This document shows, in pieces, positions 1 to 64,000 of a stretch of 64,000 nt of DNA (position 1 is its first letter; each line of letters begins with the position of its first letter). The notes under the pieces were generated by a model. The model was given only the letters and a program-made list of their open reading frames with translations. It ran no database searches and had not been told where the DNA came from. A program made the position numbers and the translations under genes. This DNA comes from Anaeramoeba ignava BMAN (Eukaryota > Protista > Anaeramoebae). The stretch is from NCBI GenBank assembly GCA_028826165.1, contig JAPDFW010000022.1:372001-436000 (forward strand). The letters run 5' to 3'.

Positions 1-3000
1 AATTTATTATTTTCAATAAATTGATTATTTTCATTATTTTCAATAAATTGATTATTTTTATTATTTTGATTATTTTGATTATTTTCAATAAATTGATTAT
101 TTTGATTATTTTCATTATTTTGATTAAATTGATTATTTTGATTATTTTTATTATTTTGATTAAATCTTAATTGAAGTCGAGAAATTAGATTTAAAGGAAT
201 TTTTAAATTTGTTTCTAATTTTTGATTATTTTGATTATTATTTTGATTATTATTTTGATTATTATTAAATTGAATATTTTTGAATTGATAATTTTGCTTT
301 TCTTTAAATTTATTATTTTGGTTTAATTTTAAAGGAAATCGAGAAAGTAAATTTAAAGGTATTTTTAAATTTTTTTGTAATTTTGGGTTATTATTATTTT
401 GATGATTATTTTGAATATTATTTTGAATATTATTTTGAATATTATTTTGATTATTATTTTGGTTATTATTTTTATTTTGATTATTATTTTGAATATTATT
501 TTGAATATTATTTTGAATATTATTATTTTGATTATTTTGAATATTATTTTGATTATTATTTTGATTATTTTGATTATTATTTTGATTATTATTTTGATTA
601 TTATTATTTTGGTTATTATTTTTATTTTGATTATTATTTTGAATATTATTTTTGATTATTTTGAATATTGATTTTGATTATTATTTTGGTTATTATTTTG
701 ATTATTTTGAATATTATTTTGAATATTATTTTGAATATTATTTTGAATATTATTTTGAATATTATTATTTTGATTATTTTGAATATTATTTTGAATATTA
801 TTTTGAATATTATTTTGAATATTATTTTGATTATTATTTTGATTATTATTTTTTTGGTTATTTTTTTGATTTAATTTTAAAGAAGATTGAGAAAGTAAAT
901 TTAAAGGTAATTTTGTATTATTTTGATTATTGTTATCATCTCTGTTAAATTGAATATTTTTAAATTGGCTATATTGATTAAATTGAATAGTTTTAACTGG
1001 AATAGATTGGTTGGATTGAGTATTTTGGAATTGATTGAATTGATTGAATTGATTAAATTGAATAGTTTTAACTGGAATAGATTTATTTTCATTATTTTCA
1101 TTATTTTGATTATTTTGATTTAATTTTAATGGAGATTTAGAAATGAAATTTAAAGATATTTTTGGATTTGTTTGTAATTTTTGGTTATTTTGATTATTAA
1201 ATTTTTTTTGTTTTATTTTGAATATCTCTAAATTCATTATTTTTGTCAAGATTTCGGTTTGTTTTATAAATATTTGGATCAAAAGTAAATAACTTAAAAT
1301 CATATTGATCAACAAAATTGATATCTTTTTTTCCATTTATATCATTTTGTAAATTATTTTTAAATCATTTTTAAATCATTTTGTAAATCATTTTTTAAAT
1401 CATTTTGTAAATTATTTTGTAAATTATTTTGTAAATCATTTTGTAAATCATTTTGTAAATTATTTTGTAAATCATTTTGTAAATCATTTTGTAAATTATT
1501 TTGTAAATTATTTTGTAAATCATTTTGTAAATTGTTTTGTAAATTATTTTTTAAATTATTTTGTAAATTGTTTTGTAAATCATTTTTTAAATTATTTTGT
1601 AAATTGTTTTGTAAATTGTTTTGTAAATCATTTTGTAAATCATTTTGTAAATTATTTTTTAAATTATTTTGTAAATCATTTTGTAAATCATTTTGTAAAT
1701 TATTTTGTAAATTATTTTGTAAATTATTTTGTAAATTATTTTTTAAATTATTTTTTAAATCAGTTTGTAAATTGTTTTTTAAATTATTTTGTAAATTGTT
1801 TTGTAAATTATTTTGTAAATTATTTTGTAAATTGTTTTGTAAATTATTTTGTAAATTATTTTGTAAATTATTTTGTAAATCATTTTGTAAATTATTTTGT
1901 AAATTATTTTGTAAATCATTTTGTAAATTATTTTGTATATTATTTTTTAAATCATTTTTTAAATCATTTTTTAAATTATTTTGTAAATTATTTTGTAAAT
2001 TGTTTTGTAAATCATTTTGTAAATCATTTTGTAAATCATTTTGTAAATTATTTTGTAAATTATTTTGTAAATTATTTTGTAAATTATTTTGTAAATTGTT
2101 TTGTAAATCATTTTGTAAATTGTTTTGTAAATTATTTTTTAAATCATTTTGTAAATTGTTTTGTAAATTGTTTTGTAAATTATTTTGTAAATTATTTTGT
2201 AAATTATTTTGTAAATCATTTTGTAAATTGTTTTGTAAATTATTTTGTAAATTATTTTGTAAATTATTTTGTAAATTATTTTTTAAATCAGTTTGTAAAT
2301 TGTTTTGTAAATTATTTTGTAAATCATTTTGTAAATCATTTTGTAAATTATTTTTTAAATTATTTTTTAAATCATTTTGTAAATTATTTTGTAAATTATT
2401 TTGTAAATTATTTTGTAAATCATTTTTTAAATCATTTTGTAAATTGTTTTTTAAATTATTTTGTAAATTGTTTTGTAAATCATTTTGTAAATTATTTTGT
2501 AAATCATTTTGTAAATTATTTTTTAAATTATTTTGTAAATTATTTTGTAAATTGTTTTGTAAATCATTTTGTAAATTATTTTGTAAATTGTTTTGTAAAT
2601 TGTTTTGTAAATCATTTTGTAAATCATTTTTTAAATTATTTTGTAAATTGTTTTGTAAATCATTTTGTAAATTATTTTGTAAATTATTTTTTAAATTATT
2701 TTGTAAATTATTTTGTAAATTATTTTGTAAATCATTTTGTAAATCATTTTGTAAATCATTTTGTAAATTATTTTTTAAATTGTTTTGTAAATCATTTTTT
2801 AAATCATTTTTTAAATTATTTTGTAAATCATTTTTTAAATTATTTTGTAAATTGTTTTGTAAATTATTTTGTAAATTATTTTTTAAATCATTTTGTAAAT
2901 TGTTTTGTAAATCATTTTGTAAATTGTTTTGTAAATTGTTTTGTAAATTATTTTTTAAATTATTTTGTAAATTATTTTGTAAATTATTTTTTAAATTATT

Positions 3001-3507
3001 TTGTAAATCATTTTGTAAATCATTTTGTAAATTATTTTGTAAATCATTTTGTAAATTATTTTGTAAATTATTTTGTAAATTATTTTGTAAATCATTTTGT
3101 AAATCATTTTGTAAATTATTTTGTAAATTATTTTGTAAATTATTTTGTAAATTGTTTTGTAAATTGTTTTGTAAATTGGTTTTTTTTTCATTCTCTAAAA
3201 ATAAAAGAGTAGAAAATTCTTTTTCTTGATTAAAATCGTTAAAATCTTCAAAACTTTCATCTTTAAATATTGGAATTTCATTTAAAAATTGTGATTGTTC
3301 AAAATTTATTTCTGAATGATTTTGAGAATTATATTCAGAAAAATAAGGAGATGAATCAAAGTTTTCAAGATTATTTATTTCTTGAATTTTCTTTTCAGAA
3401 TTTTGTAAATTTTTATTTGAAATATTGGTTGTATTTTTCAAATTTGAATGTAAATTATTTTTATTTTCATTTTGATTTTTTGAAAAATTATTATTTTTAA
3501 AATTCAT
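1..3507 (-). CDS. Low-complexity N/Q-rich repeat protein (about 150 x NNLQ/NDLQ/NNLK, then NNIQ tracts and a 4x repeated motif); runs off the left edge; apparent frameshifts near 1365, 1205 and 655
   Basis: ORF 1360..3585 has a unique acidic N-terminus from the ATG at 3507 (MNFKNNNF...ENFDSSPYFSEY). The reading continues in alternating frames (NNLQNDINGKKDINFVDQYDFKLFTFDPNIY..., then the distal part of ORF 656..1336). Confidence 0.55.
1345..3177. repeat. 12-bp coding tandem array (TTGTAAATTATT variants), about 150 units
   Basis: Direct reading; encodes NNLQ/NDLQ/NNLK on the minus strand. Confidence 0.95.
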
Positions 3508-3547
3508 TTTGAAAAAAATGAAAAATAATTTTTTAAATTTTAATTTT

Positions 3548-3594
3548 TTAATTTTCATTTTTTTCATTTTTTTCATTTTTTTCATTTTTTTTTA
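3548..3594 (+). promoter_or_regulatory. Tandem TTTTTTCATTT initiator-like elements upstream of XPO1, in an 87-bp divergent spacer
   Basis: Four copies of T-run/TCA/T-run end just before ATG 3595; the same motif precedes most genes in the window. Confidence 0.5.
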
Positions 3595-6500
3595 ATGGAA
3601 AAAGAATTATTAGATTTTACACAAGAAACATTTAATGTTGATGTATTTGATCAAGTAGTGCAAAAATTTTATTATGGAAATGATGAAGAAGTAAAAAAAT
3701 AAAAAAAAAATTTTTAATATAAAAATTTAATTTATAAAATCAAAAAAAAAAAATATTTATATTTCAATTTAAAGAGAGAAATTGCACAAACAATATTAAC
3801 ACAATTTCAAGAACATCCTGAATCATGGAGAAGAGTTGATGTGATAATTGAATTTAGTCAAAATAATAACTCAAAATTTTTAGCTTTACAAATTCTTGAA
3901 AGAACTATTAAATATCGATGGAAATCTCTTCCTCAAGAACAACAAAATGGAATTAGAGATTATATTTTAAGAACTATCTTTACTTTATCTGAAGATCCAC
4001 AAATTTTTTATTCAAATAAAATTGTTGTTTCAAAACTTAATCAAAATTTAATTGAGGTCAAAATCTAAATCTAAATCTAAATCTAAATCTAAATCTAAAT
4101 ATAAATATAAATATAAATATAAATATTAATATAAATATAAATATAAATATAAATATAAATATAAATATAAATATAAATATAAATATAAATATAAATATAA
4201 ATATAAATATAAATATAAATATAAATATAAATATAAATATAAATATAAATATAAAATATAAATATAAATATAAATATAAATAAAAATAAAAATAAATATA
4301 AATATAAAATATAAATGCGTTCAAATATAAATATAAATATAAATATAAAAATATAAAATATAAATATAAAAATATAAATATAAAATAAAATATAAAATAT
4401 AAATATAAAATAAATATAAAATATAAATATAAATATAAATAAATATAAATATAAATATAAATATAAATATAAATATAAATATAAATATAAATATAAATAT
4501 AAATATAAATATAAATATAAATATAAATATAAATATAAATATAAATATAAATATAAATATAAATATAAATATAAATATAAATATAAATATAAATATCAAA
4601 ATCTAATTCAAATTCAATTTTTTAGATTGTTAAACAAGATTGGCCAAAAAATTGGTCAACATTTGTTCAAGATATGATTAAAGCTGGTCAAAATAGTCTT
4701 TCAAGTTGTGAAAATGTTATGTCAATATTTAAATTATTAAGTCAAGAAGTTTTTGATTTCCATCAAGATCAACTTACTACATCAAAAACAACAGAACTTA
4801 AAAATACTTTCCATGATGAAATTTCTAATATTTTTGAATTTTGTCAATATGTCCTTGAAGGAGGTGATGACAATTCATTATTAAATGTACTTTAAAAACA
4901 ATATCCAATAAAATTAAAATTAAAATTAAAATTAAAATTAAAATTCATTTATAAAATTAAAATTAATATTAAAATTCATTTATAAAATTAAAATTAATAT
5001 TAAAAGGCAACTCTTAGTACTTTTTTATCACTTTTAAATTGGATTCCTTTAGGATATGTTTTTCAAACCAAAATTATCACAATTTTAACAACTAAAGTAA
5101 ATTAAAATTAATTTAGAATCATTTCAAAAAAAAATTAATTTAAATTCATTTCAAAAAAAAAAATTAATTTAAATCATTTCAAAAAAAAAAATTAATTTAA
5201 ATCATTTCAAAAAAAATTTTTTTTAAAAAAGTTATTATCAAATCCAGAAACTTTGGATTTAACTCTTCAATGTTTAACTGAGATTTGTACTCTTAAAACT
5301 GAAGTTTCTTTTGATGAAGAATTTATTAATTTATACGTTTCATCAATGAAATCATTATCTCAACATATTCAATCAACTTCTAAATTTATTGAAATTTATG
5401 AAGATGGAACAGAAAAAGATCGATCTGTTTTAAAAAGTCTTTCAAATTTTCTTGCAAATTTTTTGAAAAACCACATTAAAAAATTAGAAAAAGTAAAACA
5501 AGTTACCAAAAAGGAAATTTATGAATCTTTATACATTTTAATTGGACTTTCAGAAATATATGATATGGATCTATTTCAAAATTGTTTGGATTATTGGAAT
5601 TCTTTTGCAAGTGATTTATTTCACGAGACTCTATCACTTCCTTTTTCAAGAACAGCCATTTTAGTCACAATATCAAATGTTTCGTATTTAACATATCCAA
5701 TGAATTATCCAACAAAAGAAAAACCAAAAAGAGTTATTTTTTATCAACCAATTATCTCAAAATTACGGCATGTTTTAATTTCCAAAATGGTAAAACCCGA
5801 GGAAGTTTTGATTGTTGAAGATGATAATGGAGAATTAATTAGAGAATACACAAAAGATACAGATGCCATTGAATTATACAAATCAATGAGACAAACATTA
5901 GTTCTCTTAACACATTTGAATTACAAAGAAACTCAATCTGTTTTATATGAAAAACTCAAAAGCATAAATCCTTATAATTTCTCATGGGGTGATCTTAATA
6001 CAATTTGTTGGGCAATCGGCTCCATTTCGGGTGCTTTAACAATCGAAATGGAAAAGGAATTCTTAATCAATGTGATTCATGTTTTGTTGGAATTTTGCGC
6101 AAAAACAGAAGGAAAAGATAATAAAGCTGTGGCAACAAGCAATATAATGTATATTGTTGGTCAATATCCAAGATTTTTACGAACAAATTGGCATTTCTTA
6201 CAAACTGTTGTCGCAAAATTGTTTGAATTTATGCATGAACCTCATCCAGGAATCAAAGATATGTCTTTGCATCATGACCAGAAAGTTATCATAAGAATTA
6301 ATAATTCTCATATTGTTGTTGATTCTATTGGAAATATTATTGATAAATTAATGAATCAAAACGAAAATATTCAAAAATTTGGAGATTCTTCGGTTCTTTT
6401 CCCAAATCAAAAATTCCAAATTTTAACTGTTAGTCAAAATGAAAAGGTGGATTGGAAACCTATTACAACCTTTTCTCGCCATAAAACTTCTCAAAAATTA

Positions 6501-9500
6501 ATAAAAGTTTCAACAAAAACAAGAAGATCAACAATTGCTACAAAAAATCACTCTTTTTTACTTCGCGATAAATCTTCTTTGAAACCAATTTTAGGAAGCA
6601 ATTTAAAAGTAAATATTGATAGAATTCCTCTTTTGAAAAAATTAATGATTCCTAATTCTCATTTGATAAAACATATCGATCTTAATACAAATACTAATAC
6701 TAATACAAATACAAATACAAATATTATTGAACTTGATTTTCCTCTTGGGTTTTTATTTGGAGCTCATTTTAATATTGGAATAATTGAAGAAAATAAAAAT
6801 TCCTTAATTTATCAATCTCAACAAAACCCAAATTTACTTAAATATTTACAATTACTAATTCAACTCAAATTTAATATTCCAAATTTATCAACAAATAACT
6901 CTTCAACTTCACTGAAAATATTATTCAAACCTTTGATCAATTTTATTGATCATTTCTCCTCTAAATTTTTCAATTCAATTGACGAGAATAATATTATAAA
7001 TCAGAAAGTAAAATATCCATCATCTTTATTCTCTTTACTGTTATTTTCTCCTTTGAACTTTTTATCAGGGTTTTTCAGTGGATTTTATCATTCAAATCAA
7101 AACCAAAAATTTGAAATTGAAAGAAATGAAATTGAAAATGAATCTTTTGATTTTTCTGAAATGCTTCAAATCGTTCTCACTCGTTTTAATATTTTATCTC
7201 AAATTGAAACAAATTCTCAATTTTCACACAAAAATTATTTTGTTTTGAAAATGATTGGAAAAAATTCAATAAGATTTTTGGAAATGATCAAATTAAATCA
7301 TTTTGTAGATAATGATTTTGAATATACAAATTATATAAATGATTTGATTGATTCCAAAATAGAAGCAATTTCTAAACAAAACTTACAAAAAGAAATTGAA
7401 ATTTACAATCAAATACCATTCAATAATGAATCAGAAATTGCACCTTCATTTTATCTCAAATCAAATAAAAAAGAAACCAATTCTTTTGGTTCCTCATTAG
7501 AATCAATCCATTCAACAAATGAAATAAAATCTAAATTGATTGAAATGGAAAAAGAATTGGAACAAATTTCACAAGTATCAAAAAATATTTCGAATCGTTT
7601 AGAAAATATAAAGAAAAATGAAGATGCAATTAAAAACAAAAATAAAAACAAAAATTGGGAAATTGATGAAATTGAAAAAGAATGCAAACAAACGGAAGAA
7701 TATTTGATTGAAAAAATCAGAGAATTGAAGCAAGCATTAAAGGCAGATGTTTTTTATGATCTGATAACAGATATACAAGAAGTATCACTTGGAGATGGAG
7801 AATATGTTTATGATTTTAGTGTAGAAAGCAACGAAACATTCATGTTATTTAATACAATATTTGTTCACAATTCTTGTGATACTTTTTTAAAAATTGCAAC
7901 AAAATGCAAAAAACAATTTGCACTCAAACAAGATCCAGATTCTGTTCCATATATTTTTGAAATCATATCACAACTCAATTCAATAACATCGGATCTTGAG
8001 AATCAACAAGTTCTTATATTTTATGAAGCATTAGGAATAATTATTTCTGCTACAAAAGTAAAAGATCGAGAAAAACTTGTTGAAAAATTAATGAATCATC
8101 ACAATACTTCTTGGTCACAATTACTTTCATTATCAAAAAGTGATGAAAACTCGCTGAACAACATTCAGATATGCAAAGATTTGGTTTACATTTTGAGAGC
8201 TAATGTGCGAATTGCATCCACAGTTGCAGATTTTTTTATCCAACAGTTCAATTTCATTTATGAAGACGCATTGTTTCTTTATAAAACGTTTTCTGTTTTG
8301 ATCAAGAAAATAATATCATCAGAAGGAACTCAAATTGTGAAAAGTAGCCAAATAAGAAACATGAAGGCTGTTAAAAAAGAAATTATCATTTTGATTCAAA
8401 CTTTTTTCCAAAAATATAAAGATCCTCAACCTTTAATGGAAGAATATTTTCCTCAATTATTTGAAGTTATTTTTGATGATTATAAGAACAATTTTCCTGA
8501 AGCAAGAATTCCAGAGGTTTTATATTTTTTGTCTATTGTTGTTTTGAAACTCCAAACTCAAATATCAAGTTATATTCCTTCCATTTTTGAATCAACATTT
8601 GAATGCACATTAGAAATGATTTCATCAAATTTTGAAGATTTTCCTGATTTTAGATTTAATTTTTATAAGTTACTTGAATCAATTAATAAGTTTTCTTTTG
8701 ATTCTTTATTCATGTTGACTTCACAAAATTTTAAGGTTATTGTTGATAGTATTATTTGGGCTTTTAAACATACAGAAAGAAATATATCCGAAACTGGATT
8801 ATCTATTTTATTAGATTTATTTCGTAATGTTTTATTACGTGATGAAATTTTGAATGATTTTTTCCAAACATTTTATCTATCACTTCTTCAAGAAATATTT
8901 ATTATTTTAACCGATAGTTTTCATAAAACAGGTAAATAATTTTAATTTTAATTTTTATCCGATTTTTAATAATAATTTTAATTTTTAATTTTAATTTTAA
9001 TTTTAATTTTAATTTTTTAAATGAATTTTAATTTTAATTTTAATTTTTTATCCGATTTTTAATTTTAATTTTAATTTTAAATTTAATTTTAATTTTTTAA
9101 TTTTAATTTTAATAATTTTAATTTTAATTTTAATTTTAATTTTAATTTTAATTTTAATTTTAATTTTAATTTTAAATAGGATTTTAAATTTTAATTTAGC
9201 ACAATTTTTTTCAATCAATGATCAAATTTTGAATTTTAATTTTAATTTTAATTTTATTTGATATTTTAATTTTAATTTTAAAATCAATTTTAATTTTAAT
9301 TTTATTAGAAATGATTTCAACAATGTTTCCAAATTTAAATCAATCACAAATAGAAATTTTTATAACTGGAATGTTTGAGTTTCATAAAGATTTACAAAAC
9401 TTTAAAAATCATTTAAGAGATTTTTTAATTCAAACAAAAGAATTTACAGGTCAAGATAATACTGATTTATTTGAAGAAGAAAAACAACTTCAAAAACAAC

Positions 9501-9640
9501 AAGATTTCGAAAGAAGAAAACAAATTCCTGGTTTAATTAATCCTTATGAACAAAATGATGATGAAGATAATGAAGATGATATGAATAATGATAATATTAT
9601 TACTAATCAAGATGATTCATTTAATATGAATCAAAATTGA
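3595..9640 (+). CDS. XPO1: Exportin-1 (CRM1), intein-containing. Exons 3595-3690, 3775-4056, 4626-4886, 5007-5096, 5232-8931, an unresolved segment near 9180-9230, and 9309-9640
   Basis: Spliced translation gives CRM1 hallmarks: [47 protein letters not shown] (acidic loop), [99 protein letters not shown]. The resolved introns are GT-AG and frame-preserving. Confidence 0.97.
4064..4596. repeat. (ATCTAA)n/(ATATAA)n hexamer array in XPO1 intron 2
   Basis: Direct reading; intron 4057-4625 is GT..AG. Confidence 0.9.
6264..7871 (+). mobile_element. Intein (536 aa) with degenerate LAGLIDADG homing-endonuclease region, inside exportin-1
   Basis: Interrupts the conserved CRM1 motif DM(A)CDTF as DM|[10 protein letters not shown]...IFVHN|SCDTF. 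Block A starts with Ser; block [11 protein letters not shown] (TxxH); block [14 protein letters not shown]; block G VHN followed by +1 Ser. Decayed endonuclease motifs: [35 protein letters not shown]. Confidence 0.96.
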
Positions 9641-9693
9641 ACAAAAATTTTTTTTTCATTTTTTTCATTTTTTTCTTTTCATTTTTTTTCTTA

Positions 9694-11070
9694 ATGAGAA
9701 TCTTAAATATTCAATTTCTTTTCTTTGTTTTTCTTTTTCTTTTTCTTTTAAATAAATCAAAAAGTCAAACAAATTCTTTTTTCAAAGAAGTTTCAAATTT
9801 TAATACAATTCGAGACAATTCAGAATTCACAAAAAAACAAATCAAGGGTTTTTAATATTAATTTAAATATTAATTTTGTATTAATTTAAATTTTAATTTA
9901 ATTTATTTTATGAATTTTAATAATTTAAAATTTTTAATTTTTTTTTGATTTTGATTTTAAATAAATCAAAAAGTTTTTATTTTTTTTTTGTTTTTAATAC
10001 AATTAATTTTCAAGGGTTTTTAATTTTAATTTTTTAATTTTTAATTTTTTTATAAATGAATTTTTAATTTAAATTTTAAATTTTAATTTTAATTTAATAT
10101 TAATTTAATAATTTTAATTTAATTTTAATATTAATATTAATTTTGATTTTAATTTTAATTTTAATTTTAATTTTTATTTTTAAATTTTATAAATAGATCT
10201 CTTTTTAAAAAATTTTTTGATGAAAAAGATGAAACAACAAAATTCATTTCAGAAAGTTCAAAAGTAGATTTTATTGCTGAAAAAAATCAATTATCAATCA
10301 TTTTCAAAAAAATTATAAAAGCAACAGATTTAGAAAAATATTTTGAATATTCAACCAAATTTTCAATGAAATTTATTGATTCAAATGAAAAAGTTAAAAT
10401 GATTCCAAAAATATTAAAAAATTCAAAAGAAGAAATTATGAAAATTAAAGAAGGAAAATACTCATCAATTTTATATCAAAATTTATGGCCTGGAATACAT
10501 TTAAAACTAAGAAAAACATTAACAAGTATTAAATTTATATATTATCTTGATCCAGGTTCAAATCCATTTGATATTATGGTAAAATATGAAGGAGTTCAAA
10601 CTATAAAACTTGAAAAAGGAGAAATTAACATATATACAGATTCAGGAATATTAAAAGAATCTCATCCTGTTTCTTGGCAATTGATTCCAAAAGATGAAAA
10701 TTTAAATCAAAATTTAGATGAAAATTTAAATCAAAATTTAAATCAAAATTTAAATCAAAATTTAAATCAAAATTTAAATGAAAATTTAAATCAAAATTTA
10801 AATCATTCACTTATAAATCAATCAATTGCAAATCATTCAATTGAGAATTATAAAAATAAGAATAAAAATAAAATTATTTATAAGAAACGTTATATTCCTA
10901 TTGAATATAAAGATCGTGATGATAATTCAATTGGTTATCAAATTCTTGATAAAAAACAAAAATTTTCATGGGAAAATTCTAAAAAAAATGAAGAAAAAAA
11001 AAGGAAATATTTTGATTATGATCCTTCTTTAAGAACAATTATTGATCCACTTTTGATTTTTGAACAATAA
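9694..11070 (+). CDS. Secreted protein with a domain resembling the N-terminal region of prokaryotic SBBP beta-propeller/cell-surface proteins; exons about 9694-9847 and 10197-11070 (junction phase off by 1 nt)
   Basis: Signal peptide MRILNIQFLFFVFLFLFLL; motifs YQNLWPGIHL, YYLDPGSNPFDIMVKYEG, GEINIYTDSG-ESHPVSWQ, YDPSLRTIIDPLL match my recollection of that family. Confidence 0.6.
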
Positions 11071-11163
11071 AAAAAAAATCAAATTAAAAAAATATTTTTT
11101 TCATTTTTTTCATTTTTTTCATTTTTTTCATTTTTTTTATTTTAATTAGAAAAATTTAAATCA

Positions 11164-14100
11164 ATGCAAAATTCATTCACAGAATTACCAGCTCTTCATA
11201 AATCAATTAAATATTGTGATCATTTAGTTTCAGAATATCTTCTTTTTAGAGGATTTAAGAATGCAATTCAATGTTTAGAAAATGATAAAAACAACACAAA
11301 AACACATGAATTTAAAGTAAAGAAACTTGTTGATGAAATGTTTTGTCTCATTTCTGATTATGAAGCTAAGGCTCTTTCTCGTTTATGGGATTATTTTGAC
11401 AAAATTTTTTTTAAACATCTTGATAATAAAATTTCAGTTATGACAATTAAAATTATTAATTCCTTAAAGAAATACTATATCGTTAATTGTATCTCTCATC
11501 AAAAGTTTGATAAAGTTAAAGAGTTCTTTGAAATATTTGCAGATACAATGACAAAAACTCCTGAAATGTTGCCTTGGTTTTGTATGTTATTTAATTTTTT
11601 TTAATTTTTTTTTTAATTTTTTTTTTTAATTTTTATTTTTATTTATTTAGCAATTTTATATATTGAAAATCCAGAAAAAGATCCAAGATTTTCTGCTTAT
11701 TTCTCTTTGAAATGGGTTGAAACTTTAAAAGAATCTACTTCTAATTTCTTTAATTCATTATTTGAAAACATTCGTAAATTTAATTTTAATTTTAATTTTA
11801 ATTATAATTTTAATTTTAATTTTATAAATGAATTTTAATTATAATTTTAATTATAATTTTAATTTTAATTTTATAAATGAATTTTAATATTAATTTTAAT
11901 TTTAATTTTAATTTTAATTTTATAAATGAATTTTAATTTTAATTTTAATTTTAATTTTAATTTTAATTTTAATTTTAATTTTAATTTTAATTTTAATTAT
12001 AATTTTAATTTTAATTTTAATTTTAATTTTATAAATGAATTTTAATTTTAATTTTAAAATATTTTAGCACGACCAAGATTATTAAATTTTTATTCTGAAT
12101 ATATGGAAAAACAAGCACTTGAAAATCTTATAATGACATTTGAACAAAAAAACGAAGCAACACGAAATCAAATATCATTTCTCGAACAAGAAATACATAA
12201 TTTGAAAGAAAAAGCAGAATCACTTCGAATTTCAAATCAACCAATTAAAACAACAGAAAATATTATTGAAAAAAAATCACAAGAAATAAAAATTATTGAA
12301 CAAACTAAAGAAATTGAAATTTCTCAAGAAAAAGAAATTCCCAAATCAAATGATACTTTTGATATTATTGAACGTATTGAATATATTCATTCAGGAAGTA
12401 TTTTATCTTGTAGAATCTCTGAAAATACTCAACATTTCGCAAGTGGTTCTTCAGATGGAACTGTTAAAATTTGGAAAAATAAATCAAAAACAAGAAAATT
12501 TAAAGTGGATTCACCAGTTAGATCTCTTGAATGGTCTCAAAATGGGAATTTCGTATGAAAATATATATATAATTAATTTTAATTTTAATTTTAATTTTAA
12601 TTTTAATTTTAATTTTAATTTTAATTTTTAATTTTAATTTTAATTTTAATTTTAATTTTAATTTTAATTTTAATATTTATTTTGATTTTAATTTTTAATT
12701 TAAATTTTAATTTATTTTAATTTTAATATTAATTTTTTAATATTGATTTTAATTTTATAAATTAATTTTAATTTTAATTTTAATTCTAATTTTAATTTTA
12801 ATTTTAATTACTAATAATTTTAATTTTAATTTTAATTTAATTTTAATTTTAATTTAATTTTAATTTTAATTTTAATTTTAATTTTAATTTTTAATTTTAA
12901 TTTTAAATTTTGATTTTTATTTTAATTTTAATTTTAATTTTAATTTTATTTTTAATTTTAATTTTAATTTTAATTTTAATATTAAATTTTAATATTAATT
13001 TTAAACAAATTTTGATATTAATATTAGTTTTAATTTTAATTTTAATATTTAATTTTAATATTTATTTTAATATTTAATTTTAATTTTAATTTTAATTTTA
13101 ATTTTAATTTTGATTTTAATTTTAATTTTAATTTTAATTTTAATATTTAATTTTAATATTAATTTTATTTTAAATTTTAATATTTATAAAATAGTTATTT
13201 TGTGGAACAAGTAATCATAAAATTCAAGTTTGGAATAGAGAAAAAAATTCGATTCTTTTTTCATTTGATAAACTTCCTTTTCCAAAAGTTTCTGCAATGC
13301 GTATTCATCCTTCTCAACAAATTGTTTTTGCATCAACATTATCAAATACAAACAAATCTGGATCACTTGATTCAATTATTTTGAAAGATGGAACAAAAGT
13401 ATAATTATTTTTAAAAAAGCAAAAAAAGTGGAACAAAAAAAAATATTTATTCCTCTTTTTTTTTTTAACAAAAAATAAATTTGTTTATTTAGAAAAATTT
13501 TGTAATTCAAGCTGAAAATACTGGAATAAATTCTTTTGATTTAAATCATAATGGATCTTTAATTGTTACTGGTGGTTATGATGGTGTTATTCGTGTATTT
13601 GATATGAATCAAAAAGAAATAATGGAATGGAAAGCTCATCAAAAAGAGATTACTTCTGTTAAAATTACATTAGATGAAACAGGTGTTTTAAGTGTTGGAG
13701 TTGATGGAAAGGTTTTTAATATTTTTAATTTGAAAAAATATTTAATTTAGAAATATTTAATTTAGAAATATTTTATTTAAAAATATTTAATTTAGAAATA
13801 TTTAATTTAGAAATATATTTAATTTAAAATATATTTAGTTTAGAAACATTTAATTTGGAAATATTTAATTTAAAAATATTTAATTTAAAAATATTTAATT
13901 TAAAAATATTTAATTTAGAAATATTTAATTTAAAAATATTTAATTTAAAAATATTTAATTTAAAAATATTTAATTTAAAAATATTTAATTTAGAAATATT
14001 TAATTTGGAAATATTTAATTTAAAAATATATTTAATTTAAAAATATTTAATTTAAAAATATTTAATTTAAAAAAATATTTAATTTAGAAATATTTAATTT

Positions 14101-14703
14101 GAAAATATTTAATTTGAAAATATATTTAATTTAAAATATATTTAATTTAAAAATATTTAATTTGAAAATATTTAATTTAAAAATATTTAATTTAAAAATA
14201 TTTAATTTAAAAATATTTAATTTAAAAATATTTAATTTAAAATGAAAATATTTAATTTAGAAATATTTAATTTAGGAATATTTAATTTAGAAATATTTAA
14301 TTTAGAAATATATTTAATTTGAAAATATTTAATTTAAAAATATATTTAATTTAGAAATATTTAATTTGAAAATATTTAATTTAAAAAATAAAAGATGTTT
14401 CTTTGGAGTTTAATTAATCAAAAGCAATATTTACAAGAATTCCAACTTCCTAATTTAGATTTCGATCAATTATCAAAAAAACCATCAATAGAAATTGCAA
14501 CAGAAAATAATTTCTTTTTAAATTTGGAATCTGAAGAAATTCAAATTTATAATATTAATAAATCTCAACCAACTCAAATATTAACTTACCCTTATACAAT
14601 TTCTTGTATGGATTTAAGTTTAGTTAATCGATTTGCAATTTTTGGAACTGATAAAGGAAAAACAATTTTAAATAATTTCTCAATTAATTCAAAAGAAAAA
14701 TAA
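11164..14703 (+). CDS. WDR91: WD repeat protein 91-like; exons 11164-11581, 11651-11773, 12068-12552, 13195-13398, 13493-13711, 14395-14703
   Basis: LVSEYLLFRGF, KYYIVNCI...DKVKEFF, PEKDPRFSAYFSLKW, PRLLNF, a coiled coil, then WD40 repeats (ASGSSDGTVKIW, NHNGSLIVTGGYDGVIRVFD); GT-AG frame-consistent introns. Confidence 0.88.
12572..13180. repeat. (TTTAAT)n array in WDR91 intron 3 (same motif in intron 2, about 11780-12055)
   Basis: Direct reading. Confidence 0.9.
13735..14385. repeat. About 15-bp AAATATTTAATTTAR array in WDR91 intron 5
   Basis: Direct reading. Confidence 0.9.
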
Positions 14704-15055
14704 GATTTTTAATTAATTAATTAATTAATTTTTTTCTTTCAATTTTTCTTTTTTAAATTTTCTTTTTTGAAATAAAAATTTAAATTGAAAGAAAAGAAAA
14801 AAGAAAAAAAAAAGAAATTTTTTTGTTCCACTTTTTTTTTTTTTGCTTTTTTGTTTTTTAAAAACAAAATTTGATTAAGAAAGAAAAAAAAAAAGAAAAG
14901 AAAAGAAATAAAGAATTTGAAAGACAAAAAAGAATGAAAATCTTCATTTTTAAAAAAAAAGAAATGAAGTTATTTTTTTGAATAAAAAGATATTTTGTTT
15001 TTGAAAAATAATTTGAGGAAAAATTTGTGAAAAAAAATTTTTTTTTTTTGGGAAT

Positions 15056-18000
15056 TTAAAACCAAATAATATCCCAAATAGGTGAATTTTCTGAAGGAAA
15101 AAGCCAAAGATCAGGAGAAGTTTCAATTCTTTTGAGATTTGTTTCTGAATCTGTTAAGAAATTATTCTTTCCTTTCTTTTCTACTCTTCTATTTAAAACA
15201 TAATCTCCAGTTGGTTGATAATTTAAAACTAAATGATCAGGAAATGGTAATTCCATAGTGACTTCTTTTTCGAAATCGATTTTATCATCTTTAAATTCTG
15301 CAAATAATTTATTATCATTTTCAAATACAATCATACTTTTGTTTTGTTTCTATTTTTATAATTTGATTTAAATATTTAATTTAAATAATTTAATTTGAAT
15401 AATTTAATTTGAATATTTTAATTTGAATAATTTGATTTAAATAATTTAAATTAAATAATTTGATTTGAATAATTTATTTTGAATAATTTAATTTAAATAA
15501 TTTGATTTAAATATTTAATTTGAATAATATAATTTAAATAATTTATTTTGAATAATTTGAATATTTTAATTTAAAATAATTTAATTTAAATATTTTGATT
15601 TAAATATTTTGATTTAAATAATTTAATTTATATAATTTGATTTTATATAATTTTATTTTTGAATAATTTAATTTAAATATTTTGATTTAAAAATAATTTT
15701 ATTTTTGAATAATTTGATTTAAATAATTTGATTTGAATAATTTGATTTAAATAATTTAATTTAAATATTTTGATTTAAATAATTTAATTTAAATAATTTA
15801 ATTTAAAATAATTTAATTTAAATAATTTAATTTGAATAATTTAATTTAAATAATTTAATTTGAATAATTTAATTTAAATAATTTAATTTAAATAATTTGA
15901 TTTGAAATAATTTGATTTGAATAATTTGATTTAAATAATTTAATTTGAATATTTAATTTGAATAATTTGATTTGAATATACTTTTCCCAAACTCATTTCT
16001 CCACTATAACGATAAAAATCAAATTTATTTTGTTGAATTCTTCCATGTGGTTTTCCTTGCTTAAAATGACCAACAATTTTTTCAACAATTTCTGGTTCAG
16101 AATCATCTTCAGAAGGTTCATTTTTATAACAAATAAATTCACCTTTTCCTTCCGGAATATCATTAACCCATTGACCTGTATATTTTATTTTTCCATTATA
16201 AAGAGTTCCATTTCCATGTCTTAAATTTTGATTCCAATCACCCTCATATTTCTTTTTATTATTCCAAATCATTGTTCCATTTCCTTGTTTCATACCTTTT
16301 TCCCAATTACCAGTATAAGTTCCTTCTTTTGTAACAAAAGTACCTATTCCATGTTGCTTTTATTTAAATTAATATTTAAATTAATATTTAAATTAATATT
16401 TAAATTTAATATTTAAATTAATATTTAAATTAATATTTAAATTAATATTTAAATTAATATTTAAATTAATATTTAAATTAATATTTAAATTAATATTTAA
16501 ATTAATATTTAAATGAATATTTAAAATGAATATTTAAATTAATATTTAAATTGATATTTAAATTAATATTTAAATGAATATTTAAAATGAATATTTAAAT
16601 TAATATTTAAATTGATATTTAAATTGATATTTAAATTGAATATTTAAATTATTATTTAAATTGAATATTTAAATTAATATTTAAATTAATATTTAAATGA
16701 ATATTTAAAATATTTAAATTAATATTTAAATTGAATATTTAAATTAATATTTAAAATATTTAAATTAAATATTTAAATGAATATTTAAAAATTCACCAAA
16801 TTATCTTTCCATTCTCCTTCATAAATATCTCCATTTTGATAAACTTGTTTTCCTTGACCTTGCCTGAAATTTTTAAACCAATCTCCTTGATAAAAACTAT
16901 GAGAGACAACAAATTTACCAGCACCATGATGCATATTTTCAACAAAATGACCTTCATAAAAAGAACCATCAGTAAAAGTTAACTTTCCATTTCCATTAAA
17001 TTTATTCTCCTTGAAATCGCCTTTATAAACAGCACCATTTGAGAAAAAATACTCACCAAAACCTTCTTTTTTCCCATCAACCATAATACCATCAAAACGA
17101 ACAAAATTGTTGCATTTAAAAACAAAATTTCCATTAGGAAGATCATTAACCCAAGTGCCAGTTAATGATTCGCCAGTTGAATAAGTGAGAGTTCCAGTTC
17201 CCGATTTTTTGCCTTCATCAAAAAAACCCTTAAAAGATGATCCGTTTGGATATTTAAGCTCACCCTCGCCATGAATCATTGCGCATTTGAATTTTCCAGT
17301 GTATTTTGTTTTGTCATGAAAAACATAAGTTAAAAAACGGTAATTTTCATCGATGATTTTGCAGTTATCAAGTTTGGCGATACTTGATTCCAAACAGCGC
17401 TTGAAATCATGAATGAAGTCAGCTTTCTTCGCATATTGCAAAGTGATTTCTTTTTCGGGAGACTTGATTTTAAACATATCTTTAGTTGAAAAAAATTCGT
17501 TTGATTTTGTCTTCTCATTTTCTTCAACGGTTTCAGAAATCCAAGTTGCGGCTAATGGAGCAAGATATTCCAAAGAAAACTGTTGAGAATCCTTGAAGCA
17601 AAAACACCAAGAAATATGGTCTTGAAAGAGAAAAAGATGCACGATTTTGCCGTTTAGTTCGGGGTTTGATGGATAAACAACCGCTTTACCGATATCCATT
17701 CTGACAAGCTCCATATCGTTGAAAATATTGATTGTGCGCAAGTCTAATGTTGCATTGATTACTTTTGCTTGCTGGATTTCGTGCCCTAATTTCTTCAATT
17801 TTGACTGGACTTCAATCAGGTTGATATAATCAGGATGATTTTCCAAAGTGAAATGAAGAAAATGGCGAATAAAATAATCGTAATCACTTAGTTTTGTTGA
17901 TGGTGAACGCAGAATTTTCTCGATTTGATCCAATTTTTTTGTTCCGGATTTCTTTAAAAAATTGAGAACATTTTTGGAACTCATCCAAAGTTTAACTTTT

Positions 18001-20192
18001 TGGATAATGTCTTCAATCTCATTGGTGTGTTTTTTATACAGCGCTGCGAATTGATTGTGATACTTGAGAAAGACATCTCCCACACATTCGTAGTAATGCC
18101 AATTGGCTCTTTTTGTATTTAGTTCACCAACAAGCATTCGACTAAAAATGAATATTTTTTCAAACGTTCCAAAAAAACTTTCATATTCTTCTTCACTGAT
18201 GATATTTCCAATAGCATCCTCCAAGTTTTTCAGAACGTTTGTCTGGAAATCTGACAAGCTATCGGAGAATTTCTTCTCATGCTGCCACAGTTCTTCAAAT
18301 ACTTTGTCTCGAAGTGTGGAAGGTCCTTTTGGATTTTTTCCTTCTTCAAATTCTTGCCATTCTTTTAGCATTTGTTCGTAATAATTTGTTTTCATGAAAT
18401 TGTGTAATGTTGCGTTTAAGAGGTTTTGAATGTATTGGATTGATTCATCAAATAAATTCGATGTTATTTCTCCTGTTTCGTAAATTTTGAGTATTTTGGA
18501 TCTGATTTGAGATGAAACATTTAGTTCATATTTTCCTTTTTCGCTTAAGAACTATTTTAGGATCAAAATTTAATTGAAAATTAATTTAAATTTGAAATGA
18601 ATTTTAATATTAAATTCAAATCAATTCAATTCAATATTTAATATTTAATTCAATATTTAATTCAATATTTAATTCAATATTTAATATTTAATTCAAATTT
18701 AATTTAATTTAATTTAATTCAATTCAATTCAATATTTAATTCAATTCAATATTTAATTCAATTCAATTCAATATTTAATTCAATTCAATATTTAATTAAA
18801 TTTTAATTCAATTCAATATTTAATATTTAATTCAATATTTAATTCAATATTTAATTCAATATTTAATATTTAATTCAAAATTTAATTGAAAATTAATTCA
18901 AAATTTGAAATGAATTTTAATATTAAATTCAAATCAATTCAATTCAATATTCAATATTTAATTCAATATTTAATATTTAATTCAATATTTAATTCAAATT
19001 TAATATTTAATTCAATATTTAATTCAATATTTAATTCAATTCAATTCAATATTTAATATTTAATTCAAATTTAATATTTAATTCAATATTTAATTCAATA
19101 TTTAATTTAATTCAATATTTAATTCAAAATTTAATTTAATTCAATATTTAATTTTAATATTTAATTCAATATTTAATTTAATATTCAATTCAATTCAATA
19201 TTTAATTCAATTCAATATTTAATTCAATTCAATATTTAAATTCAATATTTAATATTCAATTCAATATTTAATATTTAATATTTAATTTAATTCAATTCAA
19301 TTCAATTCAATATTTAATTCAATATTTAATTCAATATTTAATATTTAATTCAATATTTAATTCAATATTTAATTCAATTCAATTCAATTCAATTCAATTC
19401 AAATTCAAATTCAAATTCAAATTCAAATCAATATTCAATTCAAATTCAAATCAATATTTAATTCAATTCAATTCAATATTTAATTCAATTCAATTCAATA
19501 TTTAATTTAATATTTAATTCAATATTTAATTCAATTCAATATTTAATTTAATTAAATTTTAATACTGTTTGAACAATTGTTTCAGCTGCATTTTTTAATT
19601 CATCCTCATATAAAATTTTGGAAAATTCTTGAGCAGCTTGAAAAAAAAGAAAATTTTCAAGACAAAACTGCTCTTGCAAATAAACTTGAAGATAAGGACG
19701 AGCAAAAGAAGCAAATAAAAGTTTTGAAGATACTTTAAGTTCATCAGGAATTTTTGACTCTGCAAACATAACTTTTTTTGTTTTTTGAGGAGAAAGCAAA
19801 TCATTAGGTTTATTTTTCTTTTGCTTCTTTTTTTTCTTTTCTTCTTGTTTCATTAATTTTTTAAGTGGATCAACTGATTTATTTTTTCCTTTTTTTTTTT
19901 TATTTTGATTTTGATTTAAAAAACCATCTCCAGAAATTTGAAGATTTTGATAATGTTGATTTGCAAATTGCTCAAAAGGAGATGCTTTTAAATCTGGTAA
20001 AGGCAAAAATTTGCTTGTTTGATTTGCTCCTAATCCTATTCTTTTTTGTTGCTCTTCGTTTTGTTTTTGTTGATGCATTTTTAATAAATGAAGTCCAGGA
20101 AGAACTGGATATTCTTTGTTTTTATCTTCTTTATTAATGCTTGGAATTGTATTATCTTCTTTTAATTCAGTTGGAATTGGTGAACGAGACAT
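15056..20192 (-). CDS. RGS - RhoGEF(DH) - PH - MORN-repeat protein; exons 20192-19566, 18551-16797, 16356-15982, 15349-15056
   Basis: RGS: YLQVYLQEQFCLENFLFFQAAQEF spliced to FLSEKGKYELNVSSQIR...LFDESIQYI. DH: RDKVFEELWQHEKKF, VGDVFLK, TLENHPDYINL. PH: HLFLFQDHI. Many MORN repeats (YxGxWxxxxxxGxG). GT-AG frame-consistent introns. Confidence 0.85.
18560..19555. repeat. AATTC/AATATTT composite array in intron 1 of the RGS-DH gene (other arrays in introns 15351-15980 and 16358-16795)
   Basis: Direct reading. Confidence 0.85.
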
Positions 20193-20564
20193 TTTTTATT
20201 TTTTCGTTATATTTTTTATTGAAAATTTCTTTTTATTTTTTTTTTTTGGATTGTTTTGTTTTGTTTTGTTTTGTTTTGTTTTGTTTTGTTTTGTTTTGTT
20301 TTGTGTTTTTTGTGTGATTTTTGTTTTAATTTTGGAAAAAGAAATTGATGAAAAAAAATTTGAAAAAGCAAAAAAAAAATAAATTTTAATTTTTTAATTT
20401 TTTTAATTTTTTTTTTAATTTTTAATTTTTTAATTTTTTTAATTTAAGAAAAATTTTTTAATCAAAATCAATTAAATAAAATCAAAAAAAAGATTTAAAA
20501 AAAAAAGATTTCAGAAATCTTTATTTGAAAATTTTTATAAAGATCTTTTTTTTTTAAATTTTAA

Positions 20565-23500
20565 TTTTGAAATTAATTTATATTTTGAAATTGAAATTGA
20601 AATTGAAATTGATTTATATTTTGAAATTGATTTATATTTTGAAATTGAAATAGATTTCGAAATTAATTTTGAAATTGAAATTGAAATTGAAATTAATTTT
20701 GAAATTGATTTTGAAATAGATTTATATTTTGAAATTGATTTATATTTTGAAATTGAAATTGATTTATATTTTGAAATTGAAATTGATTTATATTTTGAAA
20801 TTGAAATTGATTTATATTTTGAAATTGAAATTAATTTATATTTTGAAATTGAAATTGAAATTGATTTATATTTTGAAATTGATTTATATTTTGAAATTGA
20901 AATTGATTTATATTTTGAAATTGATTTTGAAATTGATTTATATTTTGAAATTGAAATTGATTTTGAAATTGAAATTGAAATTGAAATTGATTTTGTAATT
21001 GAAATTGATTTATATTTTGAAATTGATTTATATTTTGAAATTGAAATTGATTTTGAAATTGATTTATATTTTGAAATTGAAATTGATTTTGAAATTGAAA
21101 TTGAAATTGAAATTGATTTTGTAATTGAAATTAATTTATATTTTGAAATTGATTTATATTTTGAAATTGAAATTGATTTTGAAATTGATTTATATTTTGA
21201 AATTGATTTTGAAATTGAAATTGAAATTGATTTATATTTTGAAATTGAAATTGAAATTGAAATTGAAATTGATTTTGAAATTGATTTTGAAATTGAAATT
21301 AATTTATATTTTGAAATTGAAATTGAAATTGATTTATATTTTGAAATTGAAATTAATTTATATTTTGAAATTGATTTATATTTTGAAATTGAAATTGAAA
21401 TTGAAATTGAAATTGAAATTGAAATTGAAATAGAATTTGAAATTGATTTATATTTTGAAATTGAAATTGATTTAGATTTTGAAATTGAAATTGAAATTGA
21501 TTTATATTTTGTAATTGAAATTGATTTATATTTTGAAATTGATTTTGAAATTGAAATTGAAATTGAAATTGATTTATATTTTGAAATTGAAATTGAAATT
21601 GAAATTGATTTATATTTTGAAATTGAAATTGATTTTGAAATTGAAATTGAAATTGATTTATATTTTGAAATTGAAATAGAAATTGATTTATATTTTGAAA
21701 TTGATTTATATTTTGAAATTAATTTATATTTTGAAATTAATTTATATTTTGAAATTGAAATAGATTTATATTTTGAAATAGATTTATATTTTGAAATTAA
21801 TTTATATTTTGAAATTGATTTATATTTTGAAATTGATTTATATTTTGAAATTGAAATTGAAATTAATTTATATTTTTAAATTGAAATTGAAATTGATTTA
21901 TATTTTGAAATTGATTTATATTTTGAAATTGATTTATATTTTGAAATTAATTTATATTTTGAAATTGAAATTGAAATTGAAATTGAAATTGAAATTGAAA
22001 TTGAAATTGATTTATATTTTGAAATTGAAATTAATTTATATTTTGAAATTGAAATTAATTTATATTTTGAAATTGAAATTGAAATTGAAATTAATTTATA
22101 TTTTGAAATTGATTTTGAAATTGATTTTGAAATTGAAATTGATTTATATTTTGAAATTGAAATTGATTTATATTTTGAAATTAATTTATATTTTGAAATT
22201 GAAATTGAAATTGAAATTGAAATTAATTTATATTTTGAAATTGAAATTGAAATTGAAATTGAAATTGATTTATATTTTGAAATTGAAATTAATTTATATT
22301 TTGAAATTGAAATTAATTTATATTTTGAAATTGAAATTGATTTATATTTTGAAATTGAAATTGATTTATATTTTGAAATTGAAATTGATTTATATTTTGA
22401 AATTGAAATTGATTTATATTTTGAAATTAAAATTGAAATTGAAATTAATTTATAATTTGAAATTGAAATTAATTTATATTTTGAAATTGAAATTGAAATT
22501 GAAATTGAAATTGATTTATATTTTGAAATTGAAATTAATTTATATTTTGAAATTGAAATTAATTTATATTTTGAAATTGAAATTGATTTATATTTTGAAA
22601 TTGAAATTGATTTATATTTTGAAATTGAAATTGATTTATATTTTGAAATTGAAATTGAAATTGAAATTGAAATTGAAATTGAAATTAATTTATATTTTGA
22701 AATTGAAATTGAAATTGAAATTGAAATTGATTTATATTTTGAAATTGAAATTAATTTATATTTTGAAATTGAAATTAATTTATATTTTGAAATTGAAATT
22801 GATTTATATTTTGAAATTGAAATTGAAATTGAAATTAATTTATAATTTGAAATTGAAATTGAAATTGAAATTAATTTATAATTTGAAATTGAAATTGAAA
22901 TTGAAATTAATTTATAATTTGAAATTGAAATTGAAATTGAAATTAATTTATATTTTGAAATTGATTTTGAAATTGATTTTGAAATTGAAATTGATTTATA
23001 TTTTGAAATTGAAATTGATTTATATTTTGAAATTAATTTATATTTTGAAATTGAAATTGAAATTGAAATTGAAATTAATTTATATTTTGAAATTGAAATT
23101 GAAATTGAAATTGAAATTAATTTATATTTTGAAATTGAAATTAATTTATATTTTGAAATTGAAATTAATTTATATTTTGAAATTGAAATTAATTTATATT
23201 TTGAAATTGAAATTAATTTATATTTTGAAATTGAAATTGATTTATATTTTGAAATTGAAATTGATTTATATTTTGAAATTGAAATTAATTTATATTTTGA
23301 AATTGATTTATATTTTGAAATTGAAATTGATTTATATTTTGAAATTGAAATTAATTTATATTTTGAAATTGAAATTGAAATTGAAATTGAAATTGATTTA
23401 TATTTTGAAATTGAAATTGAAATTGATTTTGAAATTGAAATTGATTTATATTTTGAAATTGAAATTGAAATTGAAATTAATTTATAATTTGAAATTGAAA

Positions 23501-23785
23501 TTGAAATTGAAATTGATTTATATTTTGAAATTGAAATTGAAATTAATTTATATTTTGAAATTGAAATTGATTTATATTTTGTAATTGAAATTGATTTATA
23601 TTTTGAAATTGAAATTAATTTATATTTTGAAATTGATTTTGAAATTGATTTTGAAATTGAAATTGATTTATATTTTGAAATTGAAATTGATTTATATTTT
23701 GAAATTGATTTATATTTTGAAATTGAAATAGATTTCGAAATTAATTTTGAAATTGAAATTGAAATTGATTTTGTAATTGAAATTG
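20565..23785. repeat. 3.2-kb GAAATT / GATTTATATTTT satellite immediately 3' of the ELP2 stop codon
   Basis: Direct reading; source of spurious ORFs 21791..23584 and 21876..23792. Confidence 0.95.
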
Positions 23786-23788
23786 AAC

Positions 23789-26700
23789 TCAATTCAATAA
23801 ATCATCAAGAATAATCTCATAAAGTCTCACTGAATAATCATTACTACATCCTGCAATTATAAACTCTTTTTTTAAAGCATTTCCTTCAAAATCATTAATT
23901 TTCCAAGATAAACGATTAACTGAATCAGAGAAAGAAATTGAATCAGGAAAAGAAATAAACTTTTCAACGGAAATTTGATCTTGGTTATAATTTAATAATT
24001 TCCATATCTCCACTTTTCCTGTTTTAAACCCAATTGCAAACAAAGCAAATTCCATTTTTGATTCTGTCTTTAAAAATTCAAAAGGACAAAATGCAATTGA
24101 AGTAACTTCTGAATCAAATTCTAGTTTTGCATCAATTTCTACTATATTTTCCTCAGATTTTTTATCATCTTGATTGCTTTTGTTATTGATTTTCCATAAT
24201 TTCACAGATTTATCTAAAGATCCTGTGGCAAAAATTTGATTATTAACAAACCAAGAACAGGATTTGATTCGATTTGAATGTGGTTTTGCTTTGAAAAATT
24301 CCTCAAAATCATCTCCATTTGTTTTTCTAAACACACAAAAAGAACGATCACGTGAAACAGTAAGAAGATTATTGTTATCAAATGAAAATTCAGAATCAAG
24401 AACATCCATTGAATGCGGATTTGAGATTTTTTGTTTCAATTTCCAATCTTTTTTATTCCATAAAAATAAAGATTGATCATTATCCTTTTCAATTTGACAA
24501 GCTGAAAAAATTAAATTCCCATCTTTTGAAACGCAAATGTTAGTAAGTGGATTATGATGACCAATCAACTTTTGTGCTTCTGGCCATAAAGAATTTTGTT
24601 GCAAATTTGCTTCTGATAAAGGTTTTGAATGTGGAACAAAATCCTCAATTTTCAATGTAATATTTTCCGCAAATTCTTGATCAATATTTTTCTTCTTGTT
24701 TGGATTTTGTTCTTCATTTTTGTTCTCTTTATAAGCTTGGAAATCCTCCACATATAGTGCTTTATTTGAAAGACCAAGCGGGGGAACTAATGATCCGATT
24801 GGTCTTTTTTGGTTTTGAATTTGATTTTGAGTTTGATTTTGAGTTTGATTTTGATTTTCACTTGAAAAATTTGTGATATTGGAAAATGTGGTTATAAATG
24901 TTTCTGTTGCTTGGAATACTCTAAGCGATCTTTCATCTGAACCACTGATATAAGTAAAAGGATCATTTGTAAATGTACTAACTGATAGAATTGAATATCC
25001 GTGTATTTGTGGTCTTGCAATTTCATACCAATTCAAATCACTAACTTTAATTATGTTTTTTGGAGATTTCTCCTTTTCCATTTCCTTTTCCTTCATCCAT
25101 GGAGCAAATATTCTTGCTGTTCTGTCCTCAGAAACAGTGATAAAATAGTTCAAATCTTGATTCCAGACTAAATCATTGATTTCATTAAAATGTCCTGTTG
25201 TTAAATAAGAAAGATCCCAACTGTCATTATTAAATTCCCACAAATGTAATTCTGAATTAAATCCATGGGATATAATTGACATTCCATCTGAGCTAATATG
25301 TCCTGACAAATATCCTAATGACCTGCTTTTCTCTCCCAAATATGCATATCCATGCCAAACACTTGTCTCAATATCTTGTTTCCAAAGGACTAGTTTTCTA
25401 TCTGTTCCACTTGAAAGCAAGTTCAATTCTTTTTTGTTTTCTTGTTTTTCTTTTACTTTCCAGTGTAAACTTTGAATCCAATCATCGTGTCCTCTTAAAA
25501 CAGTTTCCAAATCCACTAAAACATAATAATCTCCCATTTGAATCACTTGTTGTTTGTTATATAATCCTTCTTTTTTTTCAAAATAAAATCCTTTTTCTAT
25601 TGTATCCCCACTTGCATAAAAAGATAATTTGTATATTCTGATTGTATTATCTTGACTACCGCTTGCCAAATAAAATCCTTTGTATTTCCATATTTTTATA
25701 TATTTTTGTATTTTGAAGAATAAAAATGGATTTTTTAATTAATTTTTCTCTTTTGAATTCATTTGATTACCATTTTCATTAGGAATTGGAATAAATGAAA
25801 GAGCTTTAATCCAATCTGTATGTCCATCCAATATTTTCTCTTTTTTAAACTGTTCTCTTTCATTCTTATTATTTTGATTATAAAAATTTAAATATTTAAA
25901 ATATAAATATAAAATATAAAATATAAATATAAATTTAAATATAAATTTAAATCTACTTCAAATAAACGACTAATATAAAGTGTGATTGTTCCAGTAACAT
26001 CTCCTGTTGCCAAAATAATTGAACCATTTGAATTTTCTTTCTTTGGAAAATTCATGACACTTGTTGATAAACTTTCAATTAAAAATTTTGGTTTAAATAG
26101 CAATTCTTGAAATAAATTCCATTCATCAATTTTTTCATTTTCATATTTTGTTTTCCAAATTTGAAGGTTTCCTTTCCAAGAGAAACAAAAAATATATAAG
26201 TTTTGATTTACAGATTTTTCTTGATTAAGTTTTTCATTAATAACTAAAGCATCAAGTAGAGTTATAGATCCAATTTTAGAAGAAAATGTGTATAAGCATT
26301 TGCAAGGATTCTAAAATTAAAAATTAAAATGAAATTAAAATTAAAATTAAAATTAAAATTAAAATTAAAATTAAAATTAAAAATTAAAATTAAAATTAAA
26401 ATTGAAATTGAAATTAAAATTAAAATTAAAATTAAAATTAAAATTAAAATTAAAATTAATATTAAAATTAAAATTAATATTAAAATTAAAATTAAAATTA
26501 ATATTAAAATTAAAATTAAAATTAAAATTAAAATTAAAATTAAAATTGAAATTAAAATTAAAATTAAAATTAAAATTAAAATTCATTTACAAAATTAAAA
26601 TTAAAATTAAAATTAAAATTAAAATTAAAATTAAAATTAAAATTAAAATCAAAATTAATATTAAAATTAATATTAAAATTTAAAATTAATATTAAAATTA

Positions 26701-27034
26701 AAATTAAAATTATAATTAAAATTAAAATTAAAATTAAAATTAATATTAAAATTAAAATTAATATTACATTCAAATCATAATTTTTTGATTCAGAAAATTC
26801 CCATAATTTAATAACTCCATCTGAATCTGCTGAAATTATAAATTCATTTATCCATTTAATACAATTAATTTTTCCAGAATGACCTTTTAAAACTGTAATA
26901 TTTTTTTTTGTTTTTAAATCTGTTATAATAATTAAATTATTTGCTCCAAAACAAATCAAATTATTATTTCCTATATCTAAACATTGCGATGTTTTATTTA
27001 TTCCTGCAGAAATAAATTTTAATTTTGATATCAT
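23789..27034 (-). CDS. ELP2: Elongator complex protein 2; exons 27034-26768, 26310-25957, 25864-25771, 25677-23789
   Basis: GHTDWIKAL, YLASGSQDNTIRI, LRGHDDWI, TGHFNEINDLVW, SEDRTARIFAPW, WYEIARPQIHGY, SGSDERSLRVF, PPLGLSNKA, LWPEAQKLIGH, LLTVSRDRS are ELP2 signature motifs. Confidence 0.95.
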
Positions 27035-27109
27035 TTTTTTTAAAAAATGAAAAAATGAAAAAATGAAAAAATATTTTTTTTTGTTTTATTTCAAAATTAA
27101 AAGAAACAA

Positions 27110-28090
27110 AGAATTTAAAATTGAATTTGAAATAGAAATTGAAATTGAAATTGAAATTAAAATTGAAATTAAAATTGAAATTGAAATTGAAATTAAAATT
27201 GAAATTGAAATTGAATTGAAATTGAAATTGAAATTGAAATTGAATTTGAAATTGAAATTGAATTTGAAATTGAAATTAAAATTGAAATTGAATTTGAAAT
27301 TGAAATTAAAATTGAAATTGAATTTGAAATTGAAATTGAAATTGAAATTGAAATTGAAATTGAAATTGAAATTGAAATTGAAACTAAAATTAAAATTGAA
27401 ATTGAAATTGAAATTGAAATTGAAATTGAAATTGAAATTGAAATTGAAATTGAAATTAAAATTGAAATTGAAATTAAAATTGAAATTGAAATTGAAATTG
27501 AAATTGAAATTGAAATTGAAATTAAAATTGAAATTGAAATTGAAATTAAAATTGAAATTGAAATTGAAATTGATTTATATTTTGAAATTAAAATTGAAAT
27601 TGAAATTGAAATTGATTTATATTTTGAAATTGAAATTGAAATTAAAATTGAAATTAAAATTGAAATTTGAAACTAAATTTGAAATTGAAATTAAAATTGA
27701 AATTAAAAGAAACAAAGAATTTGAAATTGAAATTGAAATTAATTTATATTTTGAATTTGAAATTGAAATTGAAATTGAATTTGAAATTTGAAATAGAAAT
27801 TGAAATTGAAATTTGAAATAGAAATAGAAATTGATATTAAAATTGAAATTGAAATAGAAATAGAAATTGAAATTGAAATTAAAATTGAAATTAAAATTGA
27901 AATTAAAATTGAAATTAAATTTGAAATTGAAATTGAAATTGAAATTGAAATTAAAATTAAAATTGAAATTGAAATTGAAATTGATTTATATTTTGAAATT
28001 GAAATTGAAATTAAAATTGAAATTGAAATTGAAATTGAAATTAAAATTGAAATTGAAATTTGAAATAGAAATAGAAATTGAAATTGAATT
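27110..28090. repeat. (GAAATT)n array between the stop of the 28102 gene and the ELP2 promoter
   Basis: Direct reading. Confidence 0.9.
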
Positions 28091-28101
28091 TAAAGTTGTT
28101 T

Positions 28102-31100
28102 TCATTTATCTGAAATAGCAACTAAAAATGCATTCTTTTCATAATTTGAAAGAAAAGATAAAGCAAAAATAGATTTATTTTTTTTAATCACTAAATAATT
28201 ATCACCAGAGTTTGAAGATTCACAATTAAAAAGTCCCCATTTTTCTTTGAAAATTAAACCAATATCATTTCTCCAAATTTCAAGTCTTTTTTTAGTAATT
28301 TTTAAATTTCCTTGAAAAGTTTTTGGATATTGTTCCAAAATAATTGAAAAATTAAATGATTTATTTGATTTCCAAGCAATATTCATTTTCTTTTTAATAT
28401 CACTCAAAAGTTGAGCTTCTTTTAATTGTTTCATCTTCTCAAGTTTATTATCAATTTCTTCTTGACTCATTTCTTCTATTTTTTCATTTTCTTTTTGTAT
28501 TTCATTTTGTATTTCATTTTGTATTTCATTTTGTTCATTTTCATTATAAATATGAATATCACTTGTTGTTTTCAATGGAAGTAATAAATCATTGTTTGTT
28601 GTATCATCAATTAAATTTTGATTTGGTTGTTTTGAAAAATGATTTTGTTCTGAATTTGTAGATTCTGTGTTTGGAGTATTATAATTAGTAAATTTTGGAA
28701 ATGGAGATAAAGAATTAAGAAAATTCAAAAAAATATCATCTTTTTCTTCAATTATATGATTTTTTGAATGGGAATCTTTATTGGTTTGATTTAAATGATC
28801 ATTAGCAAATTGGAAAAATAATAAAGAGCGATAAATAAGATCTGATTCAAATAAATTTTTGGATTGGAAAAATATTGTATTGATTGAATTTGTTGATTTG
28901 ACTGAAAAATGAAATTTTTTTAAGTCTTCAGAAAAAAATCCAAATTCAATTGGTTCTGAATTCCATGAATAGGATATTTCTGTATATGATTCAGGTTTGA
29001 AAACAACAGCTTTTCTTAATATTTTCATTTCTGTTTCAATTACTCCAAATTTAGATAAAATGCCAATATTAAATTTGCAGTTATTTTGAGTCCAATATCT
29101 GAAAACAAGAGCATTGATTCCCTGTTCCTTAGATATTATTGATCCATTTGTTACAAGTAAATCATTTGGATCGCATGAATAGATCTGAAAAATTCGGAAC
29201 GATTTCCATAAAATCAAATTATCTTCTTGCTTTTTGACAAAAAAATGGATACTTTCAACTGAATCTATATAAATAATAAAATCATTTTTTGCTTTCCCTC
29301 GGTTGATTTGTAATTTAGATGTAGGGAAAAATCCACTTTGGAAAAGGATATACTTGTTCTTCTTTTCATTTTCTTTAATATTATCTTCTGAATTATTTTC
29401 AATGTTTTTTTTGGAAGAATTGAAAATTGATTTTGAGTTTGAGTTTGAGTTTAAATTTGAATTTGAATTTGAATTTAAATTTAAACTTGAGCTTAATTTA
29501 TGAGGAGTTGATTTTATTGAATAATCTCGTTTTAATGGTGTTTTTTTAGGAGTTGTTTTAGGAGTTTTTTTAGGAGTTTTTTTAGGTGTTGTTTTAGGAG
29601 TTGTTTTAGGTGTTTTTTTAGGTGTTTTTTTAGGAGTTGTTTTAGGTGTTTTTTTAGGTGTTTTTTTAGGTGTTTTTTTAGGAGTTGTTTTAGGTGTTTT
29701 TTTAGGAGTTGTTATATTTGTATTTGTATTTGTATTTGTATTTGTATTCGTATTCGTATTTGTATTTGTATTTGTATTTGTATTTCTTTGTAATAAAATT
29801 TCAAAGTGTACAAAATCCATTTCCAATTCTGCTTCAATAAGTTTAGGTTCTTCAAATTCTGAAGAAGGATCAACAACTTGAATTTCAAATTTACAATATT
29901 CTTTTGCAAAATTTTTCTGTATTTCATTTATTTGATGATCTGTCTCTGATTGAGAAAATTGATTTGATTGATTGTCATTTCTATTAGTAGGAATTTTCTT
30001 TTCATTTGAATTTGAGAAAGAAAGTGATAATAATGGGAGTTGAGTATCTTGATTTACCAAATCTTTTTGAGAGTCAGTAAAATTAGAATTTCTCCTTAAA
30101 ATATCCCCATTTTGAGACTCATCTCGCTTTTTTTTCAAATCAAAAATTTTGAGACGAATTAAAGAAGTTGCAATTCCAAAAATTTGTTTGTTTCCAAAAG
30201 AAATTATAAAAGAGATATTAGACGGAAACACAATTTTGCAATAAGATTGAAAATTAGGATGAATTTGGAAATAAAATTGCTCATCTAACAAAGAAGAAGA
30301 GATACTTTCTTTGGAAAATTCTAGAGTGATATTATCATCTAAAATTTTGAGTTTTCCCATTTCAATAGGAAGAAAAAATTGATCTACAATTTTCACAGAA
30401 AAAATTGAAGGGATGATTTCCTTGAAATTGTATCTTATATGATAATGCCTTAATCTTGCATGATTTAATGTCTCGAAAGAATCAATCTTTGCAAGTGTCC
30501 ATTTCTTCATGAGGAGATAAACAAACAGAAAATTGTTTTTGGTTTCCTCATTTGCGAACGAAATATGATAGTGAGTTTTTCTGTCCAAATCCAAATAGCA
30601 CATTTTGGAATTGATTTCTGACAGCACATGAATATCAATAAGGTTTCTCTTTGAAAAAGATGTTGATATTATTTGCAAGAGTATTGAATCTGCTGCAAAT
30701 TTCACAAATCCATGGATTATTTCTTCTTGTGAATGTGTTAAATAAGTTCCTTCAAAAGATTCCTTAAAAGATGATCGAATCAACATGGATTTTTTATAAA
30801 AACTGATCACAGAATCTCGAATAACATTTGTTTGAAATTTGAACACAAGTTCTTTCGTATTTGTGCAGAAATCAACTAAAGTTATTTGATCTTCAAGTTC
30901 GGATTCCATTAAATAAAATTGGGAAAAATTATAATCCTTGTTCTGTTCAGATTCGTTTTCATAAATAACAAATATTTGAGATGAAGTTATCATCAGCATA
31001 CAACTTTGTTTTTCATTTTCAATTTTGTTTTGATTTTTTATGTCATCATTTGTAATTTTGTTCTCAAATCTAAACACCAAGTTATTTTCATTTATATCTT

Positions 31101-32580
31101 CATTTATATCTTCATTTATAGTTAAATTTATATCTTCATTTTTATCTTCATTTTTATCTTCATTTATATCTTCATGTATAGTTAAATTTATATTTGATTT
31201 TGATTTTGATTTTGAATTTGAATTTGAATTTGAATTTGAATTTGATTTTGATTTTGATTTTGGTTTTGATTTTGATTTTGATTTAGAATTTGAATTTGAA
31301 TTTGAATTTGGATTATTTTCTTCTGAATCTGAATTTTCATTTGCATTAATAATATCGCAATAAACAACTTTTAAAAGCATGTGTGAATCTGAATCAATAG
31401 CTCCGCTTATATAAAGATCACGAAGATTTGAGAACGAATTGATGAAACTCCTTAAATAAGAAAAACTCTCAAATTCAATTTCAATTAAATGATCATCCAA
31501 AAGAAGCAAACGCAAGATTTTTGTATTTGTTAAATTCTCGTATATTTTGGAAGAAAAAGAATAATTTTGAGATAGATTTAATTCGCCATTGCAAAAAATT
31601 TCAAATCGATCTCTTTTCAATTTCACAATTAAATTTTCACTTCCTGATTTGCATGAGAAGACATTATACGATATTTGTTTATGGACACGAATTCGGGAAT
31701 GCTTTTCAGCATTTTGGGATGTTGAGAGATTATCATCATGAAGCGAATTGATGAAATGATCCAAACATTTCCAAACAATTTTCGGATAAATATCATTTTC
31801 GAAATTAAATTGTATTGATTTTTGCGCTCCATGAATTTGATATATTATCTTGAGTGATTTGTGAGATGGGACGACTGGCTTTAATTCTATTATATCTTTG
31901 TAAGAAAGAAGTAAAAGATCCATTTGCTGAGAATCATCCCAAATTCCGATATTTTCACTTTCAATCTCAAGTGTAATTTTTGAATGTGAATTAAATGAAC
32001 AATTAAATTTAATCGGTTTTGAATTAATAAATCGAGAAAACAAAATGTTTGTGAATACAGCCTCTGGTAGATTTGGATTTAAACATGATTTCCATTGCTG
32101 AGGATAATTAAAATGTTGAAGAATCATTAAAGTTGTAGTTATTATGAATCTTTCAACAAAATCTGTGCATTTAATATTTAAAAAACTTTCTGATTGTGTT
32201 TGAAGTGCAAATATTTTTTCATCATCATAACTCAAATGGATTTTTGGAGAATTTGGTTCTAAAAAAATATCCATGAGTGCTTTTTCTTGAGTAAATATTT
32301 TCAATGTTAAATTATTAATTTCAATTATTGCCTGTTTTTTTTCATTCTTTTCAAAATTTTTTATTGAAAGTCTTTCAATAATTTTCACTTCAAATTGTAT
32401 TTTTTCATAAGTTACATAATCTTTAATTATTTCTAATGATTCTGTTATTTGTTTTTGTACTTCAGAAATTAATCCTTTTCTTTTTATTGGTGAATTTTGA
32501 AATTGTAATTCTTTTGGTAATTTGAAGTTTTGCCAATTTTTATGTTGTTTTTTGTGTTTTTTTTGAGAAATAAAGTTCAT
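28102..32580 (-). CDS. Large hypothetical protein (about 1490 aa), possibly tandem PH-like beta/helix modules, with a TPKK repeat tract
   Basis: Intronless ORF; probable start MNFISQKK at 32580, since the upstream ORF part is promoter-like A/T runs. Recurrent beta-strand-rich units of about 90-100 aa end in a helix (e.g. FENDIYPKIVWKCL, FQTNVIRDSVISFY, FANEETKNNFL, FLSNYEKNAFL). Confidence 0.75.
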   Translation of the reverse strand: MNFISQKKHKKQHKNWQNFKLPKELQFQNSPIKRKGLISEVQKQITESLEIIKDYVTYEKIQFEVKIIERLSIKNFEKNEKKQAIIEINNLTLKIFTQEKALMDIFLEPNSPKIHLSYDDEKIFALQTQSESFLNIKCTDFVERFIITTTLMILQHFNYPQQWKSCLNPNLPEAVFTNILFSRFINSKPIKFNCSFNSHSKITLEIESENIGIWDDSQQMDLLLLSYKDIIELKPVVPSHKSLKIIYQIHGAQKSIQFNFENDIYPKIVWKCLDHFINSLHDDNLSTSQNAEKHSRIRVHKQISYNVFSCKSGSENLIVKLKRDRFEIFCNGELNLSQNYSFSSKIYENLTNTKILRLLLLDDHLIEIEFESFSYLRSFINSFSNLRDLYISGAIDSDSHMLLKVVYCDIINANENSDSEENNPNSNSNSNSKSKSKSKPKSKSKSNSNSNSNSNSKSKSKSNINLTIHEDINEDKNEDKNEDINLTINEDINEDINENNLVFRFENKITNDDIKNQNKIENEKQSCMLMITSSQIFVIYENESEQNKDYNFSQFYLMESELEDQITLVDFCTNTKELVFKFQTNVIRDSVISFYKKSMLIRSSFKESFEGTYLTHSQEEIIHGFVKFAADSILLQIISTSFSKRNLIDIHVLSEINSKMCYLDLDRKTHYHISFANEETKNNFLFVYLLMKKWTLAKIDSFETLNHARLRHYHIRYNFKEIIPSIFSVKIVDQFFLPIEMGKLKILDDNITLEFSKESISSSLLDEQFYFQIHPNFQSYCKIVFPSNISFIISFGNKQIFGIATSLIRLKIFDLKKKRDESQNGDILRRNSNFTDSQKDLVNQDTQLPLLSLSFSNSNEKKIPTNRNDNQSNQFSQSETDHQINEIQKNFAKEYCKFEIQVVDPSSEFEEPKLIEAELEMDFVHFEILLQRNTNTNTNTNTNTNTNTNTNTNTNITTPKKTPKTTPKKTPKKTPKKTPKTTPKKTPKKTPKTTPKTTPKKTPKKTPKTTPKKTPLKRDYSIKSTPHKLSSSLNLNSNSNSNLNSNSNSKSIFNSSKKNIENNSEDNIKENEKKNKYILFQSGFFPTSKLQINRGKAKNDFIIYIDSVESIHFFVKKQEDNLILWKSFRIFQIYSCDPNDLLVTNGSIISKEQGINALVFRYWTQNNCKFNIGILSKFGVIETEMKILRKAVVFKPESYTEISYSWNSEPIEFGFFSEDLKKFHFSVKSTNSINTIFFQSKNLFESDLIYRSLLFFQFANDHLNQTNKDSHSKNHIIEEKDDIFLNFLNSLSPFPKFTNYNTPNTESTNSEQNHFSKQPNQNLIDDTTNNDLLLPLKTTSDIHIYNENEQNEIQNEIQNEIQKENEKIEEMSQEEIDNKLEKMKQLKEAQLLSDIKKKMNIAWKSNKSFNFSIILEQYPKTFQGNLKITKKRLEIWRNDIGLIFKEKWGLFNCESSNSGDNYLVIKKNKSIFALSFLSNYEKNAFLVAISDK

Positions 32581-32865
32581 TTGTATTCTTTTTAAAAATA
32601 AAAAAATAATTAAAAAATGAAAAAAAAATGAAAAAAATTTTTTCTCAATTTTTATTATTTTTTTTTTAAATTTTAAATAAAGAAGAAAAAAATTTTTTTT
32701 TTCCACATCTCTTTACTAACTTATTTTTTTTAAAATTTAATAAATAAATTAATAAATAAATAATCAAATCCTGATTTTCGACTTTTAATTTTTATTTTAT
32801 TTTTTTTATTTTTTTTATTTTTGTTAAAGAAAAATTAATTCCAAAAGAAAAAAAAAAAAGAAAAG

Positions 32866-34410
32866 GAATTTTTAAATAAATTTTTAAATAAATTTTTAAA
32901 TAAATTGTTATAATAAATTGTTATAATAAATTTTTAAATAAATTTTTAAATAAATTTTTAAATAAATTTTGAAATAAATTTTTAAATAAATTTTTAAATA
33001 AATTGTTATGATAAATTGTGGAATAAATTTTTAAATAAATTTTTAAATAAATTTTTAAATAAATTTTTAAATAAATTGTGGAATAAATTTTTAAATAAAT
33101 TTTTAAATAAATTTAAATAAATTGTGAAATAAATTTTTAAATAAATTTTTAAATAAATTTTTAAATAAATTGTGGAATAAATTTTTATAATAAATTTTTA
33201 AATAAATTTTTAAATAAATTTTTGAAATAATTTATGGAATAAATTTTGGAATAAATTGTGGAATAAATTTTTAAATAATTTTTAAATAAATTTTTGAAAT
33301 AAATTGTGGAATAAATTTTTAAAGAATTTTTAAATAAATTTTTAAATAAATTGTGAAATAATTTATGGAATAAATTGTGGAATAAATTTTTAAATAAATT
33401 TTTAAATAAATTGTTTAATAAATTGTTGAATAAATTTTTAAATAAATTGTTATAATAAATTGTGAAATAAATTTTTAAATAAATTTTTAAATAAATTGTG
33501 AAATAAATTTTTATAATAAATTGTGAAATAAATTTTTATAATAAATTGTGAAATAAATTGTGAAATAATTTTTAAATAAATTTTTAAATAAATTGTGGAA
33601 TAAATTGTGGAATAAATTTTTAAATAAATTTTTAAATAAATTGTGGAATAAATTGTGGAATAAATTTTTAAATAAATTGTGAAATAAATTGTGAAATAAA
33701 TTTTTAAATAAATTTTTAAATAAATTTTTAAATAAATTTTTAAATAAATTGTGGAATAAATTTTTAAATAAATTTTTAAATAAATTTTTATAATAAATTG
33801 TGGAATAAATTTTGAAATAATTTTTATAATAAATTTTTAAATAAATTTTTAAATAAATTATGGAATAAATTGTTATAATAAATTTTTAAATAAATTTTTG
33901 AATAAATTATGGAATAAATTGTTATAATAAATTTTGAAATAAATTTTTAAATAAATTTTTAAATAAATTTTTAAATAAATTGTTATAATAAATTGTTTTA
34001 ATAAATTTTTAAATAAATTGTGAAATAAATTGTTGAATAAATTTTTAAATAAATTTTTGAATAAATTTTTAAATAAATTTTTGAATAAAATTTTAAATAA
34101 ATTTTTATAATAAATTTAAATAAATTTTTAAATAAATTTTTAAATAAATTTTTAAATAAATTTTAAATAAATTTTGGAATAAATTGTTATAATAAATTGT
34201 TATAATAAATTTTTAAATAAATTGTGAAATAAATTGAGAAATAAATTGTGAAATAAATTTTAAATAAATTGTGGAATAAATTTTTAAATAAATTTTTAAA
34301 TAAATTGTTATAATAAATTGTGGAATAAATTGTGAAATAAATTGTGAAATAAATTTTTAAATAAATTTTTAAATAAATTGTTGGAATAAATTTTTGGAAT
34401 AAATTTTGAT
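32866..34410. repeat. 12-bp ATAAATTTTTAA / ATAAATTGTGGA array 3' of the TTRAY2 stop
   Basis: Direct reading. Confidence 0.92.
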
Positions 34411-34423
34411 TTTAAATTTAATT

Positions 34424-37400
34424 TTAAATCTGATTTTCTTCTAATTTTCCAATTTCACAAATGGGACAAATAGAATTTTGTAAATTTGTTTTTGAACTTT
34501 GAAAAATTGAATTGCAATAAGAGCAAAGAAGATAATCTTTAACAATAACTTCACCAGAGTTCATGCAATAAATGAGTTTTTTTTTGCATTTTTTGCATTT
34601 CAATGATTCAAAATCATTTGATTCTTTACAATAAGGGCAATTTAAAGAAAAATCAAAATTATAATTTTGATAATTTTTTGATTGGCAAAAATTTAATTTT
34701 CCAACAGATTCTTGATGAAGTTCAGGAACATTTTCAATAAAATCCTTAATTAAATCAGCCAAAATACCAAAATTTTGAGTTTTATATGTTTGATTTGTTG
34801 TGTATTTAAAACATCTTTTTCTATCTTCTTGAAAAAGTTCAATTGGTGGTAATTGTAAGCAAATGATAGAAATTTTTGTTGATAAAGAAATAAATTGAGA
34901 ATCATTTTTTGGAATTTTTTTTAATTCTTCACTTGCTTTTTCAATAATTTCTAGAAATGAACTCGCTATAATATATTTAACTATTTTGTATATTTGATTT
35001 TTAACTTCTTTTTTATTTGTATTGAGATTTTTCAATATTTTGATACAATCATTAAAGTATTTTCTTCCTGCAAGTAAGTCAAGTACACGGAAACTACGAA
35101 GACCAGATTCAAATAATTCTTCTGATTTTTGAAGTTGTAAATTTTCATTTTCGTTTTCTTTTTGATTTTGATTTTGATTTTGATTTTGATTTTCATTTTC
35201 ATTTTGATTTTCATTTTGATTTTGATTTTGATTTTGATTTTCTTTTTCATTTTCTTTTTCATTTTCTTTTTCATTTTCTTTTTCATTTTCTTTTTCATTT
35301 TCTTTTTCATTTTCTTTTTCATTTTCATTTTGATTTTGATTTTGATTTTGATTTTGATTTTGATTTTGATTTTGATTTTGATTTTTCATTTTGATTTTCT
35401 TTTTGATTTTGATTTTGATTTTGATTTTGATTTTGATTTTCATTTTGATTTTGATTTTGATTTTGATTTTGATTTTCATTTTTAATTTGATTTTGATTTT
35501 GATTTTGATTTTGATTTTGATTTTGATTTTGATTTTCATTTTTAATTTGATTTTCTTTTTCATTTTCTTTTTCATTTTCTTTTTCATTTTCATTTTGATT
35601 TTCTTTTTCTTTTTCTTTTTCTTTTTCTTTTTGATTTTGATTTTCTTTTTGATTTTCTTTTTGATTTTCTTTTTTTTTCATTTTTTTCTATTTGATTTTC
35701 TTTTTCTTTTTGATTTTCTTTTTCTTTTTCTTTTTCTTTTTCTTTTAGATTTGGATTTGAAATTGATTCAAAATTTATTTCATCATAAAAATCGAAATCA
35801 TTATCATCTTTATTATTATTATTATCATCATTATTATTATTTTGAATTGAATTATTTTCCTTTGTTTGAGTATTTGAATTTCCAGTTTTTGGTTTTATTA
35901 AATTTGGTTTTTTTAATTCAATTGATTTTCCTTTTTGAGATTCTTGATCATTTTGAGATTTTTCATCATCTTTTTTTTTAATTTGAGGATTTGATACAAC
36001 TTCAGTAATTTCTACTCTTTCTTTTTCTTTGATTAATCCACCTTTTTTGTTCAAAGATATTTTAAACCCAGAACGTGTTGGCTTATCTTTTTTTTCGACT
36101 TCATCCTTTTTTTTAATCACAAGAGTTGATAATCCAGCAAAAATTCTTTTTTCTTCAGGATCTGTTTCAAATTCAGAATCAGAAGTTTCATTATTATCCC
36201 AAGCACGATTAATAATTGTTGCTAATTGTTCTGTTGTTGCTTTTCCTATATCTATATCTGCTAGTTTTTGTGGTTCTTCTGGTTCTTTTTTTTGTTCTTT
36301 TTGTTCATTTTCTTGTGGGTTATTTAAATCATTTTTGGGTTGATTTTCCAAATTCGAAGGTGAAATTGGTTTTTGTGTTTCTTGTTGAGGAATTTGATTT
36401 TTTGGGAATTCGTTTACTTGCATTTCTTGTTGTTGATATTGTTCTTCTTCAATAAAATCTGATTTTTCATGTGTAAAAGGAATTGTGAACCAATTCTTTA
36501 AATCTTCCAAATCTAATTCTGAAACTTTGAATATATTTTCTATTCTAATTTCAAACTTTTTTTCTGGTTCCAAATATTTTTCCTCTTCATTTTGAATTAT
36601 AAAACGGAATTTTGCCAATTGATTCTTTTCTTGTTCTTTTGATAAATCCAAATCAAAATGACTTTCCAAAATAGCCTTAACTTCATCAATTTTCTTTGTT
36701 GGGTTAAGAATTTCTTCTGAAATTTTCATCCAATTAGAAAAAGCAGATAAATATTGAATCAATAGATTTTGATTTTGATTTTGATTTTGATTTTGATTTT
36801 GATTATTTTCTTGAAAAAGTTGATAAATTAATTGAGCAATTCCATAATTATTTCCAAAAAGAGTGTAAATAAAAAACAATCCAAAATATTCACCACTTTC
36901 TTTAAAACAAATCTCTGCAAATTCAAATTGGCCACACTTCAAACATTCAATTCCAATCTTTTTGAGTATTTCTTTTCTAATTTGGTTTGTTTTGATTTGA
37001 ACTTCATCAGAATAACTGTTAATTTGATCAAAAGGCACTTTGTATTTTGGGATTTTCGAATTGAATTCAAGGAAAGTTTTCATATCGGGATGATTTTGTT
37101 GGTTTTGAGTATCATTTTTCTTGTTAAAATTTTGGTTACTTTTATTGAAATTTGAAAGTTGATTTTCGTTTTCCATCAAATTTTGATCTATTATTTTTTG
37201 TAAAGCAATTGATACTTCTTTTTCTTCTAAATTTGCCAATATTTCTTTATTGGTTGTTAATAATTCGAAGAGTATTTCCTCTAAAACTTGCTCCTTCGTT
37301 GGTTTCTTTTGCTTTGAACGCAACTTGTCGTCTGGATTACTCTCATTTTTTTGATATCGATTGCGGTTGATGTTTATTTTGGAAATAGTTTCTTTGAGAA

Positions 37401-40257
37401 TTTCGTTTTGATTAGAAGATTTTTGAGGTGTTACTTGGTCTTCATTTTGATTTTCACTTTGGTTTGATTCAAGATTACGAAAAATATTAAATAGCATTGA
37501 AGAAGCCTTGAAAAATTTATTCTGAAACAAAAAATCAGCGAGATCTGTTGATATTCTTGGTGTTTTAATTCTGGAAATAATTTGATAAATTTTCTGTTTG
37601 AATTCTTTTGAAGGGGATAATTGTGATTGAGAATTAGTTGTTTTTCTTAGAAAATTCTCGAAAGAAACTAGTCCCATAATTAAGGATTCAGTTAAATCAA
37701 TTCCTTGTTCTGAAATAATTACCCAATCCTCGTTATTTATTAAGGTATAATCCATAATTGAATATAAAATCCTATCAAAAAGAACTGCAGAGATGCGAGA
37801 TTTGTCGTAATTAAGAGTTGATATGGTTTTAGGAGATGAAGAAGAATCAAATGTGAGAAAATTCAAGTTGTGTTTTGTATTGAAAAATAATGAATATCCA
37901 ACCCAAAAACACGAGTGGAAATACATGCAATCATGGATAAAAGGGTTCCAAACTGTGTGAATAATTTCAAATTCAGTGTTTATAATTGCAATTCTTAAAT
38001 TAGTTATAATTGCAGCGAAAAAGAGCTCTTTTGCGTTTTCTGGTTGTGTTTTGTTCCACTTAATTTCATAAACGTTTTCTTTGTGTTCAAGTTGGAAAAA
38101 TTTTGATTTTTCTAAGTTTCCACCTGATTTTTTAGGTTGCAAAAGTGTGTTCGTAATGTTATTAGTTGGGAAAATTGGGTTTATAAGTGAATTGCTGAGG
38201 AATCCTCCCATATCAATTCCGAGTAAATCATCACCAAGAGCTTTTTTTTCTTGTGTTGATTTTTTTGTGGGAGATTCTTTTGGAAGAGTTTTTGGTTCAT
38301 TAACTTGTGGTTGAGCGACATTTTCTGGTTCAAAATCTACTAATTGAAATTCCAAACTATCATTTAGAAGCAAAGAAAGAAGATTTCGTGAATAAACAAG
38401 TTTTCTTTCTGATAAAATTTGGTAAAGCAAAACTCTGTTTTGTTTAAGTGGCGTTGGGAATATTTTTGATATTTTGTATCCTTTTAAATATAATGGGTCT
38501 TTTGATTTGAATTTTTGTTTCCTTTTGTGTTTGTGTTATTATTTTATGGATAATATTTCTTCCATCCTGAGAAATGATCACAAATTCCTTTCCGCTATCA
38601 CCAACAAAACAGGCATCAATACATCTTTCGTTATCGATAATTTTCCCATTCTTATCAATTAAATAGAAGATTATGACTCTTTGATTTGATTCTAGTGCTA
38701 CTTTGTGGCAGTAATTGGTTGTTTCCCTAACAAGATCAACTTTGAGTTGGATGAGGATCAAGAAGATTTTGCTTTTAGAATTGTATATAAACTTAATGAC
38801 TCTTGCTCCTTTACTAATTTCTTCTTGAATGATGTCTGGTATTTTGTATTTCATTTTAATTTTTTCTTTTTCTTTTTCTTTTTCTTTTTGTTTTTCTTTT
38901 TCTTTTTGTTTTTGGTATTTCTTTTCAATGAAATATTTAAATTCCCTTTATTTTTTTCTTCTTCCTTTTCTTGATTTTCATTTTCATTCTCTTGCTCTTT
39001 ATCACTTGTTTTATTTCTAGGTAATGTGTATTGCTTAATGCAATTTTCTCCACTAGTTTTCACATTGTTGAAATCCATATAAAATATTTTATTGCAAATT
39101 TGAATCTGATTTTGTTCGTTATTGTTTTCTGGAGTAAAAATGGATGATGAATTAAGGTCTGGAATCTCCATTTGTGTTGCAATGGGCATAAATGTTGATG
39201 GATAAAGTTTATCGCAAACAGAATAAATAGCAGTTCCTTCAATTTCCATTTGCGAGTTTGTTTCCACAAGAGAAATATAATTGCACGATTGATGAGATTG
39301 CATTTTTTGGAAAAAAACGCTTTTTGTTGTTGATTTTCCACAATAAGTAAGAAATTGATCTGAGATTTTGAGCTGCGAATCATTTGGAAAATATCTTAGC
39401 GAAATAACTCTTCCATTTGAAGCGAGGACAAAAAACTCATTCAAAAAGGAATGGAAAGAGATTGATTTGATTGTGATTGAATTGTCCAAAAAAACACATG
39501 CTTTGAGTTGGCAATTTGCAGGGTCTCTTGTGCTCCAAATACTAACAAAGCCCTGAGTTCCACCGACAATTAGGTTGTTGTCTTCCTTGGGAGAAAACGC
39601 AATACAAGTTGGTTTGATTTTGACATTCTTTTTTTTGATTTTTTTTGATTTTCCTTTTTTTGACTGGAATATTCCTTGATTCAAGTTAAAATTAATGGGA
39701 ATAAAATCCAATTCACAAAGAAAACTTTTCTGTTTCCAATCCCAAATTTTCACACTAAAATCCGAATTCAAAACTGCGATTTTGGATTGAAATCTGCTTG
39801 CAGAAAGTTGGCAAATTGGTTTCTTTGAAACTTGCAAGTCAATTTGTTGAAGTTGAATTGAATCTTGATTTGGAATCAAATTATGAATATGTAATATTCC
39901 GCTTGATTCTCGCGAGTAAAAAAGTGTTGGTGTTGAATAATCTGCAAATAAACTTGTAATCATTTGCTTGTCATCTTTCTTGCTTGGAATGTATTCGTTT
40001 GATATTGTGTGCTTTTCCATGTCAAAAAGTATAATTCCTCCGTTTTTTGTTGATCCAACTAAAAATGGAAATTGTGAAAATGAAACCAATTCGTTTATTT
40101 TATTGATTGACTTGTCTTCGAATATAACTTTTTTTATGTCTGTTTCCATGTTGTTTTCGTATATTTTCTTGCTTTTGATTGAGAATATTATGTTTTTTTT
40201 TGGATGGAAAGTTGTTATGTTTTGATTTTTTAATTGTAAAATTTTTTGGAACTCCAT
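34424..40257 (-). CDS. TSET/TPLATE complex WD40 subunit TTRAY2 (TWD40-2)-like, split into several ORFs by probable indel errors (about 38945, 38465, 35690-35380)
   Basis: N-terminal WD40 propeller; IFPTPL; SCFWVGYSLFFNTKHNLNFLTFD...ISAVLFDRILY and ESLIMGL...IYQIISRIKTPRIS resemble plant TWD40-2; C-terminal alpha-COP-like Cys cluster (CPYC, CKKC, CMNS, CSYC, CPIC). Confidence 0.75.
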
Positions 40258-40419
40258 TTAAATTTTAAATTTTAATTTTAAAAAAAAAAATGAAAAAAAA
40301 AAATTTGAAAAAAAAAAATTTAAAACTATTTAAAAATTTTTATTTTTAAATAAAAAAAAAAAGATAAATAATTCAACATTAATCTTTTTTAAAACAGAAA
40401 ATATTCTCCAAGTTCCAAT

Positions 40420-42462
40420 TCTAAATTCATTTTTAAATTCATTTTTAAATTCATTTTTAAATTCATTTTTAAATTCATTTTTAAATTCATTTTTAAATTC
40501 ATTTTTAAATTCATTTTTAAATTCATTTTTAAATTCATTTTTAAATTCATTTTTAAATTCATTTTTAAATTCAATTTTAAATTCATTTTTAAATTCATTT
40601 TTAAATTCATTTTTAAATTCATTTTTAAATTCATTTTTAAATTCATTTTTAAATTCATTTTTAAATTCATTTTTAAATTCATTTTTAAATTCATTTTTAA
40701 ATTCAATTTTTAAATTCATTTTTAAATTCATTTTTAAATTCAGTTTTAAATTCATTTTTAAATTGTTTTAAATTGTTTTAAATTCATTTTTAAATTCATT
40801 TTTAAATTCATTTTTAAATTCATTTTTAAATTCATTTTTAAATTGTTTTAAATTCATTTTTAAATTCATTTTTAAATTCCATTTCTAAATTCATTTTTAA
40901 ATCCATTTTTAAATTCATTTTTAAATTCCATTTCTAAATTCATTTTTAAATCCATTTTTAAATTCATTTTTAAATTCAATTTTAAATCCATTTTTAAATT
41001 GTTTTAAATTCATTTTTAAATTGTTTTAAATTCATTTTTAAATTCATTTTTAAATTGTTTTAAATTGTTTTAAATTCATTTTTAAATTCATTTTTAAATT
41101 CATTTTTTAAATTGTTTTAAATTGTTTTAAATTCATTTTTAAATTCATTTTTAAATTGTTTTAAATTGTTTTAAATTCATTTCTTTAAATTGTTTTAAAT
41201 TGTTTTAAATTCATTTTTAAATTCATTTTTAAATTGTTTTAAATTGTTTTTTAAATTGTTTTAAATTGTTTTAAATTCATTTTTAAATTCAGTTTTAAAT
41301 TCATTTTTAAATTCATTTTTAAATTGTTTTAAATTGTTTTAAATTGTTTTAAATTGTTTTAAATTCATTTTTAAATTCATTTTTAAATTCAATTTTTCAA
41401 ATTGTTTTAAATTGTTTTAAATTCATTTTTAAATTCATTTTTAAATTCATTTTTAAATTCATTTTTAAATTCAATTTTTAAATTGTTTTAAATTGTTTTA
41501 AATTGTTTTAAATTCATTTTTAAATTCCAATTTTAAATTGTTTTAAATTGTTTTAAATTTTGTTAAATTGTTTCAAATTCATTTTTAAATTCCAATTTTA
41601 AATTGTTTTAAATTGTTTCAAATTTTGTTTCAAATTGTTTCAAATTCAGTTTTAAATTCAATTTTAAATTGTTTTAAATTCATTTTTAAACTCATTTTTA
41701 AATTCATTTTTAAATTGTTTTAAATTCATTTTTAAATTCATTTTTAAATTCATTTTTAAATTCATTTTTAAATTCATTTTTAAATTCATTTTAAATTCAT
41801 TTTAAATTGTTTCAAATCCATTTTTAAATTCATTTTTAAATTCATTTTTAAATTGTTTTAAATTGTTTTAAATTCATTTTTAAATTCAATTTTAAATTGT
41901 TTCAAATTCATTTTAAATTCATTTTTAAATTGTTTTAAATTGTTTTAAATTGTTTTAAATTGTTTTAAATTGTTTTAAATTGTTTTAAATTCATTTTTAA
42001 ATTGTTTCAAATTGTTTTAAATTGTTTTAAATTGTTTTAAATTGTTTTAAATTGTTTTAAATTCATTTTTAAATTCATTTTTAAATTCATTTTTAAATTC
42101 ATTTTTAAATTCATTTTTAAATTCATTTTTAAATTCATTTTTAAATTCATTTTTAAATTGTTTTAAATTCATTTTTAAATTCATTTTTAAATTCATTTTT
42201 AAATTCATTTTTAAATTGTTTTAAATTGTTTTAAATTTTTTTAAATTGTTTTAAATTGTTTCAAATTGTTTCAAATTCATTTTTAAATTGTTTTAAATTG
42301 TTTTAAATTGTTTCAAATTGTTTTAAATTGTTTCAAATTTTGTTAAATTCATTTCTTTAAATTGTTTTAAATTCATTTTTAAATTCATTTTTAAATTCAT
42401 TTTTAAATTTTGTTAAATTCATTTTTAAATTCAGTTTCAAATTGTTTCAAATTTTGTTAAAT
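40420..42462. repeat. 2-kb AAATTCATTTTT / AAATTGTTTT array abutting the RasGAP stop codon
   Basis: Direct reading. Confidence 0.93.
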
Positions 42463-45400
42463 TCAATTCTTCAAATTAGAAAGTCGAGTAAGATACTTGA
42501 AAGAATCAGAAAATATTATCTTTAAGATATAAGAATCACTACAAACTTCAATTTTTTCTTTAATTCTTTGATCAATTTTCTCAAAAAGTTCTGGATCAGA
42601 AAGTAAACTATAAATATATTCCAAAGAAACTTCAAGTTGGTGATTATCAATAGGAACAGATTCAAACATAGTTTCCAATCTAGTATTTCTATTTTCAAGA
42701 TCAACAATATCAATTGGAATTTCACAAAACTCATAATCAATATGATGATCCGAATTCTTATTTTTTCCAAAAATCCTTTTACTTTCTTCAACAACTCCCA
42801 AACACACAATTTGATCTCCAATTTGCAAATCAAGTTTTTCGGATGATTTACTCATCTTGATTTCAAAACAAGGTTGAAGTAATTTATCCATAAAAGCTTT
42901 TGTCACAGGAATCATCATTTCAAGCAAATTATTCAAAGGAGACATTGGAGATTTTTCATCAAATAACGCTCCGTTCGCAATGCCTTGAATTATTTTGGAA
43001 ATCAAAATGAGTGATCTTCGGGAATCTTTTGAAGGTGGTTCGGGAACTAATCCAAATACTTCAGGTGTGACAATTGCAGGGCAAATGAACCGAAGGAAAA
43101 CTAATCCTGAAATAATAAGATGCCGCGAATTGGGGAATTTTTGAGATGTAATTTCGAATACTTTTCTTGCCAACTCTCGAAGAACAACTGGGAAATAATA
43201 AATTGATTGTAATATTCCATTCAATATCACTTGAGAATATTGGATCAATTTATTGATATTCTCCTCAATTTTTCCTGAATCTGTATTTTCATCAGGATAA
43301 ATTTCAAGTGCTTGACCCATTTCAATCACATTTTTAATGCATTCCTTAATTGACATTTCCAGAAAATGTTTTCCATAAATTGCAAAAAATTCGGATATAA
43401 TTTTTATTGCCATACTTTTTCCTCGAAATAAAACTGTATCAGTGAATGTCATTTCAATTTCCTTTTGAATAAGTTTTTCCATCAAAGGAAGAATTGGTTG
43501 TTGTGCAAACTCAAATATGAATATCAAATTTTTGCAAAGAAGTCCCATATCCGAAATATCAATCTCCTCAAACAAACTTAACGGTAAAATCATCTGTTTC
43601 AATAATAATATTACCAATAGTGAATCTTTTTCTTTTTGTGTTAAACCATTTGTATTTTCGTTTTGTTTTTTTGCTGCATTTGTCTTTGAGTTTTGTTTTG
43701 TTTTAGATTTAGATTTTGATTTAGATTTTATTTTTATTTTTGATTTTGTTTTTGATTTTGGGCTTAAATTTAAATTTGAATTTGAATTTGAATTTGAATT
43801 TGGATTTGGATTTTGTTTTTGTTTTTGTTTGGATCGTGATTTAATAATACTACTCAATCCAAATCTTGATTTTTTCTCATTATTTGATTTTTTTTGTTGC
43901 TTTTCTTTTTGTTCAATTTTAAAATCTTGGATTCTTAATGGAAAAATTATATCAATTTTTTCGAAATTGAAAGAAATTATTTTTCCATTTTCAATTAAAT
44001 TAATTCTTCCATCTGAAATTTGTTGAAAATTTGCAATTTCCATCCATTCCCAATTTTTTTCAACTATGTTACTATCATCGTTGTCATCATCATCATCATC
44101 TTCATTATTATTATTATCATTATTATCATTATTATCTTTATTATTATCATTATTTTTCTTTTTTAGATTGGAAATTCTATTAATATATGCGCGTGGATTA
44201 TTATCATCATTTTTTCCAAGTTTATATCTTAATAAATAAGAAAGAACAACTTTTCTCCAATTTTCAAGATGAATTAAATGATTTGATTGATTCATATATT
44301 GTTTGATTATTATTTCTTGCTCTTTTGAATCGGAAGAAAAGAATTCGTTTTGATAGAATATATTACTCATTTCTTCCAGTTTGATTTTAGAATTTTTGAT
44401 TTGAGAATTTAACCAACTTCTAATTTTCATGAGTAATTGACAGGAATTTCTCCCGAAATCCAAAATTTGGTTGCTAAATAAAGAATCGATTGAAATGGGA
44501 AAATATTGGAATAATAAAACGGTTTCAAAAAGAGTGATAATTTTATGTGTGTCATCATCCCTAATGCATCCAATTTTGGTATTTTTTTTATCTTGGATAA
44601 TTTCAAAGGCATTATTTGTTGTTTCTTTTTCGATTTTGAAAGGAATATTTGTTCGAATCGAGAATTGATTTAGTTTGAGAGACTTCAATAATTTGTATTG
44701 GAATTTATCATTGAAAAAATCAGCACTATTATCATGTATTCTCATCCAGACCTTTTCGAATGTTGTGTTTCCGAATTTTTTATAAGGGGCATAGTAAACA
44801 TATCCTTCAAAATAAACAGGAGAAGCTGCAGAGCTAATGTCAAAGTGGGGGAACTTATTGTAAACAAATTGGAGGAGAGTATTTTGATGGAATGACAATA
44901 TTTCTGGTGTGGGTATGTGGATATTCTTATTGAAAACAAGACCTTCTTGATTTTCTGGGATTGAATCTTTAAAAGGAGATGCAAGTAGAAAATGACTTGA
45001 ACTTTCTGTATTGGAAAACTTGTCTTTCTTGATATTTCTTAAATACCCTTTATTTAGCATAAACCATTTTCCTTGAGGATATTCCAGATACAGTAAATTA
45101 TTAAGGGATTTTTGTTTTTGTTGTTGTTGCTTTTGTTTGTATATTTGTATTTCAATTCCGCTTGGTTTTTGAGAGTAGCCAAATAAAGTATTTGGATGTT
45201 TTTCAGGAAACTTGCAAATTCGATTCTGGATATTTTGTATAAGATTCTGTTTTTCCAAATTTCTAATTGGGAAATGCGTTTATAAGCAATCTCGAGTTGA
45301 TTTTGAAGGGAAATGTAAGAAAATTGGTCATATTCTTGATAAACCTCAAGTAGATTTTCAAATCCGATATTTTCTTCTTCTTGTCTTTGTATTTCGGATT

Positions 45401-48400
45401 CTATCCAATGATAAATATTGTAAAAAAAGGAAAGAAGCTTTTTTTGTTTCATATAATAAATACTACTGAGTGGATGAGGAATTAAATTGAACAAAGAGAC
45501 AAAATTTCGGACCATCTGGATATGATCAACCCAACGATCCAAATCACGTTCATTCATTGAAGTCAAATAAATTTGAGAATTAAGTAGTTTCAAGTGAATA
45601 AAATATTTGTAATTTCCGCCTAATTCTCCATCATAATTATCACTATATCTGTATTTAGAATGATTATTTTGGATATTTTTATCTTCATTATTTTTGTTTG
45701 TGGAAGAGATAGTGTTTTCATTATATCCATTATATCCATTAATAAGTGATATATCAAGCGATGTTTCTTGGAAAGAAACTTTTTTCACAACCAAATATTT
45801 TCGCAAATCAACAATTCTTGCTGGATATTTTGATGTGTTAGACAAATAAAAGCATAAAATCCATCCTCGAAGAACAATATACCAAATTTCTTTTCTTTTG
45901 TTTGCAATCAACAAAAGGTTTCCTTTATAAAATACTGGAATATTTAATAAATCTTGACTATTTTCGTTTTGCCATTTATGGAAAAAATCAATAGCAATTT
46001 TCACAGCAATATTTTGCTTTTTTGTATTAAGATCAATTGAATAAGGATTTGTAAATAATTTAATTGAAAATTTTCTTTCTTCATTATTATCATCTTCATT
46101 ATTTAATAATTTTTGATTTTCAAAAATGTTAATATTCATTAAACGGTTTTTTTGTACAAATTCTAAAGGATCGTCTTGTTGAATTTCTTCAATTTGAGAA
46201 TTATCATTCTGGATATCATCTTTATAATTTTGATCTTTTTCAATATTATCAATATTATTATTGTCATTATCATTTTCTATTTGATTTCCGTTTTCACTTT
46301 GAAAAGAATTATCTTCATTGAAATTTTCGAATTTAATTTCATTTTCTATTTCATTTTCTATTTCATTTTCTATTTCATTTTGAATTTGATTTTGATTTTG
46401 AATTTGATTTTGAATTTGATTTTCATTTTCATTTTGAATTTGATTTTGATTTTGATTTTGATTTTGAATTTGATTTTGAATTTGATTTTGATTTTGATTT
46501 TGATTTTTATTTTCATTTTGATTTTCATTTTCATTTTCATTTTCATTTTCATTTTCATTTTCATTTTCATTTTGAATTTCAATTACGTTCTCTTTTTCTT
46601 GTGTAATAATTTCTGGAAATTTTTCTTTTGGAGGAGTAAAGGGTATTGTAGTTGAATTTGAGCGAGATTTATTTTCTGAATGATAAGGAAGTTGAAAATT
46701 TTCTTTATATTTTTCATCTCTAGTATAAAAACTTTTGAATTTTTTATGCTTATTAACTTTTGGATTTTTTTGATTTTTTATATTTTGCGTATTTTGGAAA
46801 ATAATTGGAGAACAAGGATCAACAATTTCTACTTTATTAGCAGGTATTTTACCTTGTTCTCCATTTTCTTTTTGAACAACCCACATTGTTTCTTCAATAT
46901 CAATTAAAGTTAAAAACTCATTTTCGTAAGTTTGCAATTCATCCGAATTTTTTGGTTGATAATTTTCCAAACAAAACACTCTTCTTCTAGAATCTGAATC
47001 ATCATGAATTAACAAACGAGAAAGTCTTGATAAAAGTAACTTGCGAAAATTTTGCAAAAAAGAAATCCAATCACGACTTTTTGCGATTTGTTCTTCTAAA
47101 GAAATTGGTTCGTTATATAGATTTGGATTCATTAATTTTGAATGAAGATTAGATTCCTGAAGAAATTCCTTCTCAAGCCAAGATATGAGTTTCAAATATC
47201 GAGATTTGAATTGTATGATTGAATCTCTTTGAAGAAATAAAGGTTTTTTCAGAACATTAACGAAGTTTCTTCCGATATAAAATACATTAAGCCAAGATTT
47301 CAGTTGGTCGATTGTATCGAATCCAAATATCCATTCATGAGAATTTCTGATCACAAGCCTTAGACAGTATTTTGATTCAACAATTTCTGAAGGTTTTTCG
47401 ATTGATTCCAAAGCGAAAAACGATGTAGAAAATTTAGGAGGAACAAGAACATCTTTTCTTTGAGAAAAAATGCAAATATCCCAACCGTTGATTATAAGCC
47501 ATTTTTTGCTCCATTTTTTGAATGAGAATTGTCTGAATGACTCTGATTTCAAATAAGCAGAGCCTTCGTGGAAAATTGGGAGCATTTTGATAATTTGGTA
47601 GTCATTATTGATATCGGAATGAGAATTATTTGGATTATCAAAGACAGTATTGTTTTCATTGGAAAAAACAGAGGGATAATCGCTGTGGAGGATGTCAAGA
47701 GGCTCCAAAGAAGATGGGCGCGGATTGAACAAGTAGCTTTTTTTAGCGCGAGAAGTGGAGAAGACTAAAAAGTTGTCTGTTTGATCAAGTTGTTTCATAT
47801 CCCACCCAATTTCTGAGTGTGATTTGAGGGTTTCTTCAGATGGTTTTGTTATTTCGACGATCTCGACATAATCAGTTTTAACATCTCCAATTTTATCTCC
47901 AATTTGAGCCTTCAACCAAGAATCTACTGGGTTGCATATTAGAATCATCCATTGACCCTTTTTGTATGAAAGTTCGTTTTTGTTTTTTGATTTATAAGAA
48001 TTTAGCGCAAATATTCTTGTTCTATAATCGTTGGGTTTTTCAATCAAGCGAGATGCCTCATTTCCCAGAAGTTTTTTCTTCCAATTCAAAAGGGATTGTT
48101 TTTTTGCGGGTTCTTGAGAGGTGTAGAGTTTCTCCATTTGATACATCCATTCAATTATCAAAATCAGTTGTTTTGTTCTTCTTTTTGGTAATGAATCTGC
48201 TGAAGAGTGCAAGTTTATCAGGCTTGAATTGGTTTGGGTATCAAATTCAACAAGTAATTGCATGCCATGGAAAATGGAAAGCCATTCTTTCAATTGCTGT
48301 TCGGTTTCGACAGCAAATATTCGCTGTTCGTTTTTGTTAAAACGAATGAAAAAACTGAATTGTGGATGTTTTTTGCTTGAGGTGATCACGGTTTGTGTGG

Positions 48401-51400
48401 ATATAATTTTGCGAGTGTCGATGGCGAAAATGGGCTCGGAAAGTTTTTTGTCAGAAAAAGAGCCGAAGAACCAACCGCGAAAAACAAACCAAAACGTTTC
48501 CCATTCATTTTCTGTGTTCAAAGACTGCAAATAACCGCTTTTTTGCAGAGGAAAAATTTGCATTCTTTGTTCGTCATCAATAACATTTTGGATCAAAGAT
48601 TTGGCGATACTTGACTGGCTAAATTGCTTCAGATCGTCAGTTTGGCAGATGGACAATTTGTGGCCATTTTTTATTTTATCGAGAATATGCTCAATTTGGA
48701 TGCCGAATTGATATTTGGGTTTTTCGCAGTTTTTGGGACAAGAAACGATTATTTGAGTTGCAGGCGGAACAATAATGATTTTGGATCTTGGAATCAATCC
48801 AGTCATTCCTCCAATTGATGCCTTGAGATACTTCTCGTTTTCTTCTTCTAAATTTGTGAACCACTGTCTGGAAACAAAGGAAAGCTCGTTTTGGTTCGAT
48901 AAAGAGATGTTGGAAGTCAATGAATAAGCGATTTCGGTTTCTGTTATTCTTGGAAAATTGAACCGCGCAGAAATCCCCAACAAATACAAATGAATGCTTC
49001 TTATTACGGATATCTGGTTCTGCGTCGCAATGATTTTTTGGCGGATAAACAGGATCTGATTCGAGAGATTGTTTTCCTTTTGCTGTTTTTGTGATAAGGA
49101 AAAATCTCGGAAATTTTCAGTTGGTTTTTTGATTAAAGATTTAAAAGGTTTTTTATTGGTGGTTTTCTTGTGATGATCCGTTGGCGGTTTGTCATGGAAA
49201 CTGAGGTTTTTTGCTTCCCATCCTGTATTGAGATGCTGTTTTTTTGCTGTTTGATATTTGGCAAGTTTTGCTTCCAAATTTTGATATTTGTCAGCAACTT
49301 GTTTATGTTGAGAAAATATTTCCTCGATCCAAAAAATCATATTTTCAACTTCGCTTTCGTAAAACGCTCTCTTATTGTTTTGCACTGCGCCTCGCGAGAA
49401 TATGTTTGATAAAGAGAACAAAGAAACGAGTTTATCGAAGTGGCCGATCCATTTGTCCATTGATTGCTTATCCGAAGCACACAGATAAAGTGTGGAACTG
49501 TTCAATATGATCTGGAAAGCAAATTGAATGCCTAATTTGGATTCTGCGCTTGTAATTGATCGTATCTCTGCAATGTGGAACGATCTTTTTGCCATAGGAT
49601 CTTCTTTCGAATCAAACGCAAGAATATGAAAATTCGAAACAGCAAACCATTTTGGTGTCCAAATAACCGATTTTCCTTTTTTTTCTTGAACTAGCAAATC
49701 TCCTTCAAAAAAAACGTCAAATTGATCAAATATGAATTTTTGTGAGGGTTTAAAAAATTTTTTGGAAGAGTTGAACTGGTCAATAGTTGAATTAGAGTTT
49801 ATTTGCTGATTTGTGAGTTCTCCGTAAGTTGATTCCTCAATGAAGTTTGGGATCAAAAGAAGCATGTTGTTTGGGGAAAACCAACCAGCAACACCATTAA
49901 TTTCGCCGAACCATTCGTCGTCTTGGTATACTTTGAGGATGCGGATGAGATCGAATTTGGAGTAAACAAGATGATCCTTGAGTTGGTGATTTGGGCTTTT
50001 TTGGTGGCATATGACAAATTGGTTTTCTGTTGTGTAAAATTGGGAATGTGTTTTGTAGAGGCAGCCTATCACAAACATTTCCCATGAAGAAATGGCTTCG
50101 AGAAGATTTTGGCAGGAAATAAGTGTTTGGTTTATTTCGGCCATTTTGGACGAAGTAAGTTGCCGTTGTGGCGCTTTGTTTTCTTGTGGAATCAATCGCG
50201 AGAAATGCGATTTTGTTTTATTCACATCTTCTTTTAAGAAATCCAAATAAGAAAGAATGAGCTTTAATAACGGAATATCTGTCTGGTCGTTAATTCGCAG
50301 AATGGTTGCCAGAAAAACCTGTGATAATTTAATTGTGATGATCCATTCGTTTGCTTCGTCTTCGCTGTTTGCCTTGAAAAAATAGACTCTTGATGTTGTT
50401 CCGACTTGAAACACATTTTGTTTTTTGAGTCTTTCATTGTCTGTTCTAACAAAAATGATTTGGTGTAAATTGATTGATCCTCGTGGTTCATTTGGATTTT
50501 CATTGAATGTTGATTCGTTGTTGTAATAATTCAGTGTGCTCTTGGTTAAAACTAAGTATCTTTTTTGCCATGTTGTTTTTTGCCAATTTTTTCGGCTTTT
50601 TCGATATTTGTAAACAATTGATTTTTTTTGGATTGGGATATTTTCTAGTGATTCTTGTTGGATTTTGGATAAAAAGAAAAAGGAAGGAAATTGGACTGGT
50701 GTTAAATTGAATGAATTTGTTTGAATTTTTTCTTTTTTGGGAGTGGAAAAATTTGTTTGGATTGATTTTTTAAGTTTTGTTTGGTTGAATTGCAATGTTG
50801 ATACAATTTGTGTATTTTGTGGATTAGTTTCTCTTTTTTGTTGTTGAATTTTGTGAATTAATAAAGTATTTGTAGTTATTTTGACATAATTACCTTTTTA
50901 ATTTTTTTGAAGAAATTTGATTTAATTTAATTTATAAATGATTTGGAAATTGATTTAATTTAATTTATAATTTTATTTATAATTTTATTTATTATTTTAT
51001 TTATAATTTAATTTATAATTTTGTTTATAATTTTATTTATAATTTTATTTATAATTTTATTTATAATTTTATTTATAATTTTATTTATAATTTTATTTAT
51101 AATTTAATTTATAATTTTATTTATAATTTAATTTATAATTTTATTTATAATTTTATTTATAATTTTATTTATAATTTAATTTATAATTTTATTTATAATT
51201 TGTTTATAATTTTATTTATAATTTTATTTATAATTTTTATTTATAATTTAATTTATAATTTTTATTTATAATTTTGTTTATAATTTTATTTTATAATTTT
51301 GTTTATAATTTTATTTATAATTTTATTTATAATTTAATTTATAATTTTATTTATAATTTTATTTTATTTATAATTTTATTTATAATTTTATTTATAATTT

Positions 51401-54317
51401 AATTTATAATTTAATTTATAATTTAATTTATAATTTTATTTATAATTTTATTTATAATTTTATTTATAATTTTATTTATAATTTTATTTAATTTATAATT
51501 TTATTTATAATTTTATTTATAATTTTATTTATAATTTAATTTATAATTTTAATTTATAATTTTAATTTATAATTTTAATTTATAATTTTATTTATAATTT
51601 TATTTATAATTTAATTTATAATTTAATTTTATAATTTAATTTATAATTTAATTTATAATTTAATTTATAATTTTATTTATAATTTTAATTTATAATTTAA
51701 TTTATAATTTAATTTATAATTTTAATTTATAATTTAATTTATAATTTTATTTATAATTTAATTTATAATTTAATTTATAATTTAATTTATAATTTTAATT
51801 TATAATTTTATTTATAATTTAATTTATAATTTAATTTATAATTTAATTTATAATTTTATTTATAATTTTATTTATAATTTAATTTTTATTTATAATTTAA
51901 TTTATAATTTTATTTATAATTTTATTTATAATTTTATTTATAATTTTGTTTATAATTTTATTTATAATTTAATTTATAATTTAATTTATAATTTAATTTA
52001 TAATTTAATTTATAATTTTGTTTATAATTTTATTTATAATTTAATTTATAATTTTATTTATAATTTTATTTATAATTTTATTTATAATTTTATTTATAAT
52101 TTTATTTATAATTTTATTTATAATTTTAATTTATAATTTTATTTATAATTTTATTTATAATTTTATTTATAATTTAATTTTATTTATAATTTAATTTTAA
52201 TTTTATAATTTTTTATTTTATTTATAATTTTAATTTATAATTTTATTTATAATTTTATTTATAATTTTATTTATAATTTTAATTTATAATTTTATTTATA
52301 ATTTTATTTATAATTTTATTTATAATTTTAATTTATAATTTTATTTATAATTTTATTTATAATTTTATTTATAATTTTATTTATAATTTTATTTATAATT
52401 TTATTTATAATTTTTTATTTAATTTATAATTTTATTTATAATTTTATTTATAATTTAATTTATAATTTTATTTAATTTTTTTATTTATTTTTTTATTTTA
52501 ATTTTATTTATAATTTTATTTATAATTTAATTTATAATTTTATTTATAATTTTATTTATAATTTTAATTTATAATTTTATTTATAATTTGTTTATAATTT
52601 TATTTATAATTTTGTTTATAATTTTATTTAATTTAATTTATAATTTTATTTATAATTTTGTTTATAATTTAATTTATAATTTTAATTTATAATTTTGTTT
52701 ATAATTTTGTTTATAATTTGTTTATAATTTTATTTATAATTTAATTTATAATTTTGTTTATAATTTTATTTATAATTTTATTTATAATTTTGTTTATAAT
52801 TTTAATTTTATTTATAATTTTATTTATAATTAATTTATAATTTTTAATTTATAATTTTGTTTATATTTTAATTTTATTTATAATTTTATTTATAATTTAA
52901 TTTTATTTTATATTTTTAATTTATTTTTTAATTTATAATTTATTTTTATTTATAATTTTAATTTATAATTTTGTTTATAATTTTGTTTATAATTTAATTT
53001 ATAATTTTGTTTATAATTTAATTTATAATTTTATTTATAATTTTATTTATAATTTTATTTATAATTTTATTTATAATTTTGTTTATAATTTTGTTTATAA
53101 TTTTGTTTATAATTTTATTTATAATTTAATTTATAATTTTGTTTATAATTTTATTTATAATTTATTTATAATTTAATTTATAATTTTATTTATAATTTTA
53201 TTTATAAATTTTATTTATAAATTTATTTATAATTTTGTTTATAATTTTATTTATAATTTATTTTATAATTTAATTTATAATTTAATTTATAATTTTATTT
53301 ATAATTTAATTTATAATTTTGTTTATAAATTTTATTTATAATTTTGTTTATAATTTTATTTATAATTTTGTTTATAAATTTGTTTATAATTTAATTTATA
53401 AATTTGTTTTATAATTTAATTTATAAATTTGTTTATAATTTTAATTTATAAATTTATTTATAAATTTGTTTATAATTTTATTTATAATTTTATTTATAAT
53501 TTTATTTATAATTTTATTTATAATTTTGTTTATAATTTTATTTATAATTTTATTTATAATTTTATTTATAATTTTTATTTATAATTTTGTTTATAATTTT
53601 GTTTATAATTTTATTTATAATTTAATTTATAATTTTGTTTATAATTTAATTTATAATTTTGTTTATAATTTTGTTTATAATTTTGTTTATAATTTAATTT
53701 TTGTTTATAATTTAATTTATAATTTTGTTTATAATTTTGTTTTATAATTTAATTTATAATTTTATTTATAATTTTATTTATAATTTTATTTATAATTTAA
53801 TTTATAATTTTATTTATAATTTAATTTATAATTTTATTTATAATTTTATTTATAATTTTGTTTATAAATTTGTTTATAAATTTATTTATAAATTTGTTTA
53901 TAAATTTATTTATAAATTTGTTTATAAATTTATTTATAATTTTGTTTATAATTTTGTTTATAAATTTGTTTATAAATTTATTTATAATTTTGTTTATAAT
54001 TTTGTTTATAATTGAATGAAAAAAATTCACAATTCAAATCTCAAATCTTTTCAAATTTATTTTGGATTTATTAATAGAATAACAATTTTAAATTTTTGAT
54101 GTTTTTCCTTTTTTGAATAAAAGAAATTTTTTAATTGTTTTGGAAAAATGAAGAAATTACGAGGAAAAAATCCATTCTCTTTTGTCATTAAAGAAGTTCC
54201 ATGCCATAACTTTTCATTTTTATTTGTAATTTTGATGACTTCACCTCTTCTAAAAGAAAGATGAGATGGAAAAGTTGAAAAATAATCAAATAATGCAACT
54301 CCTTGTTCATAAATCAT
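42463..54317 (-). CDS. Giant multi-SH3/multi-PH RasGAP (about 2,850 aa); exon 1 54317-54161, intron 54160-50894, exon 2 50893-42463 with one probable indel near 45110
   Basis: The splice restores the SH3 terminus GFFP-R-NYVKI. Six PH-like domains alternate with SH3 domains. RasGAP motifs LFRGKSMAIK (arginine finger), FLRFICPAIVTP and LISKIIQGIAN. Confidence 0.85.
50955..54012. repeat. 3-kb TTTATAATTTTA array in RasGAP intron 1
   Basis: Direct reading. Confidence 0.93.
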
Positions 54318-54547
54318 TATATTTTTTTAAATCAAAATAATATTATTTATAATTATTATAAATTGGATTAAATTATTTTTTATTATTTGATGAATGAAAA
54401 AAAGAATTGAGAATAATAAAAAAAAAATGAAAAAAAAATTTTATTTTGTTTTTATTTTTTTCATTTTTTTTTTATTAATTTTTTTTTATTATTATTTATT
54501 TAATTAAAATGATAAAAAAAAATTAATAAAATTAAAATTATTTTAAT

Positions 54548-54614
54548 TGAGGCTTTCAAGGGGTTAAAATATCTCAAAGTTTCACAATTTTAATCAGTGT
54601 ATCCTCATAGATTT
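54548..54614 (+). ncRNA. Candidate single-hairpin H/ACA-like (AGA box) guide RNA
   Basis: GC-enriched island folding as lower stem TGAGG/CCTCA, internal pocket and upper stem GGTTAAAAT/ATTTTAATC, followed by AGA and a T-run; no target verified. Confidence 0.3.
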
Positions 54615-54684
54615 TTATTATTTTAATTAATTAAAAAAAAAAAAAAAAAAGATTTTTTTCCATTTATTTTAAAAAAAATTTTTT

Positions 54685-55011
54685 TCATTTCTTATTTGGA
54701 CAAGAAAATTTTTCACCATATCTAACATGGCAACCACATCCTCCCCACATGTTCTCATAAGTTTCTAATCTATCCTTTATTAAATCATCTACATCTTGTT
54801 GAGTTTCCAAAGTTCGAATCCAATAAAAATCTTCTAAAGAATCATATTCTTCTATTAAAAATAATGATTCTATTTTCCACACTTTAATATCTCCTGAAAG
54901 TGATGTATCAACTACTTTTATTGGTTCTCCTAATTCTGTGGATAATTTTTGTTCTTCTGTTTCTGTTAATTTTAATGGAGTGATTTCTTTTAATTTTTGA
55001 ATAAATTCCAT
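54685..55011 (-). CDS. Small intronless hypothetical protein with C-terminal RLETYENMWGGCGC motif, resembling uncharacterised proteins of anaerobic bacteria
   Basis: Clean 108-aa ORF with ATG, normal complexity and a W-x-G-C-G-C motif; family resemblance is from recollection only. Confidence 0.75.
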   Translation of the reverse strand: MEFIQKLKEITPLKLTETEEQKLSTELGEPIKVVDTSLSGDIKVWKIESLFLIEEYDSLEDFYWIRTLETQQDVDDLIKDRLETYENMWGGCGCHVRYGEKFSCPNKK

Positions 55012-55775
55012 TTTTTATTTTTTAATTATTTTTTTAATTATTTTTTAAAAAGAAAAATGAAAAATTAATTAGAAAAATTTTTTTATATTTTTTTTTTTTT
55101 GGATTGATTAATTATAAATAAAAATAAATAATAATAATAATAATAATAAGAAAGTAATTAAAAAATTATCCCTTTTTTAAACCACGTGTTAAAATAATAT
55201 TTTTTAATTCAATTTAATTAAATTTTTATTATTATTTTATTTTTATTAAATTAATTTGCCATCTTTTATTTTATTTTCTTTTTTTTATATAATCAATTTT
55301 TTAAAATAAAAATTAAATTGGATCTAAAATAAATTTCTTTCTTTCTTTCTTTTTAAAGTTTTAATTTCTTTTTTTTTTTTATTTTGTCAAATTTTATTAT
55401 TTAAAAATGATCAAAAATTAATTAAAAAATTTTTATTGATCAAATTCAATTAAAATTTTTTTTAAAAAATAAAAAAAAAGAAAATCAATTTAAAGTAAAT
55501 AAATTAATTTAAAATAAAAAATCTAAATTAATTTTTAAATTGAAATAAATTAAAATAAATTGAAATAAATTGAGAACAAAGAAAGAAAAAAAAAAGGCAA
55601 AAAAAAAGAAAAGAAATTTTCAAATTATTCAATAAACAAAAGATTAATTTAGTAATTTATTTTAATTTTAATTTTAAAATCAAAATAATTCAAAAACCTT
55701 TCCATTTTTTTTTTTCATTTTTTATTTTTTTTCATTATTTCTTTTTTATATTCAAATAATTAAATTATAAAAAAT

Positions 55776-59143
<3,368 letters not shown>

Positions 59144-59375
59144 TTAGAAAAAATAATTTTTTTAAAATATTTTTTATTAAGAAGAAAATTATTTTTTTTT
59201 CAATCAATTCAAAAAATAATTTTTTATTGTTCTCTCTTTTATTTTTTTTGGTCTATTGACCAGCTTTAGCTTTGTCAATAAACTTTTGCAAAACCTTTTA
59301 AAAAAATTTTTAATTTTTTAATTTTTTTCATTTTTTTCATTTTTTTCATTTTTTTCATTTTTTTCAACTAAATAA

Positions 59376-59898
59376 ATGACAACTCTTAGAGATTATGTTG
59401 ATAGTAATTTATTTTGAATTTAATTAAAATTAAAAAAAGTTTCAATTTATTATATCAATTTTTAAATACAATTTTTTTATAAAATTTTTAACAGAAAAAG
59501 TTGCTGTTATTTCATGTGATGGTCGTTTTATTGTTGTAAATTAATATTGATAATATTTAAATTAATATTTATATCAATTTTTAAATTTATATTAATATTT
59601 ATTTTAATTTAAAGGGAATATTATTTGGATTTGATCAAGCAATTAATATTATCTTGAAAGATTGTGAAGAAAGAATCATTTCAGAAGATCGTTCAATTAA
59701 AAAAGTTCAATTAGATCATATAGAAATTCTTAGAGGAGATGATATGTAAAAATTTAAAAATTTAAAATTTAAAAATTTAAAATTAAAAAATTATTTTATT
59801 TTTTTTGTAGTGTTTTAATTGGAGAATTTGATACAAATTTTGAAGATCAATTTGAATCTGGAATGAAAACAGATCCAATTAAACCATTAGTTCATTAG
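59376..59898 (+). CDS. LSM8: U6 snRNA-associated Sm-like protein LSm8; exons 59376-59403, 59495-59535, 59615-59745, 59811-59898
   Basis: Manual splicing gives MTTLRDYVDKKVAVISCDGRFIVGILFGFDQAINIILKDCEERIISED...ILRGDDIVLIGEFD...DPIKPLVH. Confidence 0.93.
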
Positions 59899-59982
59899 GA
59901 AAAGAAATAACAATTTAAAGAAAATATTCTTTTTTTTTTTACTCAGAAATAAATTTGAATAAAAAATAAAAAATAAAAATAT

Positions 59983-62900
59983 TTAATCAAACTTTAATGA
60001 ACGAAAATCTTCTCTGCAATGAAACAATCTCATAATTTGATCATTTTCAAGACGAATTTCCTTTTTGATATTTTTCAAATTACTTGGGGAAACAACAAAA
60101 ATATTAGCCATCTCACGCAAAACAACAAATTCTTCTTCAACAGCTTTGATACCAAATTTAGTAACACATTCAGAATAGAATAAAACATCTTGTAAAAGTT
60201 GAAGACCGCCTTGAGTATTATATTTAAATTTCTCGAAATGATGAAGCAAGATATTTTTCCATTTGATTCCAAAATTTGAAAGAAAAATAACGGAATTCTT
60301 GCCAATTAAAGTAGCCTTTACTTTCGAATAACCAAATTGGCAAACTCAATTGATTTTCTGCATCCAAAAGTGGATTTGTTTTCCAAATAACCTGGAGTTC
60401 CTTTATCCTGTTTGATCAGGAAATCGGATTTTTTTTGGAGCGACAAAATCGCTTTGATTCTGTCGATCACGCGGAACATTAATTGATGAATTCCGCTTGA
60501 AATCTTTGATTCAAGAACATTAACAAGCTTTGATTTATCGGCTATTGCCATTGTTTGGTCGTTTCGTGATTCCATTAGTTCGGAAATCACATAAATTGAG
60601 CTAAAACGCTCAAATAAATGAGTGATTTGAGTAATAGTTTTCACAACATCCAAAAAATCCAAATCGGGAAATTCCATCAAATCAACATGTTTATGATGAG
60701 TGATTAACGCGTTGATTTTTTTTGCGCTTGCATCTGTGGAAATATTTGAAAGCCCGTAATTAATTAATTTTTCTAAATATTCTGATAAGTGACCAGTCAT
60801 TGCTGAATATATTTTCCGAATATTCTCAATTACACTAAAATCGGGCGAAAGAATTTTTGCCCTTTCAATTGCTTGGGATGTTTCTTGGAAAAAAAGAAGC
60901 GCCAAATTTAACGGTGTGTGGATCTGTTCTTTTGAAGGGTTTGCTTGTGTTTGTGAGTTGAAATTATTGGGTATTTCTTTTGGTGTTTTTTTGGAACTTT
61001 CCTTTTTGCCATGACTTTTTTTTTCGCCCAAGTTTTTGAAGAATTTAAATCGCGAAGAAGATGTCTGCTTGATTTTTTGGGAAATTAAATTATTGACCTG
61101 AATGTTTTTGATTTTTTCTTCGATAAAAATGCGTTCCAATTCTTGGAGTTCAAGATCCAAGTAGCGTAATTTGTAATCCCGAAAAATATCTTGAACCAAT
61201 TGGAAAACATCTGAGTCTCCAATTTCAAATTCATCGAGATCCTTCTCAAATTTAAGTATACTTTGATAAACAGTGAATTGCAGTTTAAGATACAATCCCA
61301 AATCGTCTTGAATGTTTTTCGGGAGCAATTCTGTGATATAAGATGATATTCTTTTGAATATTTCCTTGATCAAAATGCGCATAACTTTTGATGGGAACGG
61401 GAAAACTTGCTTTATCACTTGCTTTTCTTTTCTTAAATCGGTTAATAATTTACTGTAAAATTTTTCCAAAACTCTTTTAGCAGTTTGGATTTTTTGGGTT
61501 TCATCAATATCCAAACTTGCAATTTGTATTTGTCTTTCTCTTCCTTGATAAATATTTTTTCTAGATCTGATGTATTCTTGAATGCAAGTTTGATTGTCAT
61601 CAAAAAGAAGCATGATATGGAATTGTTTCTTTAAAAAATTTGTTTTTTGTTTTTTTTTTTTTTGATTTAAAATTTCTTTTGATTTTTTTTTTAAATTTTT
61701 CATAATATTTGATTTACTTTCATTTCTTGAAAGTTTCTTTTTTCTGAAGCTTCTTTAAAATACTGAACAATTTTTTCTTTTTGTTTTTTTTGTTCTTCTT
61801 CTATTTTTTCTTTAGTTTTTGGATCAATGCGAATATCTTGTGATATTTTATAAAGTTCTGTGATAATTCTTGCTGCTTCTTCTATTGGTTCTTTTTGTAG
61901 ATTAGATTCTGGGTTTTTTTCTTGGGGATCATCAAATTTAAGGAAATATTCTAAGATTTTTCTTGCTTTGATTGCTCTTTCTCTTTGTCTTTCTGCTGTT
62001 TGTAAGACTTTGCCGATGCTTGTTATTTGTTTTCCAACAAGTCCGACATGTTCTTCAAAGGAGTTTAAATTAGAAAAAATTCCCTTTTTAAATTCAAATA
62101 TAAATTTTAATTTAATTTAATAAATTTTAATTTAATTTTAATTTTAATTTTAATTTAAATTTATAAATGAATTTTAATTTAAATTTTATAAATGAATTTT
62201 AATTTAATTTAATAAATGAATTTTAATTTAGTTTAATAAATAAATTTTAATTTAATTTAATAAATAAATTTTAATTTAATTTAATTTAATAAATGAATTT
62301 TAATTTAATTTAATAAATGAATTTTAATTTAATTTTAATAAATGAATTTTAATTTAATTTTAATTTAATTTTAATTTAATTTAATAAATTAATTTTAATT
62401 TTAATTTAATTTAATTTAATAAATTAATTTTAATTTGATAAATTAATTTTAATTTAATAAATGAATTTTAATTTAATAAATTAATTTTAATTTAATTTAA
62501 TAAATGAATTTTAATTTAAATTTAATAAATGAATTTTAATTTAATTTTATAAATTAATTTTAATTTAATAAATGAATTTTAATTTAATAAATGAATTTTA
62601 ATTTAATTTAATAAATAAATTTTAATTTAATTTAATTTAATTTAATAAATGAGTTTTAATTTAATTTAATAAATGAATTTTAAATAATTTAATAAATGAA
62701 TTTTAATTTAATAAATTAATTTTAATTTAATTTAAATGAATTTAATTTAATTTAATAAATGAATTTTAATTTAATTTAATTTAAATAAATGAATTTTAAT
62801 TTAATTTAATAAATAAATTTTAATTTAATAAATTAATTTTAATTTAATTTAATAAATTTAAATTAATTTAATAAATAAATTTTAATTTAATTTAATAAAT

Positions 62901-64000
62901 TAATTTTAATTTAATTTTATTTGAATTTAATTTAATTTTAAATTTAATAAATTAATTTTAATTTAATAAATTAATTTTAATTTAATTTAATAAATTAATT
63001 TTAAATTAATTTTTAATTTAATAAATTAATTTAATTTAATTTAATAAATTAATTTTAATTTAATTTTAATAAATTAATTTTAATTTAATTTAATAAATAA
63101 ATTTTAATTTAATTTAATTTATAAATGAATTTTAATTTAATAAATAAATTTTAATTTAATAAATAAATTTTAATTTAATAAATAAATTTTAATTTAATAA
63201 ATAAATTTTAATTTAATAAACTAATTTTAATTTAAATTTAATAAATTAATTTTAATTTAATTTAATAAATGAATTTTAATTTAATAAATGAGTTTTAATT
63301 TTAAATTAATTTATAAATAATTTTAATTTTTAATTTAATAAATGAATTTGAATTTGAATTTTAATTTAATTTAATAAATTAATTTTAATTTAATAAATTA
63401 ATTTTAAATTAATTTTTAATAAATTAATTTTAATTTTAATTTAATAAATGAATTTTAATTTAATTTAATTTAATAAATTAATTTTGATTTAATAAATGAA
63501 TTTTATTTTAATTTAATAAATGAATTTTAATTTAATTTAATAAATGAATTTTAATTTAATTTAATAAATTAATTTAATAAATAAATTTAAATTTAAATTT
63601 AATAAATGAATTTTAGTTTTTAAAAGGAAATTTGGAAATCTACACTAAGATTTTGTTTAAATTGAGATATAGCATGTTCATAATCAAGTGTTAATTTCAT
63701 CACATCTTGTTCTAATATTTGTATTTCTTGAATTGTCTTGTTTGTTTATTTATTTGTTTGTTTTTGTTTTTGTTTTTGTTTTTGTTTGTTTTTTTTAAAA
63801 AATTTTGAAAATAAAATTTATTTACATTTTTCCTTAAAGATGAAATTTCAGGAAGAGATGAATCAATTGCTGAAATAAAAGGTGTAAAATTTGTTTGAAA
63901 ATTTTCTTCTTCAGAATTTTTTAAAGAACTTTTTTGTTTTTTTTGTTTTTGATTAATTTGAATTTCTTGATTAACTTCTGAATAAATTTGCTCAAGAAAA
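59983..64000 (-). CDS. SEC10: Exocyst subunit Sec10/EXOC5, 5' end outside the window; exons >64000-63826, 63736-63644, 62083-61718, 61628-59983 (probable indel near 60322)
   Basis: IGKVLQTAERQRERA, VIKQVFPFPSKVM, LSLQKKSDF, LIGKN...FG, HFEKFKYNTQGGLQLLQDVLFY, LREMANIFVVSPSNL. Confidence 0.88.
62100..63620. repeat. AATTTAATAAATG/AATTTT composite array in a Sec10 intron
   Basis: Direct reading; intron 63643-62084. Confidence 0.9.

Follow-up and report, generated by a model that had tools for sequence, protein, structure and literature searches.

Background

The closest described relatives of the intein reported here lie in the same genome. Two proteins of Anaeramoeba ignava, P0001 and P0045, carry the NCBI name 'intein-containing exportin-1 precursor [Anaeramoeba ignava]', and they share with our intein not only the species and the genome but also the host protein and the insertion site (KDM↓S...HN↓SCDTF, where the arrows mark the junctions). 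Since two sister copies are already named in this way, an intein in exportin-1 (CRM1) is not new; the preliminary description of the locus, made from the sequence alone, had cautioned that the allele might already be catalogued, and in this it was correct. The main text of the survey of Gallot-Lavallee et al. (2023, PNAS; PMC10710043) reports about 100 (103) inteins in this A. ignava strain, spread over about 49 protein families, and protein splicing demonstrated for three other Anaeramoeba inteins. The words exportin, CRM1, XPO1, importin and karyopherin are absent from that main text, and the literature retrieved for inteins together with exportins comprises engineering or unrelated work only.

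The copy analysed here is found in a window of 64,000 nucleotides of A. ignava BMAN (contig JAPDFW010000022.1, positions 372,001 to 436,000 of the forward strand, hereafter C13), to which all coordinates below refer. It represents a third locus, distinct from the NCBI-named copies on contigs C72 (P0001) and C93 (P0045).

The exportin-1 gene and its in-frame insert

The host gene starts with an ATG at position 3595 and contains at least five spliceosomal introns (Table 1). The first exons match residues 1-127 of both P0001 and P0045 in tblastn and are interrupted by one short intron at ~3691-3783, and two more short AT-rich introns lie among the middle exons. The two exteins were searched separately, never as one joined sequence. 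The N-extein matches Pfam profiles PF18777, PF18784 and PF18787 as well as PDB exportin-1 chains at 7e-89, with the match ending at human M583. For the C-extein, the match to PDB exportin-1 chains (2e-83) begins at A584 and Pfam CRM1_C is found at 2.3e-76; a GTAAAT 5' splice site comes next. The last exon was placed from tblastn of P0045 residues 1516-1594, an open reading frame at 9311-9640 and CRM1_C profile positions 270-322. Thus, IBN_N, Xpo1, CRM1 repeats 1-3 (Pfam CRM1_repeat, CRM1_repeat_2 and CRM1_repeat_3 in the flanks of the insert) and CRM1_C are found in order, together with the NES-groove helix KLFEFM, identifying the host as exportin-1/CRM1.

Table 1. Features of the C13 exportin-1 gene and its intein (window coordinates; residue numbers are those of the intein unless stated otherwise)
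Feature	Coordinates	Strand	Basis or remark
First exons of exportin-1 (N-terminus, importin-beta N-terminal region)	3595..4059	+	tblastn, three-frame translation
Spliceosomal intron, AT microsatellite	4060..4592	.	GC ~2%, many stops; contrasts with the insert
Middle exons of exportin-1 (Xpo1 domain region)	4593..5252 (bounds approximate)	+	tblastn match from 4593, frame translations
N-extein part of long exon (CRM1 repeats 1-3)	5253..6263	+	human 263-583
Intein	6264..7871	+	536 residues; Pfam, PDB sequence matches, AlphaFold, Foldseek
Block A nucleophile Ser1	6264..6266	+	S1 nearly invariant in 55-intein alignment
Block B T93-K-N-H96 (TxxH)	6540..6551	+	T93 and H96 invariant in 55 inteins
LAGLIDADG motif 1, residues 161-173	6744..6782	+	relatives ...LAEG/...LADG; here ...FNIG
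LAGLIDADG motif 2, residues 266-275	7059..7088	+	relatives ...FDGDG; here ...FSGFY, catalytic Asp lost
Block F Asp517 (in VYDF)	7812..7814	+	D517 invariant in 55-intein alignment
Block G His535-Asn536 plus C-extein +1 Ser	7866..7874	+	H535 and N536 invariant in 55-intein alignment
C-extein part of long exon (SCDTFLK... to CRM1_C)	7872..8931	+	human 584-938
Last exon of exportin-1 (C-terminal helix, acidic tail)	9317..9640	+	small extra exon possible in 8932-9316

Between the exteins, in frame within the open reading frame 5253-8939, lies an insert of 1608 nt with zero stops. It opens with ↓SLHHDQ... at the N side and closes with ...IFVHN↓SCDTFLK... at the C side. The exteins abut at human M583/A584 with zero residues gained or lost in the matches to PDB exportin-1 chains (numbering of the 1071-residue chain 3gb8_A). 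This site is 11 residues past F572 of the K568-E571-F572 helix and ~1.5 turns (~5-6 residues) into helix 12B, the helix following the KLFEFM helix, and it falls where CRM1 is most invariant. Intein-free CRM1s read DMACDTF at this position in 215 cases and DMSCDTF in four, all four from other eukaryotes, indicating that a serine is tolerated in the ligated product. The preliminary description had named the host, delimited a 536-residue in-frame insert and placed its site at M583/A584, close to the helix lining the NES groove; Pfam, PDB alignments and translation confirm each of these points, the insert to the base.

Splicing residues, domains and fold of the intein

The insert is matched by two Pfam profiles, PF14890 Intein_splicing (1.2e-12, 48.3 bits versus a cut-off of 35.8) and PF14528 LAGLIDADG_3 (23.9 bits versus a cut-off of 22.5, covering residues 265-342). 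In a PDB sequence search, the solved inteins that it matched included the TFIIB mini-intein and PI-PkoII. Each of the class-1 splicing residues listed in the preliminary description (S1, T93/H96, D517, H535-N536, +1 Ser) is present, and the search with Hint/intein and LAGLIDADG profiles that it proposed is positive for both. An AlphaFold model of the intein (pLDDT 81, pTM 0.82) consists of an N-terminal splicing lobe (~1-140), a degenerate LAGLIDADG domain (~150-385), a low-confidence linker, a long helical hairpin (417-493) and a C-terminal splicing lobe (496-536), with the splicing lobes modelled at pLDDT ~90-97. Its top Foldseek matches are TliVMA, PI-PkoII, PI-PfuI, PI-SceI and I-DmoI. In-frame insertion with exact flanks, the complete set of class-1 residues and a HINT fold are combined in one element, which is very probably a true intein of the class-1 type, fitted with a LAGLIDADG domain, and for which splicing itself is predicted.

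The endonuclease domain has fared differently from the splicing lobes. When aligned with RNA polymerase inteins that retain the LAGLIDADG motifs, the acid of motif 1 is replaced by Ile in the C13 and C72 inteins and by Ser in the other two CRM1 inteins of this genome (contigs C93 and C12), whereas FDGDG of motif 2 has become FSGFY or YFY-Q. Both catalytic acids are hence missing in all four copies. Since the fold is kept, as seen from the PF14528 match and the Foldseek matches to I-DmoI, the domain is best described as a decayed endonuclease and not as an active member of the LAGLIDADG family. A comparison of the C13 and C72 copies gives dN/dS values of 0.13 in the N-terminal and 0.06 in the C-terminal splicing lobe, versus 0.36 in the endonuclease plus linker and 0.24-0.33 in the exteins. 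Strong purifying selection acts on the splicing blocks, which are more tightly constrained than the host protein, and the low values of the lobes lend indirect support to protein splicing. In the same pair of genes, a block of low synonymous divergence begins ~30-50 codons upstream of the insertion.

Distribution and origin of the CRM1 inteins

All four canonical CRM1 copies of A. ignava (contigs C13, C72, C93 and C12) have an intein at this site. The sole intein-free CRM1 gene in the genome is a very divergent, CRM1-like one, 24-29% identical. The C13 intein is 83-87% identical to that of C72 and 32-35% identical to those of C93 and C12. Trees of the inteins and of the exteins, the latter built from the C-extein alone, agree on the topology ((C13,C72),(C93,C12)) with support of 96-100. 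Exportin-1 of A. flamelloides is without an intein and reads DMACDTF, with Ala at +1. [quoted passage not shown]

The intein search gave 572 matches at E<=0.001, from which 188 relatives were retrieved and both junctions placed in 168. No CRM1 intein outside A. ignava was found among the best 120 homologues in each of two extein searches or among the best 150 of the 572 intein matches. A EukProt model (P0189, 1431 aa) that was considered as a further CRM1 intein was rejected, as it contains an internal duplication and its DMACDTF is intact. The tree places MCM inteins of A. ignava nearest to the CRM1 clade, ahead of those of RNA polymerase. Long-branch and composition warnings apply to this sister grouping, and so we claim no donor. 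We also considered ectopic homing from the trigger-loop site of RNA polymerase through microhomology (M↓[S/T]xxTF). The DNA match amounts to only 16/60 flanking bases and the MCM inteins are nearer in the tree, and this source is at most a tentative idea.

Proposed mechanism and alternative readings

The intein would be translated within the exportin-1 precursor and then excise itself by the standard four-step class-1 pathway, in which an N-O acyl shift at Ser1 precedes trans-esterification to the +1 Ser, and cyclisation of Asn536 is followed by an O-N shift. Ligation of ...GIKDM to SCDTFLK... would complete helix 12B and with it HEAT repeat 12, adjoining the NES groove, and the unspliced precursor would be inactive. 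On the evolutionary side, the intein would have invaded the ancestral CRM1 gene of A. ignava once A. flamelloides had split off, and would have reached four paralogues as that gene was copied; decay of the LAGLIDADG endonuclease would have come afterwards. With the endonuclease decayed, the intein would now be an immobile, fixed selfish element, which may persist because imprecise loss at an invariant site would wreck CRM1. Since every canonical copy carries the intein, CRM1-dependent export probably depends on splicing. The preliminary description had stated as much, and its claim is partly supported: all canonical genes are interrupted, leaving only the divergent CRM1-like gene free, and the dependence of export on splicing is a plausible consequence of that distribution.

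It had also suggested that splicing might act as a conditional switch. Such a switch on CRM1-dependent export, triggered by redox, temperature, metals or cell state, would agree with the occupancy of all canonical copies, with the break of helix 12B beside the NES groove and with the retention of the intein through two rounds of duplication, but the sequence holds no feature pointing to regulated splicing. A disulphide trap between Cys1 and Cys+1, which occurs in some archaeal inteins, is impossible here because both nucleophiles are Ser. Moreover, a selfish element would ordinarily be expected to persist at an invariant site, and the decayed endonuclease is consistent with passive retention. 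Given ~100 inteins in ~49 families of the same genome, as reported in the main text of PMC10710043, the CRM1 intein needs no special function. What is observed is consistent with a selfish element that has become fixed and whose endonuclease has decayed, and we consider a conditional switch very unlikely. We are nearly as sceptical of two related propositions: that the rate of splicing of all canonical CRM1s gates nuclear export, which would amount to a naturally occurring checkpoint in which protein splicing controls a transport receptor, and that the block of low synonymous divergence reflects intein-linked and not ordinary ectopic gene conversion.

Two further readings dispense with protein splicing altogether. 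The insert could have ceased to splice, either in a pseudogene copy or because a non-canonical exportin now keeps it as a permanent domain; degenerate endonuclease motifs, the gain of a linker of low complexity and of a hairpin resembling a coiled coil, and the existence of several paralogues, any one of which may be dispensable, would all be compatible with this. However, the splicing residues are intact in all four copies, dN/dS reaches its minimum precisely in the splicing lobes, below the exteins, and the exteins are themselves stop-free and under purifying selection. In addition, a 536-residue insert within helix 12B is hard to square with a folded HEAT repeat, and we give this reading hardly any credence. 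Alternatively, in a gene that already has several spliceosomal introns, the segment might be an exceptionally long and fortuitously open intron that is cut out of the transcript. Given the base composition of the insert itself (GC 0.238), a run of 536 codons without a stop has a chance probability of ~7e-23, and the remaining five frames of the segment contain 31-61 stops apiece. Its GC content of 0.24 is exon-like, against 0.02-0.06 in the real introns of this gene, and its ends lack GT and AG. In Pfam and in structure comparisons the segment matches inteins, and purifying selection acts at the codon level between the paralogues. Removal as an intron is thus highly improbable, and protein splicing by a passively retained intein is the reading that we prefer.

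Comparison with known inteins

It has already been argued for Anaeramoeba overall that inteins can colonise any invariant site, beyond enzymes that handle nucleic acids or ATP. What is added here is that the A. ignava genome retains no canonical CRM1 without an intein, and that a single insertion appears to have been co-duplicated with its host, its endonuclease dead and its splicing lobes more constrained than the host protein. The locus is therefore a clear-cut case of a 'trapped' intein. It also offers a convenient natural substrate for asking whether unspliced CRM1 precursor is export-inactive.

Outside CRM1, the closest inteins are those in the trigger loop of the largest subunit of RNA polymerase, which make up nearly all of the 168 placed relatives. 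Their hosts are archaeal RpoA'', eukaryotic RPB1-type subunits and subunits of Nucleocytoviricota, and their site is GEPxTQM↓TLNTFH. These inteins align with the CRM1 intein over the full length, including both splicing lobes and the LAGLIDADG domain, but host and site differ, the latter with a faint likeness of the form M↓[S/T]-x-x-T-F. They still have the catalytic acids of the LAGLIDADG motifs as well as a conserved region, SRxYGRW, both of which the CRM1 inteins have lost. Among solved structures, TliVMA (7qss), PI-PkoII (2cw7) and PI-PfuI (1dq3) have the same two-lobe HINT plus LAGLIDADG fold (Foldseek E 6e-17 to 6e-13), and blocks A, B, F and G are similar in sequence between the CRM1 intein and archaeal inteins, including the TFIIB mini-inteins (5o9i, 5o9j). 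Identity to the archaeal endonuclease-bearing inteins is nevertheless only 11-25%; their endonucleases are active, whereas the CRM1 intein is without both acids, and the helical hairpin 417-493 is extra with respect to the solved archaeal inteins.

Among eukaryotic inteins, VMA1 PI-SceI and the Prp8 inteins resemble the CRM1 intein in residing in a nuclear gene, at a highly conserved site of an essential protein, and in combining class-1 chemistry with a LAGLIDADG-type domain. PI-SceI is a weak structural match (Foldseek E 9e-6) and uses Cys1 and Cys+1 as nucleophiles, versus Ser1 and Ser+1 here. Inteins with the Ser1/Ser+1 pair are rarer than Cys-using ones and can splice more slowly, so that the pair is compatible with splicing without proving it. 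The host differs as well. Unlike VMA1 and Prp8, CRM1 is a non-enzymatic HEAT-repeat transport receptor, which makes this intein unusual among those of eukaryotes.

Identity of the insert and of its host

The insert in the exportin-1 (CRM1) gene is an intein, and it lies where the preliminary description had placed it. It comprises 536 stop-free codons (1608 nt), in frame within a longer open frame. The probability of such a run at the insert's own composition (GC 0.238) is ~7e-23, and the five other frames carry 31–61 stops each. The spliceosomal introns of the gene are short or microsatellite-like, with a GC content of 0.02–0.06, many stops and a 5' GT, whereas the insert has an exon-like GC content and is bounded by neither GT nor AG. 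One large intron of the gene is built of AT dinucleotide repeats and similar microsatellites (GC ~2–4%). Just upstream of the exportin gene, in divergent orientation, is a 741-residue open frame made nearly entirely of NLQN/DLQN/NLKN tetrapeptide repeats, encoded by 12-nt tandem repeats; as expected of such a repeat, the opposite strand is open too.

Both profile types proposed earlier for checking the intein score above their cut-offs: Intein_splicing (PF14890; 1.2e-12, 48.3 bits, cut-off 35.8) over residues 48–536 and LAGLIDADG_3 (PF14528; 23.9 bits, cut-off 22.5) over residues 265–342. The intein starts with SLHHDQ and ends with TIFVHN, and the first C-extein residue (+1) is Ser. In an alignment of the intein and its relatives (55 sequences), T93 and H96 of block B (TxxH), D517 of block F, and H535 and N536 of block G are invariant, while S1 is nearly so. 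Both splicing lobes match the sequences of the solved archaeal TFIIB mini-intein and PI-PkoII. The AlphaFold model built on the same alignment (mean pLDDT 81, pTM 0.82, ~90–97 in the splicing lobes) has an intein fold; among PDB structures, Foldseek matches it best to the endonuclease-bearing inteins TliVMA (6e-17), PI-PkoII (3e-16), PI-PfuI (6e-13) and PI-SceI (9e-6), and then to mini-inteins and to I-DmoI, a free-standing LAGLIDADG enzyme. The intein is probably functional.

The host is indeed exportin-1/CRM1: when the two exteins are searched separately, the left flank matches CRM1_repeat, CRM1_repeat_2 and CRM1_repeat_3 and the right flank matches CRM1_C (2.3e-76). The preliminary description had put the insertion site at human M583/A584. 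This is confirmed by alignment to solved human exportin-1 (numbering of the 1071-residue chain 3gb8_A), in which the N-extein runs through M583 and the C-extein begins at A584, and by the placement of the site in helix 12B of a model. Counted back in the alignment, KLFEF corresponds to K568-L569-F570-E571-F572, which in CRM1 structures is the helix-12A segment lining the NES groove. The longest run of invariant columns in 40 aligned CRM1s is K-L-F-E-F-M...G-V-Q-D-M-A-x-D-T-F. In the predicted model of the intein-free A. flamelloides orthologue (pLDDT 89 for this segment), the KLFEFM helix stops at residue 162, the following helix spans residues 167–188, and the insertion point separates residue 172 from residue 173, ~1.5 turns past the start of helix 12B. 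According to this model, helix 12B would be interrupted in the unspliced precursor, which would presumably disable the NES groove.

Locations of the features discussed
Feature	Location	Remarks
CRM1 intein	window 6264-7871 (+)	
Open frame containing the intein	window 5253-8939	
Flanks compared with RNA polymerase sites	window 6234-6263 and 7872-7901	EPHPGIKDM/SCDTF
Repeat open frame	window 1360-3585 (-)	
Large exportin-gene intron	window 4058-4600	
Exportin-gene intron	window 4060-4592	comparison example for the insert
Exportin-gene 5' splice site	directly after window 8931	GTAAAT; comparison example for the insert
C13 copy, as compared with C72	window 5253-8936	
C72 copy	L015, C72:313000-322999, 5345-8977	
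C93 copy	L013	
C12 copy	L014	
C129 CRM1-like gene	L016, G000:C129:44000-53999, 6374-8749	
MCM intein	L009, C85:187168-190590	Walker-A region; ...TGKGS / S...HN / SGVGLTA
MCM intein	L012, C106:80089-84108	Walker-A region; ...SGRSS / S...HN / SAAG
RNA polymerase gene, C1	L017, G000:C1:471500-481400, minus strand; also L010	two inteins
RNA polymerase gene, C76	L011	

Exportin-1 copies and history of the insertion

Searches of the 42.8-Mb genome (147 contigs) with CRM1_C and N-extein queries recovered five CRM1 or CRM1-like loci, on contigs C13 (the window, C13:372001-436000), C72, C93, C12 and C129. All but the last have an intein, in each case at precisely the same position and between the same flanking residues (SCDTFLK on the C-side). 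The intein of C72, the closest paralogue, is 83–87% identical to that of C13, and those of C93 and C12 (537 residues in C12) are 32–35% identical to it. The exportin loci of C93 and C12 share 97.5% DNA identity across ~5 kb, with a 6-residue LELE-repeat indel between their inteins; the C12 contig is 87 kb long. Their likeness could mean that the segment was duplicated recently or that two haplotypes were left uncollapsed. C129 encodes a very divergent CRM1-like protein (exteins 24–29% identical, CRM1_C 215 bits) without an intein, reading ...KIFQFMGKSHHELSQI-SCQAF... at the site. Here Ser (...SQI-SCQAF...) stands where other CRM1s have Ala584, which may be left over from an intein that was lost precisely or may have arisen independently; the tree placement of this gene is unreliable due to its long branch.

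Since these whole-genome searches leave no canonical CRM1 without an intein, production of functional CRM1 presumably depends on splicing. The preliminary description had inferred that export requires splicing; with the intein in every canonical copy, this inference is reasonable. Nei-Gojobori dN/dS between the C13 and C72 copies is 0.13 in the N-terminal and 0.06 in the C-terminal splicing lobe, versus 0.36 in the endonuclease plus linker and 0.24–0.33 in the exteins. Splicing function is thus more strongly constrained than the host protein, as expected if CRM1 production needs splicing.

The four CRM1 inteins form a single clade (SH-aLRT 97) with the topology ((C13,C72),(C93,C12)). The same topology is found in the C-extein tree, where the four hosts also form one clade (96/96). 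A. flamelloides exportin-1 (P0313, 1055 aa) is intein-free and reads DMACDTF, and the Anaeramoeba intein survey gives only eight insertion sites common to the two species, none of them in CRM1 (PMC10710043). Most simply, the intein invaded the A. ignava lineage once, after the two species had separated, and the gene was then duplicated together with its intein. No other CRM1 among the top 120 homologues from either of the two extein searches contained an insert; 215 intein-free homologues from these sets read DM-A-CDTF and 4 read DM-S-CDTF, so Ser in the ligated product is tolerated in functional CRM1s.

The C13 and C72 copies diverge in a mosaic pattern, with a dS of 0.77 across the N-extein part, against 0.24 for the intein and 0.31 for the C-extein. 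Divergence drops ~30–50 codons upstream of the insertion point, and over its final ~100 codons the long exon hardly differs between the two copies (synonymous difference 0.02–0.04). This looks like gene-conversion tracts between paralogues, which may be linked to the intein.

The CRM1 intein is already catalogued in public annotation, a possibility that the preliminary description had raised: the C72 (P0001, 1463 aa) and C93 (P0045, 1609 aa) paralogues are named "intein-containing exportin-1 precursor [Anaeramoeba ignava]" in NCBI. For strain BMAN, the survey counts 103 inteins, spread over 79 exteins and 49 KOGs, 18 of these KOGs being novel hosts, with a largest intein of 550 aa, and it demonstrated that three other inteins from Anaeramoeba splice (Gallot-Lavallee et al. 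2023, PMC10710043); its main text does not name CRM1 or exportin. Our literature search found no paper on a natural exportin intein. The added value is modest: the locus exemplifies an intein that has become fixed in all canonical copies of an essential transport receptor.

Relatives of the intein and decay of its endonuclease

HMMER, run exhaustively against 1.84 billion representatives, gave 572 hits. The two CRM1 paralogues aside, nearly all hits with both junctions placeable are inteins of RNA polymerase largest subunits (archaeal RpoA'', RPB1-type and giant-virus-like proteins), inserted at GEPxTQM/TLNTFH, and these align with the CRM1 intein over the whole length. Within A. ignava, relatives are found in two RNA polymerase and two MCM genes. 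In the tree, the MCM inteins of A. ignava are the sister group of the CRM1 intein clade (SH-aLRT 96). We leave the donor unnamed because the long-branch and deviant-composition warnings of the tree program fall on exactly the CRM1 and MCM intein rows.

The CRM1 and RNA polymerase sites share a faint apparent likeness, M/[S/T]-x-x-T-F. EPHPGIKDM/SCDTF and GEPGTQM/TLKTF resemble each other weakly at the protein level, and only 16 of 60 bases are identical in DNA (C76 and C1 genes). The likeness might reflect microhomology-guided ectopic homing or chance. The RNA polymerase largest-subunit gene on C1 has two trigger-loop inteins three residues apart: the first reads ...GEPSTQM/S...VHN/TLN, and the second TLN/SVDWQ...INLYD/TFHLAG, with terminal Tyr-Asp instead of His-Asn. 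The TLN-S... pattern also occurs in many metagenomic RNA polymerases.

The preliminary description had suggested that splicing could act as a conditional switch. This idea has no support. Both nucleophiles are Ser, so a disulphide trap is impossible, and ~100 other inteins reside in unrelated proteins of the genome. The endonuclease points the same way. The relatives retain both LAGLIDADG catalytic acids (...LAEG or ...LADG, and ...FDGDG); in all four CRM1 inteins both are replaced, motif 1 reading FNIG or ISSG and motif 2 reading FSGFY or YFY-Q, and the SRxYGRW block conserved in the relatives is missing. These losses make it very probable that the endonuclease no longer works and that the intein cannot move. 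A dead endonuclease combined with an invariant site is the hallmark of a textbook trapped selfish element.
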